Source of the DNA: an uncultured Christensenellaceae bacterium
GTDB lineage: Bacteria > Bacillota > Clostridia > Christensenellales > CAG-314
Length of the DNA stretch: 64,000 nucleotides
Reading direction: 5' to 3'
Assembly: GCA_910585195.1 (NCBI GenBank)
Contig: CAJUCX010000008.1
Coordinates: forward strand, 503-64,502
The position numbers and the translations under genes were made by a program. Of this stretch, positions 1 through 64,000 are shown piece by piece. Within the stretch, counting starts at the first letter, position 1, and the number at the start of each line of letters is the position of its first letter. Below the pieces are notes generated by a model, which made no database searches, was not told the DNA's origin, and was given only the letters and a program-made list of their open reading frames with translations.

Positions 1-1087
1 GTTTCAAAAAATTGCCGTCGGGCGCAAGCACCTGCAAAACGTCGCCAACCGCAAAACGATTTCTCTGTTCTACTTCAACAAACTGCCCGTCGCTGTTTAG
101 CACCGTTGCGATAAAAATGCCTATCTGTTTTGGCTTTGAAGTTTCGTAACACTGTCTGTCGTAATCGCCGAAGTAAAAGCCCGTAGTATACTGCCTATGG
201 CTTGTAAGTTGCAACTCGTTTTCCAAAACGGGGTCAATCTTGAAGTTTTGCCCTTCCTTATAATATGCGTCTATTGCACGGCGGTAAGCATTTACCACGC
301 TTGCCACGTAAAAAGGAGATTTCATCCTGCCTTCTATCTTAAAACTGTCTATGCCTGCCGCGGCAAGTTTGTCTATATGGGCAAGCATATTCATATCCTT
401 TGAGTTCAAAATATAAGTGCCGCGCGCGTCTTCCTGCAAAGTCAATTTTTCCTGACTGCGGCTTACTTCGTTTATTTCGTACTCCCATCTGCAAGCCTGC
501 ACGCACTCGCCATAGTTGCCGTCTCTGCCGGTAAGATAGTTGGAAAGCAAGCAACGGCCGCTCATAGAAATACACATCGCGCCGTGCACAAATGCCTCGA
601 TTTCTACCTTGCCTTTTGTTTCCGCCGAAATTTCAGCAATTTCGCTTAAAGACAACTCGCGCGCAAGCACTACCCTCTGCGCCCCCTGTTTTGCCCAAAA
701 CTTAACGGCGGCAACGTTTGTGGTATTTGCCTGTGTGGAAATATGTATCGGCAAAGTCGGCTCTGCCTCTCTTACGACGTCAAAAATGCCTGCATCGCTT
801 ACCAAAACGGCGTCGACACCTGCTTGTTTCAACTGCTTTATATAAGGAGGCAGTCTTTTTATATCGTCGTTTTTGCCGTAGACGTTTACGGTAACGTAAA
901 CCTTTTTGCCGTATTTATGCGCAAACGCACAGCACTCGGCAATTTCTTCTACGGTAAAATTGTCGGCAAAAGCGCGCAAGCCAAATTCTTTGCCTGCCAA
1001 ATAAACCGCGTCCGCGCCGAAATGCAGCGCCGTATAAAATTTTTCTTTATTGCCTGCTGGTGCAAGCAACTCGATTTTTTTGGTCAT
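1..1087 (-). CDS. Peptidase U32 family protein (YrrN/YrrO/TrhP-like); 3' end runs off the window
   Basis: Absent from the ORF track because it has no stop inside the window. Hand translation from ATG 1087 gives MTKKIELLAPAGNKEKFYTALHFGADAVYLAGKEFGLRAF...FVHGAMCISMSGRCLLSNYLTGRDGNYGECVQACRW...SFKIEGRMKSP and stays open to position 1. These are typical U32 motifs. Confidence 0.85.
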   Translation of the reverse strand, partial: MTKKIELLAPAGNKEKFYTALHFGADAVYLAGKEFGLRAFADNFTVEEIAECCAFAHKYGKKVYVTVNVYGKNDDIKRLPPYIKQLKQAGVDAVLVSDAGIFDVVREAEPTLPIHISTQANTTNVAAVKFWAKQGAQRVVLARELSLSEIAEISAETKGKVEIEAFVHGAMCISMSGRCLLSNYLTGRDGNYGECVQACRWEYEINEVSRSQEKLTLQEDARGTYILNSKDMNMLAHIDKLAAAGIDSFKIEGRMKSPFYVASVVNAYRRAIDAYYKEGQNFKIDPVLENELQLTSHRQYTTGFYFGDYDRQCYETSKPKQIGIFIATVLNSDGQFVEVEQRNRFAVGDVLQVLAPDGNFLK

Positions 1088-1122
1088 AACCTTTTATATA
1101 AATAACTCTAAAATAACTTTTG

Positions 1123-1824
1123 TTAAATTTGCTTTTTTACTGATATAGAAATTCCGTCGCCGACTTCCGAAATTACGCTTTCAAAATCTCCGTCGGCAAA
1201 CAAGTCGTTCAAAAACTTGTTCATATTCAACGCCATTCCGTAAGCGCGGTCTTTTTTGGGCGGCAAGTTCTCTACGTAACCGTGAAATAGCACGTTGTCG
1301 GCAACAAGCACTCCGCCGTCGTTCATCATCTTTTTTATGTAAGGCAAAAAATCGACGTACTGCGCTTTCGGTCCGTCCAAAAACACAAGGTCAAATTGCC
1401 CCGTCATCTTGTGGACTATTTCTCTTGCGTCGCCCTGAAAAACCGTTGCCCTGTCTTTTACGCCGTTGGCGGCAAAGTTCTGTTTTGCAAGCGCAATCAT
1501 TTGCTCGTCCATTTCTATCGTGTAAAGCCTTGCGTCTTTTGCACAGCGCAACATAATGCTGCCCGAGTAACCTATTGCAGTGCCTATCTCCAAAATAGTT
1601 TTCGGCTGTTTTAGCGTAACGATTGTTTTCAGCAACTGCTCGGTATCCGCAAGCATAATAGGCACGCCGTGCTTTTCCGCAAAGGCGCGCATATCTTGCA
1701 GTTTTTTGTCAACTGGTTTTAAGTTGTATAAACGGGTAAAAAAATCTGTCATATCAAAAAAATTACTCTCTTCGTTCGTAATTATTTTTGGTCTGCGGAG
1801 TGCTCCGCACGATATTGTTTTCAA
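1123..1824 (-). CDS. Class I SAM-dependent O-methyltransferase (YrrM/TrmR-like)
   Basis: 233-aa ORF with LEIGTAIGYS (SAM motif I), FDLVFLDGPKAQY and VADNVLFHG. It lies directly upstream of the U32 peptidase, as in the B. subtilis yrrM-yrrN-yrrO cluster. The real start is probably ATG 1752 (MTDFFTRLYN), because 1785-1824 belongs to an intergenic repeat family. Confidence 0.85.
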   Translation of the reverse strand: MKTISCGALRRPKIITNEESNFFDMTDFFTRLYNLKPVDKKLQDMRAFAEKHGVPIMLADTEQLLKTIVTLKQPKTILEIGTAIGYSGSIMLRCAKDARLYTIEMDEQMIALAKQNFAANGVKDRATVFQGDAREIVHKMTGQFDLVFLDGPKAQYVDFLPYIKKMMNDGGVLVADNVLFHGYVENLPPKKDRAYGMALNMNKFLNDLFADGDFESVISEVGDGISISVKKQI

Positions 1825-1990
1825 ATAAGTTTCTTATTTGCAAACAGATTCGAGCCGTAGGCTAACCCATGTCCAAAAGTGCAACCGACGGGCGGATATT
1901 TTGCACTTTTGTAATTCGCGCGGAGCGCTCCGACAGCCCAAAAAAATTTCGCGGCGAGATTTTACACTGTTCTCTATGTGAACTAAAAAT
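1785..1990. repeat. Intergenic repeat family, copy A (core palindrome caaataagNNNcttatttg)
   Basis: tttttggtctgcggagtgctccgcac...ttcaaataagtttcttatttgcaaacagattcg...aaaagtgcaaccgacgggcgg. Blocks of this are shared with copies at 8880-9004, 15045-15132 and 62140-62500. Confidence 0.7.
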
Positions 1991-2021
1991 CTGTAAGTAA
2001 TGTTAGCGGAAATTTTTTTGC

Positions 2022-3689
2022 TTAGTCTTCATATATTATCGGCAAAACCATAGGTCTGCGCTTGATTTTATGTCCCAAATAACCGCGTACGGCTTTTACG
2101 ATAGAAACTTTAATTTGATTTAACGAGTAGTTTTTGAAGTCTACGTTCTTTATTGCGCCGTGTACGACGGAGCGAAGTTCCGCCATCAATTCGGAACTTG
2201 TCTTGTCGCCCGTGTATATAAAGCCGCGGCTGATAATTTCAGGCTCGTGCGAAATCGTGCCGTCGCTTCTGTCAAGACCTATTACTATAAGCAATATGCC
2301 TTCTTCCGCCAACTCGATTCTGTCTTTCAACACAACGTTGCCTACGTCGCCGACGCCCAAACCGTCTACAAGCACGCCGCCGGATTTTACCGAACCTGCC
2401 TTTAATATCTTTTTGCCTGTTATCGCTACCACGTCGCCTATGTCGGGTATGACTATGCTGTCATAATGCATACCCAAAGTGTGCGCCAAATCTGCGTGCT
2501 GCTTCAAATGACGATATTCTCCGTGCACAGGGATAAAGAACCTCGGTTTCAAAAGCGTGTGTATAAGTTTAAGTTCTTCTCTGCAAGCATGACCGGAAAC
2601 GTGAATTGCCGCAATTTTGTCGTAAATTACCGTTGCGCCCAGTCTATATAAATTGTTAATTACGGAATATACGTCCTTTTCGTTTCCCGGTATCGGCGAG
2701 CCGGATATTATAATAGTGTCGTTTTTGCCGATTTTTACCTTATTAAATCCGCCGGTGGACATTCTCGTCAAGGCGCTCATAGGTTCACCCTGCGTGCCTG
2801 TGGATAAAATCAACAAATTTTTGTCGGGTATGCCGTTTATATTGTCGATGTCCACCATTATTTTTTCGTTGTAGTTTATTACACCTACTTTTTTGGCAAT
2901 TTCTATGTTATTAAGCATACTTCTGCCGCTTATGGCGACTTTTCGCTTATAACGCATCGCAATGTCGATAATCTGCTGCAGCCTGTCTACGTTTGACGCA
3001 AACGTCGCCAAAATAATGCGCTTGTCTTTGGCTTCCATAAAAATCCTGTCCAAAGATGCGGCAACGACGGATTCGCTCATCGTGTAGCCTTCGCGCTCTA
3101 CGTTTGTGGACTCGCTCAACAACAGCAAAACGCCTTTTTTGCCTATTTCCGCAATGCGGTTTAAGTCCATTATCTCGCCGCCAAGCGGTGTAAAATCCAC
3201 CTTGAAGTCGCCCGTAACGAAAACAACGCCGATAGGCGTAGTTATGGAAACCGCCACGCTGCCTGCGACGGAATGGCTTACGTGCACGAACTCGCACACA
3301 AACTTGCCCAGTTTTACTACCGATTTATTTGATATGGCAACAAGTTCCGCACCGTCAATCTTTCTTTCCAAAAGTTTGTGCTCTGCCATACCCAAAGTCA
3401 GCCTCGTGCCGTATACGGGTATCTTAAATTCGCTTAAAATGTAAGGCACTGCGCCGATATGGTCCTCGTGCCCGTGTGTCAAAATCAACCCCTTTATTTT
3501 GTCTTTGTTTTGGCGCAGGTAGGTTACGTCGGGAATTACCAAGTCCACTCCCGGCATATCAGCCGTAGGGAATGCAAGTCCCGCATCGACAATAATTATG
3601 TCGTCGCCGTATTCAAACGCCGTCATATTTTTGCCGATTTCTCCGACACCGCCCAAAAAGACAACTTTAAGGCTTTTTGTCTTTTTCAT
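2022..3689 (-). CDS. rnj: Ribonuclease J (metallo-beta-lactamase/beta-CASP RNase)
   Basis: LKVVFLGGVGEIGKNM, LILTHGHEDHIGAVPY, HVSGHACREELK and FIPVHGEYRH motifs, with typical ~555 aa length. Start taken at ATG 3689 (MKKTKSLKV) behind a GAGGAG RBS; the ORF-track start is 3713. Confidence 0.9.
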   Translation of the reverse strand: MKKTKSLKVVFLGGVGEIGKNMTAFEYGDDIIIVDAGLAFPTADMPGVDLVIPDVTYLRQNKDKIKGLILTHGHEDHIGAVPYILSEFKIPVYGTRLTLGMAEHKLLERKIDGAELVAISNKSVVKLGKFVCEFVHVSHSVAGSVAVSITTPIGVVFVTGDFKVDFTPLGGEIMDLNRIAEIGKKGVLLLLSESTNVEREGYTMSESVVAASLDRIFMEAKDKRIILATFASNVDRLQQIIDIAMRYKRKVAISGRSMLNNIEIAKKVGVINYNEKIMVDIDNINGIPDKNLLILSTGTQGEPMSALTRMSTGGFNKVKIGKNDTIIISGSPIPGNEKDVYSVINNLYRLGATVIYDKIAAIHVSGHACREELKLIHTLLKPRFFIPVHGEYRHLKQHADLAHTLGMHYDSIVIPDIGDVVAITGKKILKAGSVKSGGVLVDGLGVGDVGNVVLKDRIELAEEGILLIVIGLDRSDGTISHEPEIISRGFIYTGDKTSSELMAELRSVVHGAIKNVDFKNYSLNQIKVSIVKAVRGYLGHKIKRRPMVLPIIYED

Positions 3690-3985
3690 ATTTCTCCTCT
3701 TTTCAATGTTCAAAAAAATTTATGTCAACGGTCGTACACGCTCACGCCGTTAAAACCAGGTTTTCGACAAAACGCAACACTGCCATTTTATCTAAAAATT
3801 TACTTTAATAAGTATAACCTAATTTGACAAAAAAAACAACCTAATACGCCTCACATTGTTGCACGGAATTTTCAACTTCTTTTGCCTTTTTTTGTAAAAA
3901 TTATATATTCGCTCTTGATTTTTGTTGCATTTCAAAGTATAATATAAAAAAGTCCGCATGGGACTTAAAACAAGAGGTGATTACT

Positions 3986-5098
3986 ATGAGTAGAGTTTAC
4001 AATTTCTCTGCCGGCCCTTCTATGTTGCCGGAAGAAGTATTGAAACAAGCACAAGCAGAAATGCTGGACTACAACGGCTCCGGCATGAGCGTTTGCGAAA
4101 TGAGCCACCGTTCGAAGTGGTATACGGACATTAACAGCGAAGCAGAAGCGCTTCTTCGCGAATTGATGGGCATTCCTGACAATTATCACGTAATGTTCGT
4201 TCAAGGCGGCGCTTCCACTCAGTTCGAAGCAATTCCGCTTAACTTGCTTGGCAAAAACAACAAAGCAGGTTACTGCGTAACGGGCAACTTCGCTAACAAA
4301 TCTTACAGCGAAGCAAAAAAATACGGTGATATTTACGTAGCATCTTCAAGCAAAGAAGACAACTACACTTACATCCCTAAAGAGCTTAAGATAGAACCTG
4401 ACTCTGCATACATTCACATTTGCAACAACAACACTATCTTCGGTACGGAATATCACTACGTTCCCGATACCAAAGGCGTAAACCTTGTTGCCGATATGTC
4501 AAGCGACATTTTGTCAAGACCTGTTGACGTAAGCAAATATGCAGTTATCTATGCCGGCGCACAAAAGAACGTTGCACCAGCAGGCGTAACAATCGTTATA
4601 GTAAGAAACGACCTCATTGCAGTTAAACAAGAAGACGGCTCTGTTCTCGGCAACGACAACACGCAGGCTATATGCCCTACTATGCTTAAATGGAGCACTC
4701 AGGCTAAAGAACACAGCTTGTACAACACTCCTCCTTGCTTCCCTACTTATATGGCAATGTTGGTTTTCAGACATCTTAAAAAACTCGGCGGCTTGGAAGC
4801 AATGGCAAAGAGAAACAAAGAAAAAGCAGCAATACTTTATGACTTCCTTGACAGTCAAGATTATTACAAAGCGCCTGTCGCAAAAGAAGACCGTTCTTTG
4901 ATGAACGTTCCGTTTGTTTCTCCAAACAAAGACCTCGACGCAAAATTCGTTAAAGAAGCAACTGCAGCAGGTTTGGTAAGCCTTAAAGGCCACAGACTTG
5001 TCGGCGGTATGCGCGCAAGCATCTACAACGCTATGCCTATCGAAGGCGTTAAGAAGTTGGTTGAATTTATGAAGAAGTTTGCCAGCGAAAACAAATAA
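3986..5098 (+). CDS. serC: Phosphoserine aminotransferase
   Basis: MSRVYNFSAGPSMLPEEVL...FVQGGASTQF...YAGAQKNVAPAGVTIVIVR...KGHRLVGGMRASIYNAMP. ATG 3986 lies 8 nt after AGAGG (the ORF track starts at GTG 3977). Confidence 0.92.
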   Translation: MSRVYNFSAGPSMLPEEVLKQAQAEMLDYNGSGMSVCEMSHRSKWYTDINSEAEALLRELMGIPDNYHVMFVQGGASTQFEAIPLNLLGKNNKAGYCVTGNFANKSYSEAKKYGDIYVASSSKEDNYTYIPKELKIEPDSAYIHICNNNTIFGTEYHYVPDTKGVNLVADMSSDILSRPVDVSKYAVIYAGAQKNVAPAGVTIVIVRNDLIAVKQEDGSVLGNDNTQAICPTMLKWSTQAKEHSLYNTPPCFPTYMAMLVFRHLKKLGGLEAMAKRNKEKAAILYDFLDSQDYYKAPVAKEDRSLMNVPFVSPNKDLDAKFVKEATAAGLVSLKGHRLVGGMRASIYNAMPIEGVKKLVEFMKKFASENK

Positions 5099-5172
5099 TA
5101 ACGCACCAAACTAAACTTTATATTTGCAGACGGGATTGCCCGTCTGCAAATAATTATATTAAGGAGATTATT

Positions 5173-6336
5173 ATGAAAGAAGTTTTGAGATTAAACCCTA
5201 TCAGTCCGTTGATTGACTCGGTTTTCGGCGACAAATATAAACTTGTTGCCGAGTCGGAATCCCCTGTCGGCATACTCGTGCGCAGTTTCAAAATGCACGA
5301 ATATCAACCTGCAAAATCGGTTCTTTGCGTAGGCCGTGCAGGCGCAGGCGTAAACAACATTCCTTGCGACAAATATGCAGAACAAGGCATCGTCGTATTT
5401 AACACCCCTGGCGCAAACGCAAATGCCGTAAAAGAATTGGTATTGTTGAGCCTTCTTCTTTGCGGAAGAAAAATCATACCGGGCATTGCTTGGGCACAAA
5501 GCCTTAAAGACCAAGAAGGCGTTGACGTAGGTCCTGCAGTAGAAAAAGGCAAAGGTCAATTTGTCGGCGGCGAAATTTTGGGCAAGAAAATAGGCATATA
5601 CGGTTTGGGCGCAATCGGTCGCCTGGTTGCAAACGCTTGCGTAGCACTAGGTATGAACGTAGTTGCTTACAACCGCACGGTACGCGACGAAATCAAAAAA
5701 GAGCTTGACCCGAAAGTTAAACTCGTAAATTCTTTTGAAGAGTTGATTGAAGGTTGCGATTATCTTTCACTTCACGTTGCATTAAAAGACAACACGAGAG
5801 AATGCGTAAATGCGGCAACAATCGCTAAAATGAACGACGGCGCAAGCATAGTAAACGCTGCCCGCGGAGAACTCGTAAACGTTGCAGACGTAAAAGCAGC
5901 CCTTGCAAGCGGAAAACTCAACAGATACGTAGTAGACTTCCCTAGTGCAGACACTTTGGGCGTAGACGGAATTATCCCTATCCCTCACCTCGGTGCTTCT
6001 ACTCCTGAGGCAGAAGACAACTGTGCAGTTATGGCAGGTAAAGAACTTGTTGACTTTGTTGAAAACGGAAACATTGTAAACAGCGTAAACTACCCTGACG
6101 TTTCACTTGCAAAATCAGGCGCGCAAAGAGTAGTAGTATTGCTTAACGTAGCAGAATGCCCTTGCGATGCAGTCAAAGCGGCATTTGCAAAAGCCGGCGT
6201 AAAAATAGTAAACTCTGTTTGCAAAAACGGCAAAGCAACTTCCGCGGCAATATTCGATATCGACAAAAAAGCAGACGACAAACTTGTAAAAGAACTCGAA
6301 GCAGTTGGCGGCGTAGTTAAAGCAAGACTTATCTAA
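5173..6336 (+). CDS. serA: D-3-phosphoglycerate dehydrogenase (2-hydroxyacid dehydrogenase family)
   Basis: Rossmann motif GIYGLGAIGRLVA, HVALKDNTRECVN, NAARGELV and PHLGAST. Immediately downstream of serC. Confidence 0.85.
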   Translation: MKEVLRLNPISPLIDSVFGDKYKLVAESESPVGILVRSFKMHEYQPAKSVLCVGRAGAGVNNIPCDKYAEQGIVVFNTPGANANAVKELVLLSLLLCGRKIIPGIAWAQSLKDQEGVDVGPAVEKGKGQFVGGEILGKKIGIYGLGAIGRLVANACVALGMNVVAYNRTVRDEIKKELDPKVKLVNSFEELIEGCDYLSLHVALKDNTRECVNAATIAKMNDGASIVNAARGELVNVADVKAALASGKLNRYVVDFPSADTLGVDGIIPIPHLGASTPEAEDNCAVMAGKELVDFVENGNIVNSVNYPDVSLAKSGAQRVVVLLNVAECPCDAVKAAFAKAGVKIVNSVCKNGKATSAAIFDIDKKADDKLVKELEAVGGVVKARLI

Positions 6337-6372
6337 ACGATATCTATATTGTATAAGAAAATTTACAAAAAA

Positions 6373-6393
6373 AAGACCGACTATGTCGGTCTT
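6373..6393. terminator. Bidirectional hairpin between convergent serA and the DsbA-like gene
   Basis: aagaccgac-tat-gtcggtctt, flanked by an A-run and a T-rich run. Confidence 0.6.
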
Positions 6394-6416
6394 TAATTTT
6401 TAATTTCGGTTTGAAA

Positions 6417-7145
6417 TTATTTAATAATTCTTGCGCCTGATACAGGTTCGCCAAGCAAAGCCTTTTCGAAGTTGGCTTGAAGAATTGCACCTTCAAGTAC
6501 GACTTTTTCGTCAAAGACAAACATCGGGCACATCTGGCAATCATATTTAGTGTCGCCGATTTCATCCGTATCACGTTTAACGTCAGCGGCATAGTCGCCT
6601 TTAAGAACTCTTTCTCTAAGCGGCCAAATATCGTTTACGTATTTTTTAGCCAATGCGCAAATTACGTCAAGGTTGCCCATATCAAGACCGTCTTCGAAAT
6701 ATGCTTGTTGCATATCGGAAAGAAGCGGCTCGAATGCTTCCGGTTTAACTTCTCTTACAAGATAAAGCATTTGATGTGCTTGCAAAGTGTTAGGTTTTAC
6801 ACTTATTCTTGTAAGTTCAAAATTCAAACCTGCTCTTGACGCCCAACGGTGAAGCGGAGTGCTCTTTGTAGGGTCCCAATCTGCGGTATCGTCGTTTGCG
6901 ACTTGAATTGCCTTGTAGTCGCCGCCTACCTGTGCTCTTACAAGTGCAGGATGTTCGCCTCCTACTTTTACGTCTGTGCTTCCGCCCGGAAGGTCAGGGT
7001 AAATCATATAGCCGCGGAAAACGATTTCCAAATCTTCTTCCTTAATTTTACCCGCTTTTACAAGTTTGTCGATTGCCTTATGCAGATTTATTTTGCCGAT
7101 ACGGCACCAACTGCATATTACGTCGTAAAAAACTTCGATTTTCAT
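6417..7145 (-). CDS. DsbA-family thioredoxin-fold oxidoreductase (FrnE-like)
   Basis: N-terminal MKIEVFYDVICSWCRIGK with a CxxC (CSWC) at the position typical of the DsbA/FrnE family; 242 aa. Confidence 0.65.
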   Translation of the reverse strand: MKIEVFYDVICSWCRIGKINLHKAIDKLVKAGKIKEEDLEIVFRGYMIYPDLPGGSTDVKVGGEHPALVRAQVGGDYKAIQVANDDTADWDPTKSTPLHRWASRAGLNFELTRISVKPNTLQAHQMLYLVREVKPEAFEPLLSDMQQAYFEDGLDMGNLDVICALAKKYVNDIWPLRERVLKGDYAADVKRDTDEIGDTKYDCQMCPMFVFDEKVVLEGAILQANFEKALLGEPVSGARIIK

Positions 7146-7274
7146 TTTAGTTCCTCCTGTTTTTTCTAATTTATTACAATGGCGTTCCGGTAAAACCGGA
7201 ACGCCACTGAAAAATCATGTTTTAGTTTTTGAATAAAACTTCTTAAATAAGATTACTCTTTACCTTTAAGAATA

Positions 7275-8672
7275 TTATTCAGCAGCTGCAACTTCGTCGT
7301 GATGACCCATGCCGGATTTCTTTTCAGGACCCATGTTACCGCTGAATCTTGCAGCAACACAACCTGCAACGATACCGTCAGATACGTTCAAGAACGTACG
7401 TCCCATATCGATAAGAGCTTCGACTGAGAAGAGCATACCGATAAGTTCTACCGGGAAGCCGAGAACGCCGAATACCATCAAGCCTGCCATCGTAGCGCCA
7501 CCGCCGACACCGGCAATACCGAGTGAGCAAAGTGTAACGATGATAACGAGCAAGATAAGTTGACCAGGGTTAGCCCAAAGGTTGATACCTATTGCAGCAT
7601 AGTACATCGTAGCAAGCATTGCAGGATATACACCGCCGCAACCGTTTTGACCTACGCAAGTACCAAAAGTGCCTGCAAAAGTTGCAACTGAATCTTCAAC
7701 ACCGATGTTTCTCATAGATTCGATAGTTACAGGCAAAGTAGCCATTGAAGAACGAGTTGAGAACGCAATCATAAGTGCTTTACTGCTGTTTTTGAAGTAA
7801 CGTCTTGGTCCAATACCTACAAGGAAGAGAATCAAGAGGTGGATTGCAAACATAACTATCATTGCAACGTAAGATGCGATAACGAACATACCGAGTTGCA
7901 AGTAAGATGCGAACGAAGTGTTTGCACCGAAGTTGAGGATGTAAGCAAATACGCCGTAAGGAGCAAAGCCGATAACGATGTCAACGAGACCCATAACGAA
8001 TTCATAGATAACGTCGATAGCGCCTTCGAGTTTAGCTGCTGCCTCAGGGCTTTCTTTTCTCATACCGAGAATGATGAATGCAAACAATACAGCCAAGAAA
8101 ATCAAAGGCAATACTGAGTTTGCAGACATTGCAGCCCAGATGTTTGTGCTTGCAAAGATAGACGCGATTGTTTCGGTAAGAGTTGTACCTGTACGACCCG
8201 GGTCTTTTGCATTGCCAAGCAACTGGTTAGCGTTCAAACCGAAGATAGTAGTAGTAGTGATAGAAATCAAAGCGGAAATTGCGCAAGTGATAAGCAACGT
8301 AGCAATTGTGATACCCATTGCTTTACCGATGTTCTTTGCGCCGCCTTCGCCGCCACCGGCGTTTGCACCGGCTTTAGTGATACCGGTTGTGATAGCGACC
8401 ATAACCAACGGCATAACCATAAGTTGCAACAAGTTGGTGTATGCGCTTCTTACGATATTGGCGATTTCGAATGCGAAAGCCATATCTTTTGATGTAGCGT
8501 TAGTTCCGAAGATAAGTTGCAATGCAGCGCCGATAACGAGACCGACAACCAATGCAGCAAACATCCACCATCCGAAACTAAGCTTTTTGCCCATAAAGTA
8601 AACGCCAACGTAGCAGCCTACGATTACGAGCAAGATTACAAGGCCAAGCCAAGTAAATGCATTAGCGAACAT
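7275..8672 (-). CDS. Dicarboxylate/amino acid:cation symporter (DAACS/SDF family)
   Basis: 465-aa polytopic membrane protein with FSTRSSMATLPVT and GGGATMAGL..ALIDMGRT, characteristic of the GltP/SstT/TcyP superfamily. Substrate not assignable. Confidence 0.8.
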   Translation of the reverse strand: MFANAFTWLGLVILLVIVGCYVGVYFMGKKLSFGWWMFAALVVGLVIGAALQLIFGTNATSKDMAFAFEIANIVRSAYTNLLQLMVMPLVMVAITTGITKAGANAGGGEGGAKNIGKAMGITIATLLITCAISALISITTTTIFGLNANQLLGNAKDPGRTGTTLTETIASIFASTNIWAAMSANSVLPLIFLAVLFAFIILGMRKESPEAAAKLEGAIDVIYEFVMGLVDIVIGFAPYGVFAYILNFGANTSFASYLQLGMFVIASYVAMIVMFAIHLLILFLVGIGPRRYFKNSSKALMIAFSTRSSMATLPVTIESMRNIGVEDSVATFAGTFGTCVGQNGCGGVYPAMLATMYYAAIGINLWANPGQLILLVIIVTLCSLGIAGVGGGATMAGLMVFGVLGFPVELIGMLFSVEALIDMGRTFLNVSDGIVAGCVAARFSGNMGPEKKSGMGHHDEVAAAE

Positions 8673-8791
8673 AAATGTTCCTCCATAAATATATTCCTTT
8701 AACGCCTTGACGCAACCTACTTAACTGATTTAACGCCTCGGCAATAAAGTCAATATCAAACCGCCATAACTCTACACATTATGACAACAAT

Positions 8792-8820
8792 ATAATAAAC
8801 TGTATGCACCTCTTTGTCAA
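8792..8820 (-). promoter_or_regulatory. Candidate sigma-70 promoter of the symporter gene
   Basis: On the minus strand, TTGACA-17 nt-TATTAT. It leaves a ~110-nt leader containing two GGCGTTAAA copies. Confidence 0.5.
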
Positions 8821-8879
8821 TACCCTTTTTTAAAAAAATTATGTTTAATTAAAATATATTAGTTGAAATTTGCAAACTA

Positions 8880-9004
8880 TTTGTTTTTGCGGAAATTTTT
8901 TAATATTATTTGCTTTCAAATAAGTAGCTTATTTGAAAGCAGATTGCGCGTGCAGCGCTCATTAGCCCAAAAATAATTTTGAGCAACAGCAAAAAATTTT
9001 TTTG
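8880..9004. repeat. Intergenic repeat family, copy B
   Basis: ctttcaaataagtagcttatttgaaag palindrome (8913-8939) followed by cagattgcgcgtgcagcgc. Near-identical to the reverse complement of copy C. Confidence 0.7.
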
Positions 9005-9787
9005 CTATATAAGGTTCGCTTCCGTCAAAATATTTTTTATTCTTGCGACTTCTCTTTCAAAGCCCTTTACGCACTTTAACGTATTCTTAAAGCCTATCCA
9101 AACAATATTTATAAGTTTAGGATTTTTAGAACACAGCGCATTTACAAAAGCGTCTATAATTTGCATACACTCGGAGTATTGCTCTCCGCCGCCTTGAAAG
9201 TCTTTTTCTACTTTATTTTTAATTTTATTTATGACGATAATTACCGCGTCGCTAGTGGCGGAAGAAACGTAAATGCTTTCCGCATCGAAATATGACACGC
9301 CTTTTTGAACGGCTTCTCTGTCCAAACCGTCGGTATCGGTTTCTCTCAGCAAATGTTCCCCCGCTTTTTTGAAAGGAACTATTATTTCGTCGCAGAACTT
9401 GCCGAAACTTTCATTTGCATTTTCCGCGCCGAAATACTCTGTCAAAAATTTTGAAAAGTCTCTTTCACCGGCGTCAATTTCCGCAAGCAGGCAAAACACA
9501 AAAGTAAACAACCTTATTCTGTCAACGGGCAAAGTCATTTTTGCCCTTACGCCGTTGTTTCCGTCGGAAACTATCAAGCGGTTACGCGCAAACTCTGCGG
9601 CGTAAGTCATTGTTTTTAGGCTTTCCCTCAAAACGTCCATAAGCACTTGCGACGACACTATACCTTTTAATAAAGAAGATATCTTTTTGTCGGCAAGTAT
9701 ATATTTACTTTCCAACAAAGCGTTTACTCGTTGAGTAAACATAGCCGATTCGTTTTTTACTATGATTGTTTCTGCCGTATTTTCCAT
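9005..9787 (-). CDS. Hypothetical protein
   Basis: 260-aa ORF with coding-like composition; no motif recognised. Confidence 0.6.
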   Translation of the reverse strand: MENTAETIIVKNESAMFTQRVNALLESKYILADKKISSLLKGIVSSQVLMDVLRESLKTMTYAAEFARNRLIVSDGNNGVRAKMTLPVDRIRLFTFVFCLLAEIDAGERDFSKFLTEYFGAENANESFGKFCDEIIVPFKKAGEHLLRETDTDGLDREAVQKGVSYFDAESIYVSSATSDAVIIVINKIKNKVEKDFQGGGEQYSECMQIIDAFVNALCSKNPKLINIVWIGFKNTLKCVKGFEREVARIKNILTEANLI

Positions 9788-10030
9788 AAAATTATTATAA
9801 CATATCCGTCAAGTTTTGTTAAACGTTATTTAATTTACGCTTTGGTTTCATCTAATCCGCAAGATTATATTTTACGGTAAACGCATTCGGTAACGCTTTA
9901 TGTTTTTTATACGATCTAATCATTAACAAATTTTCAATTCGACAGCGTGATTTTACAAAGTTTTTGGCAAATTGTTGTTGAATTGTTTTTTTTATTGTAG
10001 TATAATGAAAAAAATATTCTACGGAGAATT

Positions 10031-10561
10031 ATGCCAAGCACTCTTGACGCAACTCAACACAAACTGCTGTTGCTGTTTGTGTTCGACAAAATGGAAATAC
10101 CTTTGTCGGAAGAAACAATCCTCGATTTGTGCTGCCACACCAACAACTGGATAAGTTACATAGACTGCAAGCAAGCTTTGTCGCAATTGTTGGACGCAAG
10201 TTTCATTTTCAGGATAAACAACAATACTACTTCGGAGCCCCTTTATACGATTACACCAGAGGGGCGAGTTTGTCTTGCGCATTTTTTCGTACGCATTCCG
10301 TCGAGTCTCAGGGAAGTCGTTTCCGAAAGCATAAAAGTAAGCCGTATGTCTTACCGCAGAAAGCAAGAATATTTTTCAGACTATCATAAAAATGCCGACG
10401 GCACTTATGACGTCGCATTAAAAATTTTGGAGCCTACGCAAGCCATTTTGGAAATAAACATAAACGTACCTAACCGCACCACCGCAAAATGGATTTATCA
10501 AAAATGGGAAGAAAAAGCAACGCAGGTTTACTCGGCAATTTACGATTTGCTTGTAGAATAA
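10031..10561 (+). CDS. DUF4364-like putative transcriptional regulator
   Basis: 176 aa. The N-terminus ...HKLLLLFVFDKMEIPLSEETILDLC...NWISYIDCKQALSQLLDASFI resembles the DUF4364 family of Clostridia as I remember it. GGAG RBS before the ATG. Confidence 0.5.
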   Translation: MPSTLDATQHKLLLLFVFDKMEIPLSEETILDLCCHTNNWISYIDCKQALSQLLDASFIFRINNNTTSEPLYTITPEGRVCLAHFFVRIPSSLREVVSESIKVSRMSYRRKQEYFSDYHKNADGTYDVALKILEPTQAILEININVPNRTTAKWIYQKWEEKATQVYSAIYDLLVE

Positions 10562-10791
10562 AATTTTACCTAATCTAAAAAATAACTGTTTTTTCACAAA
10601 GCAGACAATCGCAATTATAACGCTATATATAATAAAGTGAATGCCATAAAAAGCAACACTCATTTACGGCAACGACAACCCGATGGTAAATTAAAATATA
10701 ATTGCGTGATATTTGTTGAATTCAATAAAATGTCGTCAAGGACATAAAAAAAGTTGACACTGATTTTTTTTTAATCTATAATAACACTTGC

Positions 10792-10875
10792 GCGAGGATG
10801 GCGGAATAGGCAGACGCGTACGTTTGAGGGGCGTATGGTTACACCGTGCGGGTTCAAGTCCCGCTCTTCGCACCA
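10792..10875 (+). tRNA. tRNA-Leu (anticodon GAG)
   Basis: Hand-folded cloverleaf: acceptor gcgagga/tcttcgc, anticodon loop ttGAGgg, long variable arm, T-loop ggttcaagtcc, encoded CCA. Confidence 0.85.
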
Positions 10876-10876
10876 T

Positions 10877-10904
10877 AAAAGACACCAAAAGGTGTCTTTT
10901 CTTT
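10877..10904 (+). terminator. Rho-independent terminator after tRNA-Leu(GAG)
   Basis: aaaagacacc-aaaa-ggtgtctttt followed by cttt. Confidence 0.75.
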
Positions 10905-10906
10905 AT

Positions 10907-11057
10907 GCTCAGAGCGGTACCGCTCTGACGTGATTGACACTTCGTGTAGCAATCACTATATTAAACACGAAAAAAATACCATGAGATAATCACGGTATTT
11001 TTTTGTGCTTAGAGCGGAAACCTCTTTGACGCGATTTAACCTTTGTATAGCGATTGC
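10907..11057 (+). repeat. Two ~50-nt direct repeats exactly 100 nt apart (10907-10955, 11007-11057)
   Basis: gctcagagcggtaccgctctgacgtgattgacacttcgtgtagcaatcac versus gcttagagcggaaacctctttgacgcgatttaacctttgtatagcgattgc. Each follows a terminator-like hairpin plus T-run. Confidence 0.6.
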
Positions 11058-11145
11058 ATAAGCCGAGCCGTTTTTGACGGCGAATGCCACGCAACGGAAG
11101 CAAGCATAATTGCATACCCATAATTGCATACCGTAGATACCAAAT

Positions 11146-11183
11146 AAAAACCACAGACACCGTTGCGATGTCTGCGGTTTTTT
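11146..11183. terminator. Bidirectional terminator (end of the ABC exporter operon and of the non-coding stretch after tRNA-Leu)
   Basis: aaaaa-ccacagaca-ccgttgcga-tgtctgcgg-tttttt. Confidence 0.65.
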
Positions 11184-11217
11184 AAGTACTTTTACAAACA
11201 GCAACTCACTTGTTTTA

Positions 11218-12147
11218 TTATTGCTGCTCTGCCTTTGTTTTACGCACTCTTTGATGCTTTCTGTTTTTATAAAGAGACTTTATTAAAAACATAGAAACCA
11301 CAAAGCAAATTATAGCAAATATAATACTGTATAAAATCATACCCCACAACGGAATATCCGCACCGCATAAACCCACGTTGCCGGCAGAAAACCATTTTTC
11401 CTGCATTATTTGCGAAATATCGTCCGGCATGCCGAATTGAGAAAATACGTTGCCCAGTACTATTTGTTTAAGCCAAATTACCAAATGAGTAAACGGCAAC
11501 AGCGAGCCCACGTATATTGCGCCTTCCCCCAAATTTGAATACGGCATATAAGTTCCGCACAAAAAGCCGAGTATAGTACCTAAAATTCCGGAAATAACGC
11601 CTATTGCCACAGAAGAACGAACCGCAGTTGTGATAAGCAGCATAATGGCGCAACCGACCATAGTCGTTATTATAAGCACGCCGAATATTGCAAAGAACGC
11701 TCCCGCGCTTATCCAAACGCCGGTAACTGCACCTATGATTATCACCGATACTACAAGAGTCAGCAAATTGAGCGCAAACGAAACGGTAAGAGCAGATATA
11801 AGGTAAGACAGCGTGATTTGCGCAGAGCTTATTTTTGTAAGCAAAAAGGCTTCCGTCTTGTGTTCTTCGAAGTCATACGCCATAAAGGTAAACATACCCG
11901 TTGAAAGCGAAACGGAATTTATAACTAGCACGCCCATAATCATTTGCAGATAAATTGCCGCGTCAAGTTGACCAGCCGTCAACGCAAGCCCCGCCGCTTC
12001 GTTGAAGCCCTGCGAATATAAATTTGCAATAAATAAAAAGTATAAAGCGATAAGTATAATGCTGGAAATCAACGATGAAAAGAATACCTGCGGACTGCGC
12101 AAAAATAGCAGACAATTTCTTTTAGATAAAGACAAAATATTTTTCAT
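11218..12147 (-). CDS. ABC-2 type transporter permease
   Basis: 309-aa six-TM protein. Its start overlaps the stop of the upstream ATPase gene (12144-12147). Confidence 0.75.
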   Translation of the reverse strand: MKNILSLSKRNCLLFLRSPQVFFSSLISSIILIALYFLFIANLYSQGFNEAAGLALTAGQLDAAIYLQMIMGVLVINSVSLSTGMFTFMAYDFEEHKTEAFLLTKISSAQITLSYLISALTVSFALNLLTLVVSVIIIGAVTGVWISAGAFFAIFGVLIITTMVGCAIMLLITTAVRSSVAIGVISGILGTILGFLCGTYMPYSNLGEGAIYVGSLLPFTHLVIWLKQIVLGNVFSQFGMPDDISQIMQEKWFSAGNVGLCGADIPLWGMILYSIIFAIICFVVSMFLIKSLYKNRKHQRVRKTKAEQQ

Positions 12148-13052
12148 TTTACTTCTCCTCTTATTGTTTGCCCTACTGCATTTAAGAATACGTCGTCCAT
12201 ACTGCCCTTTACTACTTCAAACAACTTTATTTGGTCTTTCATTTTGCTTAAAAACTCTATCTCTTCGTCGGCGTTTTTAGACAAAAATTCAAATTGGTCG
12301 GCAATCTTAGTATACGGCATATCGCCCAAAAGCGAGACGAACTTCTCTTCGTTTTTAGGCACTATTTTTATTTTGTCGGCGGAATATTTTTCTTTAAGCA
12401 AACTAGGCGTGCCTTCTGCAATCTTTTTGCCGTTGTGAATGATAACCACTTCGTCGGCGTCGGCGGTCTCTTCCATATAGTGAGTGGTCAAAAATACAGT
12501 CATGCCCGTATCCCTTCTTATTTTGTTTATGACCCGCCAAACGTCTATTCTTGTCTTTGGGTCAAGTCCCGTCGTAGGTTCATCCAAAAACAAAATTTCG
12601 GGAGTGTTGAACAATGCTCTTGCAACTTCCACCCTGCGTTTTTGTCCGCCGGAAAGCGTTTTGAATTTTTTCTTTTCAAACTCCTTAAACTCGAAAAGTT
12701 TTGCAAGTTCTTCATAACGGTTCTTTATGCGTTCGTTATTCTCCGCATAAAGCCTGCCGTAAAGTTTTATGTTTTCTTCCACCGTCAAAAAGTTGTCCAA
12801 AATGTTGTTTTGAAACACTACACCGATTTTTTCCTTAAACCGTGTAAAAGTTTGGTCGCCTGCATAAACGATTTCGCCGCCGTCGCGCTCCAACGTGCCG
12901 ATAAGCATATTTATCGTGGTGCTTTTGCCTGCGCCGTTCTGCCCCAAAAACGCAAACAGTTTGCCGCTTTCTACATTAAAAGAAAGGTCGTCAACGGCTT
13001 TCAACTGCCCGAAACTTTTTGACAGGTGCTTTACACTTAAAATTTCTGCCAT
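12144..13052 (-). CDS. ABC transporter ATP-binding protein (DrrA/CcmA-like exporter ATPase)
   Basis: Walker A GQNGAGKST, signature LSGGQKRR, Walker B ILFLDEPTTGLD, H-loop TTHYMEE. Confidence 0.9.
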   Translation of the reverse strand: MAEILSVKHLSKSFGQLKAVDDLSFNVESGKLFAFLGQNGAGKSTTINMLIGTLERDGGEIVYAGDQTFTRFKEKIGVVFQNNILDNFLTVEENIKLYGRLYAENNERIKNRYEELAKLFEFKEFEKKKFKTLSGGQKRRVEVARALFNTPEILFLDEPTTGLDPKTRIDVWRVINKIRRDTGMTVFLTTHYMEETADADEVVIIHNGKKIAEGTPSLLKEKYSADKIKIVPKNEEKFVSLLGDMPYTKIADQFEFLSKNADEEIEFLSKMKDQIKLFEVVKGSMDDVFLNAVGQTIRGEVK

Positions 13053-13081
13053 ATGTTCTCCTTATAAAATTTTATATTATC

Positions 13082-13297
13082 TCAATAATCTGCAATTATC
13101 TTTTTGCAATTTTCGCAGACGAATGCTTTAATGCGCGTGCGGTGCCCTACTTCAAAATCTGCAATCTTAATATAACCGTCTGCTTTTTTTGCATTTGAAA
13201 ATACAGCGGGAGTTTCTTTTGCGAAACTTAACGCCCCGTCTTTTGAACCGAACAAATAACCTTCTTTCATTTCTTCATTGCAATAAGGACATTTCAT
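13082..13297 (-). CDS. Small zinc-ribbon protein
   Basis: 71 aa with CPYC near the N-terminus and CENC near the C-terminus; same operon as the ABC exporter. Confidence 0.55.
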   Translation of the reverse strand: MKCPYCNEEMKEGYLFGSKDGALSFAKETPAVFSNAKKADGYIKIADFEVGHRTRIKAFVCENCKKIIADY

Positions 13298-13314
13298 AAC
13301 TTAAACTCTACTAT

Positions 13315-13530
13315 TTACTTCTCTTCGTTTCTGTCGGAAAAAACCTTTGCCGCAATATCCATAAAACATGCCTTAGGCGGAATTGCAATGCCCTGCTTTT
13401 CGTCTGCAAGCAAAATTAAAGTGTCGCCTGAATTTATGCCGAAAATTTCTCTTGCCTGCTTAGGGATAACTATCTGCCCCTTTTCTCCGACTGTTACAGT
13501 CCACGCATATTTACCGTTGTTCTCAGCCAT
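13315..13530 (-). CDS. AbrB/MazE/SpoVT-family DNA-binding protein
   Basis: 71 aa. VGEKGQIVIPKQAREIFGINSGDTL is the looped-hinge-helix signature. First gene of the exporter operon. Confidence 0.75.
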   Translation of the reverse strand: MAENNGKYAWTVTVGEKGQIVIPKQAREIFGINSGDTLILLADEKQGIAIPPKACFMDIAAKVFSDRNEEK

Positions 13531-13533
13531 ACG

Positions 13534-13546
13534 CCCCCCCCCCCCC
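13534..13546 (-). repeat. Homopolymeric G13 tract (C13 on + strand) 3 nt upstream of the AbrB-like start codon
   Basis: Read directly: ...tttgtaGGGGGGGGGGGGGcgtATG on the minus strand. It occupies the RBS position in an otherwise AT-rich genome. Confidence 0.95.
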
Positions 13547-13599
13547 TACAAATTTTTATAATTCTTGCAGGGGTATGATAAGTATGATTTGTATAACTT

Positions 13600-13628
13600 A
13601 TTATGCACACATCTTTCATAAATGTCAA
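13600..13628 (-). promoter_or_regulatory. Candidate promoter of the AbrB-ABC operon
   Basis: Minus strand TTGACA-17 nt-CATAAT, ~60 nt upstream of the G13 tract. Confidence 0.5.
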
Positions 13629-13787
13629 CAGCAATATTTGTTTTTACTAAATAAATTATTTTACAAAATGCAATCACACTTTATCACTCGGCAGGGTGCA
13701 AATGCAATAGAACTTTTTCTTGCCGGTTGACAAATTTGCTTCTTCCAAGTAGAATTTGTAAAAAATATCTACCTATGAGAGAAAATT

Positions 13788-14291
13788 ATGTTTACGCTTG
13801 ACAAATGGCAACAAAATTACGCACAAGACGTTGCAAAATATGCAAACAATAAAAATATCGCCGACAAACTGCGCAACGCCTTTCCGCACCCTTATATGCC
13901 TGAAGATGCAAAAAATTTTATTACAGATTGCATAAACCGCGACGGAAAAGACTGCATAACGCGCGCGATAACCGTTGACGGCATTGCCGTCGGCAGTATT
14001 GGCGTGTTTCTTAAAGACGACGTTTACTGCAAAAGCGCAGAACTCGGCTATTGGCTTGCGGAAGATTTTTGGGGCAAAGGAATAATGACGCAGGCAATAA
14101 AACAAATTTGCGCTCTTGCATTTGAAGCGTTCGATATAGTCAGAATTTTTGCCGAACCGTTTGCAGATAACCGCGCGTCGATTGCCGTACTTGAAAAATG
14201 CGGTTTTTCCCGTGAAGGACGATTGATAAAAAGCGTTTGGAAAAACAATAAATTTCACGACTCTTTTATATATGCATTGATTAAAGAATAA
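13788..14291 (+). CDS. GNAT family N-acetyltransferase (RimJ/RimL-like)
   Basis: 167 aa. ELGYWLAEDFWGKGIMTQA...IFAEPFADNRASIAVLEKCGF is the acetyl-CoA binding core. Confidence 0.8.
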   Translation: MFTLDKWQQNYAQDVAKYANNKNIADKLRNAFPHPYMPEDAKNFITDCINRDGKDCITRAITVDGIAVGSIGVFLKDDVYCKSAELGYWLAEDFWGKGIMTQAIKQICALAFEAFDIVRIFAEPFADNRASIAVLEKCGFSREGRLIKSVWKNNKFHDSFIYALIKE

Positions 14292-14320
14292 GCAAAAAAA
14301 CCTTAATTAAAGAAAAAACA

Positions 14321-14346
14321 AAACTCGGGACAACCCGAGTTTTTTA
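14321..14346 (+). terminator. Rho-independent terminator after the GNAT gene
   Basis: actcggg-acaa-cccgagt followed by ttttt. Confidence 0.75.
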
Positions 14347-14518
14347 TTTATTGCTCAAAGCAAAAATTATTTTGAGGCGGCGAAACGTCATCGAAAATAA
14401 AAATACGGTATTTTGCAAAATCTATTTTGTTTTTAATGTTATAAAAATTTCTTTTTTGCCAAAAATTTACAACAACGATTTGTTAAAATTTACAAAATCT
14501 TAAAAAGGAGAATTTGAT

Positions 14519-15028
14519 ATGAAAAAAAGATTTATTGCACTTACTCTTTTGATGATTGCTTCCGTAGCGGTATTTGCAGGGTGCGGCGGTCCTCAGTCTA
14601 AGACCTTTTCAAAAGACGGCGTTTCTATCGTGCTTAACACGGACTTTAAGGAAGAAACCAAAGCAGGTCATACAATGTACCTCGAAAGCAACTATGCTTC
14701 CGTTTCTATCAAGAGAGAACGCTTTGACGATTTGGACGGACTTACCAACGAAAGCAGTTTGCGCGATTACACAAACTCGGTAGTAAACAACAATGAACTC
14801 GGCACCGTAACAATACAGAATAACAGCGGAAACAGTTATAACTACGATTACTTCACTTATGAAAAGAAAGTAAATAACGAAAGTTATACCTATATGGCAA
14901 CAACCGTTAAAGGCAACGATTCATTTTATCTTATAACTTTCCAAACTAAAAAGACCGATTACTCTACCTATAAGACAAATTTTGAAGAATGGGCAAAATC
15001 GGTAAAAGTTGACGGAGCGGCCGATTAA
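14519..15028 (+). CDS. Putative lipoprotein, function unknown
   Basis: Signal peptide with lipobox VFAGC. AGGAG RBS. 169 aa. Confidence 0.7.
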   Translation: MKKRFIALTLLMIASVAVFAGCGGPQSKTFSKDGVSIVLNTDFKEETKAGHTMYLESNYASVSIKRERFDDLDGLTNESSLRDYTNSVVNNNELGTVTIQNNSGNSYNYDYFTYEKKVNNESYTYMATTVKGNDSFYLITFQTKKTDYSTYKTNFEEWAKSVKVDGAAD

Positions 15029-15044
15029 GCAAAAATGCAAATCC

Positions 15045-15132
15045 TCTGCTTACGCCGTTTGCATTTTTGAACTGTGGTGCGCTTGCACGCGCAATCTTGT
15101 TTACAAATAAGTATCTTATTTGCAAACTAAAC
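15045..15132. repeat. Intergenic repeat family, copy C (inverted relative to copy B)
   Basis: gtgcgcttgcacgcgcaatcttgtttacaaataagtatcttatttgcaaac. Confidence 0.7.
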
Positions 15133-15159
15133 CTTTTTTAAGTTAAATCTTTTTACAGA

Positions 15160-15190
15160 AAAAAGACGGAAGTTTATTCCGTCTTTTTTC
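15160..15190. terminator. Bidirectional terminator between the lipoprotein gene and the feo operon
   Basis: aaaaagacgga-agtttat-tccgtcttttt. Confidence 0.75.
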
Positions 15191-15308
15191 TGTATGCCCT
15201 GTATTTGATTGTCGGATACTTTGCCCTTATACCCGACAGACAACGAACTGTTTGTTTTGCAAACTTCTTTTGCATTATTTATCGGTAAAGTTTTTTATTA
15301 CCGAAAAT

Positions 15309-15479
15309 TTATTTCAACTCTTTATCTTTTTGTTTTGCCGTATGGCAGCCGGAGCAAGCGGAACAATTTCCGCCGCAACCGCAGCCCTTATTTTTATTAT
15401 TCTTGCGAATGCTGAAAATTATGCCGAAAACACTTAATGCCAATATCGCAACGAGAACTATAACTTCCCATACGTTCAT
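15309..15479 (-). CDS. FeoB-associated Cys-rich membrane protein (56 aa, below the ORF-track cutoff)
   Basis: Hand translation: MNVWEVIVLVAILALSVFGIIFSIRKNNKNKGCGCGGNCSACSGCHTAKQKDKELK. One TM helix plus a Cys cluster. Its ATG overlaps the feoB stop (ATGA). Confidence 0.75.
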   Translation of the reverse strand: MNVWEVIVLVAILALSVFGIIFSIRKNNKNKGCGCGGNCSACSGCHTAKQKDKELK

Positions 15480-17701
15480 ACAGCCACCGCCTTTCGCTTC
15501 TTTTTATTTCTTAAATACAACACCGTAAGCGCAGCAATAACGGCAACGATAAGAATTAAACCAATCCACCAGTAAGACACGCTCCAATATACTACCATCG
15601 AAACGACGTAAGCGGTAAGAACCCAAAAGCCTATTGCACCCCACGTACGTTTGCCGCTGCCCATTTCTCCGTAAACGGCGGCAACCATTGCCATGCACGG
15701 CACTGCAAGCAAGTTGAACAGCATAAACGAATATGCGCCTGCGACGGAAAGTCCGCCAATCATTGCTTCGAGCCCTGCGCCGCCTGCCAAAACTTCCATA
15801 GTGGCAACAACGTCTTCTTTTGCAAGCAAACCGGTAATCGACGCTACGACGAACTTCCAACCGTCCGGACCTTGTGCAAAACCCAGCGGATAGAATATGT
15901 ATTTAATTACGTTGCCGATTTGCCCCAGTATACTCAACTCTATGTCTTCTACCATTCCGTTCCAGAAAGTGAAACCGAAGTTAGACAAGAACCAAATAAC
16001 TACTATCGACGCAGTGATTATCGTGCCTGCTTTTATGATAAAGTGTTTAAGTTTTTCCCACAGGTGCGCCATCAGGTTTCTGAATTGCGGCAAGTGATAT
16101 GACGGCAATTCCATAATAAACGGAGGCGTTGCACCTTTGAGAACTGTAAATTTAAGTATTATTGCGGCTATAATTGCAACCACTATACCTATAAGGTAAA
16201 CAGAGAACACAACCAAGTCTCCGAACTGACCTGCAAACATTACGCCTGCAAATGCCAGCCAGATAGGCAATTTTGCACCGCAGGAGAAGAACGGCGCTAT
16301 CATCATAGTCATACGGCGTTCTTTTTCGTTTTCCAAAGTTTTTGTGGCCATTACGCCGGGGACTCCGCAGCCGAAACACATAAGAAGCGGCATAAACGCT
16401 TTGCCTGACAGACCGAATTTGCGGAATGCCCTATCCATAATAAACGCTGCTCTTGCCATATAACCGCTGTCTTCCAAAATAGAAAGGAACAAGAACAGCA
16501 ACAATATTTGCGGCAAAAATGAGAATATCGCGTCAAGACCCGAAAGCAAACCGTCGCAAATAAGACCCGACAGCCAAGCAGGAGCCGACTCCAACCAACC
16601 GGCAAACAAATCTATTATGCTGCCGGTAAGCCAGCCCATCCAACTTTGCAACCATACGCCCAGCGACGGTATACCGCCTAGCACGACCGCCTCGCCGGTT
16701 TCAAGCGCTTCTTCGAGCATACCCTCATAGCCCATACCGGTAAAGAAGTTTATCCAACCGGGATTTGTAATTTCAAGACCGAATATGCCGTTTAAGAACA
16801 AGAAGTCTTCCGCAAAAGTGAAATGGAAGATACCAAACATTATTAGGAGGAACAACGGTATACCCCAAATTCTGTGCGTAAGCACTCTGTCAGCCTTGTC
16901 GCTTTTGCTGACTTCTTGTCTCTTGGCTTTTTTAACTGCCGACTGAACGTGCTGCGACAAGAAACAATATCTTGCGTCGGCAACAACCGCGCCGAAATCG
17001 TCATCGAACGACTTCGCGTCGATTTCCTTTTTAAGTTCCGCAGTTATCGTTGCGATTTGCGGATATAATTGCACTTCCAGTTCGTCTGCTTCCAACATCT
17101 TGACCGCGTGAAAAACTTTGTTTTGGCAGCTTTCTTCGCCGTAAAGCGTCAATGTCTTTTGGAAAAGACTCTTCAACAGACTTGAACTTTCTATTACAGA
17201 AGAACCTTTCCTAGGTTTTTGCGAAACGTCATAAGCAACTTTCATCAGTTGATTGATATTTTTACCTTTAAGCGCGCTTATTTCCACAACAGGCACGCCG
17301 AAAGTTTTTTCTATCTTGTCTTTGTCTACAACGTCGCCGTTTTTTTCTACCGCGTCCATCATATTGAGCGCGATAACCATAGGGACGTCCGTTTCCAACA
17401 ACTGCGTGGAAAGATACAAGTTTCTTTCCAAATTAGTGGCGTCTACTATATTTATAATGACGTCGGGTTTTTCATCCAAAATAAAGTTTCTGGATACTAC
17501 TTCTTCAGGCGTATAAGGCGACAGCGAGTATATACCCGGCAAGTCGACTATATGTACCTTTTCAGGCAATTTTTTATAACTGCCCTCTCTCTTGTCAACC
17601 GTTACGCCCGGCCAGTTGCCTACGTGCGCCGTACTGCCCGTTAAAGCATTAAACAGCGTAGTCTTGCCGGAGTTTGGGTTGCCCGCCAAACAAAACTTCA
17701 T
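15476..17701 (-). CDS. feoB: Ferrous iron transporter FeoB
   Basis: N-terminal G-domain GNPNSGKTTLFNALTG...DLPGIYSL...NMMD followed by a polytopic membrane domain; 741 aa. Confidence 0.95.
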   Translation of the reverse strand: MKFCLAGNPNSGKTTLFNALTGSTAHVGNWPGVTVDKREGSYKKLPEKVHIVDLPGIYSLSPYTPEEVVSRNFILDEKPDVIINIVDATNLERNLYLSTQLLETDVPMVIALNMMDAVEKNGDVVDKDKIEKTFGVPVVEISALKGKNINQLMKVAYDVSQKPRKGSSVIESSSLLKSLFQKTLTLYGEESCQNKVFHAVKMLEADELEVQLYPQIATITAELKKEIDAKSFDDDFGAVVADARYCFLSQHVQSAVKKAKRQEVSKSDKADRVLTHRIWGIPLFLLIMFGIFHFTFAEDFLFLNGIFGLEITNPGWINFFTGMGYEGMLEEALETGEAVVLGGIPSLGVWLQSWMGWLTGSIIDLFAGWLESAPAWLSGLICDGLLSGLDAIFSFLPQILLLFLFLSILEDSGYMARAAFIMDRAFRKFGLSGKAFMPLLMCFGCGVPGVMATKTLENEKERRMTMMIAPFFSCGAKLPIWLAFAGVMFAGQFGDLVVFSVYLIGIVVAIIAAIILKFTVLKGATPPFIMELPSYHLPQFRNLMAHLWEKLKHFIIKAGTIITASIVVIWFLSNFGFTFWNGMVEDIELSILGQIGNVIKYIFYPLGFAQGPDGWKFVVASITGLLAKEDVVATMEVLAGGAGLEAMIGGLSVAGAYSFMLFNLLAVPCMAMVAAVYGEMGSGKRTWGAIGFWVLTAYVVSMVVYWSVSYWWIGLILIVAVIAALTVLYLRNKKKRKAVAV

Positions 17702-17931
17702 CCTTCAACCTCCATCGTAACTTCTTTTGCTTCGTCTCTTCTTACGGAAAGTTCATACCCGCGCAGCATTATGCACAGCGGGTCGCCCAACGGAGCAACT
17801 TTGACAAGTTTTATCTCCGCGCCGGGTGTAACGCCCATATCGTAAAGACGCCTTTTTATCTTTCCGCAGTTTTCGATTTTTGCCACTACACCGATTTCTC
17901 CCGGTGCAAACTCATTCAGCAATTTTTTCAT
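17698..17931 (-). CDS. feoA: FeoA family protein
   Basis: 77-aa SH3-like FeoA (RRLYDMGVTPGAEIKLVKVAPLGDP). Overlaps the feoB start. Confidence 0.85.
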   Translation of the reverse strand: MKKLLNEFAPGEIGVVAKIENCGKIKRRLYDMGVTPGAEIKLVKVAPLGDPLCIMLRGYELSVRRDEAKEVTMEVEG

Positions 17932-17943
17932 CTTCCACTCCTG

Positions 17944-18156
17944 TTACGCTACGGTAATTTTTGTCGCCAACTGCTTGTTTAACGCAAGTTTACAGTCTTT
18001 GACTTTTATTATGACGTCGCCCTTCTGCTCGCTAAGCATAACGACTTCCGCACCGACCAATATACCTAAATTTGCAAGATGCCTCTTTACGTTTTCGTCG
18101 GCAGACATTCTGACAACCTTTACCGTTCTGCCGATAGGCGCAATAGACAACGGCAT
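17944..18156 (-). CDS. feoA: FeoA family protein (second copy)
   Basis: MPLSIAPIGRTVKVVRM...RHLANLGILVGAEV. ATG 18156 lies 8 nt after GGAGG (the ORF track starts at 18171). Confidence 0.8.
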   Translation of the reverse strand: MPLSIAPIGRTVKVVRMSADENVKRHLANLGILVGAEVVMLSEQKGDVIIKVKDCKLALNKQLATKITVA

Positions 18157-18224
18157 AAAAATTACCTCCAAATTGTTTTGACTAACGATTTGTTTTATTT
18201 GTTAGTTTTAACCAACCGTTTATC

Positions 18225-18240
18225 GTTAGTTAATGCTAAC
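18225..18240. promoter_or_regulatory. Candidate metalloregulator operator upstream of the feo operon
   Basis: Inverted repeat GTTAGttaatgCTAAC. Further ttag/ctaac half-sites occur at 18181-18215. It loosely resembles DtxR/IdeR-type boxes (TTAGGTTAGCCTAACCTAA). Confidence 0.3.
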
Positions 18241-18665
18241 AACGGACTTAAAAAAATTCGGCACAGACGCCAAAAACTTTTAACTTCTTGTTAGCATATG
18301 CTTACTTACAGACAGATATTACACCTAATCAAAAATACTGTCAAGCATTATTTTATAAATTTTTACAATTTTTTTACTACCGTTATTTTACAAGTAAAAT
18401 CAAATATGTTTGCAGATTAGTTTTTGCTGCGGCATATATCCTTTATATTTCAGCACTGTTTATTAAGACAAATTAAATACATCTCTTTAATATATGAAAA
18501 AAACATACGCGCTGATTTCAAACCATCCATCATTTTTAGAAGATATTTCTAATCACATTTATATTTCTTATAAAAATTCTTTTATTTTGCGACAAAACGC
18601 TTTACTTTATTGCTTTATTGTGGTAAAGTATACGCATAAATCAATTATCATTAGGAGAATTCACA

Positions 18666-19526
18666 ATGAAAAAGAAGTTTTTAACCTTAATTACCGTTGT
18701 TTTAGCATTGGTCATGAGCCTTTTTGCATTTGTCGGATGCAGCGGCGCACCTACCAAAGGCTTTGACGTAGAACTTATGCAAGCATTTTGCAAAGCAAAC
18801 GATATCGAGTTGGAATTGAAAAAGATTTCTTGGGGACAAAAAGAAATGGAAGTAAATTCCGGCAACATCGACCTTATTTGGAACGGTATGACAATCCGCC
18901 CCGAAATGGCAAACAACCTTGAAGTAAGTATGCCTTACCTTACCAACAGTCAAGTTATGGTAGTAAGAAGCGACGACGATAAAAATATAGGGATTGCGTC
19001 CATTACCGCAAACAATGCAAAAATTACGGCAGAAAGCGGCAGCGCGGGCGAAGCAAAAGCAAAGGAAATTTTCGGAAACAACAGCTATAACGGTGCGGTA
19101 GACCAAATAACCGCCATGACGGAAGTTTTGTCAAAAACCAGCGACGTTGCGATTATCGACGAAGTTATGGCTAACTATTACACCACCAACGATGAATCAA
19201 GCTTCAAAGGCAAACTTAAAATAGTAGACCTTGCAGGCAAACATATTTCGCTTTCTATAGAAGAATACGGCATTGCCGCTAAAAAAGGCAATGCAGGTCT
19301 TATAGCAATGGTAAACGACACGATTGCCAAACTCTATCAAGACGGCACGGTAAAGACAATCGCGCAAAAATACGGTATTGAAAGTCAACTTATAATCGGC
19401 GGCTATTCCATCTACGTGCCTAAATACGGTTTGCTGTCGGCAGAAGAAAAAGCAAGTTGGGAAAATATCAAATCAAAAGGCAAACTCGTTGTAGGTTACA
19501 CCTTATTTGCCCCTATTTGCTATTGA
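18666..19526 (+). CDS. Amino-acid ABC transporter substrate-binding lipoprotein (atypical termini)
   Basis: Lipobox FVGC. The PBP type II core runs from GFDVELMQAF to YGIAAKKGN. It lacks the usual N-terminal KLVVG..FAPFEY strand and instead ends in GKLVVGYTLFAPICY. Confidence 0.75.
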   Translation: MKKKFLTLITVVLALVMSLFAFVGCSGAPTKGFDVELMQAFCKANDIELELKKISWGQKEMEVNSGNIDLIWNGMTIRPEMANNLEVSMPYLTNSQVMVVRSDDDKNIGIASITANNAKITAESGSAGEAKAKEIFGNNSYNGAVDQITAMTEVLSKTSDVAIIDEVMANYYTTNDESSFKGKLKIVDLAGKHISLSIEEYGIAAKKGNAGLIAMVNDTIAKLYQDGTVKTIAQKYGIESQLIIGGYSIYVPKYGLLSAEEKASWENIKSKGKLVVGYTLFAPICY

Positions 19527-19602
19527 TTATCTGTAACAACTTTATATTGAAATTTGAAATAACCTTGCAATTATCTGCAAGGTTATTTGCAGGAGAAAGA
19601 TT

Positions 19603-20244
19603 ATGTTTTGGCAAGTAACGCAATCATTATTGGGTGCTTCTTTGTACACACTGGGATTGTTTTTAATAACTTTGGTGTTTGCCATACCGTTTGGATTTGT
19701 AGTTTCTATGCTGTCGCGCTGCCGCTTTAAGCCGGTCAGGATAGTAATAAGAGTAATAATTTGGATTATACGCGGAACTCCGCTTATGCTGCAAATTATC
19801 TTATTTGTATATGCCCCGGGATTGATTTTCGGCATACCTGTTTCCAACAGATTTATTTGGGTTGCGGTGGCATTTATAATAAACTACTCTGCTTATTTTG
19901 CGGAGATTTATCGCGGCGGAATAGAAAGCATACCCGTCGGACAATATGAAGCGTGCAAAATTTTGGGTATGACAAAAGGTCAAACGTTTTTTAAGGTAAT
20001 TTTGCCGCAAGTTGTAAAGCGCATTGTACCGCCTATGGGCAATGAAATAATAACCCTTATTAAAGATACTTCCCTCGCAAATATTGTAGGCATTGCGGAA
20101 ATTATCATAACGGCAAGAGACGTAACAAACACAACCGGCGCCATTTGGCCTATATTCTATACAGGCGTATTTTATCTTGTTTTCAGCGGAGTGCTGACTT
20201 TGCTGTTGCGTTGGCTCGAAAAGAAATTAAACTATTATAGGTAA
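19603..20244 (+). CDS. Amino-acid ABC transporter permease (His/Glu/Gln/Arg/opine family)
   Basis: 213 aa with the EAA-type loop YEACKILGMTKGQTFFKVILPQ and NEIITLIKDTSL. Confidence 0.88.
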   Translation: MFWQVTQSLLGASLYTLGLFLITLVFAIPFGFVVSMLSRCRFKPVRIVIRVIIWIIRGTPLMLQIILFVYAPGLIFGIPVSNRFIWVAVAFIINYSAYFAEIYRGGIESIPVGQYEACKILGMTKGQTFFKVILPQVVKRIVPPMGNEIITLIKDTSLANIVGIAEIIITARDVTNTTGAIWPIFYTGVFYLVFSGVLTLLLRWLEKKLNYYR

Positions 20245-20247
20245 GAT

Positions 20248-21273
20248 ATGGAAGTTTTGAAGATAAACAATTTGAACAAAAGTTTTGACGATTTGCACGT
20301 GCTTAAAGGCGTTTCGTTCGATATGCAAAAAGGCGAAGTAGTTGCCGTCATAGGCGCGTCCGGCGGCGGCAAAACAACTATGCTGCGCTGCCTTACTTTT
20401 TTGGAAAGAGCCGACAGCGGCACCATAACCATTGACGGCGACGAAATAGTAACGGAAGCTATTGACAGGCGCATTGCGGAAAAAGCCGTCAAAAACAAAA
20501 AGACAGCATTTGCCAATGCAGAAAGAGCAAAGGCAAAGGCAGAAAAAGCCGCTGTGAATAAAGATAAAGATGACAAGTCGAAACTTAAAGCAGAAAAAAC
20601 CGCTGCCGCTGCCAAACAAGCGCAGGAAAAAGCCGTTGCGGCGGCAATTAAGGCGGAAAAAGCATTTCAAGTTTTGCAAATGCTTGTCGAAGGCAATGAT
20701 TTGCAGCGTAACGAATTGACAAGCGATTTTTATAAATCGGTTTATCTGAAGGACGAAGAATTGCGCCAACGCGCGTTGAAAGTCGGCTTAGTATTTCAAG
20801 ACTACAATTTGTTTCCTCACAAGACGGTTTTGCAAAACTGCATTCTTGCAACGATTTCCGTATTGAAAACAGAAAAAGAACTTGCGGAAGAAAAGGCAAG
20901 ACAAGTGCTTGCGCAAGTTGGCTTGGCAGACAAAATAGATGCTTACCCCTATCAACTTTCAGGCGGACAAAAACAGCGTGTGGCCATTGCAAGGGCTTTG
21001 TGCATGAACCCGTCGCTGTTGTGCTTTGACGAACCAACTTCCGCGCTTGACCCGGAACTTACGGCGGAAGTGCTTAAAGTAATACGACAACTTAAATGCG
21101 ACGGCGTAACGATGCTTATAGTTACGCACGAAATAAACTTTGCACGGGAAGTTGCCGACACCGTTATATTTTTGGAAAACGGCGTTATTTTGGAAAAAGG
21201 AAACGCCAAAGAACTTGTCGACAATCCTAAAAACGCAAGAACGAGAGAATTTTTGAAAAGAATTTCCGAGTGA
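20248..21273 (+). CDS. Amino-acid ABC transporter ATP-binding protein with a ~100-aa charged insertion
   Basis: Walker A GASGGGKTT, Q-loop VGLVFQDYNLFPH, LSGGQKQRVAIARAL, Walker B LLCFDEPTSALD. It is 341 aa versus ~240 for GlnQ-type ATPases. The K/A/E-rich segment sits between Walker A and the Q-loop. Confidence 0.88.
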   Translation: MEVLKINNLNKSFDDLHVLKGVSFDMQKGEVVAVIGASGGGKTTMLRCLTFLERADSGTITIDGDEIVTEAIDRRIAEKAVKNKKTAFANAERAKAKAEKAAVNKDKDDKSKLKAEKTAAAAKQAQEKAVAAAIKAEKAFQVLQMLVEGNDLQRNELTSDFYKSVYLKDEELRQRALKVGLVFQDYNLFPHKTVLQNCILATISVLKTEKELAEEKARQVLAQVGLADKIDAYPYQLSGGQKQRVAIARALCMNPSLLCFDEPTSALDPELTAEVLKVIRQLKCDGVTMLIVTHEINFAREVADTVIFLENGVILEKGNAKELVDNPKNARTREFLKRISE

Positions 21274-21343
21274 AATTCTTTTTTTATTGAGTTTTTTATT
21301 AAAGTATGCTAAAATTTAGTAAATTTATTTTGGGGTGCTATTT

Positions 21344-22381
21344 ATGAACAAAATTACCTATGAAAAATCGGGCGTTAATATCGACACCGCCGACGCAACC
21401 AAAAGAGAAATGGCTAAATATGTCAACTCGGGCAATCAAAGAGTGTTAAACAAAGTAGGCGCCTTTGCCTCTTTGTATGACGTAAAATTTCCTGAGATGA
21501 AAAACCCTGTGTTGGTGCTTAAAACCGAAGAACCGGGTTCGAAACAGAAATTTGCCTTCAAATATAACAAAATCAAAAATATCTGCTACGATATGATAAA
21601 CCACCTTACCAACGACATAATCGTTATGGGTGCTACGCCGCTTACGGTACAGGATGCGATTATATGCTCTAAAATAGAAAAAGACGTCGTCAGCGATTTG
21701 GTTAAATATATTTCGCAGGCGTGCAAAGACAACGGCAGCGTACTGACCGGCGGAGAAACTTCCGAGCAGCCCGACGTTGTAGAAAAAGGCATTTATGTAC
21801 TTACTTCAAGCATAGTCGGCATTGTAGAAAAGGACGAAATAATCGACGGCAGCAAGATAGAAAAAGGCGACGTAGTAATTGCTCTTCCTTCCAACGGCAT
21901 TCATACCAACGGTTATTCGTTTATAAGAATGCTTATGGAACAATTCCCTGGTATAGAAGACGAAGTTATCGAAAACGGCGAAACTTTCTTAGACGTCATT
22001 ATGCGTTCGCACTCCCCTTATTACAGCGTGCTTACCCCTCTTTTCGGCAACAAAGCGCTGCGTGGTATGGCTCATATTACGGGCGGCGGAATTCAAGACA
22101 ACTTAAACAGAATTTTGCCGGAAAATTTATCTGCGGAAATTGACTTGACAAAAATAAGAATTTTGCCTATATTCAAATTCATTAAGGAAAAATCGCAGAC
22201 TGACGACAAAGAATTGTTAAGAACATTCAATATGGGCGTCGGAATGACCGTCGTAGTTAAGAAAGGCACGCAAGACGACTTCCTTGCACACTTCAAAAAA
22301 CTCGGCACTGAAGCCTACGTAATCGGCGAAATAATAGACGGAAATAAAAAAGTAGTGTTCAAAAACAATTTGCAATATTAA
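21344..22381 (+). CDS. purM: Phosphoribosylformylglycinamidine cyclo-ligase (AIR synthetase)
   Basis: MNKITYEKSGVNIDTADA...NDIIVMGATP...HTNGYSFIR...MAHITGGG...TFNMGVGM. The ORF-track start (GTG 21335) is 9 nt upstream. Confidence 0.9.
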   Translation: MNKITYEKSGVNIDTADATKREMAKYVNSGNQRVLNKVGAFASLYDVKFPEMKNPVLVLKTEEPGSKQKFAFKYNKIKNICYDMINHLTNDIIVMGATPLTVQDAIICSKIEKDVVSDLVKYISQACKDNGSVLTGGETSEQPDVVEKGIYVLTSSIVGIVEKDEIIDGSKIEKGDVVIALPSNGIHTNGYSFIRMLMEQFPGIEDEVIENGETFLDVIMRSHSPYYSVLTPLFGNKALRGMAHITGGGIQDNLNRILPENLSAEIDLTKIRILPIFKFIKEKSQTDDKELLRTFNMGVGMTVVVKKGTQDDFLAHFKKLGTEAYVIGEIIDGNKKVVFKNNLQY

Positions 22382-22524
22382 ATGCCTGAGTGCAAGTTCC
22401 ATTTAATTACATAAACAAAGCACTTGTACAATCATTGCAAAAATCTAAATTATTGTAAATTGCAAATATAAAACTTATAAATAATGACAAAAAATAAAGA
22501 GAAACAACTTCTCTTTATTTATAT

Positions 22525-22611
22525 GCGGATATGGCGGAATTGGCAGACGCGTAAGATTCAGGTTCTTATGACCGTTAGGTTGTGCAGGTTCAAGTCCTGT
22601 TATCCGCACCA
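22525..22611 (+). tRNA. tRNA-Leu (anticodon CAG); prophage integration target
   Basis: Hand-folded: acceptor gcggata/tatccgc, anticodon stem taaga/tctta with loop ttCAGgt, long variable arm, T-loop ggttcaagtcc, encoded CCA. Confidence 0.88.
22595..22611. repeat. attL core (17-bp direct repeat = 3' end of tRNA-Leu)
   Basis: tcctgttatccgcacca, identical to 56849-56865. Confidence 0.85.
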
Positions 22612-22706
22612 AATATAAAAAGCACAATATATTGTGCTTTTTGTTATAAACTAACAACAATATATTGTGCATTAACCATTTTGAGAACACAACAGGAACA
22701 ATATTC

Positions 22707-23540
22707 ATGAGAAATCAATCTTCACAACCACTATTTTCATCACATGTCTTTATTTATATTATTACTTTGATTGTATCAATTATCCTTCTGCTGTGTGTTT
22801 TTATTGAAGACAAAAATTTGTCTACAGTGTTAGTGTCAATTGGAGCTGGCGGCTTTGCATCTTCACTATTAGGAATTATCATTGAAATATCTAATAGTAA
22901 AAAAATTAAGTATTTACGTAAAACCAATCTTGAAACAATATTGCATTCTTATTTAAGTGCTATCTCATCATTTTTATCTTGCTCCTTTCAGATAATAATT
23001 AATGTATTTGAAAAAGTACCAAATAATGCAACGTATAAAATAACTATTAAAGAATTCATTAATGTAATTGAAATTAATTTTCCTGCATTTGATCAAGCTA
23101 AATATTTACATTCAAAAGGTGAATTAGTATACATTGACAAATCACAAGAAGACGCATTAACAATTTTAACAGTATTTAACCGTTCATTAAAACACTTTGC
23201 AACCGAAAATCTAAAACTAACTAGTCAAGATATGGTCGGTTTATTGAGTTTATATAATGAACATGAAATACGCTCACTTAAATATTGGTATGATATTTTA
23301 ATAGGTCCCTGTTATACTTTGGAAGAATATTACTATCTATTTGAGGGCTTAACCGAAGAAAGTCTTTATAAAATACTTGGAATAAAAAACATAAATGACT
23401 TTACATTCTATTACGAAAATAAAAAATATGCATTAGTTAACGACAAAGAAATTCTTTGTCAAAACAGGACATCTCGTCCTAATTTTATTGATGCAATAAG
23501 TTTTACAGAAGCATTATCAAATAAAAAAGATGAGGCATAG
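22707..23540 (+). CDS. Hypothetical membrane protein (two N-terminal TM helices + ~200-aa soluble domain); attL-proximal cargo
   Basis: ORF 22665-23540; ATG at 22707 (MRNQSS). Very AT-rich and transcribed opposite to the phage late genes. Confidence 0.55.
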   Translation: MRNQSSQPLFSSHVFIYIITLIVSIILLLCVFIEDKNLSTVLVSIGAGGFASSLLGIIIEISNSKKIKYLRKTNLETILHSYLSAISSFLSCSFQIIINVFEKVPNNATYKITIKEFINVIEINFPAFDQAKYLHSKGELVYIDKSQEDALTILTVFNRSLKHFATENLKLTSQDMVGLLSLYNEHEIRSLKYWYDILIGPCYTLEEYYYLFEGLTEESLYKILGIKNINDFTFYYENKKYALVNDKEILCQNRTSRPNFIDAISFTEALSNKKDEA

Positions 23541-23555
23541 CTTCATCTTTATTTA

Positions 23556-23816
23556 TTAACAATCAATTCTTCGTTCCACAAACCACTTCCCTGTCGCACA
23601 TTCTCTGTACAAGAATTTGCGCCTGCCTTCCACTATCACATCATACTTTTGAGTTGGAAGTCCACCAACATGAACAGGCGGCGCGTTTATTATGCTTAAA
23701 ACTTTATCAACACTGAATTTGCGCCCGTCCTCCCACTCAATAGCAACAGGCTTTATATTGCCGCCCGTGTCAACTCGGATTATCATTGTTAAGTAATGTT
23801 TTTCATACATTGCCAT
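23556..23816 (-). CDS. Hypothetical small protein (86 aa)
   Basis: ORF track entry with protein-like composition (…IEWEDGRKFSVDKVL…GKWFVERR); family not identified. Confidence 0.5.
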   Translation of the reverse strand: MAMYEKHYLTMIIRVDTGGNIKPVAIEWEDGRKFSVDKVLSIINAPPVHVGGLPTQKYDVIVEGRRKFLYRECATGKWFVERRIDC

Positions 23817-23904
23817 AAAAAATATATTGACAAAATCAAAAAATTTATGATTATTTCAAAAATTTTTATGAAAAAATTGTTATAATATAATAGGAGGAAA
23901 ATTT

Positions 23905-24072
23905 ATGAAAAATATTGATGTACAAATACTTGTCCCTAAAATCAAATTAGGACTGTCTGACGAAATAGTTTCAGACCCGCCGTGTGTTTGCCCAGTAATT
24001 ACATATCAGGACGATAACGGCAACCGGCGCACATTTGCTACAGCGGTGCCAACAAAAAAAGACGAGGCTTAA
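23905..24072 (+). CDS. Hypothetical small protein (55 aa, below the ORF-track cutoff)
   Basis: Strong RBS taggagga 7 nt before the ATG, preceded by TGtTATAAT. Hand translation: MKNIDVQILVPKIKLGLSDEIVSDPPCVCPVITYQDDNGNRRTFATAVPTKKDEA. A hairpin follows. Confidence 0.5.
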   Translation: MKNIDVQILVPKIKLGLSDEIVSDPPCVCPVITYQDDNGNRRTFATAVPTKKDEA

Positions 24073-24084
24073 TGCCCCGTCTTT

Positions 24085-24942
24085 TTACACTTTGTATTCT
24101 TCCGTCAGCCCCATTCTGTTAGCCATGAAATTATTTTGCACTTCAAACACCGCTGTTTTACGTTTAAGGAATATCTTGGAGTTCAATATGGCAGAATATG
24201 TCGCCCCTATAAGCAACGTTGAATTTATTATAATGTCAAAAACAACATCTGTCCATGCAGGGTGATAACGAAAAACAGTCATTGCTGTAACGCCTAGTAA
24301 AAACATACTCGCTTTTATTATGTTCTGTTTGCGTATAACATTTGATGACCGAAAGGTTATTGCGTCATTTTTTATGTTGCCATCACCACCCATGTCTAAT
24401 ATATCATTGGGCGTGAATTTATCATACTTCACTTTACCATTAAGTATTTTTAATACAACTTTTTTAATTTTGCATAAGTCCTTATCTTCTAAAAATAATT
24501 CTTCTTGCTTTTCTCTAAGCCAATCGTCTAAATCGCATTTTTCTTGTGGCAAATCTTCATAAGTCAACCTACCGCAAACCTTATTTATTAAGTTGGTGCA
24601 AAGGTTGCTATATCTTTCTCTATTCTCCGTTTCTACCGCTTCGCCTAATTGGACAAACAGTCTTTCACGCCTTATTTTATTTACTCGGAGTTGCTTTGTT
24701 GCTACCGCTAAATAATGAGCTGTATTAGGCTCACACTTTCGCTGTTGTAAATCAAAAGTGAATATTATATTATAAAGCAAAAGCATTATCGCAAGACGAA
24801 TAAATATATTCAGCCAATAATTCCAATCTGCCAACCTGTCAAACTCTAAACTAATGCCGGCAGACAAAAGTATAAGCAGAATAAATGCAAATAGTACAAA
24901 CGCAACCGTTACAATCGTATTAAAAGTATTTTTATTTTTCAT
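24085..24942 (-). CDS. Hypothetical membrane protein (TM pairs at both ends, charged central domain)
   Basis: 285 aa. Last gene of the late-strand transcription unit; its start overlaps the stop of the upstream gene. Confidence 0.6.
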   Translation of the reverse strand: MKNKNTFNTIVTVAFVLFAFILLILLSAGISLEFDRLADWNYWLNIFIRLAIMLLLYNIIFTFDLQQRKCEPNTAHYLAVATKQLRVNKIRRERLFVQLGEAVETENRERYSNLCTNLINKVCGRLTYEDLPQEKCDLDDWLREKQEELFLEDKDLCKIKKVVLKILNGKVKYDKFTPNDILDMGGDGNIKNDAITFRSSNVIRKQNIIKASMFLLGVTAMTVFRYHPAWTDVVFDIIINSTLLIGATYSAILNSKIFLKRKTAVFEVQNNFMANRMGLTEEYKV

Positions 24943-25445
24943 TTATCTTTCTCCATTTCCTCATGCACAAATTTAGTGCAGTGTATTTCAAACACCTTAA
25001 AAGCAATGCCGACTGCAAAACTTATTGTAGACCACAAAAACACGCCATACATCTTGAGCGCCTGTTCTTCAAGTGCTTTTACTATTACCGTCAGTCCCAC
25101 CAAAAGCACAAGCGGCATAAGCAACTTAAAAAGTAAGTCAATATACCTATACCGCTTATACACTCTCTTTGCTGTTGCTATCGCTTGTTGGTCGGTCATA
25201 GAAAGCGCGTCCGTTTCTATGTTGGCAATCTTTGTCTGCAACTTCTTCAAACTGTCATTAAGCCAAAACCGTTTTGACAGCGAAAAGAAGAGTAAAACGA
25301 ATATTATGCCTGTAATAGATACTTTGTATTTGACTGAAACGAATGCATTTGAGCCATATTCGAGCCATAGGCACAGCACCGGCACGACAAACATGCAAAT
25401 AAATTGGCAGACGATAAACACCGCCTGCCATTTGGTTTTTTTCAT
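24939..25445 (-). CDS. Hypothetical 4-TM membrane protein
   Basis: 168 aa. Translationally coupled (4-nt overlap) to 24085-24942. Confidence 0.6.
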   Translation of the reverse strand: MKKTKWQAVFIVCQFICMFVVPVLCLWLEYGSNAFVSVKYKVSITGIIFVLLFFSLSKRFWLNDSLKKLQTKIANIETDALSMTDQQAIATAKRVYKRYRYIDLLFKLLMPLVLLVGLTVIVKALEEQALKMYGVFLWSTISFAVGIAFKVFEIHCTKFVHEEMEKDK

Positions 25446-25454
25446 ATTTCACCC

Positions 25455-25958
25455 CTAGTCTATTACAGGAACGAAGTCCTTTTCTACCGCCTTTGTTTCT
25501 TCCGCAATGGCTTTTATCTCTTCACTGACTTGATAATTGAGAACAATCGTTTGAGCTGATACGTCTTTGTTTTCCGCCTCTATCATTGCAAGAAGTTGTT
25601 CCCTTTGCTCTGTCGGTAAATTCCTCATGCTTGCAACTGCCTTTGCGATTGTATCAAGTTTCTTTGCGGTTTTTACTGCATTCTCTGCTGCCGCTTTCTG
25701 CACGTTTTCATTTATCTTTGCAAGTTCGCTCTCCACAAGCGGCATTACTTTTACCGACATATCCGTAGGCAAAACGCCGTTCATAAGTTCAACGATTTTC
25801 TTTTCATCTATTAACGCCGTTTTGGTTAAACTCTGGCTTGTTCTTTTAACAACTCCGTAAACTTTTACGGCAATAGATATTACAGCCGACACAAGCGCGG
25901 TTACGCCTGCTACGGTGAAATACGGGCTTATTACTTCCATTATTTGGTCTATTGTCAT
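25455..25958 (-). CDS. Hypothetical single-pass membrane / coiled-coil protein (holin-like position)
   Basis: 167 aa. N-terminal TM FTVAGVTALVSAVISIAVKVYGV followed by an A/K/E-rich helical region. Confidence 0.55.
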   Translation of the reverse strand: MTIDQIMEVISPYFTVAGVTALVSAVISIAVKVYGVVKRTSQSLTKTALIDEKKIVELMNGVLPTDMSVKVMPLVESELAKINENVQKAAAENAVKTAKKLDTIAKAVASMRNLPTEQREQLLAMIEAENKDVSAQTIVLNYQVSEEIKAIAEETKAVEKDFVPVID

Positions 25959-25972
25959 TGTTTTATTCCTCC

Positions 25973-26482
25973 TTAAATTTGTTGTTCGTTCTTTAACGCT
26001 TCGATGTCCTTTTGCATCTCTGCTATGATTTGCCCTTGCTTTATTATTTCTTCTGCAAGCCTGAGTTTCGCTGCCTTTTCTTCTTCATAGGCTGTTTGCA
26101 ATGCGGCGTAGTTTTCCGCTGTCTGCTTAAATACTTCTCTTTCCGCAAGCATTTGCTGTTCGCCTTCTGCATCGACTTTTTCAAACTCGAAACGCAATAC
26201 CTCAATTAAACGCCATTCGTTTATAACCGTCACACTCCCGTCGTTTTCTTGTCTTTTATCTTGCAAAAGGCAATGATTTGTCTCTTTAAGTCGACTTGCA
26301 GGAATTACGCACTCGTTGTTTTCCATAACAAAAGCGGCACCGTTAAAAAACAATACCGCTTGCCCTCGAATTAATGGCGTTTCCTGTAATTTGATTTTTA
26401 AGTCTGTGTTTGCGCACGCTTTTTGTTTCGCAGGCGTCCAAAACCCCGACACCGCACGTAATGTTAAAATTATTTCAATCAT
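25973..26482 (-). CDS. Hypothetical protein with C-terminal coiled coil
   Basis: 169-aa ORF downstream of the fibre genes. Confidence 0.55.
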   Translation of the reverse strand: MIEIILTLRAVSGFWTPAKQKACANTDLKIKLQETPLIRGQAVLFFNGAAFVMENNECVIPASRLKETNHCLLQDKRQENDGSVTVINEWRLIEVLRFEFEKVDAEGEQQMLAEREVFKQTAENYAALQTAYEEEKAAKLRLAEEIIKQGQIIAEMQKDIEALKNEQQI

Positions 26483-26534
26483 AATCCTTACTACCTTGTA
26501 ACATATATTTGACTCTGTTGTTTTACAACGTTCA

Positions 26535-27056
26535 TTAACAATCTATAATTGCATCGTACATAAATTTTTTAAGTCTGTTATAAAACAATTCATGTGATAT
26601 AATTTCACCTTTGTATTCACCAACACACATACTTGAAACCCCATAATTATAGATGGGGTCATCTATCCACTCCTGCTTAAAACCAAGTTTTTCAAGTTCA
26701 CCATCTGGCAAAATACTTTTAAATGTACTTTCTCGGTTTTTAATATTCAGATAGTTTTCATAAAAAATTATTTCTTGATTATAGTACAATGAAATAAGAC
26801 TTTCGATTTTTTCAGTATCTCTAGAAGTTAAAGCTGTTTCTTCACGTTGTTTTAAATATAATATTTGTCGTTCATTATTTGATTTTTCTCTTAAATTACT
26901 GATAAATGCATTCACTTCTTCTTCTCTTGATCTTTCCTTGTCTCTATCTTCTTTTGATGCATATGTAAGCCAAGAGACAAAAATCTTATTTCCTTTTACG
27001 TAGCATTCATCAAAAAGCACTCTTACATATGTTTTGTCATTATCTAAAATAGCCAT
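26535..27056 (-). CDS. Hypothetical protein (AT-rich insert)
   Basis: 173-aa ORF, visibly more AT-rich than the flanking fibre genes. Confidence 0.55.
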   Translation of the reverse strand: MAILDNDKTYVRVLFDECYVKGNKIFVSWLTYASKEDRDKERSREEEVNAFISNLREKSNNERQILYLKQREETALTSRDTEKIESLISLYYNQEIIFYENYLNIKNRESTFKSILPDGELEKLGFKQEWIDDPIYNYGVSSMCVGEYKGEIISHELFYNRLKKFMYDAIIDC

Positions 27057-27065
27057 AATTACTCC

Positions 27066-28145
27066 TTAATACCATACTTGTGCATAGCCGCTACCGCCGA
27101 CACCACCCGTATTGTTTGCTAGCCATGCATTACCGCCGCCACCGCCACCTGCACCACTATTATTTGGTGCGGCTGCTGGCACACCGCTGTGATAACCTGC
27201 CGCCCCGTTTCCATATGCACCTGCACCACCGCCGCCGCCAGTATTGCTTGATCCGCTTGCACCGCCTGAATGCGACGGCAATGAAATATTATTTACGTGT
27301 GCATACATCCAAATGTTGATTATATCTTTTTGTGTCCATGCACTGCCAGCATTATTTTGGTTTCCGCCACGTGCACCTGTTATTAAGTAATGCGCCTGTG
27401 CATATGCCGACTCTCCTACACTTGCAGTTCCTCCGCCACCGCCTTGGCCGGCTTGTCCGCTAGTACTTTTACCACCACGTCCGCCATTACCGCCACTTGC
27501 AGTAGCAACCCATGGAACCCAACTGTTATCAGTAAAATGCAACTCAATATGCGTGTTTTCCCCTGTACCACCATCTTGGTCATTTTGAGTATTTCCAGTG
27601 CCGCCTGCTCCTACTACAATTAAAGCGTAAGATAAATTGTCTGGTAAGTAAACTGTACCACCAAAAAAACCGCCTGCGCCGCCACCACCTGCTGAATTTC
27701 CTGCAGAAGTACCGCCACCACCACCGCCGCCGCCACCTTGCAATGCGATATTAATAAGATGTGTACCGACAGTCTTATTACCCTTTATGCCAGTTCTAAC
27801 ATCCATTTTCATTCCACTGTTGTATGAGTTAGTTACACTTATTGAGATACTATTCCCATTTCTTCTTATGTATCTGTTTGCCGTACAAGTATATCCGCCG
27901 TGATTTGTCGGAAACCATCCTGCTTTTGCAAATGCGTAGTTTCCACCGTTTTTTGTATACCTTGGTATAATTTGCGTCCGGTAAAAAGCATTGCTATAAC
28001 TTATCAATTTACTTTGCCATATAAAGTCTCCGCTTTGATAAAGCTTTGGAACTGTCGTATTATTTACATCAATATTAGGTGCTGAAATATCATTCCATTG
28101 CATTACATCTGTAAGCGTTATTCCATCACTTCTAAATTCTCCCAT
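27066..28145 (-). CDS. Glycine-rich tail-fibre-associated protein
   Basis: 359 aa with four poly-Gly blocks (GGGGGGGGTSAGNSAGGGGAGG, GGNGGRGGKSTSGQAGQGGGGG, GGASGSSNTGGGGGAG, GAGGGGGGNAW). AAGGAG RBS. Confidence 0.65.
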   Translation of the reverse strand: MGEFRSDGITLTDVMQWNDISAPNIDVNNTTVPKLYQSGDFIWQSKLISYSNAFYRTQIIPRYTKNGGNYAFAKAGWFPTNHGGYTCTANRYIRRNGNSISISVTNSYNSGMKMDVRTGIKGNKTVGTHLINIALQGGGGGGGGGTSAGNSAGGGGAGGFFGGTVYLPDNLSYALIVVGAGGTGNTQNDQDGGTGENTHIELHFTDNSWVPWVATASGGNGGRGGKSTSGQAGQGGGGGTASVGESAYAQAHYLITGARGGNQNNAGSAWTQKDIINIWMYAHVNNISLPSHSGGASGSSNTGGGGGAGAYGNGAAGYHSGVPAAAPNNSGAGGGGGGNAWLANNTGGVGGSGYAQVWY

Positions 28146-28155
28146 ATTAAACTCC

Positions 28156-30255
28156 TTATGGTGCGTTAATTTTTCCGTCTGAACGTATACTCAAAAAAGT
28201 AGTACCATTATGTTGTATATTGAGCATACTTATTCCATTAGCTGTTTGCGTCTGAAATGACCACCCGTCGCCAATAGCAAATTCAATAACATTTGCAAAA
28301 AGACGCCTGTTGCCATCAGGGTGCGCAGAAATCCCTAAATCAGCAACATTATTTGTCCCATCGGCTTTAACTGCCATTGCTTGCATTATTGCCACATCCC
28401 ATTTGGCAGAATCTCTATAAACACCAAAAAGTCCAATACGACTATTGTTAGCATCTTGCATTTCAACTGTATTGTATATTGTGCTGGTCGGCGTATTTGG
28501 TATTGTAGTCCTAACTATTTGATTATTACCTTGAAAACGTACCGGATAATCCATTAATAATGTGCGATTACGATCAGGCGTGCAAATTCCAAGCCCTGCA
28601 CTGTTTGCATAAATTCTATCGTCATAATCTTTACTATCAGACACATGGAAATCTATTGTTGGGTTATTTCGTGTTCCATTTCCAATTTCAAGTGACACAC
28701 CGTTTTTCCAAGTATTAGTGAATAAAGCATTATTGCAAACCGAAATATTATTATCGAACGTTGTATTTTCTGTAAAAGTTTTTTCACCTGTAATTGTTTG
28801 CGTGCTTATTAAATCAACGACATTCTCTGGAACTAGTGCATCGCCATCTTTTCCTTTATAATTTGTTACGACATTGCTACAAATTATATTTGTTTCATTA
28901 ATCTCGGCAATATGGCGCAAATCGCCGTTTGAAAACATGACACTACTTCCGACCGTTATTGGAATATTTTGTGGCATTAATGATTCTTTATTTATTAGTT
29001 CGCTTGATGTTTCCGACGAATAAAATATGCCAGGACCTTGCATCCCCCGCTCCCCCTGTTCACCTTGTGGTCCTTGCACACCCGTTTCACCCTGAATACC
29101 TTGAACACCTTGCAACCCCTGCGGACCTTGCTCACCCTGTATTCCCTGTATGCCTTGCTCGCCCTGTGGTCCTTGCGGACCTTCAATGCCTTTGAATGTA
29201 GTCCAATAAACCCACTGCGTTGCACCTTTGATATACAGTCTGCCGTCCTCTGCCGTATCGCTTGAATTTATACCGGCTATATCATTTCTAGATAAGTCGG
29301 GATTATTGAAGTCCGCTTCCATTGCCGCAACTGACGAATACCAAACCTTTACGCCGCCGGGGTCGCCTTTTTCGCCCTTTGGTCCCACTTCACCACGCAC
29401 ACCTTGAATACCTTGAGGACCTGTCAAACCTTGTATCCCTTGTACGCCTTGCTCGCCCTGCATTCCTTGCACACCTTGCGCGCCGCGCGGGCCGACCGCA
29501 CCCTGCTGACCTGTTTCGCCGCGTTCGCCTGTTTCACCCTTTTCTCCCTGCTCTCCTTTCAAACCTTGCGGACCTTGAGCCTTAACCATTGTATCAATAA
29601 ACACGCCATCATCTTTACTGAACTCATACCAATTTCCATTCTCGCCTATATATGGCGCAAAATTGCTGTTGTTTCCGCTTCCGTATTGCAGCACCGACCA
29701 AATGTTGGCAGGTTTGTCAAGTTCCTCGGGTGTTGGTCGGTAAGTCGGATTAAAAGACACCGCGCCCGACTTGACGATTGCATTATCTTCCAACTCATTC
29801 AACCTATTGACGAGTGCTTGCACCTCATCAGGCACGGGAACTTGTCCGTTGCTCAGACTGCCGTCAATAAAGAACGTGAAGATTCCACTTGTGAATACTT
29901 GGTAAATCTTTTCGCCGCTTTCAATATTTGAAGTGCCCGTGTCGACCTGCGCGCTGAGTGAAACGCCGCAAATACCTGCCGACTGCAATAACGTTGCCGG
30001 CAAATACGCATTGTACAAATACCCTTTAATATTCTTCTCTTCAAGTGTAGTGCCTGCCAAAATTACAGGCTCGCCCTCAGGCGTAAACTGCGCCGTTGTT
30101 TCGTCCACCCTGCCGAACCTCGCCAACACTACGGTTTTTGCAGGGTCAAAGGTTTTGCTCAAAACATACAGCTTGTTGACAAGTTGCGAGTACTGAGCGT
30201 ATAGTTCAGTTCCGCACAATTGCAGTTGTCCGTTTGTTTTCCATTTTAAGAACAC
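28156..30255 (-). CDS. Collagen-like repeat tail fibre protein
   Basis: 699 aa, GTG start behind AAGGAGGA. Two G-X-Y tracts ([34 protein letters not shown]... and [22 protein letters not shown]...) flank globular domains. Confidence 0.8.
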
Positions 30256-30334
30256 TTTATATCCTCCTTGTTTTTAATTTTTTGTACAAAAAAAGAAAGT
30301 CCGTTGACTTCCTCATTATTTTTTTATACTGCTA

Positions 30335-30363
30335 TTGACTTTTGGGGTAAAATTGCATATAAT
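30335..30363 (+). promoter_or_regulatory. Consensus sigma-70 promoter P1 (TTGACT-17-TATAAT)
   Basis: ttgact tttggggtaaaattgca tataat. Shares the block aattgcatataat with P2. Confidence 0.7.
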
Positions 30364-30369
30364 AATATT

Positions 30370-30458
30370 AAGAAATTCGCTGGGGCTGAGGATGCTGGGC
30401 ATTGGGCCCTGTCATTCCAGTGACCACACTTTTAAGTGCTGGTCGCGAATTTTTTTTT
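30370..30458 (+). ncRNA. Candidate structured small RNA 1 (~89 nt), class unknown
   Basis: Starts ~7 nt after the P1 -10 box. A closing helix aattcgc/gcgaatt encloses two hairpins (30386-30420; 30422-30444) and ends in T9. GC-rich island in an AT-rich spacer. Confidence 0.5.
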
Positions 30459-30485
30459 ACCCTTAAATTATTTTTCGCAAAGGTG

Positions 30486-30513
30486 TTGACATTTTTGTAT
30501 AATTGCATATAAT
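30486..30513 (+). promoter_or_regulatory. Consensus sigma-70 promoter P2 (TTGACA-16-TATAAT)
   Basis: ttgaca tttttgtataattgca tataat. Confidence 0.65.
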
Positions 30514-30519
30514 ATAAAT

Positions 30520-30580
30520 GTAAAGAGTTCACAGCCCCACGCGCTTCGTGCGTTATTTTGGCTGTGGACTTCTTTTTTTT
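30520..30580 (+). ncRNA. Candidate small RNA 2 (~60 nt hairpin) / bidirectional terminator
   Basis: cacagcc...ggctgtg stem, extendable with flanking aaagagtt/gacttcttt, with an inner acgcg-cttc-gtgcgt hairpin. Ends in T8, which abuts the stop of the convergent 207-aa gene. Confidence 0.4.
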
Positions 30581-31202
30581 ATCTAAACGCAATTTCATAA
30601 ACAAACTGTTTATCACCCTTGTCTCTTATGTTAATTGTTATGTCATAAGTCCCTTTATCAGTTTCTACTTTCCCTTTGAAATAATGCCAAAACTTAACAT
30701 CTTTATGTGCTGCCGTTTTTTTACCTGTTTCTTCGCTACTATAATCATATTTTGAATTAGTAATATAACTCGGCAAATCTTTTATATGTTCTTTCTTATA
30801 TAAAAACCCTCTTTGTGTAGAGTTGCCTTTCGCATAAAGATTTTTGTTTGCGGTAAATTTATCAAACTCTGCCAAAATTGATTTATTATCCGTATGTAAT
30901 TCAATTGGCTGAAAGTTTTTAATCATTTCAGCCAATTCTTTCATTTTGATTTTCTTTACATTTTTAAGCGTTTCGACCAATTTTTTCAAAGCCGCTTTTT
31001 TATCTTCGTCAATGCTCGGTAGTTGCTTATGTTCTCCGCTAGATTGCGGTTTTTCCTTGTCTCCCGTCCCTACATCATACCGCCCTGTCTTGCCCGTAAG
31101 TTCGTTGTATTTCTCAACCGCCTCGTCGGCGGTCATGTCTCTTGTATCAACGCCTTTGTCTTTCAGCACGGCGTAGACCATTGGAATAAAGTTTCCTGCC
31201 AT
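30579..31202 (-). CDS. Hypothetical protein with polyvalent-protein-type C-terminal domain (PBECR/LPD-like, tentative)
   Basis: 207 aa. The C-terminus AAHKDVKFWHYFKGKVETDKGTYDITINIRDKGDKQFVYEIAF resembles the H-x-x-YF / x-Y-x-V-x-I / F-Y-D pattern I associate with phage polyvalent-protein nuclease-like domains. The N-terminus shares a ~35-aa module with 44377-44859. Confidence 0.55.
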   Translation of the reverse strand: MAGNFIPMVYAVLKDKGVDTRDMTADEAVEKYNELTGKTGRYDVGTGDKEKPQSSGEHKQLPSIDEDKKAALKKLVETLKNVKKIKMKELAEMIKNFQPIELHTDNKSILAEFDKFTANKNLYAKGNSTQRGFLYKKEHIKDLPSYITNSKYDYSSEETGKKTAAHKDVKFWHYFKGKVETDKGTYDITINIRDKGDKQFVYEIAFR

Positions 31203-31334
31203 TTCCCCTCTCCTTAAATTTTGTTTTTATTTTAGTTATATAAATTTTGGGTATCAAAAAAGGAAAGCAATGTTTTTTGCTTCCCTTCTTGATTTTTTAT
31301 TGTTTTGTGATATACTCTTTGCACGAGGTGTTTT

Positions 31335-31859
31335 ATGCAAAAAATTTTTAATTTTGTTGAGAAAAACAAATTATGGTTTGCTCTTGGTTTTTTCATTTTG
31401 CTGCTTGTTTGTTATTTTGTGCCGACAAACTTGCTTGTTAGAAATGATTTTGTAACAAATACTACAGACGTATATCCTTCAAGTGCTTCAAACTTTTATA
31501 ATGTTTTTAGCAGTGACAATAAAACCATTTACAGTATATTGTTTGCAGTATTACAAATTTTACTGTTTATATTTATTGGTATTTTTTTTGCAAACTATTT
31601 CATAAAATCAAATATATCCTGTAAAATTTCAAATTGCACATTTTCGGCAATATGTATTTTGCAAATACTTGACTTGATATTTTTGATAATAGATATGATA
31701 TATATTCAAAATATTACTACCACCAACTACTATTCATATAATATAGTTCCATACATAGGTTTTTATTTTTATTGTGCATTGACTATCTTTTCAATAATTT
31801 ATTTAGTTACTTTTATAACAAAAAGACTACAATATCACTATCTTGTTGAAAGTAAGTAA
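31335..31859 (+). CDS. Hypothetical multi-pass membrane protein (moron)
   Basis: 174 aa, very AT-rich, opposite strand to the late operon. Own -10-like tatact upstream and a terminator downstream. Confidence 0.55.
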   Translation: MQKIFNFVEKNKLWFALGFFILLLVCYFVPTNLLVRNDFVTNTTDVYPSSASNFYNVFSSDNKTIYSILFAVLQILLFIFIGIFFANYFIKSNISCKISNCTFSAICILQILDLIFLIIDMIYIQNITTTNYYSYNIVPYIGFYFYCALTIFSIIYLVTFITKRLQYHYLVESK

Positions 31860-31937
31860 TAAAAGCAACAGGCAACTGAGAATTAAGACAGACAACTAAA
31901 GACCTACAGTTCAAAATCGACAATAATGATTAATTTT

Positions 31938-31967
31938 AAGACGGCATAATTAAACGCCGTCTTTTTG
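31938..31967. terminator. Bidirectional terminator between the moron and the 849-aa tail gene
   Basis: aagacggc-ataattaaac-gccgtctt followed by ttt. Confidence 0.7.
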
Positions 31968-31969
31968 TT

Positions 31970-34519
31970 TTATATAGGTTTAGTCGCAGTTTGCGCAAAA
32001 TACATTGACAAACTACTTGTGCCTTGATTGACTGTCCTATTTTCGCCTATCAGCAACTCATTGTCCTGCGTTACCAATGCCCACGCTTTGCCTTTCACCG
32101 ACGAATTGAAAAATAAATCATACTTATTGTAAGTTGTTTCGCTTTCGTCAAAAGATAAATCATAACTGCTTGCTTGCATTGCACCCGTCAAATCAATAAT
32201 GCCGTTGCGAAGAACATTTAACTCATTTTGCAAAATATAACATTTGACAGAACTCGGAGCGCTTTCATTTATCAATGCAGCATATTTAATTAACCCCTGC
32301 CCTATAACTAATCCGTCAAGCCCAACGTAATGCAACTGATAATTAAATAATAAATTATTACGCACGTCTTTTTTAACTGTTAAACCAAACGGAATTTTAA
32401 TTATTCCATATTGTTGTAATTTAGTAGCTGTTGTCCATAAACGGTCAATTAACGGAAGATTATTTGCATCCATACCTAAACTTGCTATTTCATTCATGCT
32501 TGCAGATATTTGCACTCGAAGTTCCGAAACTTCACCATTTTGGTCGCAATACGGAATATTTAATGACGCATTTTTTTCATTTGCCCATTGACCCTCAATA
32601 CGTCTACCTGCAGACAAATTGTTTGCAAATCCGAACTCAAACAACAGACTATCCCCTGCCATTTTACAAGAGGTAGCCAATATAAAATTCCCCAATACTA
32701 GAGTATTTTTGCCTCTTGTTGACACAAAACTACTTTGACACAAATTTCCTGCAGTATTCCAATTACTGTGCGCTTGCTTAAACGCATTGCGTAAAAAATA
32801 CGCGCAGTTATTATAGTCTACGCTCGGGTGGCTTGTGATAGAAAATTTGTTCAATCCTGCGCAAAAATACTCGCCGCGATATAACTTTCTGTCAGAAACC
32901 ATACTTGTTGGCAACTCATATTCGCGTCTTTGCTGATTAAGTCCTATGTAGGCAGAAATACGAGAAAAGTCTTTTGTAAATGTGTTTGTCGCCTTGTAGT
33001 AAGTATTTTTGAACTCTAATGCTTGCATTTCCAATATATAAGTTTCCCCGTCGACAATTTGTGCTGTACCGACTTTTGGTATTTCAGTATAACTTTTGTA
33101 ATTTATAGTTTTTTCTATTGCCTTGTTGCCAAAGCGTGCAACTTTACCTTTTAAATTTTCTCCGAAAGATTTTATGTCCACTAAATTTTGACTTTGGTTG
33201 TCAAATGAAACTGCTTTTTGCGGACGACCTTTGCCTGCATACTCCTGTCTAAATCTTGGATTTGAAACCGGTACATACTCTATTTTGAATTTTATGTCTT
33301 GAATTTCTGCTGCATTGCCATAATTTTTATGAACACGATAATTATGATTCCCTGACGAAGGATTTTGTACTAACATTTCTTTTATTAGCAAATTTGCCCA
33401 CGCATACTGAAAGCGGAGTGCTGAAGCAAAGCCATAACCTTTTTGATTAAATCCTTTAATTTTACTATCATAGCGAGTATAATACCAGTGCGCACTTTGG
33501 CTATCGTTTCCGTCACCGTAATTAGGGAAGGATTGATATGCTTCTTTATCTAACACGCGGGTCCCAGGAATATTTAAGGCTGTTTCTTCTGTGTAATATT
33601 TAGCATCCTCAAAAAAACTTCCTGCTATATCATGTCCTACGCTAAATCCCCAAGCCTTAACCTGCTTAACTTCATAAATCGGAAACGGCAAAATCAATTC
33701 CGCAGTATCAAGCGTAAGGTCAACGGTTTCGCTTCTCACCGTTATACCCAAATCAACGCCCGGCATTGTTGGATACCATATTGTCTTTTCCGTATCAAGC
33801 ACGTTTTGCGCCTGTACTTCCAACGCCGTACAATATTCATTCGGATTTTGCCCCTTACGCCAAGTGTAATATCTGTCGTTTTCCAAATACTCTTTAATAT
33901 CACCCAAAAAGTCAAAAGAAAGCGTGTTGTAGTCCGTCATTCGCGGTATAGCGTGAATATACTGCGCACCTTCCATAATTGCCTCGTAAAGCGTATTGTG
34001 GTTTGTCGTAAATTCTCGCGCTTCTATTCCTTTGAGATAGTTTACAAGCGCAGGTTCAATAGTAATCTCCTGCGGCTCAATAATTGATATTCGCAAAGGA
34101 TTAACAGCCAGTAACGTGTCAAAGTAATCATACATAGATTTTTTTATACCAGTTGTCGGCTGCGTAAGCAATTCGCCGCCTGTCGTAATAGTTTCCAAAA
34201 TCTTGGTAGGCTCTACAAACGCAACGTAATGCTTGTAATAATACGGAGGAATCTTCGTAACCAACTCTACCTGACTGCTTGCATACCAATACGTTATCTG
34301 TTCGTCGTTTGCACCCTCTATTATTCTCATTTTTGTAAAAGGCGGTAACGGCTCGCTCTCCGTCGTCTTCATAATTATAAACTCGCCGACGTCCAATGCT
34401 TCGTTGAGTTGCTTTGTCCACCTAAGCGGTATAATTGCTTTCGGTTCTTCCACCCACTCGTTGTTCTTAAAAAATTCTATTCTCAAAGGCAAAATGTCAT
34501 TCACCACGGTTCCTGCCAT
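31970..34519 (-). CDS. Large tail / baseplate structural protein
   Basis: 849 aa, GGAGG RBS. Sits between the head-tail genes and the fibres. No enzymatic motif recognised. Confidence 0.6.
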   Translation of the reverse strand: MAGTVVNDILPLRIEFFKNNEWVEEPKAIIPLRWTKQLNEALDVGEFIIMKTTESEPLPPFTKMRIIEGANDEQITYWYASSQVELVTKIPPYYYKHYVAFVEPTKILETITTGGELLTQPTTGIKKSMYDYFDTLLAVNPLRISIIEPQEITIEPALVNYLKGIEAREFTTNHNTLYEAIMEGAQYIHAIPRMTDYNTLSFDFLGDIKEYLENDRYYTWRKGQNPNEYCTALEVQAQNVLDTEKTIWYPTMPGVDLGITVRSETVDLTLDTAELILPFPIYEVKQVKAWGFSVGHDIAGSFFEDAKYYTEETALNIPGTRVLDKEAYQSFPNYGDGNDSQSAHWYYTRYDSKIKGFNQKGYGFASALRFQYAWANLLIKEMLVQNPSSGNHNYRVHKNYGNAAEIQDIKFKIEYVPVSNPRFRQEYAGKGRPQKAVSFDNQSQNLVDIKSFGENLKGKVARFGNKAIEKTINYKSYTEIPKVGTAQIVDGETYILEMQALEFKNTYYKATNTFTKDFSRISAYIGLNQQRREYELPTSMVSDRKLYRGEYFCAGLNKFSITSHPSVDYNNCAYFLRNAFKQAHSNWNTAGNLCQSSFVSTRGKNTLVLGNFILATSCKMAGDSLLFEFGFANNLSAGRRIEGQWANEKNASLNIPYCDQNGEVSELRVQISASMNEIASLGMDANNLPLIDRLWTTATKLQQYGIIKIPFGLTVKKDVRNNLLFNYQLHYVGLDGLVIGQGLIKYAALINESAPSSVKCYILQNELNVLRNGIIDLTGAMQASSYDLSFDESETTYNKYDLFFNSSVKGKAWALVTQDNELLIGENRTVNQGTSSLSMYFAQTATKPI

Positions 34520-34916
34520 AAGATAAACCTCCCAATAAACTGTTTCTATCGTTTAAGCCTATCATTTCCCACTTATGCTGATAAGCCGTATCTGCCCACT
34601 GCGTTACAATATCCGTGCCGAGTGCAATCGCAGCCAATACAGGATTTGTCGCAAACCCAATTCCGTAACCTACCATTTTCATTGCCATGTTAACGTTTGC
34701 TTGCGCCTGTGGATTGCCGGTGTAGGTTTCAACGCGACTGCTTGCAAAGTTGACTATGTTTTTGCCAATTTGCTTTGCAATAACAAACGACGTTGCTTTT
34801 TTGAAATCCGACGATTCTTTTTGCGCCGCGTTGCTATTACCCGACGATATATTATTTGCGTTGCCGTCATTTAGGTTGATTGTTATTTTGTATTCCGCCA
34901 TATCACCCAACCTCAA
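34497..34916 (-). CDS. Hypothetical structural protein with internal hydrophobic segment
   Basis: 139 aa; MVGYGIGFATNPVLAAIALGTDIV. Overlaps both neighbours. Confidence 0.5.
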   Translation of the reverse strand: MRLGDMAEYKITINLNDGNANNISSGNSNAAQKESSDFKKATSFVIAKQIGKNIVNFASSRVETYTGNPQAQANVNMAMKMVGYGIGFATNPVLAAIALGTDIVTQWADTAYQHKWEMIGLNDRNSLLGGLSYGRNRGE

Positions 34917-35715
34917 TAAACGTAACCTGCAAAATTACCACCGCGCCCATTCTCAAAAGTTCGGTCATAGTCTGAGTTTCCACCACGTAGCTGTTACCCT
35001 TAAATATAAGTTCATGAGTATTGTTGATAGCAGAATTTGAAAGCATGTCCTGTTCGAGTGTTTTGTAAAATGCGTCATTCGTCAAAAACATCATTCCGCT
35101 GAAAGTCCTCATCTTTGCCGCGCTGAGCGATTCAACCTTTGCTTGTCCTATATAGGTGTAACTTTCCGTTTGCTTTTCCATGTTGACGGTGAACTCGTTT
35201 GTATATATTTGCTCGCCGTCAATCTTTACAATAACGTCATTTGACAATGCCGCATTTTCTACGACGGTCAACTGTATCTGTACCAACAGCGGCAACCGAG
35301 TGAAACCACCGCCGCAGTCATTTGTCAAGTTTCCCACAGTAACAGTTGTCCCTGCAAAAATCACTGCATTATTGCCTATAACCTGCGTTGCGCCGTTTAA
35401 GTTCTCCACCACCTTTTCTACGCACGCTCTTTGCTGTTCTGCAGTAAACGGCACGGGCGGCAATTCCCCCTCTACCTGTGCAAAGCCGAATAACTCCAAA
35501 GCAATCGGCATATAGTAAACCTTAATGCCTTGCAGCGGTTCATAATTGCCCGTAAGCGTTGTCAACACACCGGGCACAACAAAATCTTCAGTGTATGACA
35601 TAACTTCTTCATATTCGTTTCTATCGGCTTTAATATCAAACTTAATGCCGTACTCATTATCATTTAACTGCGCCTGCAGCATTGCAGAAAGCGCGCTTAA
35701 TTCAACCATAAACAA
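34903..35715 (-). CDS. Hypothetical structural protein (tail tube / major tail candidate by position)
   Basis: 270-aa ORF in the morphogenesis block. Confidence 0.5.
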   Translation of the reverse strand: MFMVELSALSAMLQAQLNDNEYGIKFDIKADRNEYEEVMSYTEDFVVPGVLTTLTGNYEPLQGIKVYYMPIALELFGFAQVEGELPPVPFTAEQQRACVEKVVENLNGATQVIGNNAVIFAGTTVTVGNLTNDCGGGFTRLPLLVQIQLTVVENAALSNDVIVKIDGEQIYTNEFTVNMEKQTESYTYIGQAKVESLSAAKMRTFSGMMFLTNDAFYKTLEQDMLSNSAINNTHELIFKGNSYVVETQTMTELLRMGAVVILQVTFIEVG

Positions 35716-36010
35716 CCTCCACTGTACCGCCCAAAACTCGGGCTAAATAATTTACAATTTCTTTTACTACCTTTTCAAACCAACCTTCGTTTGGATTTTT
35801 TCCCGCTCGATTTATCCACGGCTCTTCCGTATACGGCATATACGGCGCGATTGCAAGGTCAATGAATATCACCCACCCTGTCGCCGTTGTTTCAAGTTTA
35901 AGGGCGTTTGTTGCCAAGTTCCAAGTATCTTTTGGCGCGGCGTTAAACACTATCCACAACGCATTAAACACCGCCATTTCAAGAATTACTTTTAACTGTG
36001 TCCTTGTCAC
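35702..36010 (-). CDS. Hypothetical head-tail joining protein (positional)
   Basis: 102-aa ORF overlapping both neighbours. Confidence 0.45.
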   Translation of the reverse strand: MTRTQLKVILEMAVFNALWIVFNAAPKDTWNLATNALKLETTATGWVIFIDLAIAPYMPYTEEPWINRAGKNPNEGWFEKVVKEIVNYLARVLGGTVEVVYG

Positions 36011-36339
36011 GCAACTACCTCAATAAGCCAATAAATATTTGCGCCGTTTTTCCACATTGTGGCAACCTGCTCGTTAAGTACGGTTCTTTCCTGCGTGCAG
36101 CGACTTATTTTATACCGCTCGCCGCTTAACACTACTTGCTGATTAACCCTGAACGGCAAATTCCAACTTGTGCGTATGACAAAACGCTTTTGAGTTGCAA
36201 TTGTATTTTTAATCGGCGTACTCCATTGTTTGACTTTGTCTGTGTAAATTGAGTACTTAAAAGGCTTTTGCACGTCCGCAGTAATATTCAAATACCCCGT
36301 GTAATACTCTCGGAATTGAGGATTGAACACTATCATCAA
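36007..36339 (-). CDS. Hypothetical head-tail joining protein (positional)
   Basis: 110-aa ORF with 4-nt overlaps to its neighbours. Confidence 0.45.
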   Translation of the reverse strand: MMIVFNPQFREYYTGYLNITADVQKPFKYSIYTDKVKQWSTPIKNTIATQKRFVIRTSWNLPFRVNQQVVLSGERYKISRCTQERTVLNEQVATMWKNGANIYWLIEVVA

Positions 36340-36821
36340 TAGTCCTCCCTGAACCGTATATTCTTGTAACTCATCAACTGCCCCGTGTAGAGCAAACCTG
36401 CATTTGCAAGCACCGTTCGAGCGCGCATAGAAATACGCCTGCCGTCAATTTGGTCATACTCCATATATCTGCCGTTCAAAAAGTCAAGCCCTGACTGGTC
36501 GCCAATGTTGCCGTTAAGCCGCATATATTTTACCTGCTTAATCATTGCGGATTTAATAACTTCGCGGTATTGAGGCTTTTTTGCCAAGAGATATTCCGTC
36601 AGCATTCTGTTGCTGCTGTGCATATAAATATACTCGTAAATATCTTCGCTGACTTCGTCCAAAAAACTATTTATTTCGTTTGCCGTATTCATTGAGCCTG
36701 TCATATTCAATTCATTTTGCAAAACGAGATTTAAGCCGTTTGCGATGCCTGTTTCCGTCAAAACGTAACGGTGGCTCGTCATATCGTAACGCATCTCATT
36801 GTCGCTGTAAGGTAACTTCAT
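36336..36821 (-). CDS. Hypothetical head-completion protein (positional)
   Basis: ORF-track start 36950 overlaps the capsid gene. ATG 36821 (MKLPYSDNEMRY) follows AGGGAGAAAG. Confidence 0.5.
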   Translation of the reverse strand: MKLPYSDNEMRYDMTSHRYVLTETGIANGLNLVLQNELNMTGSMNTANEINSFLDEVSEDIYEYIYMHSSNRMLTEYLLAKKPQYREVIKSAMIKQVKYMRLNGNIGDQSGLDFLNGRYMEYDQIDGRRISMRARTVLANAGLLYTGQLMSYKNIRFREDY

Positions 36822-36915
36822 ATCTTTCTCCCTGTAATAAATTTGCTTGCCGGCGGAGTTGCACCGCCAATACTGCTGCAAACATAAAAAGGCAGATATT
36901 ACTCTGCCTTTTGTT

Positions 36916-37959
36916 TTATTCGGCTTCTTTCTCGCTAGCCGCAGCTGCACCGTTTACCTTTGTCTTGTAATCGTTGTAAAAAGCCGTTGTGCATATTACA
37001 ACAATAAACCACGGACGCAAACATTTAACCGCCCATCTGTAAAGCGGAATAATGTTTGTTTTGCTTTCTTCGCTTGACAATACAACCCTTGTACCCACTG
37101 AATAGTCGGTCGCTCTTGTAGTTGCCGTGCTATGTCCGCAAATTGCCGCTACGCCGTTGCCGATTGCATAAGGCGTACCCGCTTTTCCGTCAGAAGTTTT
37201 GTAGTTGACTTTTGAAAAGCCCAAGATTTGCGGAACTGCCTTAAACACATTGAAGTCCTTAATGCTGTTTGCGTAAAATCTGTTGAACGCCTCAATTTGC
37301 GCGCCGATATTGGAATTTAAGTTCAAACCACTGTCAATGATAGCCTGATACGCTTCGCTCGACATGATTGCAAACCTGTCTTCCACAGGGCAAGTTATGT
37401 CCTTACCCTCAAAGCCGCCGTCGAGTTTAACTTGTGCCTCGCCCAACGCTTTTGCAAGGTCTTTGCCGTAAGTTGCGCTTTCGTCAACTTGAATTACGTT
37501 GACGTCGCTGTTTGCCACAGAAAAAGCGAGTGCCGCGCCCACCATTTCGCCGAGCGTCGTTCTGTCGATTGTTCTTGCCAAGCCGTCGCTGACCTGCTCT
37601 GCGTAACTGTCGATTGTCGGCGTAGGCAACGACATTGAAAGCAAAGTCGGTACAGGTATCTTTTTGTTGTAAAGATACTTCAAGTCGATTGATTCGAGTT
37701 CGTTTTGTACGTCAAAGTCGTCAGTATTGTACCAACCGGTTTGAGTTTCGCCGAGCACCTGCGCGTCAGGGTCGTAAAGGTTGTTGCGCAAAACGTAAAC
37801 AGAGTAATTCCCTGCCGTGTCGCCCATGTAATCACCGTTTACGATTTTATTGCCCGGCGCCGTGAGCATTTTGCTTGTTAAGTTCTTCAAAATTGTTGTT
37901 GAGAGTTTGAAACCAAGTTGATTGCCTTGAAATTGTACTCCCGGATTTGGATTTGCCAT
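36916..37959 (-). CDS. Major capsid protein (positional/size assignment)
   Basis: 347 aa, immediately after an acidic scaffold-like protein. Confidence 0.6.
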   Translation of the reverse strand: MANPNPGVQFQGNQLGFKLSTTILKNLTSKMLTAPGNKIVNGDYMGDTAGNYSVYVLRNNLYDPDAQVLGETQTGWYNTDDFDVQNELESIDLKYLYNKKIPVPTLLSMSLPTPTIDSYAEQVSDGLARTIDRTTLGEMVGAALAFSVANSDVNVIQVDESATYGKDLAKALGEAQVKLDGGFEGKDITCPVEDRFAIMSSEAYQAIIDSGLNLNSNIGAQIEAFNRFYANSIKDFNVFKAVPQILGFSKVNYKTSDGKAGTPYAIGNGVAAICGHSTATTRATDYSVGTRVVLSSEESKTNIIPLYRWAVKCLRPWFIVVICTTAFYNDYKTKVNGAAAASEKEAE

Positions 37960-37980
37960 AATTATTTATTCCTCCTTAAA

Positions 37981-38433
37981 TTAAAATCTCATTTTCTTTG
38001 CCTGTTCCACATAGGACTCAGGCATTTTGTGAAAGACTCCTTCCGCAAGGTCGTCATCCCCTGTGCCAACCTCTTCGTCGGCGGCTTTTTCGTTTGCTTT
38101 TTCCAGTGCGGCAACACGCGCTTCGAGAGCAACGTACAAGGCTTTCATTTCCTCTTCTGCCGCTTTCGCGTTTTCTGCGTCTTCTTCTTCATTCGTCGCA
38201 GGCTCTTCGGGCGTGGGCGCATTGTCGCCGTAATCTTGCGGTTCTGCGTCATTTTCTCCGCCGCCTTGTTCTCCCTCTTCGCCGTTTGCTTCAGGCGCAG
38301 GCTCCTCAGGCGTCTCTTTTGGCGGCTCTCCGCCGCTGAGACTTTCAATTAATACCGCTTTTTCTTCGTCGGTAAGTTCCTTTGCCGCTTCCATCAATTC
38401 CTCGATAGTAGCCTTTTTCTTAAAAATTCCCAT
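37981..38433 (-). CDS. Scaffolding protein
   Basis: Highly acidic E/A/P-rich helical protein. ATG 38433 (MGIFKKK) follows AAGGAGGG. Confidence 0.6.
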   Translation of the reverse strand: MGIFKKKATIEELMEAAKELTDEEKAVLIESLSGGEPPKETPEEPAPEANGEEGEQGGGENDAEPQDYGDNAPTPEEPATNEEEDAENAKAAEEEMKALYVALEARVAALEKANEKAADEEVGTGDDDLAEGVFHKMPESYVEQAKKMRF

Positions 38434-38450
38434 TTTTCTTTTTCCCTCCT

Positions 38451-38732
38451 TTATTTCAAAATGGTTTTTGTAAAATAGTTTTTTGCGCGCCACATGGCAT
38501 CATTTTGCATATTTACGATTCTTTCGCATTCTTCTGCAAGATTTACAAAAGACCGTATTGCAGCGTTGTATTTTTCCATGTACGCGGCAACCTTATCGTT
38601 GACAGTCATTTCGCTGTCTTCCTTTAACTTTTTCGCCGTTTCTTCGTAATCTGCAATGTTCTTGTTTGCGACTGACAATTTTTCTATCAGTTCGCTAAAC
38701 GGACATTGCGGCTTATCCGACTTTTTGCTCAT
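38451..38732 (-). CDS. Hypothetical protein
   Basis: 93-aa ORF between the MuF-like and scaffold genes. Confidence 0.45.
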   Translation of the reverse strand: MSKKSDKPQCPFSELIEKLSVANKNIADYEETAKKLKEDSEMTVNDKVAAYMEKYNAAIRSFVNLAEECERIVNMQNDAMWRAKNYFTKTILK

Positions 38733-39789
38733 CTTCTACCTCCTTTTTGTTGAATAATATCTTTACCCTGTCGGGGTAATAAGCACGTTTGTTTGTTTTA
38801 GAAAAGGCGATGTACTCTTTGTTGAGTTCTATCGCCCTTTTTCTCGCTCTCTTCCTTTTTTCTTTGTCTTCGTCAAACAAAGCAATCGACTTGTATTTTC
38901 GTATATTATCTTCATACTGCCGTTGTTTTGTGTTTATCTTGTTTTCCCTTTCCTGCTGCTCCTTGCTGACGAACGGTATTCTCATGTATGGCACATACTC
39001 GTAAATTTCGTGCCGACAATTAAAGCCAAGTAAACCGTTTTTGTACGTCTTACCTGCCTTGGTCGTGTAATAAATATCCGTTGCCTTTTCTATCGGTATA
39101 TATTGCCTGCCGTCTACCGTTGTACCGTACGTGCCGTCCAAACTATACACACGCCCTTGCCACGGATAACACCTGTCAGAGCAATCGGCATGAACACTGC
39201 ACACAACAAGTTTTACGCCTCGCGCCCGAAGTTCTTCCAATTTTCTTTCGTGCGACTCAAAGCGTACTTGCATTTCCGCCTTGTTTCGCAATGAGTTTCT
39301 TCCTGTAACGTCATCGGGGTCAAGTCCTTTTGCTTTTGCAAGTTCTTTCATAACAAAGTTGACTTGCTTCATATAGTTTTTGCTATATATCTGCAACGGC
39401 ACGCCCTTGCCAACAGGCTCTTCTACGCTGAAGTCAATACCTGTCCCTGCCAAAACCGCAGCAGTTCCGCCGCGATTTGCCTGCGCAGGCGACAGTTTGC
39501 TCTTTTTTGCCAACGCTATACAAGCCGCTAAAAGCGCGCCGTTCGCCCCGAATGCTTTTTGCAAGTCAGCGAGCGTTTTGTCAGCTAACTTCCACAACGA
39601 TTTAATTGTCGGCTCGACGAGTGCCTTGCTTTGCAGTTTTTTGACTGTCTTTTGTAAATAGTCCGTAATCGCTCTTTGAATTTCCGCTCGTGTCTTGCCT
39701 TGCATATACATTCGCTTTACAATCAACTTGACGTCGGTTTCAGCGTCTTCTAAAAGCATTGCGTCGGGACTTAAACTTCGTGTTATCAT
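38713..39789 (-). CDS. Head morphogenesis protein (SPP1 gp7 / Mu F-like)
   Basis: 358 aa, directly after the portal gene. Contains VVCSVHADCSDRCYPWQGRVYS...GFNCRH, as in Mu F-family minor head proteins. Confidence 0.6.
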   Translation of the reverse strand: MITRSLSPDAMLLEDAETDVKLIVKRMYMQGKTRAEIQRAITDYLQKTVKKLQSKALVEPTIKSLWKLADKTLADLQKAFGANGALLAACIALAKKSKLSPAQANRGGTAAVLAGTGIDFSVEEPVGKGVPLQIYSKNYMKQVNFVMKELAKAKGLDPDDVTGRNSLRNKAEMQVRFESHERKLEELRARGVKLVVCSVHADCSDRCYPWQGRVYSLDGTYGTTVDGRQYIPIEKATDIYYTTKAGKTYKNGLLGFNCRHEIYEYVPYMRIPFVSKEQQERENKINTKQRQYEDNIRKYKSIALFDEDKEKRKRARKRAIELNKEYIAFSKTNKRAYYPDRVKILFNKKEVEDEQKVG

Positions 39790-41453
39790 GCGTAACCACT
39801 ACCTAACCTTTTTGCCAATTCTTCAAGGTCTGCGTCGCTGTCGCTTTCGTTGTCGGCAAAGCCAAGTCCGCCGTTGCTTTCTTCTATCTTCTGCACTTCC
39901 TTGTCTATGTCGCTCTTGCCGTCGTTTGCATTGATTTTTGCAACCGCGCTTTCCTTTGACCTTATGCCTGCCGCAAATTCGCTTACAGCCATTTGACTTA
40001 CTAGCAACGCATTTGACAAATTGCCGTTGGTAAACTTCATATGAATTTTGTTTTCTTTCAAATTAAAGTAGTGATAAAGCACTACGCCTATCGCCCAGTC
40101 GGCAACCTTTACGATTCCTTTACGCTTCTGCTGCACAAAGGTTATAAGATTTTGCTCGTCTGCTATAACTTCCGTCGCCGTCTTTGCGTGTCCGCTCTCG
40201 TCAATCGTCGGGTCTATGCTGCCGGGATTTATTCCTATTGCGTTAAAAATGCAAATGCGCTGACCTTTAAGACTTTGTAAATGCTGCTCGATACGCATAT
40301 CGAACTGAATCGGCTCCGGCTTTATGTTCTCAGGATTTGCTACAGGGATTTTGCGGTATACCTTGCTGTTTAGCATATTCTGCCTTGACAGTGCGCTTGC
40401 AAGCTGTGCCATAGCGCTGTCGCCCTGATACAACTGCGACAACTGCGCGTCCATACTGTCAGGTATCAGGACCTGACCGCGACCCAATGCAATGTCATTA
40501 ATCATTGTGGTATAACTTCTGTCATACTCGAACAACTGTTCTACCGCAGGTGCAAGTATGCTATCGGAATAACCGGGCATATCGAAATAGGCTGACGATT
40601 TCGTGTTATTGAGTATTTTTACGCCTAGCGGACACCTGTCGCCGAAATGCAATTCTACGGGCTTATTCAAACGGTTGCCAATCTTACGGTTGATTGCCTT
40701 TGCTACTTTCTCTGGCATATCGTCATACGTTAAGCCGACAGGGTTTGTATCAACAATAGAATTTATATCGCCGTTGCCCTGCTGAAATACTCGCAGTATC
40801 GAATAGGCTTTTCCGTTTGACTTGTAGCGATAGTCTTCCAATACGTACATATCCGCAGCCGCTTCGCCTTGCAATATGCTGCCGCTGTCGATTGAGTTAT
40901 ACACCGATGAAAAAAGCCTTATGCTGTCAAGACGGTTATCTACGAACGTCGGCAAATACTTATCTTCGCGATAAGCAGAAAAATACAAATTGCCGTCCCT
41001 GTCTACCTTTGCCACAAATGCCGACGCGCCGCTCGCCATTGCGTTCCAACTCAATCGCTCCAACTGGTCTTCGAACTCGGGGTTCTTCTCGTCTAAGTAC
41101 GTGTTTATAAGCCATTTGCGTTTATCTTCTATCTCGTCCTCCGACAATTTATCTTCCGCCTCGAACAGCAGTTGCCCCGAAAAGATTTTGTTGTTTATCG
41201 TGTTTATTATCGTGTTGCCCAGTTTCGTCGGAATAAAACTTGCGTGCCATTCAGGCACAAAACCGTTTGCAATCAGTAGCCACAGCCTTTTTAACTGATA
41301 CGCAGGCTGCTTGTAACTCGGTATCTGTGCAAGATACTTCCAGTCGACGTTTGTCATATACTGGTAAATAAAATCAAACTTTAAGGCAGGCGGTACAAAT
41401 GCGTCTTCTACTCCGCCCTCCATAAATTGCGCGCTGTTTTCTAAACTTTCCAT
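39786..41453 (-). CDS. Portal protein
   Basis: 555 aa, immediately downstream of terL, with an acidic C-terminus. Confidence 0.7.
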   Translation of the reverse strand: MESLENSAQFMEGGVEDAFVPPALKFDFIYQYMTNVDWKYLAQIPSYKQPAYQLKRLWLLIANGFVPEWHASFIPTKLGNTIINTINNKIFSGQLLFEAEDKLSEDEIEDKRKWLINTYLDEKNPEFEDQLERLSWNAMASGASAFVAKVDRDGNLYFSAYREDKYLPTFVDNRLDSIRLFSSVYNSIDSGSILQGEAAADMYVLEDYRYKSNGKAYSILRVFQQGNGDINSIVDTNPVGLTYDDMPEKVAKAINRKIGNRLNKPVELHFGDRCPLGVKILNNTKSSAYFDMPGYSDSILAPAVEQLFEYDRSYTTMINDIALGRGQVLIPDSMDAQLSQLYQGDSAMAQLASALSRQNMLNSKVYRKIPVANPENIKPEPIQFDMRIEQHLQSLKGQRICIFNAIGINPGSIDPTIDESGHAKTATEVIADEQNLITFVQQKRKGIVKVADWAIGVVLYHYFNLKENKIHMKFTNGNLSNALLVSQMAVSEFAAGIRSKESAVAKINANDGKSDIDKEVQKIEESNGGLGFADNESDSDADLEELAKRLGSGYA

Positions 41454-41463
41454 ATTCTCTCCT

Positions 41464-42849
41464 TTATCCGTTGATTATCAGTTTCTGTGCGTACTCGAAC
41501 TGATGCGTCAGTTGCGGATTTGTAAAATAATGCGTTGCATATCTCAACGCGTCTATGCAGTCTTGTTTCTGCCCTTCGGGTATAACTCCGCTCTTTTTCT
41601 TTCTGTCGTCGTCCGTTCCCCAAGACAGCGTTTCAAGTTCGCGTATAAGCGGATTTAACCTTGACGGTTTGCCTGTCAACGGACAGCGGTAATTGAAATC
41701 TTCCAAAATATAAAGCGTGCCGTTCTCCCACAAATCTTGCAGAGCCCACACGCTTTCTATAATTGCAGTCTTTTTGATTATCTGAGTTTTTAACCCTGTT
41801 TGGTAACTCATTTCGCGCCGTAACGGTGCACCTGCAGGGTCAAAGATTATAAAGGTCTTAGACAGGTCAAACGCCCATCTCGTTCCTTTAAGACCTTTTA
41901 GCCAGCGGTTTATCAATGATACCTGCGCAGACGGTGCAAGCGGTGAACAACCCGATGCCGTCGGGTCATAATAGAATACTTTGCCAACAACCGCGCGACC
42001 TAGCGAAGTTATGTGCACAGGCACGCCTGCCGTTGCGTCGTTTTCCGTCGCAGGGTCGATTGCAAAGATTGTACGCAATATCCTTTCGCCTTTGTTGAGC
42101 GATTGTATGACGTGAGTCTTGCGCCTGAACATACCAAACACAAGTCCGTCGGTGCTTGTACCTTCGCCCAAATACTCGTGCTTGTACGCCGTAGGGTTTG
42201 TCCGCTTTAACTCTTCCGCCTCTTCATAAAAAGTTTTACCCAACCACTCTTTATTTTTGACCGCAAGATAGCAGGAAAAATGCTTGCGCGCGTCCGTCTT
42301 ACCGTTGGCAAACTCGTATATCCAATGCTGCAACAGTCGTGGCGGATTCCAACTGTAAAAGGTCATCGTGTTTCCGTTGTAACCACGGAATACCGATTGC
42401 TTGACGTTTCTCAGTTCTGCCGCATCTCTAAACTGGTCGGCTTCTTCAAACCAAAGAAACTTCCAATATTTATTCTTAGGCGCCTTGATTGACTTTACCT
42501 TGCCGGCTGTGTCCAAGCCTTTGAAAATTATTACTTGCCCTGTGCGCTGATTTATTGCGCGGTAAGTCGACTTAACAAAATGCCACTCGTCTTCCAACCC
42601 GAGCACCGCAACCGCCCACTGCATTTGCTCATACACCGTAAGTTCCACCGTATTCAAAAACTTACGATAAACAACGGCGCAGGCGTTTTCGTCTCTTATG
42701 AGCCCGAGTATTATCTCCAACGAAATAAAACTCGATTTGATTGAACCGCGTCCGCCGTACAATAAAAAATCACGGTATCGCTCTTGCTTGATATCGTGAT
42801 GAAGCAAATTGTATTGTGGGTCGAGCAAATCCGATAAACTAACTAGCAT
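41464..42849 (-). CDS. terL: Terminase large subunit (PBSX-type)
   Basis: Walker A YGGRGSIKS and Walker B-like FLWFEEADQF, plus a C-terminal nuclease region (IFAIDPA...DCIDALRY). Confidence 0.85.
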   Translation of the reverse strand: MLVSLSDLLDPQYNLLHHDIKQERYRDFLLYGGRGSIKSSFISLEIILGLIRDENACAVVYRKFLNTVELTVYEQMQWAVAVLGLEDEWHFVKSTYRAINQRTGQVIIFKGLDTAGKVKSIKAPKNKYWKFLWFEEADQFRDAAELRNVKQSVFRGYNGNTMTFYSWNPPRLLQHWIYEFANGKTDARKHFSCYLAVKNKEWLGKTFYEEAEELKRTNPTAYKHEYLGEGTSTDGLVFGMFRRKTHVIQSLNKGERILRTIFAIDPATENDATAGVPVHITSLGRAVVGKVFYYDPTASGCSPLAPSAQVSLINRWLKGLKGTRWAFDLSKTFIIFDPAGAPLRREMSYQTGLKTQIIKKTAIIESVWALQDLWENGTLYILEDFNYRCPLTGKPSRLNPLIRELETLSWGTDDDRKKKSGVIPEGQKQDCIDALRYATHYFTNPQLTHQFEYAQKLIING

Positions 42850-43267
42850 TGCATTCCGCCAGACATTCGTTTGCCGTCTGCATAAGCGTGTCTTCCGACA
42901 TTACTTTGCCGAAACCGTTTTGCTTGCTGTACTCCGCAATAACCGCCTTAATTTTCTTGTTGCCCTCTTCTTCGCTGTTTGCGCCGATAATCGCTATGTA
43001 CTCCAACTTGTCTGTGGAAAACGGCACTAGTTCCCGTCCGTCCTTTTCTAGCATTATACGGCAAAAGCGCATTGTATAATCATACTGCTCGGCTGTGTCA
43101 ATCGCTACAGGCACAAGCCTTATCTCCGCGCCGTTTCTATCTTCCGTCTCATCTTTGCCAACAACGGTTTTTATTGCCACGCAATACTGCGCGTTTATTT
43201 TTTTTAGATACTTAATTCTGTTCAATATCTGCGTCTTGTTTAACATATTCCTCACCTTCCTCCTCAA
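42839..43267 (-). CDS. Hypothetical protein
   Basis: 142-aa ORF between terS and terL; its 5' end overlaps terS, so the start is uncertain. Confidence 0.4.
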   Translation of the reverse strand: MRRKVRNMLNKTQILNRIKYLKKINAQYCVAIKTVVGKDETEDRNGAEIRLVPVAIDTAEQYDYTMRFCRIMLEKDGRELVPFSTDKLEYIAIIGANSEEEGNKKIKAVIAEYSKQNGFGKVMSEDTLMQTANECLAECNAS

Positions 43268-43625
43268 TATTATCTACGATTATTACTTTTGAATTTATAT
43301 TCTCTTCAACGTTTGGCTCAACCTTATCTCGCCACTTATTTGGTCTGCGGTTTTTAAGCCAAAAAATTTGCGCCGTAATATTTCCCCCTAGCGCATTTTT
43401 TAACAAGGCATTTTCAACTTGCCCGTCAACATATTCCTTTGTCTTTTTTAGGACTTCCGAAAACTCCGAAAACTCTTTTTTATATTCCGAAAAAGATGAC
43501 ATTGCAATGCCGAGTCTTTCCGCCACTTCTTTATCAGTTGCACCGTTTCTGCACCAATCTTCTATTTCGTCAAATCTAGGCAGAACGTGCGTTTCATATT
43601 TACTTGGTCTGCCCAAACTTAACAC
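43212..43625 (-). CDS. terS: Terminase small subunit
   Basis: GRPSKYETHVLPRFDEIEDWCRNGATDKEVAERLGI (HTH) and AQIFWLKNRRPNKWRDK. Confidence 0.75.
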   Translation of the reverse strand: MLSLGRPSKYETHVLPRFDEIEDWCRNGATDKEVAERLGIAMSSFSEYKKEFSEFSEVLKKTKEYVDGQVENALLKNALGGNITAQIFWLKNRRPNKWRDKVEPNVEENINSKVIIVDNIEEEGEEYVKQDADIEQN

Positions 43626-43636
43626 CTCCTAAATTT

Positions 43637-44050
43637 TTAACAGACTTTCAACAACCCTTCCTGTAAAGCAACCATCGCCGCATAAGTCAAGATTTCGTCA
43701 GCCCATCGAAATATTGCGCGACGCTCGACAAAAAACTTTTCGCACAGTTGATATTCGCTATTTTTCAAAAAGTACTTTGCCTTGATAAAATCATCTTTGC
43801 CGCTGCCGTCATAATGCTCCAATGTTTTATCTACGACACCAAGCCATTTTTGCGTTTCCTCACTGGCGGCAAGCGCTTTTATGATGGCGTTTTCATACCC
43901 GTTCTGTTTAGGCTCCTGAACCGAGATTTTGCCGTAATGTGCTGTTACTCTTTTTTCGGCAACATCTTCTGCTTTTTCGTCTGCAAGTTTTTTTAACGTT
44001 TTATAATTATAGAAAAAGTATTCCACTTCTTTTTTCATTGCGCGTTCCAT
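43637..44050 (-). CDS. RinA/ArpU-like phage late transcriptional activator (tentative)
   Basis: 137 aa. Begins EVEYFFYNYKTLKKL, typical of RinA-type regulators. First gene of the packaging operon. Confidence 0.5.
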   Translation of the reverse strand: MERAMKKEVEYFFYNYKTLKKLADEKAEDVAEKRVTAHYGKISVQEPKQNGYENAIIKALAASEETQKWLGVVDKTLEHYDGSGKDDFIKAKYFLKNSEYQLCEKFFVERRAIFRWADEILTYAAMVALQEGLLKVC

Positions 44051-44088
44051 AATAATTCCACCTTCGTATTTATATAAATTTTTTTGTA

Positions 44089-44113
44089 TAAAAAAAGACA
44101 GTCAACTGACTGC
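44089..44113 (-). terminator. Weak terminator upstream of the late operon
   Basis: Minus strand: cagtc-agtt-gactg followed by a T7 run. Confidence 0.4.
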
Positions 44114-44129
44114 CTAAATGCTCTTTAAG

Positions 44130-44393
44130 TTATTGTAAATATTCTTTATCAATATCAAAATCAAGTCCGTATTGCTTGAATAATTCTTGATATTCTTCAT
44201 CTGTGTCAAGCGGATGCCATGACATAATCGTTCTTTTTATTGATGATAGCGCTTGAGCAAGACCTAATAACCAATAATAATCAAGTGTTTTTTGCTTTTC
44301 ATTCTTTTCTTGTGATAATGTCTGCTTATGTTCTAATATTTCAATTTTTAATTGTTTTATAATATCTAACAACATTTCATTTATTTGGCTCAT
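44130..44393 (-). CDS. Hypothetical protein
   Basis: 87-aa AT-rich ORF. Confidence 0.45.
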   Translation of the reverse strand: MSQINEMLLDIIKQLKIEILEHKQTLSQEKNEKQKTLDYYWLLGLAQALSSIKRTIMSWHPLDTDEEYQELFKQYGLDFDIDKEYLQ

Positions 44394-44859
44394 GTAATAT
44401 CTCCTTAATTTCTTTTAGTCGCCGCTCTGCTTCAATAATCTCTTTTTTCCAATAATTGATTAGTCCATTCTGTTCTTGTTGGGTTTTTTGTTCCCAATTT
44501 TCTATGTATTTCTTTGGATTGGAAATTTTTTCTTTATGTATATCAATTACTTTTTTATATGAGCGCCTACTTTTACATAACTCTTTTTCACTCTGCTCTG
44601 AAAGTTTTGCTGCAAATAATTGAATATGCATTTTTGTCATATGAACTTTTTTTCCACTTTGTATATCATATCTTCCTGTCTTACAAATAAGTTCATTATA
44701 TCTTTCTATCATTTGATTGCCTTGCATGTGGTCTGAACTAATGCCTTTGTCTTTTAATATTGCTTTTGCAACTTCTTCTTGATATGCTTTTTGACTATTT
44801 TGTTCGGTGAACTTTCCGTCATCATCGCGTTTGTGTTTACTCTCGTCCCACTGCGCCAT
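44377..44859 (-). CDS. Hypothetical protein sharing an N-terminal module with 30579-31202
   Basis: ATG 44859 (MAQWDESKHKRDDDGKF) follows AGAGGTGG. Contains ILKDKGISSDHMQGNQMIERYNELICKTGRYDI. Confidence 0.55.
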   Translation of the reverse strand: MAQWDESKHKRDDDGKFTEQNSQKAYQEEVAKAILKDKGISSDHMQGNQMIERYNELICKTGRYDIQSGKKVHMTKMHIQLFAAKLSEQSEKELCKSRRSYKKVIDIHKEKISNPKKYIENWEQKTQQEQNGLINYWKKEIIEAERRLKEIKEILHEPNK

Positions 44860-44896
44860 TATTTTACCACCTCTTTCATAAACTTTCAATAGCAAA

Positions 44897-44930
44897 TAAA
44901 AAACGGCAGCTGTTTGCTACCGTCTTTTTT
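44897..44930. terminator. Bidirectional terminator separating the early/middle and late regions
   Basis: aaaaaa-acggcagc-tgttt-gctaccgt-cttttttc (one mismatch in the stem). Confidence 0.6.
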
Positions 44931-44954
44931 CAACAATAGCATTATAACACACTC

Positions 44955-45398
44955 TTAGGGGACATTTGGGGACATCTTTTCACAATATGCAAATAATGCC
45001 CTATGGTGCAACCGCTTAACTTGCCTATAAGAGTAATTACATTCAACCGCAATCTTCTCAAAACTCTTCCGCTCAATATACCGTTTATGCAATATATCCG
45101 CAAACATACCCGACAGCCTGTTTATCTTCTGCTCAATCTCGTTTTGCCGCTCTGACATCTCCCAAATTGTAGCCGCTATTTCGTGCTCTAACGCCGCGCA
45201 TTTGTCTATGTAGATTTCTAATCTGTCCGTTTGTTTCTGTCCGCCGCTGACCCGCTCACCGCCTGCAAAGACTTTTATTGCCTGCATCCGCGTGCGCAGT
45301 TCTTCCAAGTTGCTTTTTAGGTTCTGACCTTTGCGCAATAAATCGTAATACTGATTAAGTTCTTGCTTTGCGCTTTGTATTTTTTCTTGCTCTGTCAT
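44955..45398 (-). CDS. Sigma-70 region-4-like phage transcriptional regulator (DUF1492-like)
   Basis: C-terminus ILHKRYIERKSFEKIAVECNYSYRQVKRLHHRAL. ATG 45398 follows AAAGGAG. Confidence 0.6.
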   Translation of the reverse strand: MTEQEKIQSAKQELNQYYDLLRKGQNLKSNLEELRTRMQAIKVFAGGERVSGGQKQTDRLEIYIDKCAALEHEIAATIWEMSERQNEIEQKINRLSGMFADILHKRYIERKSFEKIAVECNYSYRQVKRLHHRALFAYCEKMSPNVP

Positions 45399-45399
45399 A

Positions 45400-45756
45400 T
45401 TATGCACTCCTTTCAATTTTTTCTTCTACAAACTCCGCAACCAAACAAATAAACATATACACCCTTATTGCATCATGACTTGTAAAACATTCAACGTTAA
45501 ACTTTTTGTTTAACACTGCGAGACCGTTATTGTTGATTATTATCCGTAGCGCATGCCGCATTAAAGAATTAACGTTCTTTGCATTTGTGCCATGTTCATC
45601 CGCCACCATTCTCAAACAGCCTGTACAGTTAAGGGTAGGATTTAATAATTTCGCATATATTGCATCTCTCAAAAAAACATACCCGCGCACATTTGGATAC
45701 AAATGCGCTTCTTTTAACAACTGTCCAATTTCCACTTTTAGGTTTTTCTCACTCAT
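45400..45756 (-). CDS. Spo0A C-terminal (DNA-binding) domain-like protein
   Basis: 118 aa. VRGYVFLRDAIYAKL...HGTNAKNVNSLMRHALRII parallels Spo0A IKGYLYLREAISMV...NTTASRVERAIRHAIEV. No receiver domain. Confidence 0.6.
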   Translation of the reverse strand: MSEKNLKVEIGQLLKEAHLYPNVRGYVFLRDAIYAKLLNPTLNCTGCLRMVADEHGTNAKNVNSLMRHALRIIINNNGLAVLNKKFNVECFTSHDAIRVYMFICLVAEFVEEKIERSA

Positions 45757-45768
45757 ATCTTTTTCTCC

Positions 45769-45972
45769 TTACAAAATTATTGATAACGTATATCCAACCA
45801 TTACAATTTCACATATACAAATTGCAATGATTGCCGCAAACCCAACCGTGCCGGTCTGCCATTCCAAAACGTCTATCACCAACAGCCCTGCGCAAAGTGC
45901 GATTATCGTCGCTAAAATTATGTAAATCATTCGCCGCAGGTCTCCTTGACAAGTTGGTCTATATCTTCGCAC
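45769..45972 (-). CDS. Small membrane protein
   Basis: 67 aa with two hydrophobic helices. Confidence 0.4.
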   Translation of the reverse strand: MRRYRPTCQGDLRRMIYIILATIIALCAGLLVIDVLEWQTGTVGFAAIIAICICEIVMVGYTLSIIL

Positions 45973-46220
45973 AACAAGGTTGCTGTATAACTGCTTATTT
46001 CCTCATACATACGAATTTGTACTTTAACTTTCTCCGCGAACTCTCTCACTGCTTGCTTTGTGTCGCCGTAGCCTGCGTTGACAAGTGTTTGTGCGATTTC
46101 TTCAATAGAAAGATACGCCACCTGTGAATAGATAACATCATCTTGCTTCTCTGTTCCATCATACTTCCCGATTATATTTGTTATTTCTTCAATCTGCTTT
46201 TGTTTTTCTTGTTCTGTCAT
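45927..46220 (-). CDS. Hypothetical protein
   Basis: 97-aa acidic ORF. Confidence 0.45.
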   Translation of the reverse strand: MTEQEKQKQIEEITNIIGKYDGTEKQDDVIYSQVAYLSIEEIAQTLVNAGYGDTKQAVREFAEKVKVQIRMYEEISSYTATLLCEDIDQLVKETCGE

Positions 46221-46331
46221 TCGTCCACCTCTACGTCGTATTTTTTAGCAATATCTTTCAAGTCTTCATAAAGACAAGCAGTATCTATGCATTCGTCTTG
46301 GTAACCAATTTCTTCGTCCACATAAACTGTT

Positions 46332-46646
46332 TCATTTCTCACCCCTACTTCTTAACGGACATATTTTTTCAATATTATTGCAACTTGTCCATTTCGGTTT
46401 TGGAAAACTTATATTCATTGCAAGGCAAAAATCATTAAAACCGCCTGTTCCACTATCAAGATATTTACACTCGCCACAATCTTTCGGCGCATAGTTTATA
46501 ATGTCATATTCAAATTGTCTTTTTGCTTTTTCTTGCAATTCTTTTAACCGTTCTTTTCTGTTTCTAGTGTCGTAATGTTCGCAATCTTTACAATTCTTTC
46601 CACATATTTTTGTTTCAAATGTGAAACCTTTATTACACTGTGCCAT
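46332..46646 (-). CDS. Cys-rich hypothetical protein
   Basis: ATG 46646 (MAQCNKG) follows GGAGAGGTG. Several CxxC pairs. Confidence 0.45.
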   Translation of the reverse strand: MAQCNKGFTFETKICGKNCKDCEHYDTRNRKERLKELQEKAKRQFEYDIINYAPKDCGECKYLDSGTGGFNDFCLAMNISFPKPKWTSCNNIEKICPLRSRGEK

Positions 46647-46667
46647 TTTTCTCACCTCTCCACTCCG

Positions 46668-46769
46668 CTAGTTTTGCTTCGGCGGTCTTATTCGTAATTC
46701 ACTTGTCTTTGCACCGCTCTCAATGTTTCTGTTATGTTCAGCTTTTATGCTCATTAAAATTGCTTTCAT
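46668..46769 (-). pseudogene. Possible truncated ASCH-like gene fragment (33 codons)
   Basis: GGGAGAG RBS, then MKAILMSIKAEHNRNIESGAKTSELRIRPPKQN-stop. The start resembles ASCH-domain N-termini (MKALLISI.PEY...I..G.KT.E.R). Confidence 0.3.
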
Positions 46770-46843
46770 TTATCTCTCTCCCAATCACAAGCACGGGCGG
46801 TTGCTTGCTTGAATTGTTTTTGTCAAAATGTATTTTTAGGAGA

Positions 46844-47734
46844 TTATTCATTCGCCGCCGCCCCGACGAGTGATTGCTCGATTTCTGCAATAGCTTTTGC
46901 TATTGGATAAACCTGCTGCGGCACTACCGCGTTGCCTAAGCATCTAAGTCTGTCCATCCGAGCGGAAACCCCATTAGCCACTCGACCCACGTCGGGTTCA
47001 ACTTGCCACCAACAATATCGCTCAAACTCGTTTGGTTTTTTCCGCCCTTTTTCTTTTCCGATGCCAACGGTGTCGGAAATACCGCAACATATTCGCTCAG
47101 GTTGCACCCTGCAAGTTTGTATTCTCCTTTCGTTCGGCGCTCTCCGACTTTGCGTAAACTTTCTTCGCTGTATCGCATCCGTATTGCATCGCTTGCTAGC
47201 GGTGTCGGGAATTTTTCTTGCAATGATAAACACTCTCTCTCGTTTGTGCGGTGCTCCAACATTGCAAGCACCCCATATTCCCCAACTCGTCGTATACCCC
47301 ATTTCGGCAAAGCCGTCGAGTATTCTTCGGAAATACCGCTGATTGACCCTTGAATATAGTCCGTAAGTATTTTCGACGATACACCATTTAGGCTTAATGA
47401 GTTTTGATACTCGCATATACTCTTCCCACAAGTCACGGCTGTCAGCATCGCCTTTACCCTTTCCTGCAAGGCTATATGGTTGGCACGGTATTCCGCCCGA
47501 CAAAACTGTGACTGTTCCCGGTTTAATTCCGCTGTCTTGCAAACTTTCAACTGTAATTGCTCGTATGTCGCCAAAGTTCTTTACTCCTTTAAAATTTTTC
47601 GCAAGCACTTTGCTTGCGTATTCGTCCATTTCGCACTGCGCAACCGTTTCAAAACCTGCCCACTCAAACGCCAGGTCTATCCCTCCGATTCCACTACATA
47701 GACTGAAATGAGTCAAATTCATATTTTGCCTCAT
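46844..47734 (-). CDS. DNA (cytosine-5)-methyltransferase, conserved motifs split between two frames
   Basis: Frame A holds motif I FSLCSGIGG, IV GGIPCQPYS, VI IVENTYG, VIII HKRERVFIIA and X CLGNAVVPQ. The overlapping frame (46936-47574) holds the TRD-type FPTPLASDA, FPTPLASEKK and NPTWVEWLMGFPLGWTD. Confidence 0.75.
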   Translation of the reverse strand: MRQNMNLTHFSLCSGIGGIDLAFEWAGFETVAQCEMDEYASKVLAKNFKGVKNFGDIRAITVESLQDSGIKPGTVTVLSGGIPCQPYSLAGKGKGDADSRDLWEEYMRVSKLIKPKWCIVENTYGLYSRVNQRYFRRILDGFAEMGYTTSWGIWGACNVGAPHKRERVFIIARKIPDTASKRCNTDAIQRRKFTQSRRAPNERRIQTCRVQPERICCGISDTVGIGKEKGRKKPNEFERYCWWQVEPDVGRVANGVSARMDRLRCLGNAVVPQQVYPIAKAIAEIEQSLVGAAANE

Positions 47735-48447
47735 ATCTCTACCTCGTCTAAGTTATCGAATAACTGGTCAAGTTCTTCCCTTGTGTATTTGCGCTCCGGA
47801 TAATCACTTTTGCGCTTTTCCTTTTCCGCGCTTTCTTTCGGCTTTGCAAACTCATGTTCTCTCGACGCCCAAACGTTCAACTGCGCCACCCAGTTTAGTA
47901 TCGGCTTGTCCCTGCCCTGCATCCATCCGTTCGCCTCGTAATAGTTGTAAAAACCTGTTGCGATTGAATCTTCAAAACCGAGTTCCTCACAAACCTTTTT
48001 TACCTGAGAGAGCGAGGGCGTTTCAAATTGACTTTTTCTCTCTATACTCTCTCTTTTTTTATCATTTTCATTTACATTTACATTTTCATTAGGTTCCGTG
48101 TCGCTTTGAGTTTGGTTATTATTTGGTTTTGTTTTGGTTTTTGTTTGGTTATTTTTAGTTGATTTTTTATTGCTTTTCGGTTTGGTTTCGGTTGCAGGTC
48201 TACCGCCTTTTTTACCGTTTTCATAGCGTCTGTTATTTGCTTCAATTTGCGGCTTTATTAGCACAAAAGCAGCCTTTTCCGCACCCGTTAAATCCGGCTC
48301 TTCACCATTTAACGCATATCCAAAAAGCGCATTATATACTCTTCCTTGCTGCTCAAAATCCAACTCTTTTATGCCCTCGTAGAAACTGCGATAAAATATA
48401 AAACTATCTCTTTCAATCATCGTCCTGCCCCTTGCAAATATCGTCAT
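47731..48447 (-). CDS. Phage replisome organizer (N-terminal domain-like)
   Basis: SFIFYRSFYEGIKELDFEQQGRVYNALFGYALNGEEP...NRRYENGKKGGRP. Low-complexity N/T/K/Q linker, then a C-terminal domain. Confidence 0.6.
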   Translation of the reverse strand: MTIFARGRTMIERDSFIFYRSFYEGIKELDFEQQGRVYNALFGYALNGEEPDLTGAEKAAFVLIKPQIEANNRRYENGKKGGRPATETKPKSNKKSTKNNQTKTKTKPNNNQTQSDTEPNENVNVNENDKKRESIERKSQFETPSLSQVKKVCEELGFEDSIATGFYNYYEANGWMQGRDKPILNWVAQLNVWASREHEFAKPKESAEKEKRKSDYPERKYTREELDQLFDNLDEVEI

Positions 48448-49039
48448 CCATCACCAACAGCCGAACAAACTTTGTCATCATCCGTTCCGCCAATTTACCT
48501 TTGTCTTTTGGCGTTATGTTTAAGTATTTAATGACCGTTTTAAGTTCGTCAGCCAAATCCTTGCGCCCCTGCTTTTTGCCGTCATAATAGCCTTTTGACG
48601 GCTTGTTTTCCGCAATTCCGAACTTGCCTTTGCCTTGTGAACCTAAATTCTTATTGCGAAGTTGAAAACCAAAATCCGCATACTTTTTTATGTATTTTTG
48701 CTCTTGCTCGTCAAGTTCGCTTTTGGCAAAACACTGCGCTGTTGCAAACCAACCGAACTGGTTTTTATCGTCTGCCAAGCCGTGTTTTTTCAGCGACAAA
48801 TCTATGTGCTGATATCCCACCAAATGCTGCGCAAGCCGTGTCAAAACGTGCTTTGCTTGCCCAATGTAGGCATATTTGATTCCGTTCTCGTCAGTGCGCG
48901 TTAATATGTAGATTCCGCTTTTATCCGTCAAAAGCGGATTTACTGCAAGCCATCTGTTTTTGTTGCGCTGTTCGACGGCTTTGAGTTTCTTGTAATCTGC
49001 TTGTGTCATTTTGCACCTCAAACTAGAATGGCAAGTCAT
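48413..49039 (-). CDS. GIY-YIG domain protein
   Basis: SGIYILTRTDENGIKYAYIGQAKHVLTRLAQH. Confidence 0.6.
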   Translation of the reverse strand: MTCHSSLRCKMTQADYKKLKAVEQRNKNRWLAVNPLLTDKSGIYILTRTDENGIKYAYIGQAKHVLTRLAQHLVGYQHIDLSLKKHGLADDKNQFGWFATAQCFAKSELDEQEQKYIKKYADFGFQLRNKNLGSQGKGKFGIAENKPSKGYYDGKKQGRKDLADELKTVIKYLNITPKDKGKLAERMMTKFVRLLVMDDDICKGQDDD

Positions 49040-49445
49040 CTTCTTCGATTGGCTCTAACTGGTCAATCGCAGGACTGCGTTTCTTTGGCGCAGGCGGCGG
49101 TGTTCCGTAATCGTCATTTGCGCTGTTATCTTTTGAGCCCAAAAATTCGACGTGTTCAGCAATAATCTCAGTTACGTATTTTTTTTGACCGTCCCTATCT
49201 TCATACCGTCTTGTTTGTATACTGCCAGTAACAGCGCATTGTCTGCCCTTTTTCAAATACCTTGCACAGCTCTCTCCCATTTCACGCCATACAACAATGT
49301 TCAAGTAGTCTGTAATTCTCTCGCCGCGTTGGTCTACATATGGTCTGCTAATTGCAAGCGAAAATCTGCACACACTTACGCCGCTCAGCGTTTCTGTCAA
49401 TTCAGGGTCGGCTGTAAGTCTGCCTATTAAAATCGCTTTGTTCAT
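49023..49445 (-). CDS. ssb: Single-stranded DNA-binding protein
   Basis: MNKAILIGRLTADPEL... OB fold with the acidic tail EEDDLPF. Confidence 0.9.
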   Translation of the reverse strand: MNKAILIGRLTADPELTETLSGVSVCRFSLAISRPYVDQRGERITDYLNIVVWREMGESCARYLKKGRQCAVTGSIQTRRYEDRDGQKKYVTEIIAEHVEFLGSKDNSANDDYGTPPPAPKKRSPAIDQLEPIEEDDLPF

Positions 49446-49636
49446 CGTCTCCTTTTACTCCTTAAAGTGCACTGCCTGCTTAATTGCATCCTCATTTGAA
49501 GATTATCTAATCTTTCAATATTTTTCTTTATCTGGTCTAGTATAAATTCCGTTTCTCGTCCGCCGTTTTTATAGTTAATCAATAACCTGTTCAAACGTAC
49601 TATTTCGTCGTATATGTCTCTTTCATTCAGTGTCAT
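49442..49636 (-). CDS. Hypothetical protein
   Basis: 64-aa ORF with 4-nt overlaps to its neighbours. Confidence 0.4.
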   Translation of the reverse strand: MTLNERDIYDEIVRLNRLLINYKNGGRETEFILDQIKKNIERLDNLQMRMQLSRQCTLRSKRRR

Positions 49637-50196
49637 TTTTCACTCTCCAATAAACTCGTTAACTCCAACAGTTCTGCCGGGGTCTTTGTCTCTATTCCCA
49701 AGTCTTGGCACTCTCTCACAATGCCTTCCAACAGCCTTGACATTTGTTTCGTGTCATAAGTTGATGAACCGTAACACACTCGAATATGCTCAAATTCCTT
49801 GCCGTTCACAAAGCCGCTACCGAGCCTTTTAACGGGCATTCCGCATTGTTTGACAAATACCTCAACCGCTTCTTTTTTAAGCGTTACGGTTTCAAACACG
49901 CCGTATTCTATAAGCATTTTTTCGTAAAGCTCGTCTTTGCTCTCAGGCAATTTTTCTGCCATTTTATCTAGCAAAACCCACATGTACGCATTCGCATCTA
50001 ACGACCGCTTTTCTCGATGCTGTTTTATCTCTACGTTAAACACCTTGCCGCTTTCAAGCTGTTGTCTCAATTGTGGTAGGTCGTTTCTTATACTTGGTAA
50101 ATTGGGTTTGTGCAAGGACAACACAAGTTCTGCGTTGTCCTGCTCATCCACCGTAAGTCTTATTTTGTTAATTTGAACTTTCATTGCGCCGCCCAC
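49633..50196 (-). CDS. NinB/HNHc_6-like recombination-associated protein (tentative)
   Basis: KRSLDANAYMWVLL resembles lambda NinB RSLDQNRKLW. 187 aa. Confidence 0.4.
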   Translation of the reverse strand: MGGAMKVQINKIRLTVDEQDNAELVLSLHKPNLPSIRNDLPQLRQQLESGKVFNVEIKQHREKRSLDANAYMWVLLDKMAEKLPESKDELYEKMLIEYGVFETVTLKKEAVEVFVKQCGMPVKRLGSGFVNGKEFEHIRVCYGSSTYDTKQMSRLLEGIVRECQDLGIETKTPAELLELTSLLESEK

Positions 50197-50804
50197 TTTT
50201 CCAAGAAGAGGTCAAACAACTTTTCTTGTTTTAAGTAGTTGATAAACTGCTCTGCTATGTCCGTAATCAGCACCGTTTCTTTCGGATAATACGTCTCTCT
50301 GTAAATACTCTTCGAGTCGTCGCATACAAGGTATGTAAACTTGTGCGCTTCAGGTATGCAAAAGAAATATTCAGGGTGCTGCGGACTGTTAAGATACTTG
50401 CCGACTTCGTATTTCTTTACGCGCTTAATATCATAAATCTCGCCGCATTTAACTGCGTCGCACTTTGCCATAAACAAGCATCTAATGCCCTGTACCGTTG
50501 CTTCTTTGTACGCCCTGACTTGAAACTGTGCGCCGCGAACTATCTTCGCCATTTCCTTTACTTCGTCTGCATAGTCATCGTCAAAGTCTCTTGCGCAGGC
50601 ATAAACGTCGTTTTCAAAATCTATGCCCTTTTGCTGTGCTTCCGTGGTCTCGGTTTCAACGCGGTTTAAGGTCTGCAAAAAACTTTCTTTTGCGTCGTCT
50701 TCACAGCCTTCCGCACAGTCCCACATATAGCCCCAACTCGACAGCAGGCTTTGCGTGATTAAAACTTTATTATGCTTTTGCACTTGCATTGTCTTCACCT
50801 GCAT
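50181..50804 (-). CDS. PD-(D/E)XK nuclease-like protein (tentative)
   Basis: 207 aa. FMAKCDAVKCGEIYDIKR fits a D...(D/E)xK core. Partner position next to the AAA_24 ATPase. Confidence 0.4.
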   Translation of the reverse strand: MQVKTMQVQKHNKVLITQSLLSSWGYMWDCAEGCEDDAKESFLQTLNRVETETTEAQQKGIDFENDVYACARDFDDDYADEVKEMAKIVRGAQFQVRAYKEATVQGIRCLFMAKCDAVKCGEIYDIKRVKKYEVGKYLNSPQHPEYFFCIPEAHKFTYLVCDDSKSIYRETYYPKETVLITDIAEQFINYLKQEKLFDLFLEKWAAQ

Positions 50805-51750
50805 CTTCTTTCTTTGTCAGTTCATAGCGTTTTGCCTGTCCGTTCCACGCTATGCCAAGGCTGTCAATCTTCTCACGAAACATTGCTTTAATTTCTACTT
50901 GGCTTGTAAGTGCGTGTTCTATTTTCTTAAACTCGTTTGTAAAGTTATTCGCCGTTTCAATGTCAACAACCTTTTCCACAAGTTTCGCACCTGCCGAAAT
51001 TGCCGCGTCGTAAACTTCTTTTTGCTTCGAAAAATATTCGTTTTCCAATGCAATATTTTGGCGCGCTTCGTCAAACAGTTTCGTAATATAATCGTTTTTT
51101 GCGTTATCTTCAAGTGTTGGTATTTTTCTCAATCCGTTGATACCGTAGCAGCCTTTTGCGAAGTATGTATCCGTCGGAGTAAAGCCTGCCACACGCACTC
51201 CGTTGTCCATGTACATATAGCAACCCAAGTCGCACGGCTGCCACACAAGGTTTCTTGCACTACCTTCGCACATAAGCCTTACAATAGGGTTTCCGTCCTT
51301 GTCTTTTTCTTCCACACTGTGGAATACGAAAATTACGTTTTTGTTATAAACCGTCTTAATCTTGTTTACGAAACTTTGGAACTCCGCTTTAACCGCGCCG
51401 AAACCTTTTATGGATATCGTTCCGCTCTTCGTTCTGTTCACTGCATCTTTTCTTACAACGTAGTCCTGCATAAGCGTTACAAGCGCGCCGCCTGTATCAA
51501 CTACGATTGTTTTTGCCCTTTGGAATGCATCCGATTTCAAGTCTTCCAAAAGTTCTTCGTATGTATCTACCATACTTGCTATTGTTCTATGCTGTGCTTT
51601 AACCCTGCTGATACCCTTGTCCAAGTCAAGCAGTATAGGGTCGGGTGCCGAAAGTGCCAACGTAGTTTTGCCTGTGCCCGGCGCGCCTACGATTATCATG
51701 CTGAATTTTTTGTCGTCAAATTTCATTTCATTTGGTTGCAATATTGCCAT
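50770..51750 (-). CDS. AAA_24-type (Sak4-like) phage ATPase
   Basis: Walker A IVGAPGTGKTT near the N-terminus, Walker B TIVVDTG. 326 aa. Confidence 0.75.
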   Translation of the reverse strand: MAILQPNEMKFDDKKFSMIIVGAPGTGKTTLALSAPDPILLDLDKGISRVKAQHRTIASMVDTYEELLEDLKSDAFQRAKTIVVDTGGALVTLMQDYVVRKDAVNRTKSGTISIKGFGAVKAEFQSFVNKIKTVYNKNVIFVFHSVEEKDKDGNPIVRLMCEGSARNLVWQPCDLGCYMYMDNGVRVAGFTPTDTYFAKGCYGINGLRKIPTLEDNAKNDYITKLFDEARQNIALENEYFSKQKEVYDAAISAGAKLVEKVVDIETANNFTNEFKKIEHALTSQVEIKAMFREKIDSLGIAWNGQAKRYELTKKEDAGEDNASAKA

Positions 51751-51763
51751 TTCTCTTTTCTCC

Positions 51764-51964
51764 TTATTTTCCTAATTGAATATCTATTTTGTTGTTTACC
51801 GCGTCCCAGTACGCATCTTCTTCTCTGCACTCGGGGCAGCACGCCTTGCAAATGCACTCATAGCCGTGCTCGGTGCACATATCCCACGGCATTATTGATT
51901 CGCCGCAGACTTCACATACGAGTTCGCACTCTTCGTCATCTTCATAAGCATCATGAATTTTCAT
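51764..51964 (-). CDS. Cys-rich zinc-finger protein
   Basis: 66 aa with CEVC...C..H..C.C..CC.EC. Confidence 0.45.
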   Translation of the reverse strand: MKIHDAYEDDEECELVCEVCGESIMPWDMCTEHGYECICKACCPECREEDAYWDAVNNKIDIQLGK

Positions 51965-52043
51965 TTTTTCTACCTCCTACTTGTGTTTTTCAAATTTTTG
52001 TGTTATTATAGGAGTGCAAAAGAGTTGGTTATCTATTTGCACT

Positions 52044-52205
52044 CTAAACCGTTTCACCACTGCAATGGTGAGCGGTTTTTTCTTTTACTCTTCGGCAGTA
52101 AATCTTTCCGCCGAACTTCTGCGCTATTCCCGCCGCGTCCGATAAACGGTCGCACTCGCAGTTGATTTTTAACTTGCCCTTTTGGGCGCTTACGAAAAAC
52201 TTCAT
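52044..52205 (-). CDS. Hypothetical small protein (53 aa, below the ORF-track cutoff)
   Basis: Its ATG overlaps the stop of the upstream gene (ATATGAAG). Hand translation begins MKFFVSAQKGKLKINCECDRLSDAAGIAQKFGGKIY... Confidence 0.35.
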   Translation of the reverse strand: MKFFVSAQKGKLKINCECDRLSDAAGIAQKFGGKIYCRRVKEKTAHHCSGETV

Positions 52206-52441
52206 ATCATTAACTCTCTCGGCAAGCCTGCAAAGTCTAAATAATCAACTGTTCTGACCCTTTTACGGTCATTCTTTCTTGCCCCACAAAGCGGTGTCCT
52301 GCCGTTCTCCCTTAGCCACTGGTTTATCATTTCAATGTAGCGATACGCCATATCGTGCTTACAATCAAATAAGACTTTTATGTCGTCTGGGGTTAACAGC
52401 GGCTTTTTAAGTATTTCGTTTCTTGTTTCTACTGCGCACAC
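52202..52441 (-). CDS. Hypothetical early protein (possible HTH / excisionase-like)
   Basis: 79 aa. LLTPDDIKVLFDCKHDMAYRYIEMINQWL looks like a small winged-helix/MerR-type DNA binder. Second gene of the lytic early transcript. Confidence 0.4.
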   Translation of the reverse strand: MCAVETRNEILKKPLLTPDDIKVLFDCKHDMAYRYIEMINQWLRENGRTPLCGARKNDRKRVRTVDYLDFAGLPRELMI

Positions 52442-52453
52442 TTTCTCACCTCC

Positions 52454-52642
52454 TTAAAAACATTCAACAATTTCATCAACACTCACCTGCAAAATTTCTG
52501 CAAGTTTTTTTATTGTGTCTAGCTTGGGTCTCGCCTTGCCTCGTTCCCATTTTGATAGCGTAGTTTGCTTTATTCCACAGGCTTTTGCAAGGTCTTGCTG
52601 CTTATCAAATCCCTTCTTTTTTCTTAGTTCTTTGAATTTCAT
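52454..52642 (-). CDS. Cro-like XRE-family HTH regulator
   Basis: 62 aa. KQQDLAKACGIKQTTLSKWERGKARP. GGAGG RBS. Divergent from the repressor gene. Confidence 0.8.
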   Translation of the reverse strand: MKFKELRKKKGFDKQQDLAKACGIKQTTLSKWERGKARPKLDTIKKLAEILQVSVDEIVECF

Positions 52643-52659
52643 TGCTACCTCCTTTTATA

Positions 52660-52680
52660 TTTAGGAATTTAATTCCTAAA
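52660..52680. promoter_or_regulatory. Operator: perfect 10+1+10 palindrome
   Basis: tttaggaatt-t-aattcctaaa. Lies just downstream of the -10 of the leftward (cro) promoter. Confidence 0.7.
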
Positions 52681-52683
52681 ACA

Positions 52684-52712
52684 ATATTACATTATTAAAA
52701 TAGGAATGTCAA
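52684..52712 (-). promoter_or_regulatory. Early lytic promoter (TTGACA-17-TAATAT)
   Basis: Read on the minus strand. Its -35 is embedded in a second inverted repeat, aatagg-N9-cctatt (52699-52719). Confidence 0.65.
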
Positions 52713-52742
52713 GCCTATTTATGAAAAAATTTCATAAAATTA

Positions 52743-52770
52743 TTGTAAAATATGAAAATATTTCCTATAA
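52743..52770 (+). promoter_or_regulatory. Repressor promoter (TTGTAA-16-TATAAT) giving a leaderless or near-leaderless mRNA
   Basis: The -10 ends 7 nt before ATG 52778, and there is no SD in between. Confidence 0.5.
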
Positions 52771-52777
52771 TCAAAAT

Positions 52778-53362
52778 ATGAAAACGATTTTTAGAGATTT
52801 AAGAAAAGAAAAATCATTAACACAAATGGAATTAGCAAAAATTCTTAATATAGACCAAACCACTGTATCAAAATGGGAAGTTGGAAAAGCAATTCCTGAT
52901 TATGACACTTTACAAAGGCTCGCAGATTTTTATAATGTGTCAGTCGACTACCTTTTAGGAAGAGAAAATAAGCATTTTGTCAGCCCTACATTTGAACAAA
53001 ATACTGCTTTAATAAGATTAAAAGAATTACGCGAGAGTAAAAACTTAACCCAAGCAAAATTAGCCGAGATTTTAGGCGTTGGCAGGACAACAATCACGAT
53101 GTATGAAAAAGGTGCAATAGTTCCTCCCGCAGATATTCTACAAAAATTAGCCAACTACTTTGATGTTTCAGTCGACTACCTTCTTGGACGTAAAGAATCA
53201 TTGCAAAAAAAAATGCCGGCAGGATTTCCCTCCGACATTTCACAATTTGAAAATGATTTACGCAAAGTCAACTTCCCCGTTGACAAATGGACTCAGTTAA
53301 GTGATGAGCAACAAAGAATTTTGCTCTCCACTATTGAAAACTTTATCAAGAGCAACAAGTAG
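52778..53362 (+). CDS. cI-like repressor with two tandem XRE HTH domains
   Basis: Two repeats: SLTQMELAKILNIDQTTVSKWEVGKAIPDYDTLQRLADFYNVSVDYLLGR and NLTQAKLAEILGVGRTTITMYEKGAIVPPADILQKLANYFDVSVDYLLGR. The ORF-track start 52706 adds 24 unlikely residues. Confidence 0.8.
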   Translation: MKTIFRDLRKEKSLTQMELAKILNIDQTTVSKWEVGKAIPDYDTLQRLADFYNVSVDYLLGRENKHFVSPTFEQNTALIRLKELRESKNLTQAKLAEILGVGRTTITMYEKGAIVPPADILQKLANYFDVSVDYLLGRKESLQKKMPAGFPSDISQFENDLRKVNFPVDKWTQLSDEQQRILLSTIENFIKSNK

Positions 53363-53732
53363 TTCATCATATGTAATGTCATATTTTTGGCATAGCTCAA
53401 TCATTGCAAGATATAATTCGTGCATTTTAGATTTCCTCCAAATGAATTTTAGCAATGCGCATTGCCTGATTAAATTATAAAATAGTAATTTTAATAGTTC
53501 AATAGCGAGGATTGTCGATACGGTACTTCTTTTGTCGGCTGTTGTCGAAGTGCTTGACGAATAAAAAAAGTTCAAATTACAAATTGGAAATAAATGGTAA
53601 AAATTGGAAATTTACAGTGAAACCTGAGTACCCAGTTAAACACATTGAAAACGCAGACCTTGAAGAATACAGATTTCTTGGTCTAGTGGCTAAGCTGATA
53701 AGAGATTTGTAAAAAAACTAAGGAATTTGATT

Positions 53733-55364
53733 ATGATAAAAAATTATGACTCACCAATGCCAAACTGCTTAATTCAACTTAGAAAGAAAAATAAAATGCC
53801 TTCCCTCTTTATTGGCGCAGGCATTTGTAGAAGATATATTAAAGATTACCCCAATTGGAATGAGCTACTGTCATCTCTTGCTTCTAGTTGTGGCATCGGT
53901 AAACTTGAACAAGAATTAATACTACAAAAAATTCAGTTTCAAAATCAAGACTGTACTCCTGCGGAGCAAAAACAAAAGTTTGCCTCAATAATTGAGCATC
54001 GTTTTATTGAACTAATAAGTAACACAAAGAATTTTGATAAGTTTTTTAATGAAGAAGAACAACAAGAAATAATAGAAAATCATACATCTCCCTTTAAGTA
54101 TTTTATTGCAAAACAATTTCAAAATATAAAAATTAAAAACGATAAAACCTACTATAAGACAGAGATTGAGCAACTAAAAAAATTAAAATTTAATGCTCGC
54201 ACTGTTATTACCACCAATTATGACAAATTCTTGGAAGACTATATTTTTGAAAATGACTTTGAAGTATTTACTTCCCAAGAATCTATGTACTTGCCTAGTT
54301 GTAATGGCTATGGTGAAATATATAAAATTCATGGCAGTGTTGATGAGCCTAACAATATTATATTAACTGAAGAAGACTATCAAAAATTTGACAAGCAAAA
54401 TAAACTTACTGTAGGAAAAATCTTAACGATATTAACAGAATCACCAATGATATTTTTAGGTTATTCTTTGACTGACGAAAATGTTAAAAACATTTTATTA
54501 TCCTTATTTGAGAGCCTAAATGATAAAACAAGAGAAATCGTAACTAAAAATATTATAATAGTACAACATGTTAATGGATTAAAGGCATTAAACGAATCAA
54601 CAAAATATTTTTATTGCGGAAGTAGTCAAATTGCTATCACTTGTATTGAAACAGATAACTTTACAAAACTCTTTAGATGGCTGTCTTCTTTTCAACCAAC
54701 TGCTCGTCCAAGAGAAATCAGAAAATTTAGACAGATGGTAAAAGAAATTGTTGATAATCAATATGACTCCATCCCTGTGGCATTGCAAATGCTAGCATTA
54801 TTAAAAGACGATGATGCAAAAAACATTATAGCCTTTACGCAAACTGCCATCATTGACAACATACCCAACTCAACACAAAAGCCTATTGCTTATAATTTAG
54901 AACGAGGTTCTCTTCCTTATGAAAAAACCGAGTTATTATTAGAATCACTTTATCAAACAAGTAATTATGACGCTGACCAAATAGTTAATCATTGGTATAT
55001 GTCACCATACCATAGTGAGAAATTTTACACAGGTATTATTTATTTCTATAATAAATTAGATAAGGATAAAATATCAGCTGAAGCAAAAGAAAAAGTAAAA
55101 CATCACTTTAATGCAATAGAAGAAACAAAAAGACGGTTAAGCAAAAAGAAACTACCAATTTTTGATGATAAACAAGATTTACAAACTCAAGTCAATAACA
55201 CTGTCATGAGTAAACAATATGAAGCAATTCAATTGGCATTACTAAATAAAACTATAACCAAAGATAAAGTTAGAACTTTTATTCAAAAACTTTACGAAAA
55301 AGATAATACTATTCTAAATAATACAGGAATTAAAAAAATTATAGAATTCTTAGAACTAGAATAA
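53733..55364 (+). CDS. SIR2-like (SIR2_2 family) protein with unassigned C-terminal half; candidate anti-phage effector
   Basis: PSLFIGAGICRRYIKDYPNWNELL, VITTNYDKFLEDY, IYKIHGSVDEPNNIILTEEDY and IFLGYSLTDENV match the defence-type SIR2 signature (GAG, TTNYD, HGS, GYS). Residues ~300-543 are unrecognised. ATG 53733 lies 8 nt after AAGGA. Confidence 0.7.
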   Translation: MIKNYDSPMPNCLIQLRKKNKMPSLFIGAGICRRYIKDYPNWNELLSSLASSCGIGKLEQELILQKIQFQNQDCTPAEQKQKFASIIEHRFIELISNTKNFDKFFNEEEQQEIIENHTSPFKYFIAKQFQNIKIKNDKTYYKTEIEQLKKLKFNARTVITTNYDKFLEDYIFENDFEVFTSQESMYLPSCNGYGEIYKIHGSVDEPNNIILTEEDYQKFDKQNKLTVGKILTILTESPMIFLGYSLTDENVKNILLSLFESLNDKTREIVTKNIIIVQHVNGLKALNESTKYFYCGSSQIAITCIETDNFTKLFRWLSSFQPTARPREIRKFRQMVKEIVDNQYDSIPVALQMLALLKDDDAKNIIAFTQTAIIDNIPNSTQKPIAYNLERGSLPYEKTELLLESLYQTSNYDADQIVNHWYMSPYHSEKFYTGIIYFYNKLDKDKISAEAKEKVKHHFNAIEETKRRLSKKKLPIFDDKQDLQTQVNNTVMSKQYEAIQLALLNKTITKDKVRTFIQKLYEKDNTILNNTGIKKIIEFLELE

Positions 55365-55559
55365 AATATATGCGAGTTTAATGCACTTCCCCCTTCTTCA
55401 GTTGGGTTACATCAAACTCGCACGCCTGTCAATATAATATCTTTATTGACTATAGAATTGTACTCAATTCTTAGTTAAATTATAACCTTAGTACTAAAAA
55501 TGTCAACTGTTTGTTGAAAATTTAATGCATTTTTAGAATATAAAAATATTTTAGAAATT

Positions 55560-56642
55560 ATGGCAAGTTTTGAAAAAGGAAAAAACGGAAAATGGTCTGT
55601 GCGCTTTCGCACTATCGAAGGCGGCGCCGTCATACAAAAAAGATTAAGCGGCTTTTCGTCAAAGCGAGATGCCGACGCTGCCTATATAAATTATTTGGCA
55701 GAACACCCAAGCGAAGAAAAAAAACTGCCGAATGACTTGACAGTTGACGAACTCTACGTCTTTTATCAAAATTTTATATCAAAGCGAAACAAAGAAACTT
55801 CAGTAACAACAATTTGCAGCACGTTGGAAAAATTCGCCCTACCGTTTTTCAAGGGCAAAAAAGTTCGCAAATTAAAATCCGTTGATATTGTAAACTGGCA
55901 AAACTATTTACTGTCGCAGGGCAAATCCCAACAATACTGCATCAAAATTTTTGCGTACTTTAACACAATGTTAAACTTCGGTGAAAAATACTACGACTTG
56001 CCAAATATCGCTCGACGCGTCGGCAATTTTAAGCGCACGCAAAAACCGCGTCAAATGCAAGTCTGGACTGAATCCGAATTTAAGCAGTTTATTGTTTCTG
56101 TTGAAAACCTGACTTACAAAACGCTTTTTTCTTTTCTCTACTTGACCGGCTGCAGAAAAGGCGAAGCGCTTGCTCTGTCTTGGTCTGATATAAATTTGGA
56201 CAGCGGAATAGTACATATTGAAAAACATTGTGATTTTCATGTTAAAGGCGAACCTTACAAAATTTTTGATACGCCTAAAAACCTATATTCAATACGAGAC
56301 GTCTACTTGCCAAATAACTTGATAGAATTATTAAAACAGCATAAAACAGCACAAAAAGCAAAGGAAAGTGATTTTGTCTTTTGCGGCAAAGCCCCTTTGC
56401 CGGCGGAAACCATAAGGCGCGAATTCCACCGCTATTCAGACCTTGCAGGTGTAAAGCGTATCCGCATCCACGACCTGCGCCACTCGCACGCAAGTTTTTT
56501 AATAAGCAAAGGTCAAGACATTGTAACAGTTGCCCACCGTTTGGGACACAAGGACATTGTTCAAACGCTGAATACTTACTCGCACTTTATGCCGAATAAG
56601 CAGAAAGAAATGCTTGACGTAATGGACTTTGATATTGAATAA
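55560..56642 (+). CDS. int: Tyrosine-type site-specific integrase
   Basis: N-terminal SAM-like domain. Catalytic region TGCRKGEALAL...HDLRHSHASFL...LGHKDIVQTLNTYSH. Confidence 0.92.
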   Translation: MASFEKGKNGKWSVRFRTIEGGAVIQKRLSGFSSKRDADAAYINYLAEHPSEEKKLPNDLTVDELYVFYQNFISKRNKETSVTTICSTLEKFALPFFKGKKVRKLKSVDIVNWQNYLLSQGKSQQYCIKIFAYFNTMLNFGEKYYDLPNIARRVGNFKRTQKPRQMQVWTESEFKQFIVSVENLTYKTLFSFLYLTGCRKGEALALSWSDINLDSGIVHIEKHCDFHVKGEPYKIFDTPKNLYSIRDVYLPNNLIELLKQHKTAQKAKESDFVFCGKAPLPAETIRREFHRYSDLAGVKRIRIHDLRHSHASFLISKGQDIVTVAHRLGHKDIVQTLNTYSHFMPNKQKEMLDVMDFDIE

Positions 56643-56770
56643 TTGGTGTAGATAAAAGTCATCTTTTAGAGTAATTTTAAGATACAAGATTCACACAAAA
56701 ATGCAAGTAAATTTGACTAAAAAAGTATATAAAAAATCGGTCACATTTTGGGCACGAAACTAACAAAAAT

Positions 56771-56820
56771 ACGGCAAAACTAGCAAAAAATAGCCGAAAT
56801 ATAGCCAAAAACACCCGAAA
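56771..56820. promoter_or_regulatory. Candidate arm-type integrase/excisionase binding repeats
   Basis: Tandem acggcaaaac / tagcaaaaaa / tagccgaaat / atagccaaaa / acacccgaaa, 30-80 nt inside attR. Confidence 0.4.
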
Positions 56821-56848
56821 TTTACGATAAAAAAAAGATAACTTGCGA

Positions 56849-56865
56849 TCCTGTTATCCGCACCA
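56849..56865. repeat. attR core (17-bp direct repeat)
   Basis: tcctgttatccgcacca. A host hairpin aatagccttgtcg-ataa-cgacaaggctatt (likely the original tRNA terminator) follows about 55 nt downstream (~56920-56948). Confidence 0.85.
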
Positions 56866-57146
56866 GTAATGCAAGGGGTTAAACCCTCTGCGTTAAACCA
56901 ATAATAGCCTTGTCGATAACGACAAGGCTATTGACTAATTAAAGATTCAAACTTTTATCATATTTATATATTATCAAAAAGCCACAAAGTATTGTGGTTT
57001 TTTTGTTACAAATTTACCCTATTATCTTTAATTCACTATACAAATTTTGCAACAATTTTGCCGTTGCGATTCAATGCAAACTTTTGTTATATATTGAAAA
57101 TTTATTTTGACTGTGCTATAATTTAATATCGATAAGGAGGTGCAAT

Positions 57147-57434
57147 ATGACAAAAGAAGAATTAAATATAGAAAGACAAATAAAAAAATTAGTCGTGATA
57201 AATACTGTTTCATCATCTATTGCGCTATGCTGTGCCGTTGTAGGTTTAATACTTAACATTTTGCTGAGAGTAACCGACCTGTCGGCAAACGGAGTATTGG
57301 TATTTATCCTTGCCATATTCCTTTGCGTTTTAGGTGCGATTTCCGTTGTAGGTATGTTTATAACTTGGTATAAACTTCGCAACATAAAAAAGCAACTGCC
57401 TGCGGACGATGAAATATATAAGGAAGAAAAATAA
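57147..57434 (+). CDS. Small membrane protein
   Basis: 95 aa, two TM helices, AAGGAGG RBS. Confidence 0.6.
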   Translation: MTKEELNIERQIKKLVVINTVSSSIALCCAVVGLILNILLRVTDLSANGVLVFILAIFLCVLGAISVVGMFITWYKLRNIKKQLPADDEIYKEEK

Positions 57435-57533
57435 TTCCGTCAAAAGGCGCAAAAATGCTTTTCAAAATTTTTTTGCGTGATATACTATTAAATAATCGTT
57501 TAGATAAAAAGCCAAATTACGGAGGAAAAAATT

Positions 57534-58019
57534 ATGGATAAAAAAGTAGCAAATTTGCTTAACGACCAAATCAACAAAGAATTGTATTCCGCATATTTGT
57601 ATTTGGATTTTTCCAACTACTATGCAGAAGAAGGTCTTGAAGGATTTTCCAACTGGTATTACATACAGGCTCGCGAAGAACGCGAACACGCAGAAAAAAT
57701 CCTTAAATATTTGAAAGACAGCGGAGAAAAAGTTACGCTTGAAGCAATCGCAAAACCTGACAAAAAGTTGACTTCATTAAAGACACCTATCGAAGAGGCA
57801 AGCAAACACGAAAAATACGTAACAAGCCTTATTTACAACATTTATGAAGCGGCAAGCGTAGCAAAAGACTATCGCACAATGCACTTCCTTGACTGGTTTA
57901 TCAACGAGCAAGGCGAAGAAGAAAGCACGGCAGAAAGCCTTGTAAAGAAATTTGAATTGTTCGGCAACGATGCAAAATCTCTTTACGAACTTGACAAAGA
58001 ATTGCTTTCACGCAAATAA
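57534..58019 (+). CDS. Ferritin (non-haem, Ftn-type)
   Basis: LLNDQINKELYSAYLYLDFSNYY...REEREHAEKILKYL...FLDWFINEQGEEE. Confidence 0.88.
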   Translation: MDKKVANLLNDQINKELYSAYLYLDFSNYYAEEGLEGFSNWYYIQAREEREHAEKILKYLKDSGEKVTLEAIAKPDKKLTSLKTPIEEASKHEKYVTSLIYNIYEAASVAKDYRTMHFLDWFINEQGEEESTAESLVKKFELFGNDAKSLYELDKELLSRK

Positions 58020-58032
58020 TTTTAATTAAAAC

Positions 58033-58071
58033 AAAAAAAACTCCGCAACGATTGCGTTGCGGAGTTTTTTA
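58033..58071. terminator. Bidirectional terminator after the ferritin gene
   Basis: aaaaaaaa-ctccgcaacg-attg-cgttgcggag-tttttt. Confidence 0.8.
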
Positions 58072-58170
58072 TTATTAAAATATCGATATTATTTTTTTAT
58101 AAATTATTTTGAAGTAAACGTAATGCAAAACTTTATTGCTTTGCCATTTTATTAAAACGGTTTATAAATC

Positions 58171-59085
58171 TTATTTTACAAACCTACCGTAAACTTCCGA
58201 TACGGATTCAAAATAGGCAAAGGTATCGGGATACGGTTTGATGATTCTTTGCAGTTCTGCAATTTGGCGTTTGCGAATTATGCATACAAGCATGCTTCTG
58301 CCTTCTTTGGAATACATCCCCTCTGCCGAAATCTTTGTAACGCCACGGTGCAATTTTGCCATTATTTCTTCCGCAAGTTTTTCAGGGTCATTGGTTATTA
58401 TTTCAAATTTATATGCCGTTTTGAAGCCCTGCAAAATTACGTCGCTTACTTTGCTTGTAAAGAACAACGAAACAAGCGCCAAAAGCACAGGGTCGAGTTT
58501 TGCGGTAAAACTTGCGCCTTGATTGTATACAAAGAAAGAAGCCACCACTACTATGCCGTCAAACACCGCCGTCAAGCCGCTTATGCTTAAATTGCTGTAT
58601 TTTTTATTTACTAACGTTGCCAATACCGTCATTCCGCCGGAAGTTCCGCAAGCACGCAGCATTATTACAAGCGCAACGCCAAACATAATGCCGCCTGCAA
58701 CCGCAGCAAGCAAACCGCCGCTTTCAGGCACGTATTGATAAGGAGAAATCGCTTCGTTTATGGCAGGAATATCCATAAGTATCAACAACAGAGAACTAAA
58801 CAGCATCGACGCAGTAGAAACTATTGCTTCCCTTTTGCCCAAAAAGAAAAAGGCAATAAAGAACAGCGGAATATTTATTGCAAACAACCACCAACCGGAG
58901 TTGATTTTCGTCAAATATTCCAACATAACGGCAATACCGTTTGTGCCGCCCGGCGCAAAATTGTTTGGCAAAACGAATATATAAATGCCTATGGCACGCA
59001 GTATGCCGGAAAATATAACAGGCAAAACAGAGTAAATCATTACTTTGCCTAAACTTTTCCAAAATTTTCTTGCTTTTTCTTTCAC
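58171..59085 (-). CDS. YitT-family membrane protein (DUF2179 C-terminal domain)
   Basis: 304 aa. N-terminal polytopic region with GGTNGIAV and a C-terminal soluble domain (VTKISAEGMYSKEGRSMLVCIIRKRQIAELQRII). Confidence 0.75.
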   Translation of the reverse strand: MKEKARKFWKSLGKVMIYSVLPVIFSGILRAIGIYIFVLPNNFAPGGTNGIAVMLEYLTKINSGWWLFAINIPLFFIAFFFLGKREAIVSTASMLFSSLLLILMDIPAINEAISPYQYVPESGGLLAAVAGGIMFGVALVIMLRACGTSGGMTVLATLVNKKYSNLSISGLTAVFDGIVVVASFFVYNQGASFTAKLDPVLLALVSLFFTSKVSDVILQGFKTAYKFEIITNDPEKLAEEIMAKLHRGVTKISAEGMYSKEGRSMLVCIIRKRQIAELQRIIKPYPDTFAYFESVSEVYGRFVK

Positions 59086-59271
59086 AGTGAATCTCTCTTA
59101 CAAATATTTTATAAAAATTATAAAAATTTTAGCATAATAACAATAAATTGGCAATGGAATTTTTTAGGCGATTATTTAATCTGTATTATAATTTCCATCA
59201 AATTTCATAGCTTATTACATAAAAATCAGGCAAAGTGTACCAAAAAAGTCAAGAGAAATCTCTTGACTAAA

Positions 59272-59347
59272 TGGAGCTGATGGGCGGATTCGAACCGCCG
59301 ACCTATTCATTACGAGTGAATCGCTCTGCCAACTGAGCTACATCAGC
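59272..59347 (-). tRNA. tRNA-Thr (anticodon CGT)
   Basis: The reverse complement folds as GCTGATG-TA-GCTCAGTTGGCAGAGC..ATTCA-CTCGTAA-TGAAT..GGCGGTTCGAATCCGCC-CATCAGC-T-CCA. Confidence 0.88.
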
Positions 59348-59524
59348 AAATATGCATCAAATTAAGACACTGACATATTTATAGCACAACAAAATGTTTT
59401 AGTCAATTGATTTGCCCTTTTCAAATATAAACTGCATTAAAAATATCAGTCGTTGCTTTTTTCATAAACAACATTTTCACTCAAATTGTCGCTATGGAAT
59501 ATGATAAAATAAGGAAGTGATTTT

Positions 59525-59713
59525 GTGTATTACGGCAATAGACATTACAGAAATAATTGCGATTGCGGTTTTGACCCGTGCAGACCGGAACCTCATTGCA
59601 GACCGCAAAAGCCTTGCAAACATTCTTCCAGGCAGCCGCATTGTTGCATAGAACTCAGATGTGAACCTTTCAGCGGCAGACCACCGGAAATTAAATTTGA
59701 AATTAAATTATAA
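59525..59713 (+). CDS. Cys/Pro/Arg-rich small protein
   Basis: 62 aa, GTG start behind AAGGAAG, followed by the hairpin aactcggtttaaccgagtt + T-run. Function unknown. Confidence 0.4.
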   Translation: MYYGNRHYRNNCDCGFDPCRPEPHCRPQKPCKHSSRQPHCCIELRCEPFSGRPPEIKFEIKL

Positions 59714-59887
59714 CAACTCGGTTTAACCGAGTTGTTTTTTTGACATAAAATTTTATATTACAGTGATTTATTATTTTGAAATAAATTATCTCAAAAGTTT
59801 ACTGACAAAATAAGTTACGTTGCGATATTTTTTTTAATAATTACTTTCAATATATTCTGCCGTTGTATCAGGCGATAGCTAATTTGT

Positions 59888-60367
59888 TTATTGCTCCTTA
59901 ATTTTACATACGTCAATCCACTGTTTTGCCATAGAATACTCAAATAATTTGTCCAGACTTAATTCTATCGCAGAGTTACTGCTGCCGCAAGCGGGAAACA
60001 CGGTTTCAAACCGCTTTAACGACTCATCCAAAAATACTTGCGTGCCGTCGGGATTTGCAAACGGACAAACACCGCCGATTTGGTGCCCCGTAAAAACTTC
60101 CACTTCTTCGGCAAAAAGCATTTTTGCCTTATAACCGAAAAAACCTTTGAATTTGCCGTTGTCTACTTTTACATCCCCTGCCGCAACGATAAGTATGCAT
60201 TTATCTTCGTCGGGTACCTTAAATGACAGCGTCTTTGCTATTCTTGCAGGCTCCACGCCCAAAGCCTGTGCGGCAAGTTCAACAGTTGCGCTGGATTGAT
60301 TAAACTCCAACACGTTGCCGTCGACGCCGAATTTGCTTAAATATTGTTTTACTTTATCTATTGCCAT
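59888..60367 (-). CDS. YbaK/EbsC-family aminoacyl-tRNA deacylase domain protein
   Basis: 159 aa. ARIAKTLSFKV...ILIVAAGDVKVDNGKFK...FTGHQIGGVCPFA. Confidence 0.75.
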   Translation of the reverse strand: MAIDKVKQYLSKFGVDGNVLEFNQSSATVELAAQALGVEPARIAKTLSFKVPDEDKCILIVAAGDVKVDNGKFKGFFGYKAKMLFAEEVEVFTGHQIGGVCPFANPDGTQVFLDESLKRFETVFPACGSSNSAIELSLDKLFEYSMAKQWIDVCKIKEQ

Positions 60368-60443
60368 AATATTCTCCTTATATTTGTAGAAACTATTTTA
60401 ACACAAAACTTCAAATAATCAAAATTTTACAATAACACTGATA

Positions 60444-61919
60444 TCAGATTTTTAGAGACTTCGTCGCAAGATTTTTTACGAAAGCGGCGTCGTGTTCTAC
60501 AAACAGCATTGTGGCATTTGAGTTTTTTAGCAAGTCTTCGATTTGAATTCTCGAAATTACGTCAATATAATTAAGCGGCTCGTCCCAAATATATAAATTT
60601 GCTTCTTCACACAGACTTTTTGCAATAAGCACTTTTTTCTTTTGCCCTGCGCTGAAACCGTCGATAGCGCTTTCGAATTGTTTTCTGTCAAAACCGAGTT
60701 TTATAAGCATTGTAAAAAACTTTGTTTGGTTTATGCCGTTTTCTCTTGCAAAGTCTGTGAGAGTACCGCACAACCAATCGTAGTTTTGGCTGACATAAGA
60801 TAGTTTCAATCGCGCGCTTTTGTATATTGTACCGGTAAACTTTACGTCTTGCCCTGCAATTATTTTAAGCAGCGTAGACTTGCCGCTGCCGTTTCGACCG
60901 CAGATAGCAACTTTATCTCCGTTTTCCACACAAAAACTAACGCCGTCAAATATCTTTTTATTTCCGTAAAAACCTGCCAGATTTTTTACTTCCAACACGA
61001 CTCCTTTATTTTCTCGCGCCGTCAAAAAGATTTCTTCCCGTTTGTCTACGTTTTGCAGTAATTTGGTCTTTTCTTCTATTGCTTTGGTCCGGCGCAATTC
61101 TATCGCCTTACTGCGCTTTGCCATTTTTGCCGCCTTGTGCCCTATTGCACCCTTGTCGGGTCTTAAACCTGCAATGCGTGTGCCGTTTTTTGTGCTTTCT
61201 ACCTTGTCGGACCACCTTTGAGTTTGCGCAACGCATTCTTCAAGACGCGCGATGTCTTTTTTTAACTTCTTATTTTGAGCCTGCTCGAAACTGTCCTGAT
61301 TTTGCTTATTGCACCACCAAGAAGAAAAATTGCCTTTTTGAACTTCTATGGTTTTTTTGTTTATTGAAATTATATGGTCTACGCAGTTGTCGATAAATTC
61401 TCTGTCGTGAGAAACAACGATAAACCCTCTTTGTCGGCTTAAAAAATTTTGAACGCAAAGTCTGCTGTCAAAATCCAAATGGTTTGTCGGCTCGTCAATC
61501 AATAAAAAGTTGCTGTCCTTAGTAAACAAAACCGCAAGCAAAATTTTTGTCTGCTGACCGCTTGAAAGCGTATCGAATTGCTGATACAAACAGTGTTCTT
61601 CTACGCTCAACTCGTTTAGATTTTTCATAACTTCCCAAAGTTCATAGTCGGGATAAACTTCCGACAAAACGTCAAGCGTCGTCGTATGTTTGTTTTTTAA
61701 TTCATAAGGAAAATAGTCAAAGTTTACCCCGCAGGCAATTTTTACGCCGTAGTGAAATTTGCCCGAAAGCAAACGTAACAGAGTTGTTTTGCCCCTGCCG
61801 TTCCTGCCGATTAAACCGATTTTCCAATTAGTATCAAAAGAAAAACTTGCGTCTTCAAACACGTTTTCTCTTGCTCCGTCGTAAGCAAAAGTCAAATGCT
61901 GTATATTTATTTGTGCCAT
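60444..61919 (-). CDS. ABC-F family ATPase (ribosomal-protection / ARE-like architecture)
   Basis: Two NBDs (GRNGRGKTT..LSSGQQTK..LLIDEPTNHLD and GRNGSGKST..FSAGQKKK..YIWDEPLNYID) joined by a charged linker, with no TMD. 491 aa. Confidence 0.85.
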   Translation of the reverse strand: MAQINIQHLTFAYDGARENVFEDASFSFDTNWKIGLIGRNGRGKTTLLRLLSGKFHYGVKIACGVNFDYFPYELKNKHTTTLDVLSEVYPDYELWEVMKNLNELSVEEHCLYQQFDTLSSGQQTKILLAVLFTKDSNFLLIDEPTNHLDFDSRLCVQNFLSRQRGFIVVSHDREFIDNCVDHIISINKKTIEVQKGNFSSWWCNKQNQDSFEQAQNKKLKKDIARLEECVAQTQRWSDKVESTKNGTRIAGLRPDKGAIGHKAAKMAKRSKAIELRRTKAIEEKTKLLQNVDKREEIFLTARENKGVVLEVKNLAGFYGNKKIFDGVSFCVENGDKVAICGRNGSGKSTLLKIIAGQDVKFTGTIYKSARLKLSYVSQNYDWLCGTLTDFARENGINQTKFFTMLIKLGFDRKQFESAIDGFSAGQKKKVLIAKSLCEEANLYIWDEPLNYIDVISRIQIEDLLKNSNATMLFVEHDAAFVKNLATKSLKI

Positions 61920-61931
61920 AATATGCCTCCT

Positions 61932-62101
61932 GATAAAAAATAAACCGCAAGGAAATTTCCTTACGGCTTTTTTTTAGAATATTATTTAACTCTAATAAAA
62001 ACTTGTTTCGATAACTTCCTTGCTTTGGCAACAAAAAAGAAATCGCAATTATTTTACGTTTTTGTTGCGCATTATAAATTGTTAACAAAACAAATTTTCA
62101 T
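61932..62101 (-). promoter_or_regulatory. Leader peptide + intrinsic terminator (attenuator) upstream of the ABC-F gene
   Basis: Minus strand: AAAGGAG-N6-ATG AAA ATT TGT TTT GTT AAC AAT TTA TAA (MKICFVNNL, 62072-62101). Then aaaaaaaagccgtaagg-aaattt-ccttgcggtttatttttt (61932-61976) directly before the ABC-F RBS. Confidence 0.6.
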
Positions 62102-62139
62102 CGTTATCTCCTTTATTTGTCAAAAAAATTACTTGCTAA

Positions 62140-62500
62140 CGCTGCGTAATTCTTTTTGGTCTGCGGTGTGCTACCGCACTGTTTTGTTTTGAAATAAGCG
62201 CGCATATGTCAAAACGGAATTGACGCGTAGCGGCTCTTTGTAACAAAAAACTTGCGGTTATTTTAAGATATTGCTACAAACTTAAATACTTGGCTTGTAA
62301 ATAAGTTTACTTATTTGCAAGCAAAATGCGCATTTTATGCGCCCCATAAATCAAAAGCGCAACCGACATAGTCGGAAATTTTCTTTTGCAAGTGATGTAC
62401 TTGCCGCACTGTTTTGTTTTGAAATAAGCACGCATATATCAAAACGGAATGGACGCAGAGCGTCTCTTTGTAACAAAAAAATTTCTCGTCGCAAACTTAA
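62140..62500. repeat. Intergenic repeat family, copies D/E, including a ~77-nt direct repeat (62174-62250 and 62404-62480)
   Basis: ccgcactgttttgttttgaaataagcRcgcatatRtcaaaacggaat.gacgc..agcg..tctttgtaacaaaaaa occurs twice. The palindrome cttgtaaataagtttacttatttgcaag lies at 62294-62321. Confidence 0.75.
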
Positions 62501-62560
62501 ATATGCCACTATGTAAACAATACTCTAAGTAAATGCACAAATGCGGAAATTTTTTTGAAT

Positions 62561-62635
62561 TGGAGCGGAGGACGGGAGTCGAACCCGCGGGAACCGGCTT
62601 GGGAAGCCGGCGCACTACCGTTATGCGACCTCCGC
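62561..62635 (-). tRNA. tRNA-Gly (anticodon CCC)
   Basis: Reverse complement: GCGGAGG-T-CGCATAACGGTAGTGC-G-CCGGC-TTCCCAA-GCCGG-TTCC-CGCGGGTTCGACTCCCGT-CCTCCGC-T-CCA. Confidence 0.88.
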
Positions 62636-62717
62636 AAAGTGCCATATTATTTTAACACAAAAAAAATAAAAGGCAAAGCAAATACTTTGCCTTTTATTAT
62701 CGATTATTGCAAAGTTT

Positions 62718-62981
62718 TCAGCCTAATGCCGCGTCAAACATAGCTATAAGATTTTCCTTAGTGCAATTTTCGCCTTCGATATACTTCTTGCCGTCTACGA
62801 ACATACAAGGTATGTAATAATAATCGAATTTATCGGAAAAATCAGGATTTAGATTTTCATCCACCTTTCTTATGACTATGCCTTCATATTTTGCGTTTTC
62901 TTTTTTGATTTCTTCTATCAATTTGTCTGCCTGTTTGCAATGCGGACAAGTTGTCGTGTAAAAAAATAAAACGTCTTTCAT
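62718..62981 (-). CDS. Glutaredoxin-like / thioredoxin-fold protein
   Basis: 87 aa. VLFFYTTTCPHCKQA (CPHC active site). Confidence 0.75.
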   Translation of the reverse strand: MKDVLFFYTTTCPHCKQADKLIEEIKKENAKYEGIVIRKVDENLNPDFSDKFDYYYIPCMFVDGKKYIEGENCTKENLIAMFDAALG

Positions 62982-63194
62982 AAAATTAACCTCCGTTTAT
63001 GCAACTGCGTTGCTTTTGAATATTATAGCAAACTGTTTTCAGTTTGGCAATAGCAAACTCGATTTTTTGTCAGCATAAACTAACAAATTGTTTGTTGCTT
63101 ACAATAAATCTATGTGATATAATTATCATAAAATATGGTATAATATAATTTATAAATATATCAACTTTATTTTACTTTATTTAAGGAGAAAATT

Positions 63195-64000
63195 ATGTCG
63201 AGGCGAAGAGGCTGCCGCGGTTGCGGATGTTTTCTTTCAGTAATATTGATACTTGCGTTGTTGGTCGGCGGCGTATACGTAGTTTACACAAACACGTCCC
63301 CTTCTACTTTTGGATTGACCAACTTGGGCGGATTTGAACTCGGCGAATTGGCGGAATATAATTTCAGCGAAATCGTCGGGACTTTTAACGAACTTGCTAC
63401 ACAGCCTAAAAAAGGAACTGTCGTTAAAGTAAATTATGACGACACGGTAAAAGCAGAAGCTCAAAAATCCTGGGGTATTGATGAAAACGGCGAAATTTTA
63501 ACGACAGGCGCGGCATACAAGATAAACAGATTTACGGAGCGAGAGAGCAACAAAATAACGTCGCTTAGCGACTTTATCATTAAAAAAACATCCACTACGT
63601 CGTATCAAACAATCGACTTAAACGGAGTAGACTTTGTATATTTGCTTAACAACATTTTGAGCGACGTGGAAACGTTGAGCGGAGAATATCAATCTCTGCG
63701 CGATTTCTTTATGGTTTTCAGAACGTCAATAAACGACATTCCTATTACCGTGGAAGAAGTTACTTTCAGCAATACCGGCGGCAGCGCAGCTATACACACC
63801 GTGTTTGAAGTAAATATAACTAAATTCAAAAACGCATTGGACGACCAACTTTCTCTGTTGCCGTCGTTTATAAGACCGTCTCTGGGTGAAAAAATTTATA
63901 TGACAACCGACAATAAATTGACGATTGACTCGTCAGGCAAACTTGCGGTTGACAAGGCGTCGGGAGAAATAAAGATAAACTCTATGAACGCTAAAAAATC
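63195..64000 (+). CDS. Membrane-anchored hypothetical protein, 3' end runs off the window
   Basis: Not in the ORF track (no stop in the window). AAGGAGA RBS. Hand translation MSRRRGCRGCGCFLSVILILALLVGGVYVVY... stays open to position 64000. Confidence 0.6.
   Translation, partial: MSRRRGCRGCGCFLSVILILALLVGGVYVVYTNTSPSTFGLTNLGGFELGELAEYNFSEIVGTFNELATQPKKGTVVKVNYDDTVKAEAQKSWGIDENGEILTTGAAYKINRFTERESNKITSLSDFIIKKTSTTSYQTIDLNGVDFVYLLNNILSDVETLSGEYQSLRDFFMVFRTSINDIPITVEEVTFSNTGGSAAIHTVFEVNITKFKNALDDQLSLLPSFIRPSLGEKIYMTTDNKLTIDSSGKLAVDKASGEIKINSMNAKK

Follow-up and report, generated by a model that had tools for sequence, protein, structure and literature searches.

The stretch of DNA analysed here (the window, 64 kb in length) contains a temperate siphovirus-like prophage, and the best explanation of the region described below is that it lies in a low-GC accessory island of this element. 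A gap of 323 bp separates the start of a collagen-repeat tail fibre gene (30255) from the stop codon of a 207-aa gene (30579), and the late genes around the gap are all on the - strand. Inspection of open reading frames gave no credible ORF in this gap, in agreement with the original prediction that it is non-coding. Two cassettes on the + strand, unit 1 and unit 2, occupy the gap, and their features and those of the neighbouring DNA are as follows.

28156 to 30255, - strand: collagen-repeat tail fibre gene (context)
30293 to 30314, - strand: terminator-like hairpin and T-run, lying between the fibre RBS and the unit 1 promoter and kept in L011 and L145
30335 to 30363, + strand: unit 1 promoter, TTGACT-17-TATAAT, 11/12 in a consensus scan, containing AATTGCATATAAT
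30370 to 30458, + strand: unit 1 RNA, ~89 nt, a three-way junction by predicted fold and covariance model R2
30370 to 30380, paired with 30445 to 30455, + strand: unit 1 helix P1
30381 to 30384, + strand: unit 1 unpaired UGGG, conserved
30385 to 30421, + strand: unit 1 P2, a bulged hairpin
30422 to 30444, + strand: unit 1 P3 hairpin
30450 to 30458, + strand: unit 1 terminator tail, U9 (T9 in DNA)
30486 to 30513, + strand: unit 2 promoter, TTGACA-16-TATAAT, 12/12 in a consensus scan
30520 to 30580, + strand: unit 2 RNA, ~60 nt, by predicted fold and covariance model R1 (53.9 bits at 30523-30580); outer stem GAGUUCACAGCC / GGCUGUGGACUUC, with an internal loop on the 3' side; inner hairpin ACGCGC-UUC-GUGCGU, bearing the conserved CUUCGUG
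30573 to 30580, + strand: unit 2 tail, U8 (T8 in DNA), overlapping the TAA stop (30579-30581) of the convergent - strand gene
30579 to 31202, - strand: 207-aa solo LPD3-domain gene, the constant partner of unit 2
31229 to 31257, - strand: promoter-like site TTGATA-17-TAAAAT upstream of the 207-aa gene, 10/12, a consensus match only
31335 to 31859, + strand: 174-aa multi-pass membrane ORF in the same low-GC island, with its own promoter-like site and terminator

The two + strand promoters were found at exactly the positions first proposed for them, and they have in common a 13-nt block, AATTGCATATAAT, at 30351-30363 and 30501-30513. Only 18 sites on both strands of the whole window matched the promoter consensus at 11/12 or better, and the unit 1 and unit 2 promoters alone precede a very stable fold and a T-run, with two exceptions, a site at 57991 that lies within a coding sequence and another behind the SIR2 gene. 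Comparable cassettes were almost missing elsewhere (166 kb scanned, both strands). The resemblance between the units is confined to their promoters; the RNAs are unrelated to each other in sequence and fold. The promoters are duplicated and paralogous, as first described; the RNAs are not paralogues. Their placement antisense to the late strand was borne out, and the other + strand genes of the prophage, which encode a repressor, the SIR2 defence protein, an integrase and a membrane moron, are of the lysogeny type.

The computed fold of unit 1 (30370-30459; MFE -37.5 kcal/mol, z -4.44, with 0/200 shuffles equally stable) was the same three-way junction, followed by T9, that had been drawn by hand, and the fold was obtained independently in 4 homologues. 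Three diverged relatives of this RNA (L033, L039 and L066) keep the junction sequence and are preceded by equivalent promoters. Model R2 scored 106.5 bits at the unit 1 copy of the window and recovered the held-out L033 copy at 31 bits. Across the family, 99% of cells were paired and 8 of 25 pairs showed double changes; the junction core, GAAAU..GC-UGGG-GCU / CAGURAC / GUYGC, is conserved and the stems are not. In pattern scans for this family, 20 of the 21 matches in genomes were rejected by R2 as chance, and a relaxed scan of IMG/VR gave 79 matches, 78 of which were newly fetched loci that R2 likewise assigned to chance while the 79th was the known L066, the only genuine match in these scans. 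We also considered pairing of unit 1 with unit 2 through an 8-nt complement, UGGGGCUG / CAGCCCCA, which is present in the window type only (~0.07 expected by chance) and is conserved neither in other unit-2 members nor in L033; such pairing is unproven and was set aside.

Unit 2 (MFE -25.9 kcal/mol, z -6.24) folds as a long interrupted hairpin followed by T8, so that the folds and U-runs of both units lie where they had been placed. An RNA of the unit 2 type adjoins the 207-aa LPD3-like gene in 14 of 16 lineages of that gene, which share 42-76% protein identity and lie in differing phage backbones; they include seven loci that were not used for R1, of which five were retrieved solely through protein similarity and the other two (L145 and L146) by exact homologue lookup. 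The RNA is always on the strand opposite to the gene, with a near-consensus promoter upstream and the U-run on the stop codon. The promoters score 9-12/12 and lie 5-20 nt upstream of the RNA in 11/11 relatives, these being the listed ones with upstream flank on the contig (8 score 10-12/12; L036 and L038 score 9). The linkage does not depend on where the gene resides, since it was observed between tail and fibre genes (the window and L011) and also in L016, L022, L025 and L028, phages whose tail protein is phi29-gp9-like and in which the gene follows a capsid gene. Proteins that share the N-terminal adaptor only, and have other C-termini, are without a unit 2 RNA, and in the loci examined we did not find unit 2 away from the LPD3-like gene. 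The original prediction had tied the cassettes to the late operon in general and had regarded the architecture as a departure from standard phage design. We observed instead that the partner is one gene, which unit 2 abuts in every relative, and that the same layout recurs across this phage group.

Compensatory changes, which had been proposed as a check in relatives, were found for both RNAs. In the outer stem of unit 2, 14 of 15 pairs have changed on both sides with 97.2% of cells paired; none of 500 shuffles was as good, and slid controls were 25-61% paired. The alignment contains 12 G-U cells as against at most 3 A-C cells, and this excess indicates that the selected fold is that of the small-RNA strand. 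Within this randomised stem the loop of the inner hairpin, C-U-W-M-G-U-G, has been kept, and a 3' bulge (about UAGUG) is likewise conserved in sequence. A YUNR tetramer is present in all three family loops, CUUCGUG, CUUAGUG and CUAAGUG; the L146 loop variant departs from it. The CUUCGUG hairpin was also considered as a mimic of an anticodon loop or T-loop and rejected, as neither the loop variants nor positions 37/58 agree with such a role. Taken together with the promoters, folds and terminators that are kept in relatives, these comparisons agree with the earlier view of stand-alone structured RNA genes: both cassettes are predicted to be real, conserved, structured small-RNA genes.

Neither RNA could be assigned to a known class. 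In a permissive Rfam 15 scan of 29800-31300 the best overlapping match was SpF11, at 18.8 bits against the 54 needed (E 9.4); at gathering thresholds the whole window gave 4 tRNAs only, and the relatives L032, L033, L036 and L039 gave no match. ARAGORN placed four tRNAs elsewhere in the window and no tRNA or tmRNA in 30256-30580, so that neither RNA is tRNA-like. That stem sequence is mostly unconserved between members would argue, indirectly, against a CRISPR repeat mimic. Searches for nucleotide similarity to GenBank phages and for exact RNA cores in IMG/VR found none; the 207-aa and 849-aa proteins, used as single queries against IMG/VR and GTDB genomes, gave no confirmed loci; and neither the 207-aa protein nor P0007 had a tblastn match in GenBank phages, so that no cultured phage is seen to have the module. 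Both RNAs are structured RNA families of uncultured Firmicutes phages, new to Rfam, with covariation and working covariance models. Annotation that calls proteins only misses such small RNAs entirely.

The 207-aa protein begins with an N-terminal adaptor of ~45 aa, which a disordered linker joins to an LPD3-like alpha+beta domain at the C-terminus. Its match to Pfam LPD3 (PF18798) is 20.5 bits (E 5.5e-4, profile positions 8-114/114), which is below the 27-bit cut-off; several homologues have a precomputed PF18798 match, and a profile of 10 homologues matches internal LPD3 regions of 1,000-5,000-aa proteins at E 1e-14 to 1e-33. By profile and fold, it is the C-terminal 125 residues that match the LPD3 of giant phage and conjugative-element proteins. 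An AF2 model (pLDDT 72.6 overall, 80-91 in the C-terminal domain) had as its best BFVD matches proteins annotated as LPD3 or polyvalent (E 2e-4 to 5e-3, probability 0.99-1.0), and the modelled C-terminal domain has the same fold as annotated LPD3 domains. A fold search of this model against the PDB gave weak NTF2-like matches only, and no nuclease or RNA-binding fold. The family proteins are soluble, of 180-243 aa, and mostly basic (pI about 9, lowest 6.4). Giant polyvalent proteins are thought to be injected by phages and conjugative elements. To our knowledge, LPD3, which is found in hundreds of them, is a domain without known function. Solo LPD3 forms have been noted in virion-gene neighbourhoods by Iyer et al. 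2017 (PMC5512222), who described no RNA partner and assigned no function to LPD3. In other phages the LPD3-like gene lies inside the late operon or head module; in the window its own promoter-like site suggests that it could be transcribed alone.

The gene and its RNAs are transferred as a module. Samples in which the module is present include SRR22050017/22 and ERR3473658. The segment corresponding to window positions 29033-31348 is also present in an otherwise diverged phage, and the LPD3-like gene and gap are 100% identical across 10 loci with differing flanks. The 5' half of the fibre gene travels with this module in mosaic exchange, and relatives have a 190-aa or 144-aa ORF in the slot of the 174-aa membrane ORF. 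The - strand hairpin at 30293-30314, which has a weak, sub-threshold Rfam match to caiA, would likely be the 3' limit of a transcript of the 207-aa gene that crosses both units in the antisense direction. The prophage has a third, similarly built cassette against the stop codon of the SIR2 defence gene, with its RNA at 55365-55473 on the - strand; a search for SIR2 relatives in IMG/VR, which bears on the generality of this cassette, found none.

Of the functions proposed for both RNAs, the one with the best fit is control of the neighbouring gene by antisense pairing. We tentatively favour the reading, to which we give a probability of about 0.42, that unit 2 acts in cis as an antisense RNA: it would have one terminator, working in both directions, in common with the LPD3-like mRNA and would hold expression of that mRNA in check. 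The promoters of the 2 genes are convergent (12/12 for unit 2, and 10/12 or the late operon for the LPD3-like gene, as consensus matches only). As we envisage it, a strong sigma-A promoter would fire toward the 3' end of the LPD3-like gene and give a ~60-nt RNA that is in essence the common terminator (A-tract, hairpin and U-tract), to which are added an internal loop and, at the apex, a small hairpin with a YUNR U-turn motif in its loop. The LPD3-like mRNA, or a late polycistronic RNA, would have to bear the exact complement at its 3' end. The abundant small RNA would first touch the mRNA by loop-loop kissing, and this contact would grow to a duplex of ~55 bp, which RNase III may cut, unless the message loses its protective 3' hairpin in some other way. 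The result would be to keep LPD3-like protein and read-through to the fibre gene low, chiefly in lysogens, where the small RNA would be the only one made constitutively. Unit 1 would be a second, mobile small-RNA family member, inserted along with a duplicated copy of the promoter, and in the window it may lengthen the part of this 3' untranslated stretch that is covered in antisense; from the conservation of its junction, it may bind something in trans as well. The linkage to the gene in 14/16 lineages and the exact stop-codon register would count for antisense control in cis, and the interrupted stem with a small YUNR apical loop resembles the textbook design of an antisense RNA, which by analogy points the same way. 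On this side we also count the independence of the linkage from gene position, the lack of the RNA beside proteins with the adaptor only, the transfer of the module between phages, the covariation and G-U excess, the promoters kept in relatives, the scarcity of such cassettes elsewhere and the third cassette against the SIR2 gene.

In all unit 2 members the 3' U-run is paired, at its start, with an A-rich strand on the 5' side. The small-RNA strand has a U-tract of 7-9 nt and the mRNA strand one of about 4-5 nt; an automated count for the sense strand was too crude to rely on. Because the tract is short there, termination on the sense strand at the shared hairpin is only plausible. An A-tract / stem / U-tract that encloses each RNA is also the classical layout of a two-way terminator, and these hairpins might accordingly do nothing as RNAs: they could be bidirectional terminators that insulate an accessory gene, with the short RNAs as by-products, and the promoters could serve for transcriptional interference or as a polymerase roadblock to late-strand read-through in the lysogen. 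The further - strand terminator before the fibre gene and the same layout behind the SIR2 gene would agree with this. However, a plain terminator needs no conserved inner hairpin, loop or bulge, nor the junction core of unit 1, and the G-U excess described above shows selection on the small-RNA strand. Interference of the collision type would also be minimal, because the transcript ends ~60 nt from its start and the polymerases never enter the gene. We consider this explanation improbable.

It should be noted that antisense control by unit 2 has features against it as well. The RNA overlaps the LPD3-like gene in the stop codon only, with no further coding sequence. Also, duplex energies of unit 2 with the -40 to +20 region of the gene were no better than those with random segments of the same locus in 7 loci, and this lack of start-region complementarity above background excludes a direct block of translation. 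The same observation bears on a classical type I toxin-antitoxin arrangement, by which a small hydrophobic toxin peptide would be encoded opposite the small RNAs. The cassette resembles such systems in being prophage-borne and convergent, with a putatively shared terminator and a strongly promoted short RNA, as in par (PMC7472228) and in txpA/RatA and bsrG/SR4 (PMC3834814). Yet opposite the RNAs we found no small hydrophobic ORF, the only frames there being out-of-frame read-throughs that lack membrane character; the partner, at 180-243 aa, is a soluble protein rather than a hydrophobic peptide of <60 aa; and complementarity to the translation-initiation region is lacking. The arrangement failed 2 defining tests and is largely refuted by ORF content, and we regard it as very improbable indeed.

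The conserved loop and bulge beside a randomised stem would be needed less by a pure cis-antisense RNA than by one that binds a protein or acts in trans. By the first of these possibilities, which we think rather doubtful, the small RNA binds the LPD3-like protein through the inner hairpin and bulge, whether by a type III-like logic as its inhibitor or antitoxin, as chaperoned cargo that is packaged or ejected together with it, or as a cofactor, and the linkage of the 2 genes reflects co-function of their products and not antisense pairing. Besides the pattern of conservation, it would explain why the RNA tracks the LPD3-like C-terminal domain and not the N-terminal adaptor or the genomic position, and the basic character of most family proteins is in its favour. 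Effectors with the same N-terminal adaptor are followed, at the corresponding position, by a small protein-coding gene that overlaps, which would fit a slot for immunity or inhibition. Against this, the predicted fold, which resembles LPD3 and is weakly NTF2-like, is without an RNA-binding or nuclease signature, the pI of the family reaches down to 6.4, and most LPD3 domains are parts of giant polyvalent proteins, which show no hint of an RNA of their own. Also, the slot of unit 2 is held by other RNAs in L039 (the unit-1 type) and L033 (a third type). Somewhat more doubtful still is the broader proposal that the solo LPD3 protein and a tail-to-tail RNA of any of these interchangeable types form a dedicated RNA-protein system, in which the RNA would inhibit, or serve as antitoxin of, a virion-delivered LPD3 effector, or would be cargo that the protein takes into the infected cell for RNA-based counter-defence. 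In systems of the ToxIN type, tandem antitoxin RNA repeats lie upstream of an endoribonuclease toxin gene and are co-transcribed with it. That type was rejected here: the RNAs are single-copy and convergent with their own promoter, and the protein fold has no similarity to nucleases.

The exchange of RNA types in L039 and L033 could mean that the site is a hot spot of recombination, and that gene and RNA do not form a regulatory pair. This leads to the second possibility, about as doubtful as direct binding of the LPD3-like protein, that units 1 and 2 are autonomous morons, expressed in lysogeny and acting in trans on targets in the host or in rival phages, for example by regulating mRNAs or by serving as sponges or as decoys for RNA-guided or RNA-sensing defences, and that they gather beside the LPD3-like gene merely because its 3' end and the island form a recombination slot. 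Unit 1 in particular behaves in this way. It is mobile, present or absent between close relatives (the closest relative of the window module is without it) and flanked by the duplicated promoter, and its junction core is conserved whereas its stems are not. In L039 it occupies the unit 2 slot, in L033 a copy lies upstream of the third RNA type, and in L066 it abuts an ORF of which the last ~50 residues, the sole part available, are unlike the LPD3-like C-terminus, an observation that would also count against antisense control of the LPD3-like gene. L032 and L039 keep remnants of the 3' end of the gene beside small RNAs, as marks of recombination, and the island and prophage contain a membrane moron and the SIR2 defence gene, respectively. 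For unit 2, however, the same view is hard to reconcile with its never being apart from the LPD3-like gene in the loci examined and with a register of U-run and stop codon that is exact across 42-76% protein identity. Moreover, no second site complementary to the conserved loop recurred within any phage locus examined, and neither RNA has a likeness to tRNAs or to any Rfam family.

A dedicated, strongly promoted RNA at the 3' end of the LPD3-like gene would imply either that the dose of LPD3-like protein matters or that the protein works with RNA. That unit 2 is locked to a solo LPD3 gene makes LPD3 experimentally approachable. If true, an RNA-protein system would be the first functional handle on LPD3, and a new class of protein/small-RNA conflict module in gut Firmicutes phages. 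The same build behind the SIR2 gene may mean that terminator-abutting small RNAs are a general means of prophage control over accessory or toxic genes.

With regard to our preferred reading, antisense control of the LPD3-like gene by unit 2, one of the closest known systems is RNA II/RNA I of par(pAD1) (Enterococcus, Fst family), in which the convergent RNAs have one bidirectional terminator between them and pairing begins at its loops (PMC7472228). The 2 systems are alike in their convergent promoters, in a short RNA (about 40-65 nt) that is mostly a factor-independent terminator, putatively shared in the case of unit 2, in terminator loops with YUNR as the proposed first contact, and in their residence on mobile elements of Firmicutes. 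They differ in that the par target is a 33-aa membrane peptide, as against a soluble LPD3-domain protein of 180-243 aa here; in that direct repeats provide par with a second pairing site at the translation start, of which unit 2 has none; and in that YUNR is in the mRNA for par(pAD1) and in the small RNA for unit 2. The OOP RNA of phage lambda is a short terminated RNA convergent on cII, and repression by it needs cleavage of the duplex by RNase III (PMC5869508). Like OOP, unit 2 is phage-encoded, short and terminated, has a predicted constitutive promoter, and converges in antisense on the 3' end of a single gene. OOP overlaps 52 nt of cII coding sequence, in contrast to the stop codon and 3' untranslated hairpin that unit 2 covers; OOP belongs to the early/immunity region of a proteobacterial phage and unit 2 to late and accessory regions of Firmicutes phages; and the 2 RNAs are unrelated in sequence and fold. 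In Bacillus prophages, the decay that the antisense RNAs RatA and SR4 bring about is RNase III-dependent. These RNAs pair with the 3' ends of their target mRNAs, txpA and bsrG respectively, and promote decay (PMC3834814). Unit 2 is like them in being a prophage-borne, 3'-overlapping antisense RNA; RatA and SR4, however, are 180-220 nt in length, overlap their targets by about 75-120 nt and act on small toxic peptides, none of which is true of unit 2.

The two-cassette finding is real, and it has more structure than could be seen in the original prediction, of two tandem small-RNA cassettes antisense to a prophage late operon: the cassettes (units 1 and 2) represent two new small-RNA families, one of which is joined with a solo LPD3 gene in a conserved module. 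The prophage extends from ~22.6 kb (beside tRNA-Leu, 22525-22611) to its integrase (55560-56642). Genes for terminase, portal, MuF-like minor capsid, tail and collagen fibre all lie on its - strand; its + strand has the HTH repressor, the SIR2 defence gene, the integrase, both small RNAs and a membrane ORF of 174 aa. Features of the window are as follows.

30253-30322, - strand: terminator-like hairpin and T-run, immediately upstream of the fibre gene Shine-Dalgarno
30335-30363, + strand: unit 1 promoter, TTGACT-17-TATAAT, 11/12 in the consensus scan
30370-30459, + strand: unit 1 RNA, -37.5 kcal/mol, z -4.44, three-way junction, then U9
30486-30513, + strand: unit 2 promoter, TTGACA-16-TATAAT, 12/12 in the consensus scan
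30520-30580, + strand: unit 2 RNA, -25.9 kcal/mol, z -6.24, long interrupted hairpin, then U8
31335-31859, + strand: multi-pass membrane ORF of 174 aa, lysogeny strand, within a low-GC island
53727-55364, + strand: SIR2-domain gene, PADLOC candidate PDC-S25, E 2.6e-91
55365-55506, - strand: third cassette, built like the other two, TTGACA-16-TATAAT (12/12), then structured RNA of ~105 nt

Re-reading of the sequence, a consensus scan and folding placed the promoters, folds and U-runs where they had been predicted. Both promoters contain an identical 13-mer, AATTGCATATAAT, and the unit 1 junction is closed by the helix AAGAAAUUCGC / GCGAAUUUUUU. The reverse strands are less stable (-28.5 and -21.2 vs -37.5 and -25.9 kcal/mol for units 1 and 2, respectively). 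Among 18 promoter-like sites of at least 11/12 within the 64-kb window, only 4 have a very stable fold and T-run downstream: units 1 and 2, one intra-CDS site and one behind the SIR2 gene. As in the original prediction, neither RNA could be assigned to a known class: whatever the threshold, no Rfam family was found for either unit, and their region holds neither a tRNA nor a tmRNA. We also observed that the conserved junction sequence UGGGGCUG of unit 1 (30381-30388) is perfectly complementary to CAGCCCCA in the unit 2 5' arm (30533-30540), with ~0.07 such matches expected by chance; the match is not kept in other unit-2 members.

The low-GC island (30256-31970; 33% GC vs ~43% around) lies between the fibre gene and a tail gene of 849 aa. 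Its 174-aa ORF, for which no family match was found, is preceded by a promoter-like site (31289-31316) and has its hairpin terminator near 31940-31965; the slot is filled by a 190-aa or 144-aa ORF in relatives, and the ORF is a candidate superinfection-exclusion or conversion moron. The terminator-like hairpin before the fibre gene is kept in two relatives (L011 and L145), resembles Rfam caiA RNA only weakly and below threshold (26.8 bits, 55.5 needed), and suggests that fibre expression needs read-through or antitermination. The third cassette, in the gap before the integrase, has a 149-nt fold of -39.9 kcal/mol (z -4.6), and its terminator hairpin ends where the convergent SIR2-domain gene has its stop codon (55364). 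In L022 (1295-1470, +), another strong promoter, TTGACA-18-TATTAT, has a very stable fold of 141 nt (-52.7 kcal/mol) and a T-run downstream, and is aimed at the integrase gene 3' end of a small integrase-bearing element with HicAB.

The structure of unit 2 was examined in 12 distinct sequences, in an alignment fitted to the model. Pairing was retained in 97.2% of cells, with changes on both sides in 14 of 15 pairs; none of 500 shuffles reached the observed pairing or covariation, slid controls gave 25-61% pairing, and an independent MAFFT/RNAalifold treatment gave the same result. The 11-bp outer stem is essentially without conserved sequence, the inner hairpin (4-6 bp) keeps the loop C-U-(U/A)-(C/A)-G-U-G, and conservation is partial in a 3' bulge near UAGUG. 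Because G-U cells number 12 and A-C cells at most 3, the selected structure lies on the small-RNA strand. In all 11 relatives listed with the upstream flank on the contig, the promoter scored 9 to 12 of 12 (10-12 in eight; 9 in L036 and L038); L037, cut by a contig end, was left out of this count.

Unit 2 is linked to the 207-aa LPD3-like gene, whose TAA stop (30579-30581, - strand) is overlapped by the U8 run (30573-30580). The gap between this gene and the fibre gene is 100% identical in ten metagenomic loci with an identical protein, despite differing flanking tail, membrane and fibre genes, and blastn showed block 29033-31348 to be common to the window and an otherwise diverged phage. We examined all distant homologues placeable on a contig (relatives of proteins P0001, P0002, P0005, P0006, P0007, P0008, P0010 and P0011; 41-76% identity), and each had an opposite-strand near-consensus promoter and a 55-80-nt hairpin RNA with a U-run ending on the stop codon. 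This linkage holds both for genes between tail and fibre genes and for genes after a capsid gene, the latter in phages with a phi29-gp9-like tail protein. R1, a covariance model of unit 2 built from eight sequences, gave a single strong match per locus, always at the stop-codon position, except in L032 (1882-2130), where two unit-2 RNAs enclose a ~100-nt remnant of the LPD3-like gene 3' end. For independent testing, six loci were picked on protein similarity only, and five had an R1 match at the stop codon (32.6-62.5 bits) with a promoter upstream; L145 and L146 gave two further matches. The LPD3-like gene of L146 (3001-3650) is broken into 145-aa and 74-aa ORFs, by frameshift or assembly error, and the RNA beside it has lost the CUUCGUG loop and scores only 28.6 bits.

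In all, 14 of 16 gene lineages have a unit-2 RNA. Of the other two, L039 retains only the last 21 codons of the gene (2950-3199), adjoining a unit-1 RNA, and L033 has a unit-1 copy and a different RNA, without Rfam match:

L033 1472-1650, - strand: third RNA type of ~132 nt, in unit 2's place beside a 243-aa LPD3-like gene

This RNA has a TTGACA-17-CATAAT promoter, a closing helix AACUUUCUA / UAGAAAGUU and a separate terminator hairpin, and the neighbouring ORF is extended 35 codons into its region. From L032 and L039, the gene 3' end and its RNA seem to travel together by recombination.

The 207-aa protein matches Pfam LPD3 below threshold (20.5 bits). Its homologues share a conserved C-terminal domain of ~125 aa and vary in their N-terminal part; the ~45-aa adaptor of the window protein is common to only some of them and is found also on proteins whose C-termini differ, predicted PBECR RNases among them. 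Proteins P0012 and P0022, which share only this adaptor with the family, have no small RNA at the gene end and an overlapping 70-aa CPCC gene instead. In L040 (3001-3671) and L042 (3001-3710), sporulating Firmicutes chromosomes, adaptor (NFIPMVYAVLKD...) proteins with other C-termini precede an overlapping 70-aa Cys-rich CPCC gene, beside a small-terminase fragment, in a layout that resembles an effector-immunity pair. Profile searching with ten homologues detected 520 protein clusters (E <= 0.001), most being internal regions of 1,000-5,000-aa proteins; the close solo clade comprises only ~16. With the AlphaFold model (pLDDT 72.6 overall, 80-91 for the C-terminal domain), structural matches were to viral proteins annotated as LPD3 or polyvalent, and in the PDB only to NTF2-like folds, weakly. 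LPD3 is without assigned function, and solo copies near virion genes have been proposed to aid early invasion (PMC5512222).

Unit 1 has three diverged relatives (L033, L039 and the IMG/VR contig L066), each of which independently folds into the same three-way junction. Conserved residues concentrate at the junction (GAAAU..GC-UGGG-GCU / CAGURAC / GUYGC..AUUUUUU), and the helices vary. The covariance model R2, built from three sequences, recovers the fourth at 31 bits; over the four sequences 99% of cells pair, with double changes in 8 of 25 pairs, a covariation that, from so few sequences, is suggestive, not conclusive. L011 lacks exactly the unit-1 RNA, and its one promoter can be aligned to either promoter of the window, so that recombination between the duplicated promoters must have added or removed unit 1. 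The L066 copy has a ParB-methylase gene beside it and abuts an ORF whose last ~50 codons, all that is available, bear no resemblance to the LPD3-like C-terminus. All copies of both families come from uncultured Firmicutes-type phages, and GenBank phages contained no copy of either family or of the module.

As to function, which we infer, a type I toxin-antitoxin locus was ruled out: there is no small hydrophobic ORF and no pairing with a translation start. An RNA-protein or trans-acting role is also conceivable on three counts: conservation of the unit 2 loop and bulge, the interchangeability of RNA types at one position, and conservation of the unit 1 junction. A search of the phages for a second target of the unit 2 loop found no recurrent site. 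We favour a reading in which unit 2 would exert cis-antisense control on the LPD3-like message, because its layout, with a strong, convergent promoter and an RNA barely exceeding a two-way terminator, is that of par(pAD1) RNA II / RNA I (PMC7472228) and also recalls lambda OOP (PMC5869508). The stem of unit 2 RNA is interrupted, and its small apical loop includes a YUNR motif; in par(pAD1), pairing begins at complementary terminator loops (PMC7472228). Cis-encoded antisense small RNAs on mobile elements are already known as a kind; what is new here is the gene partnered with the RNA, a minimal design consisting of a terminator only, and RNA types that can replace one another.
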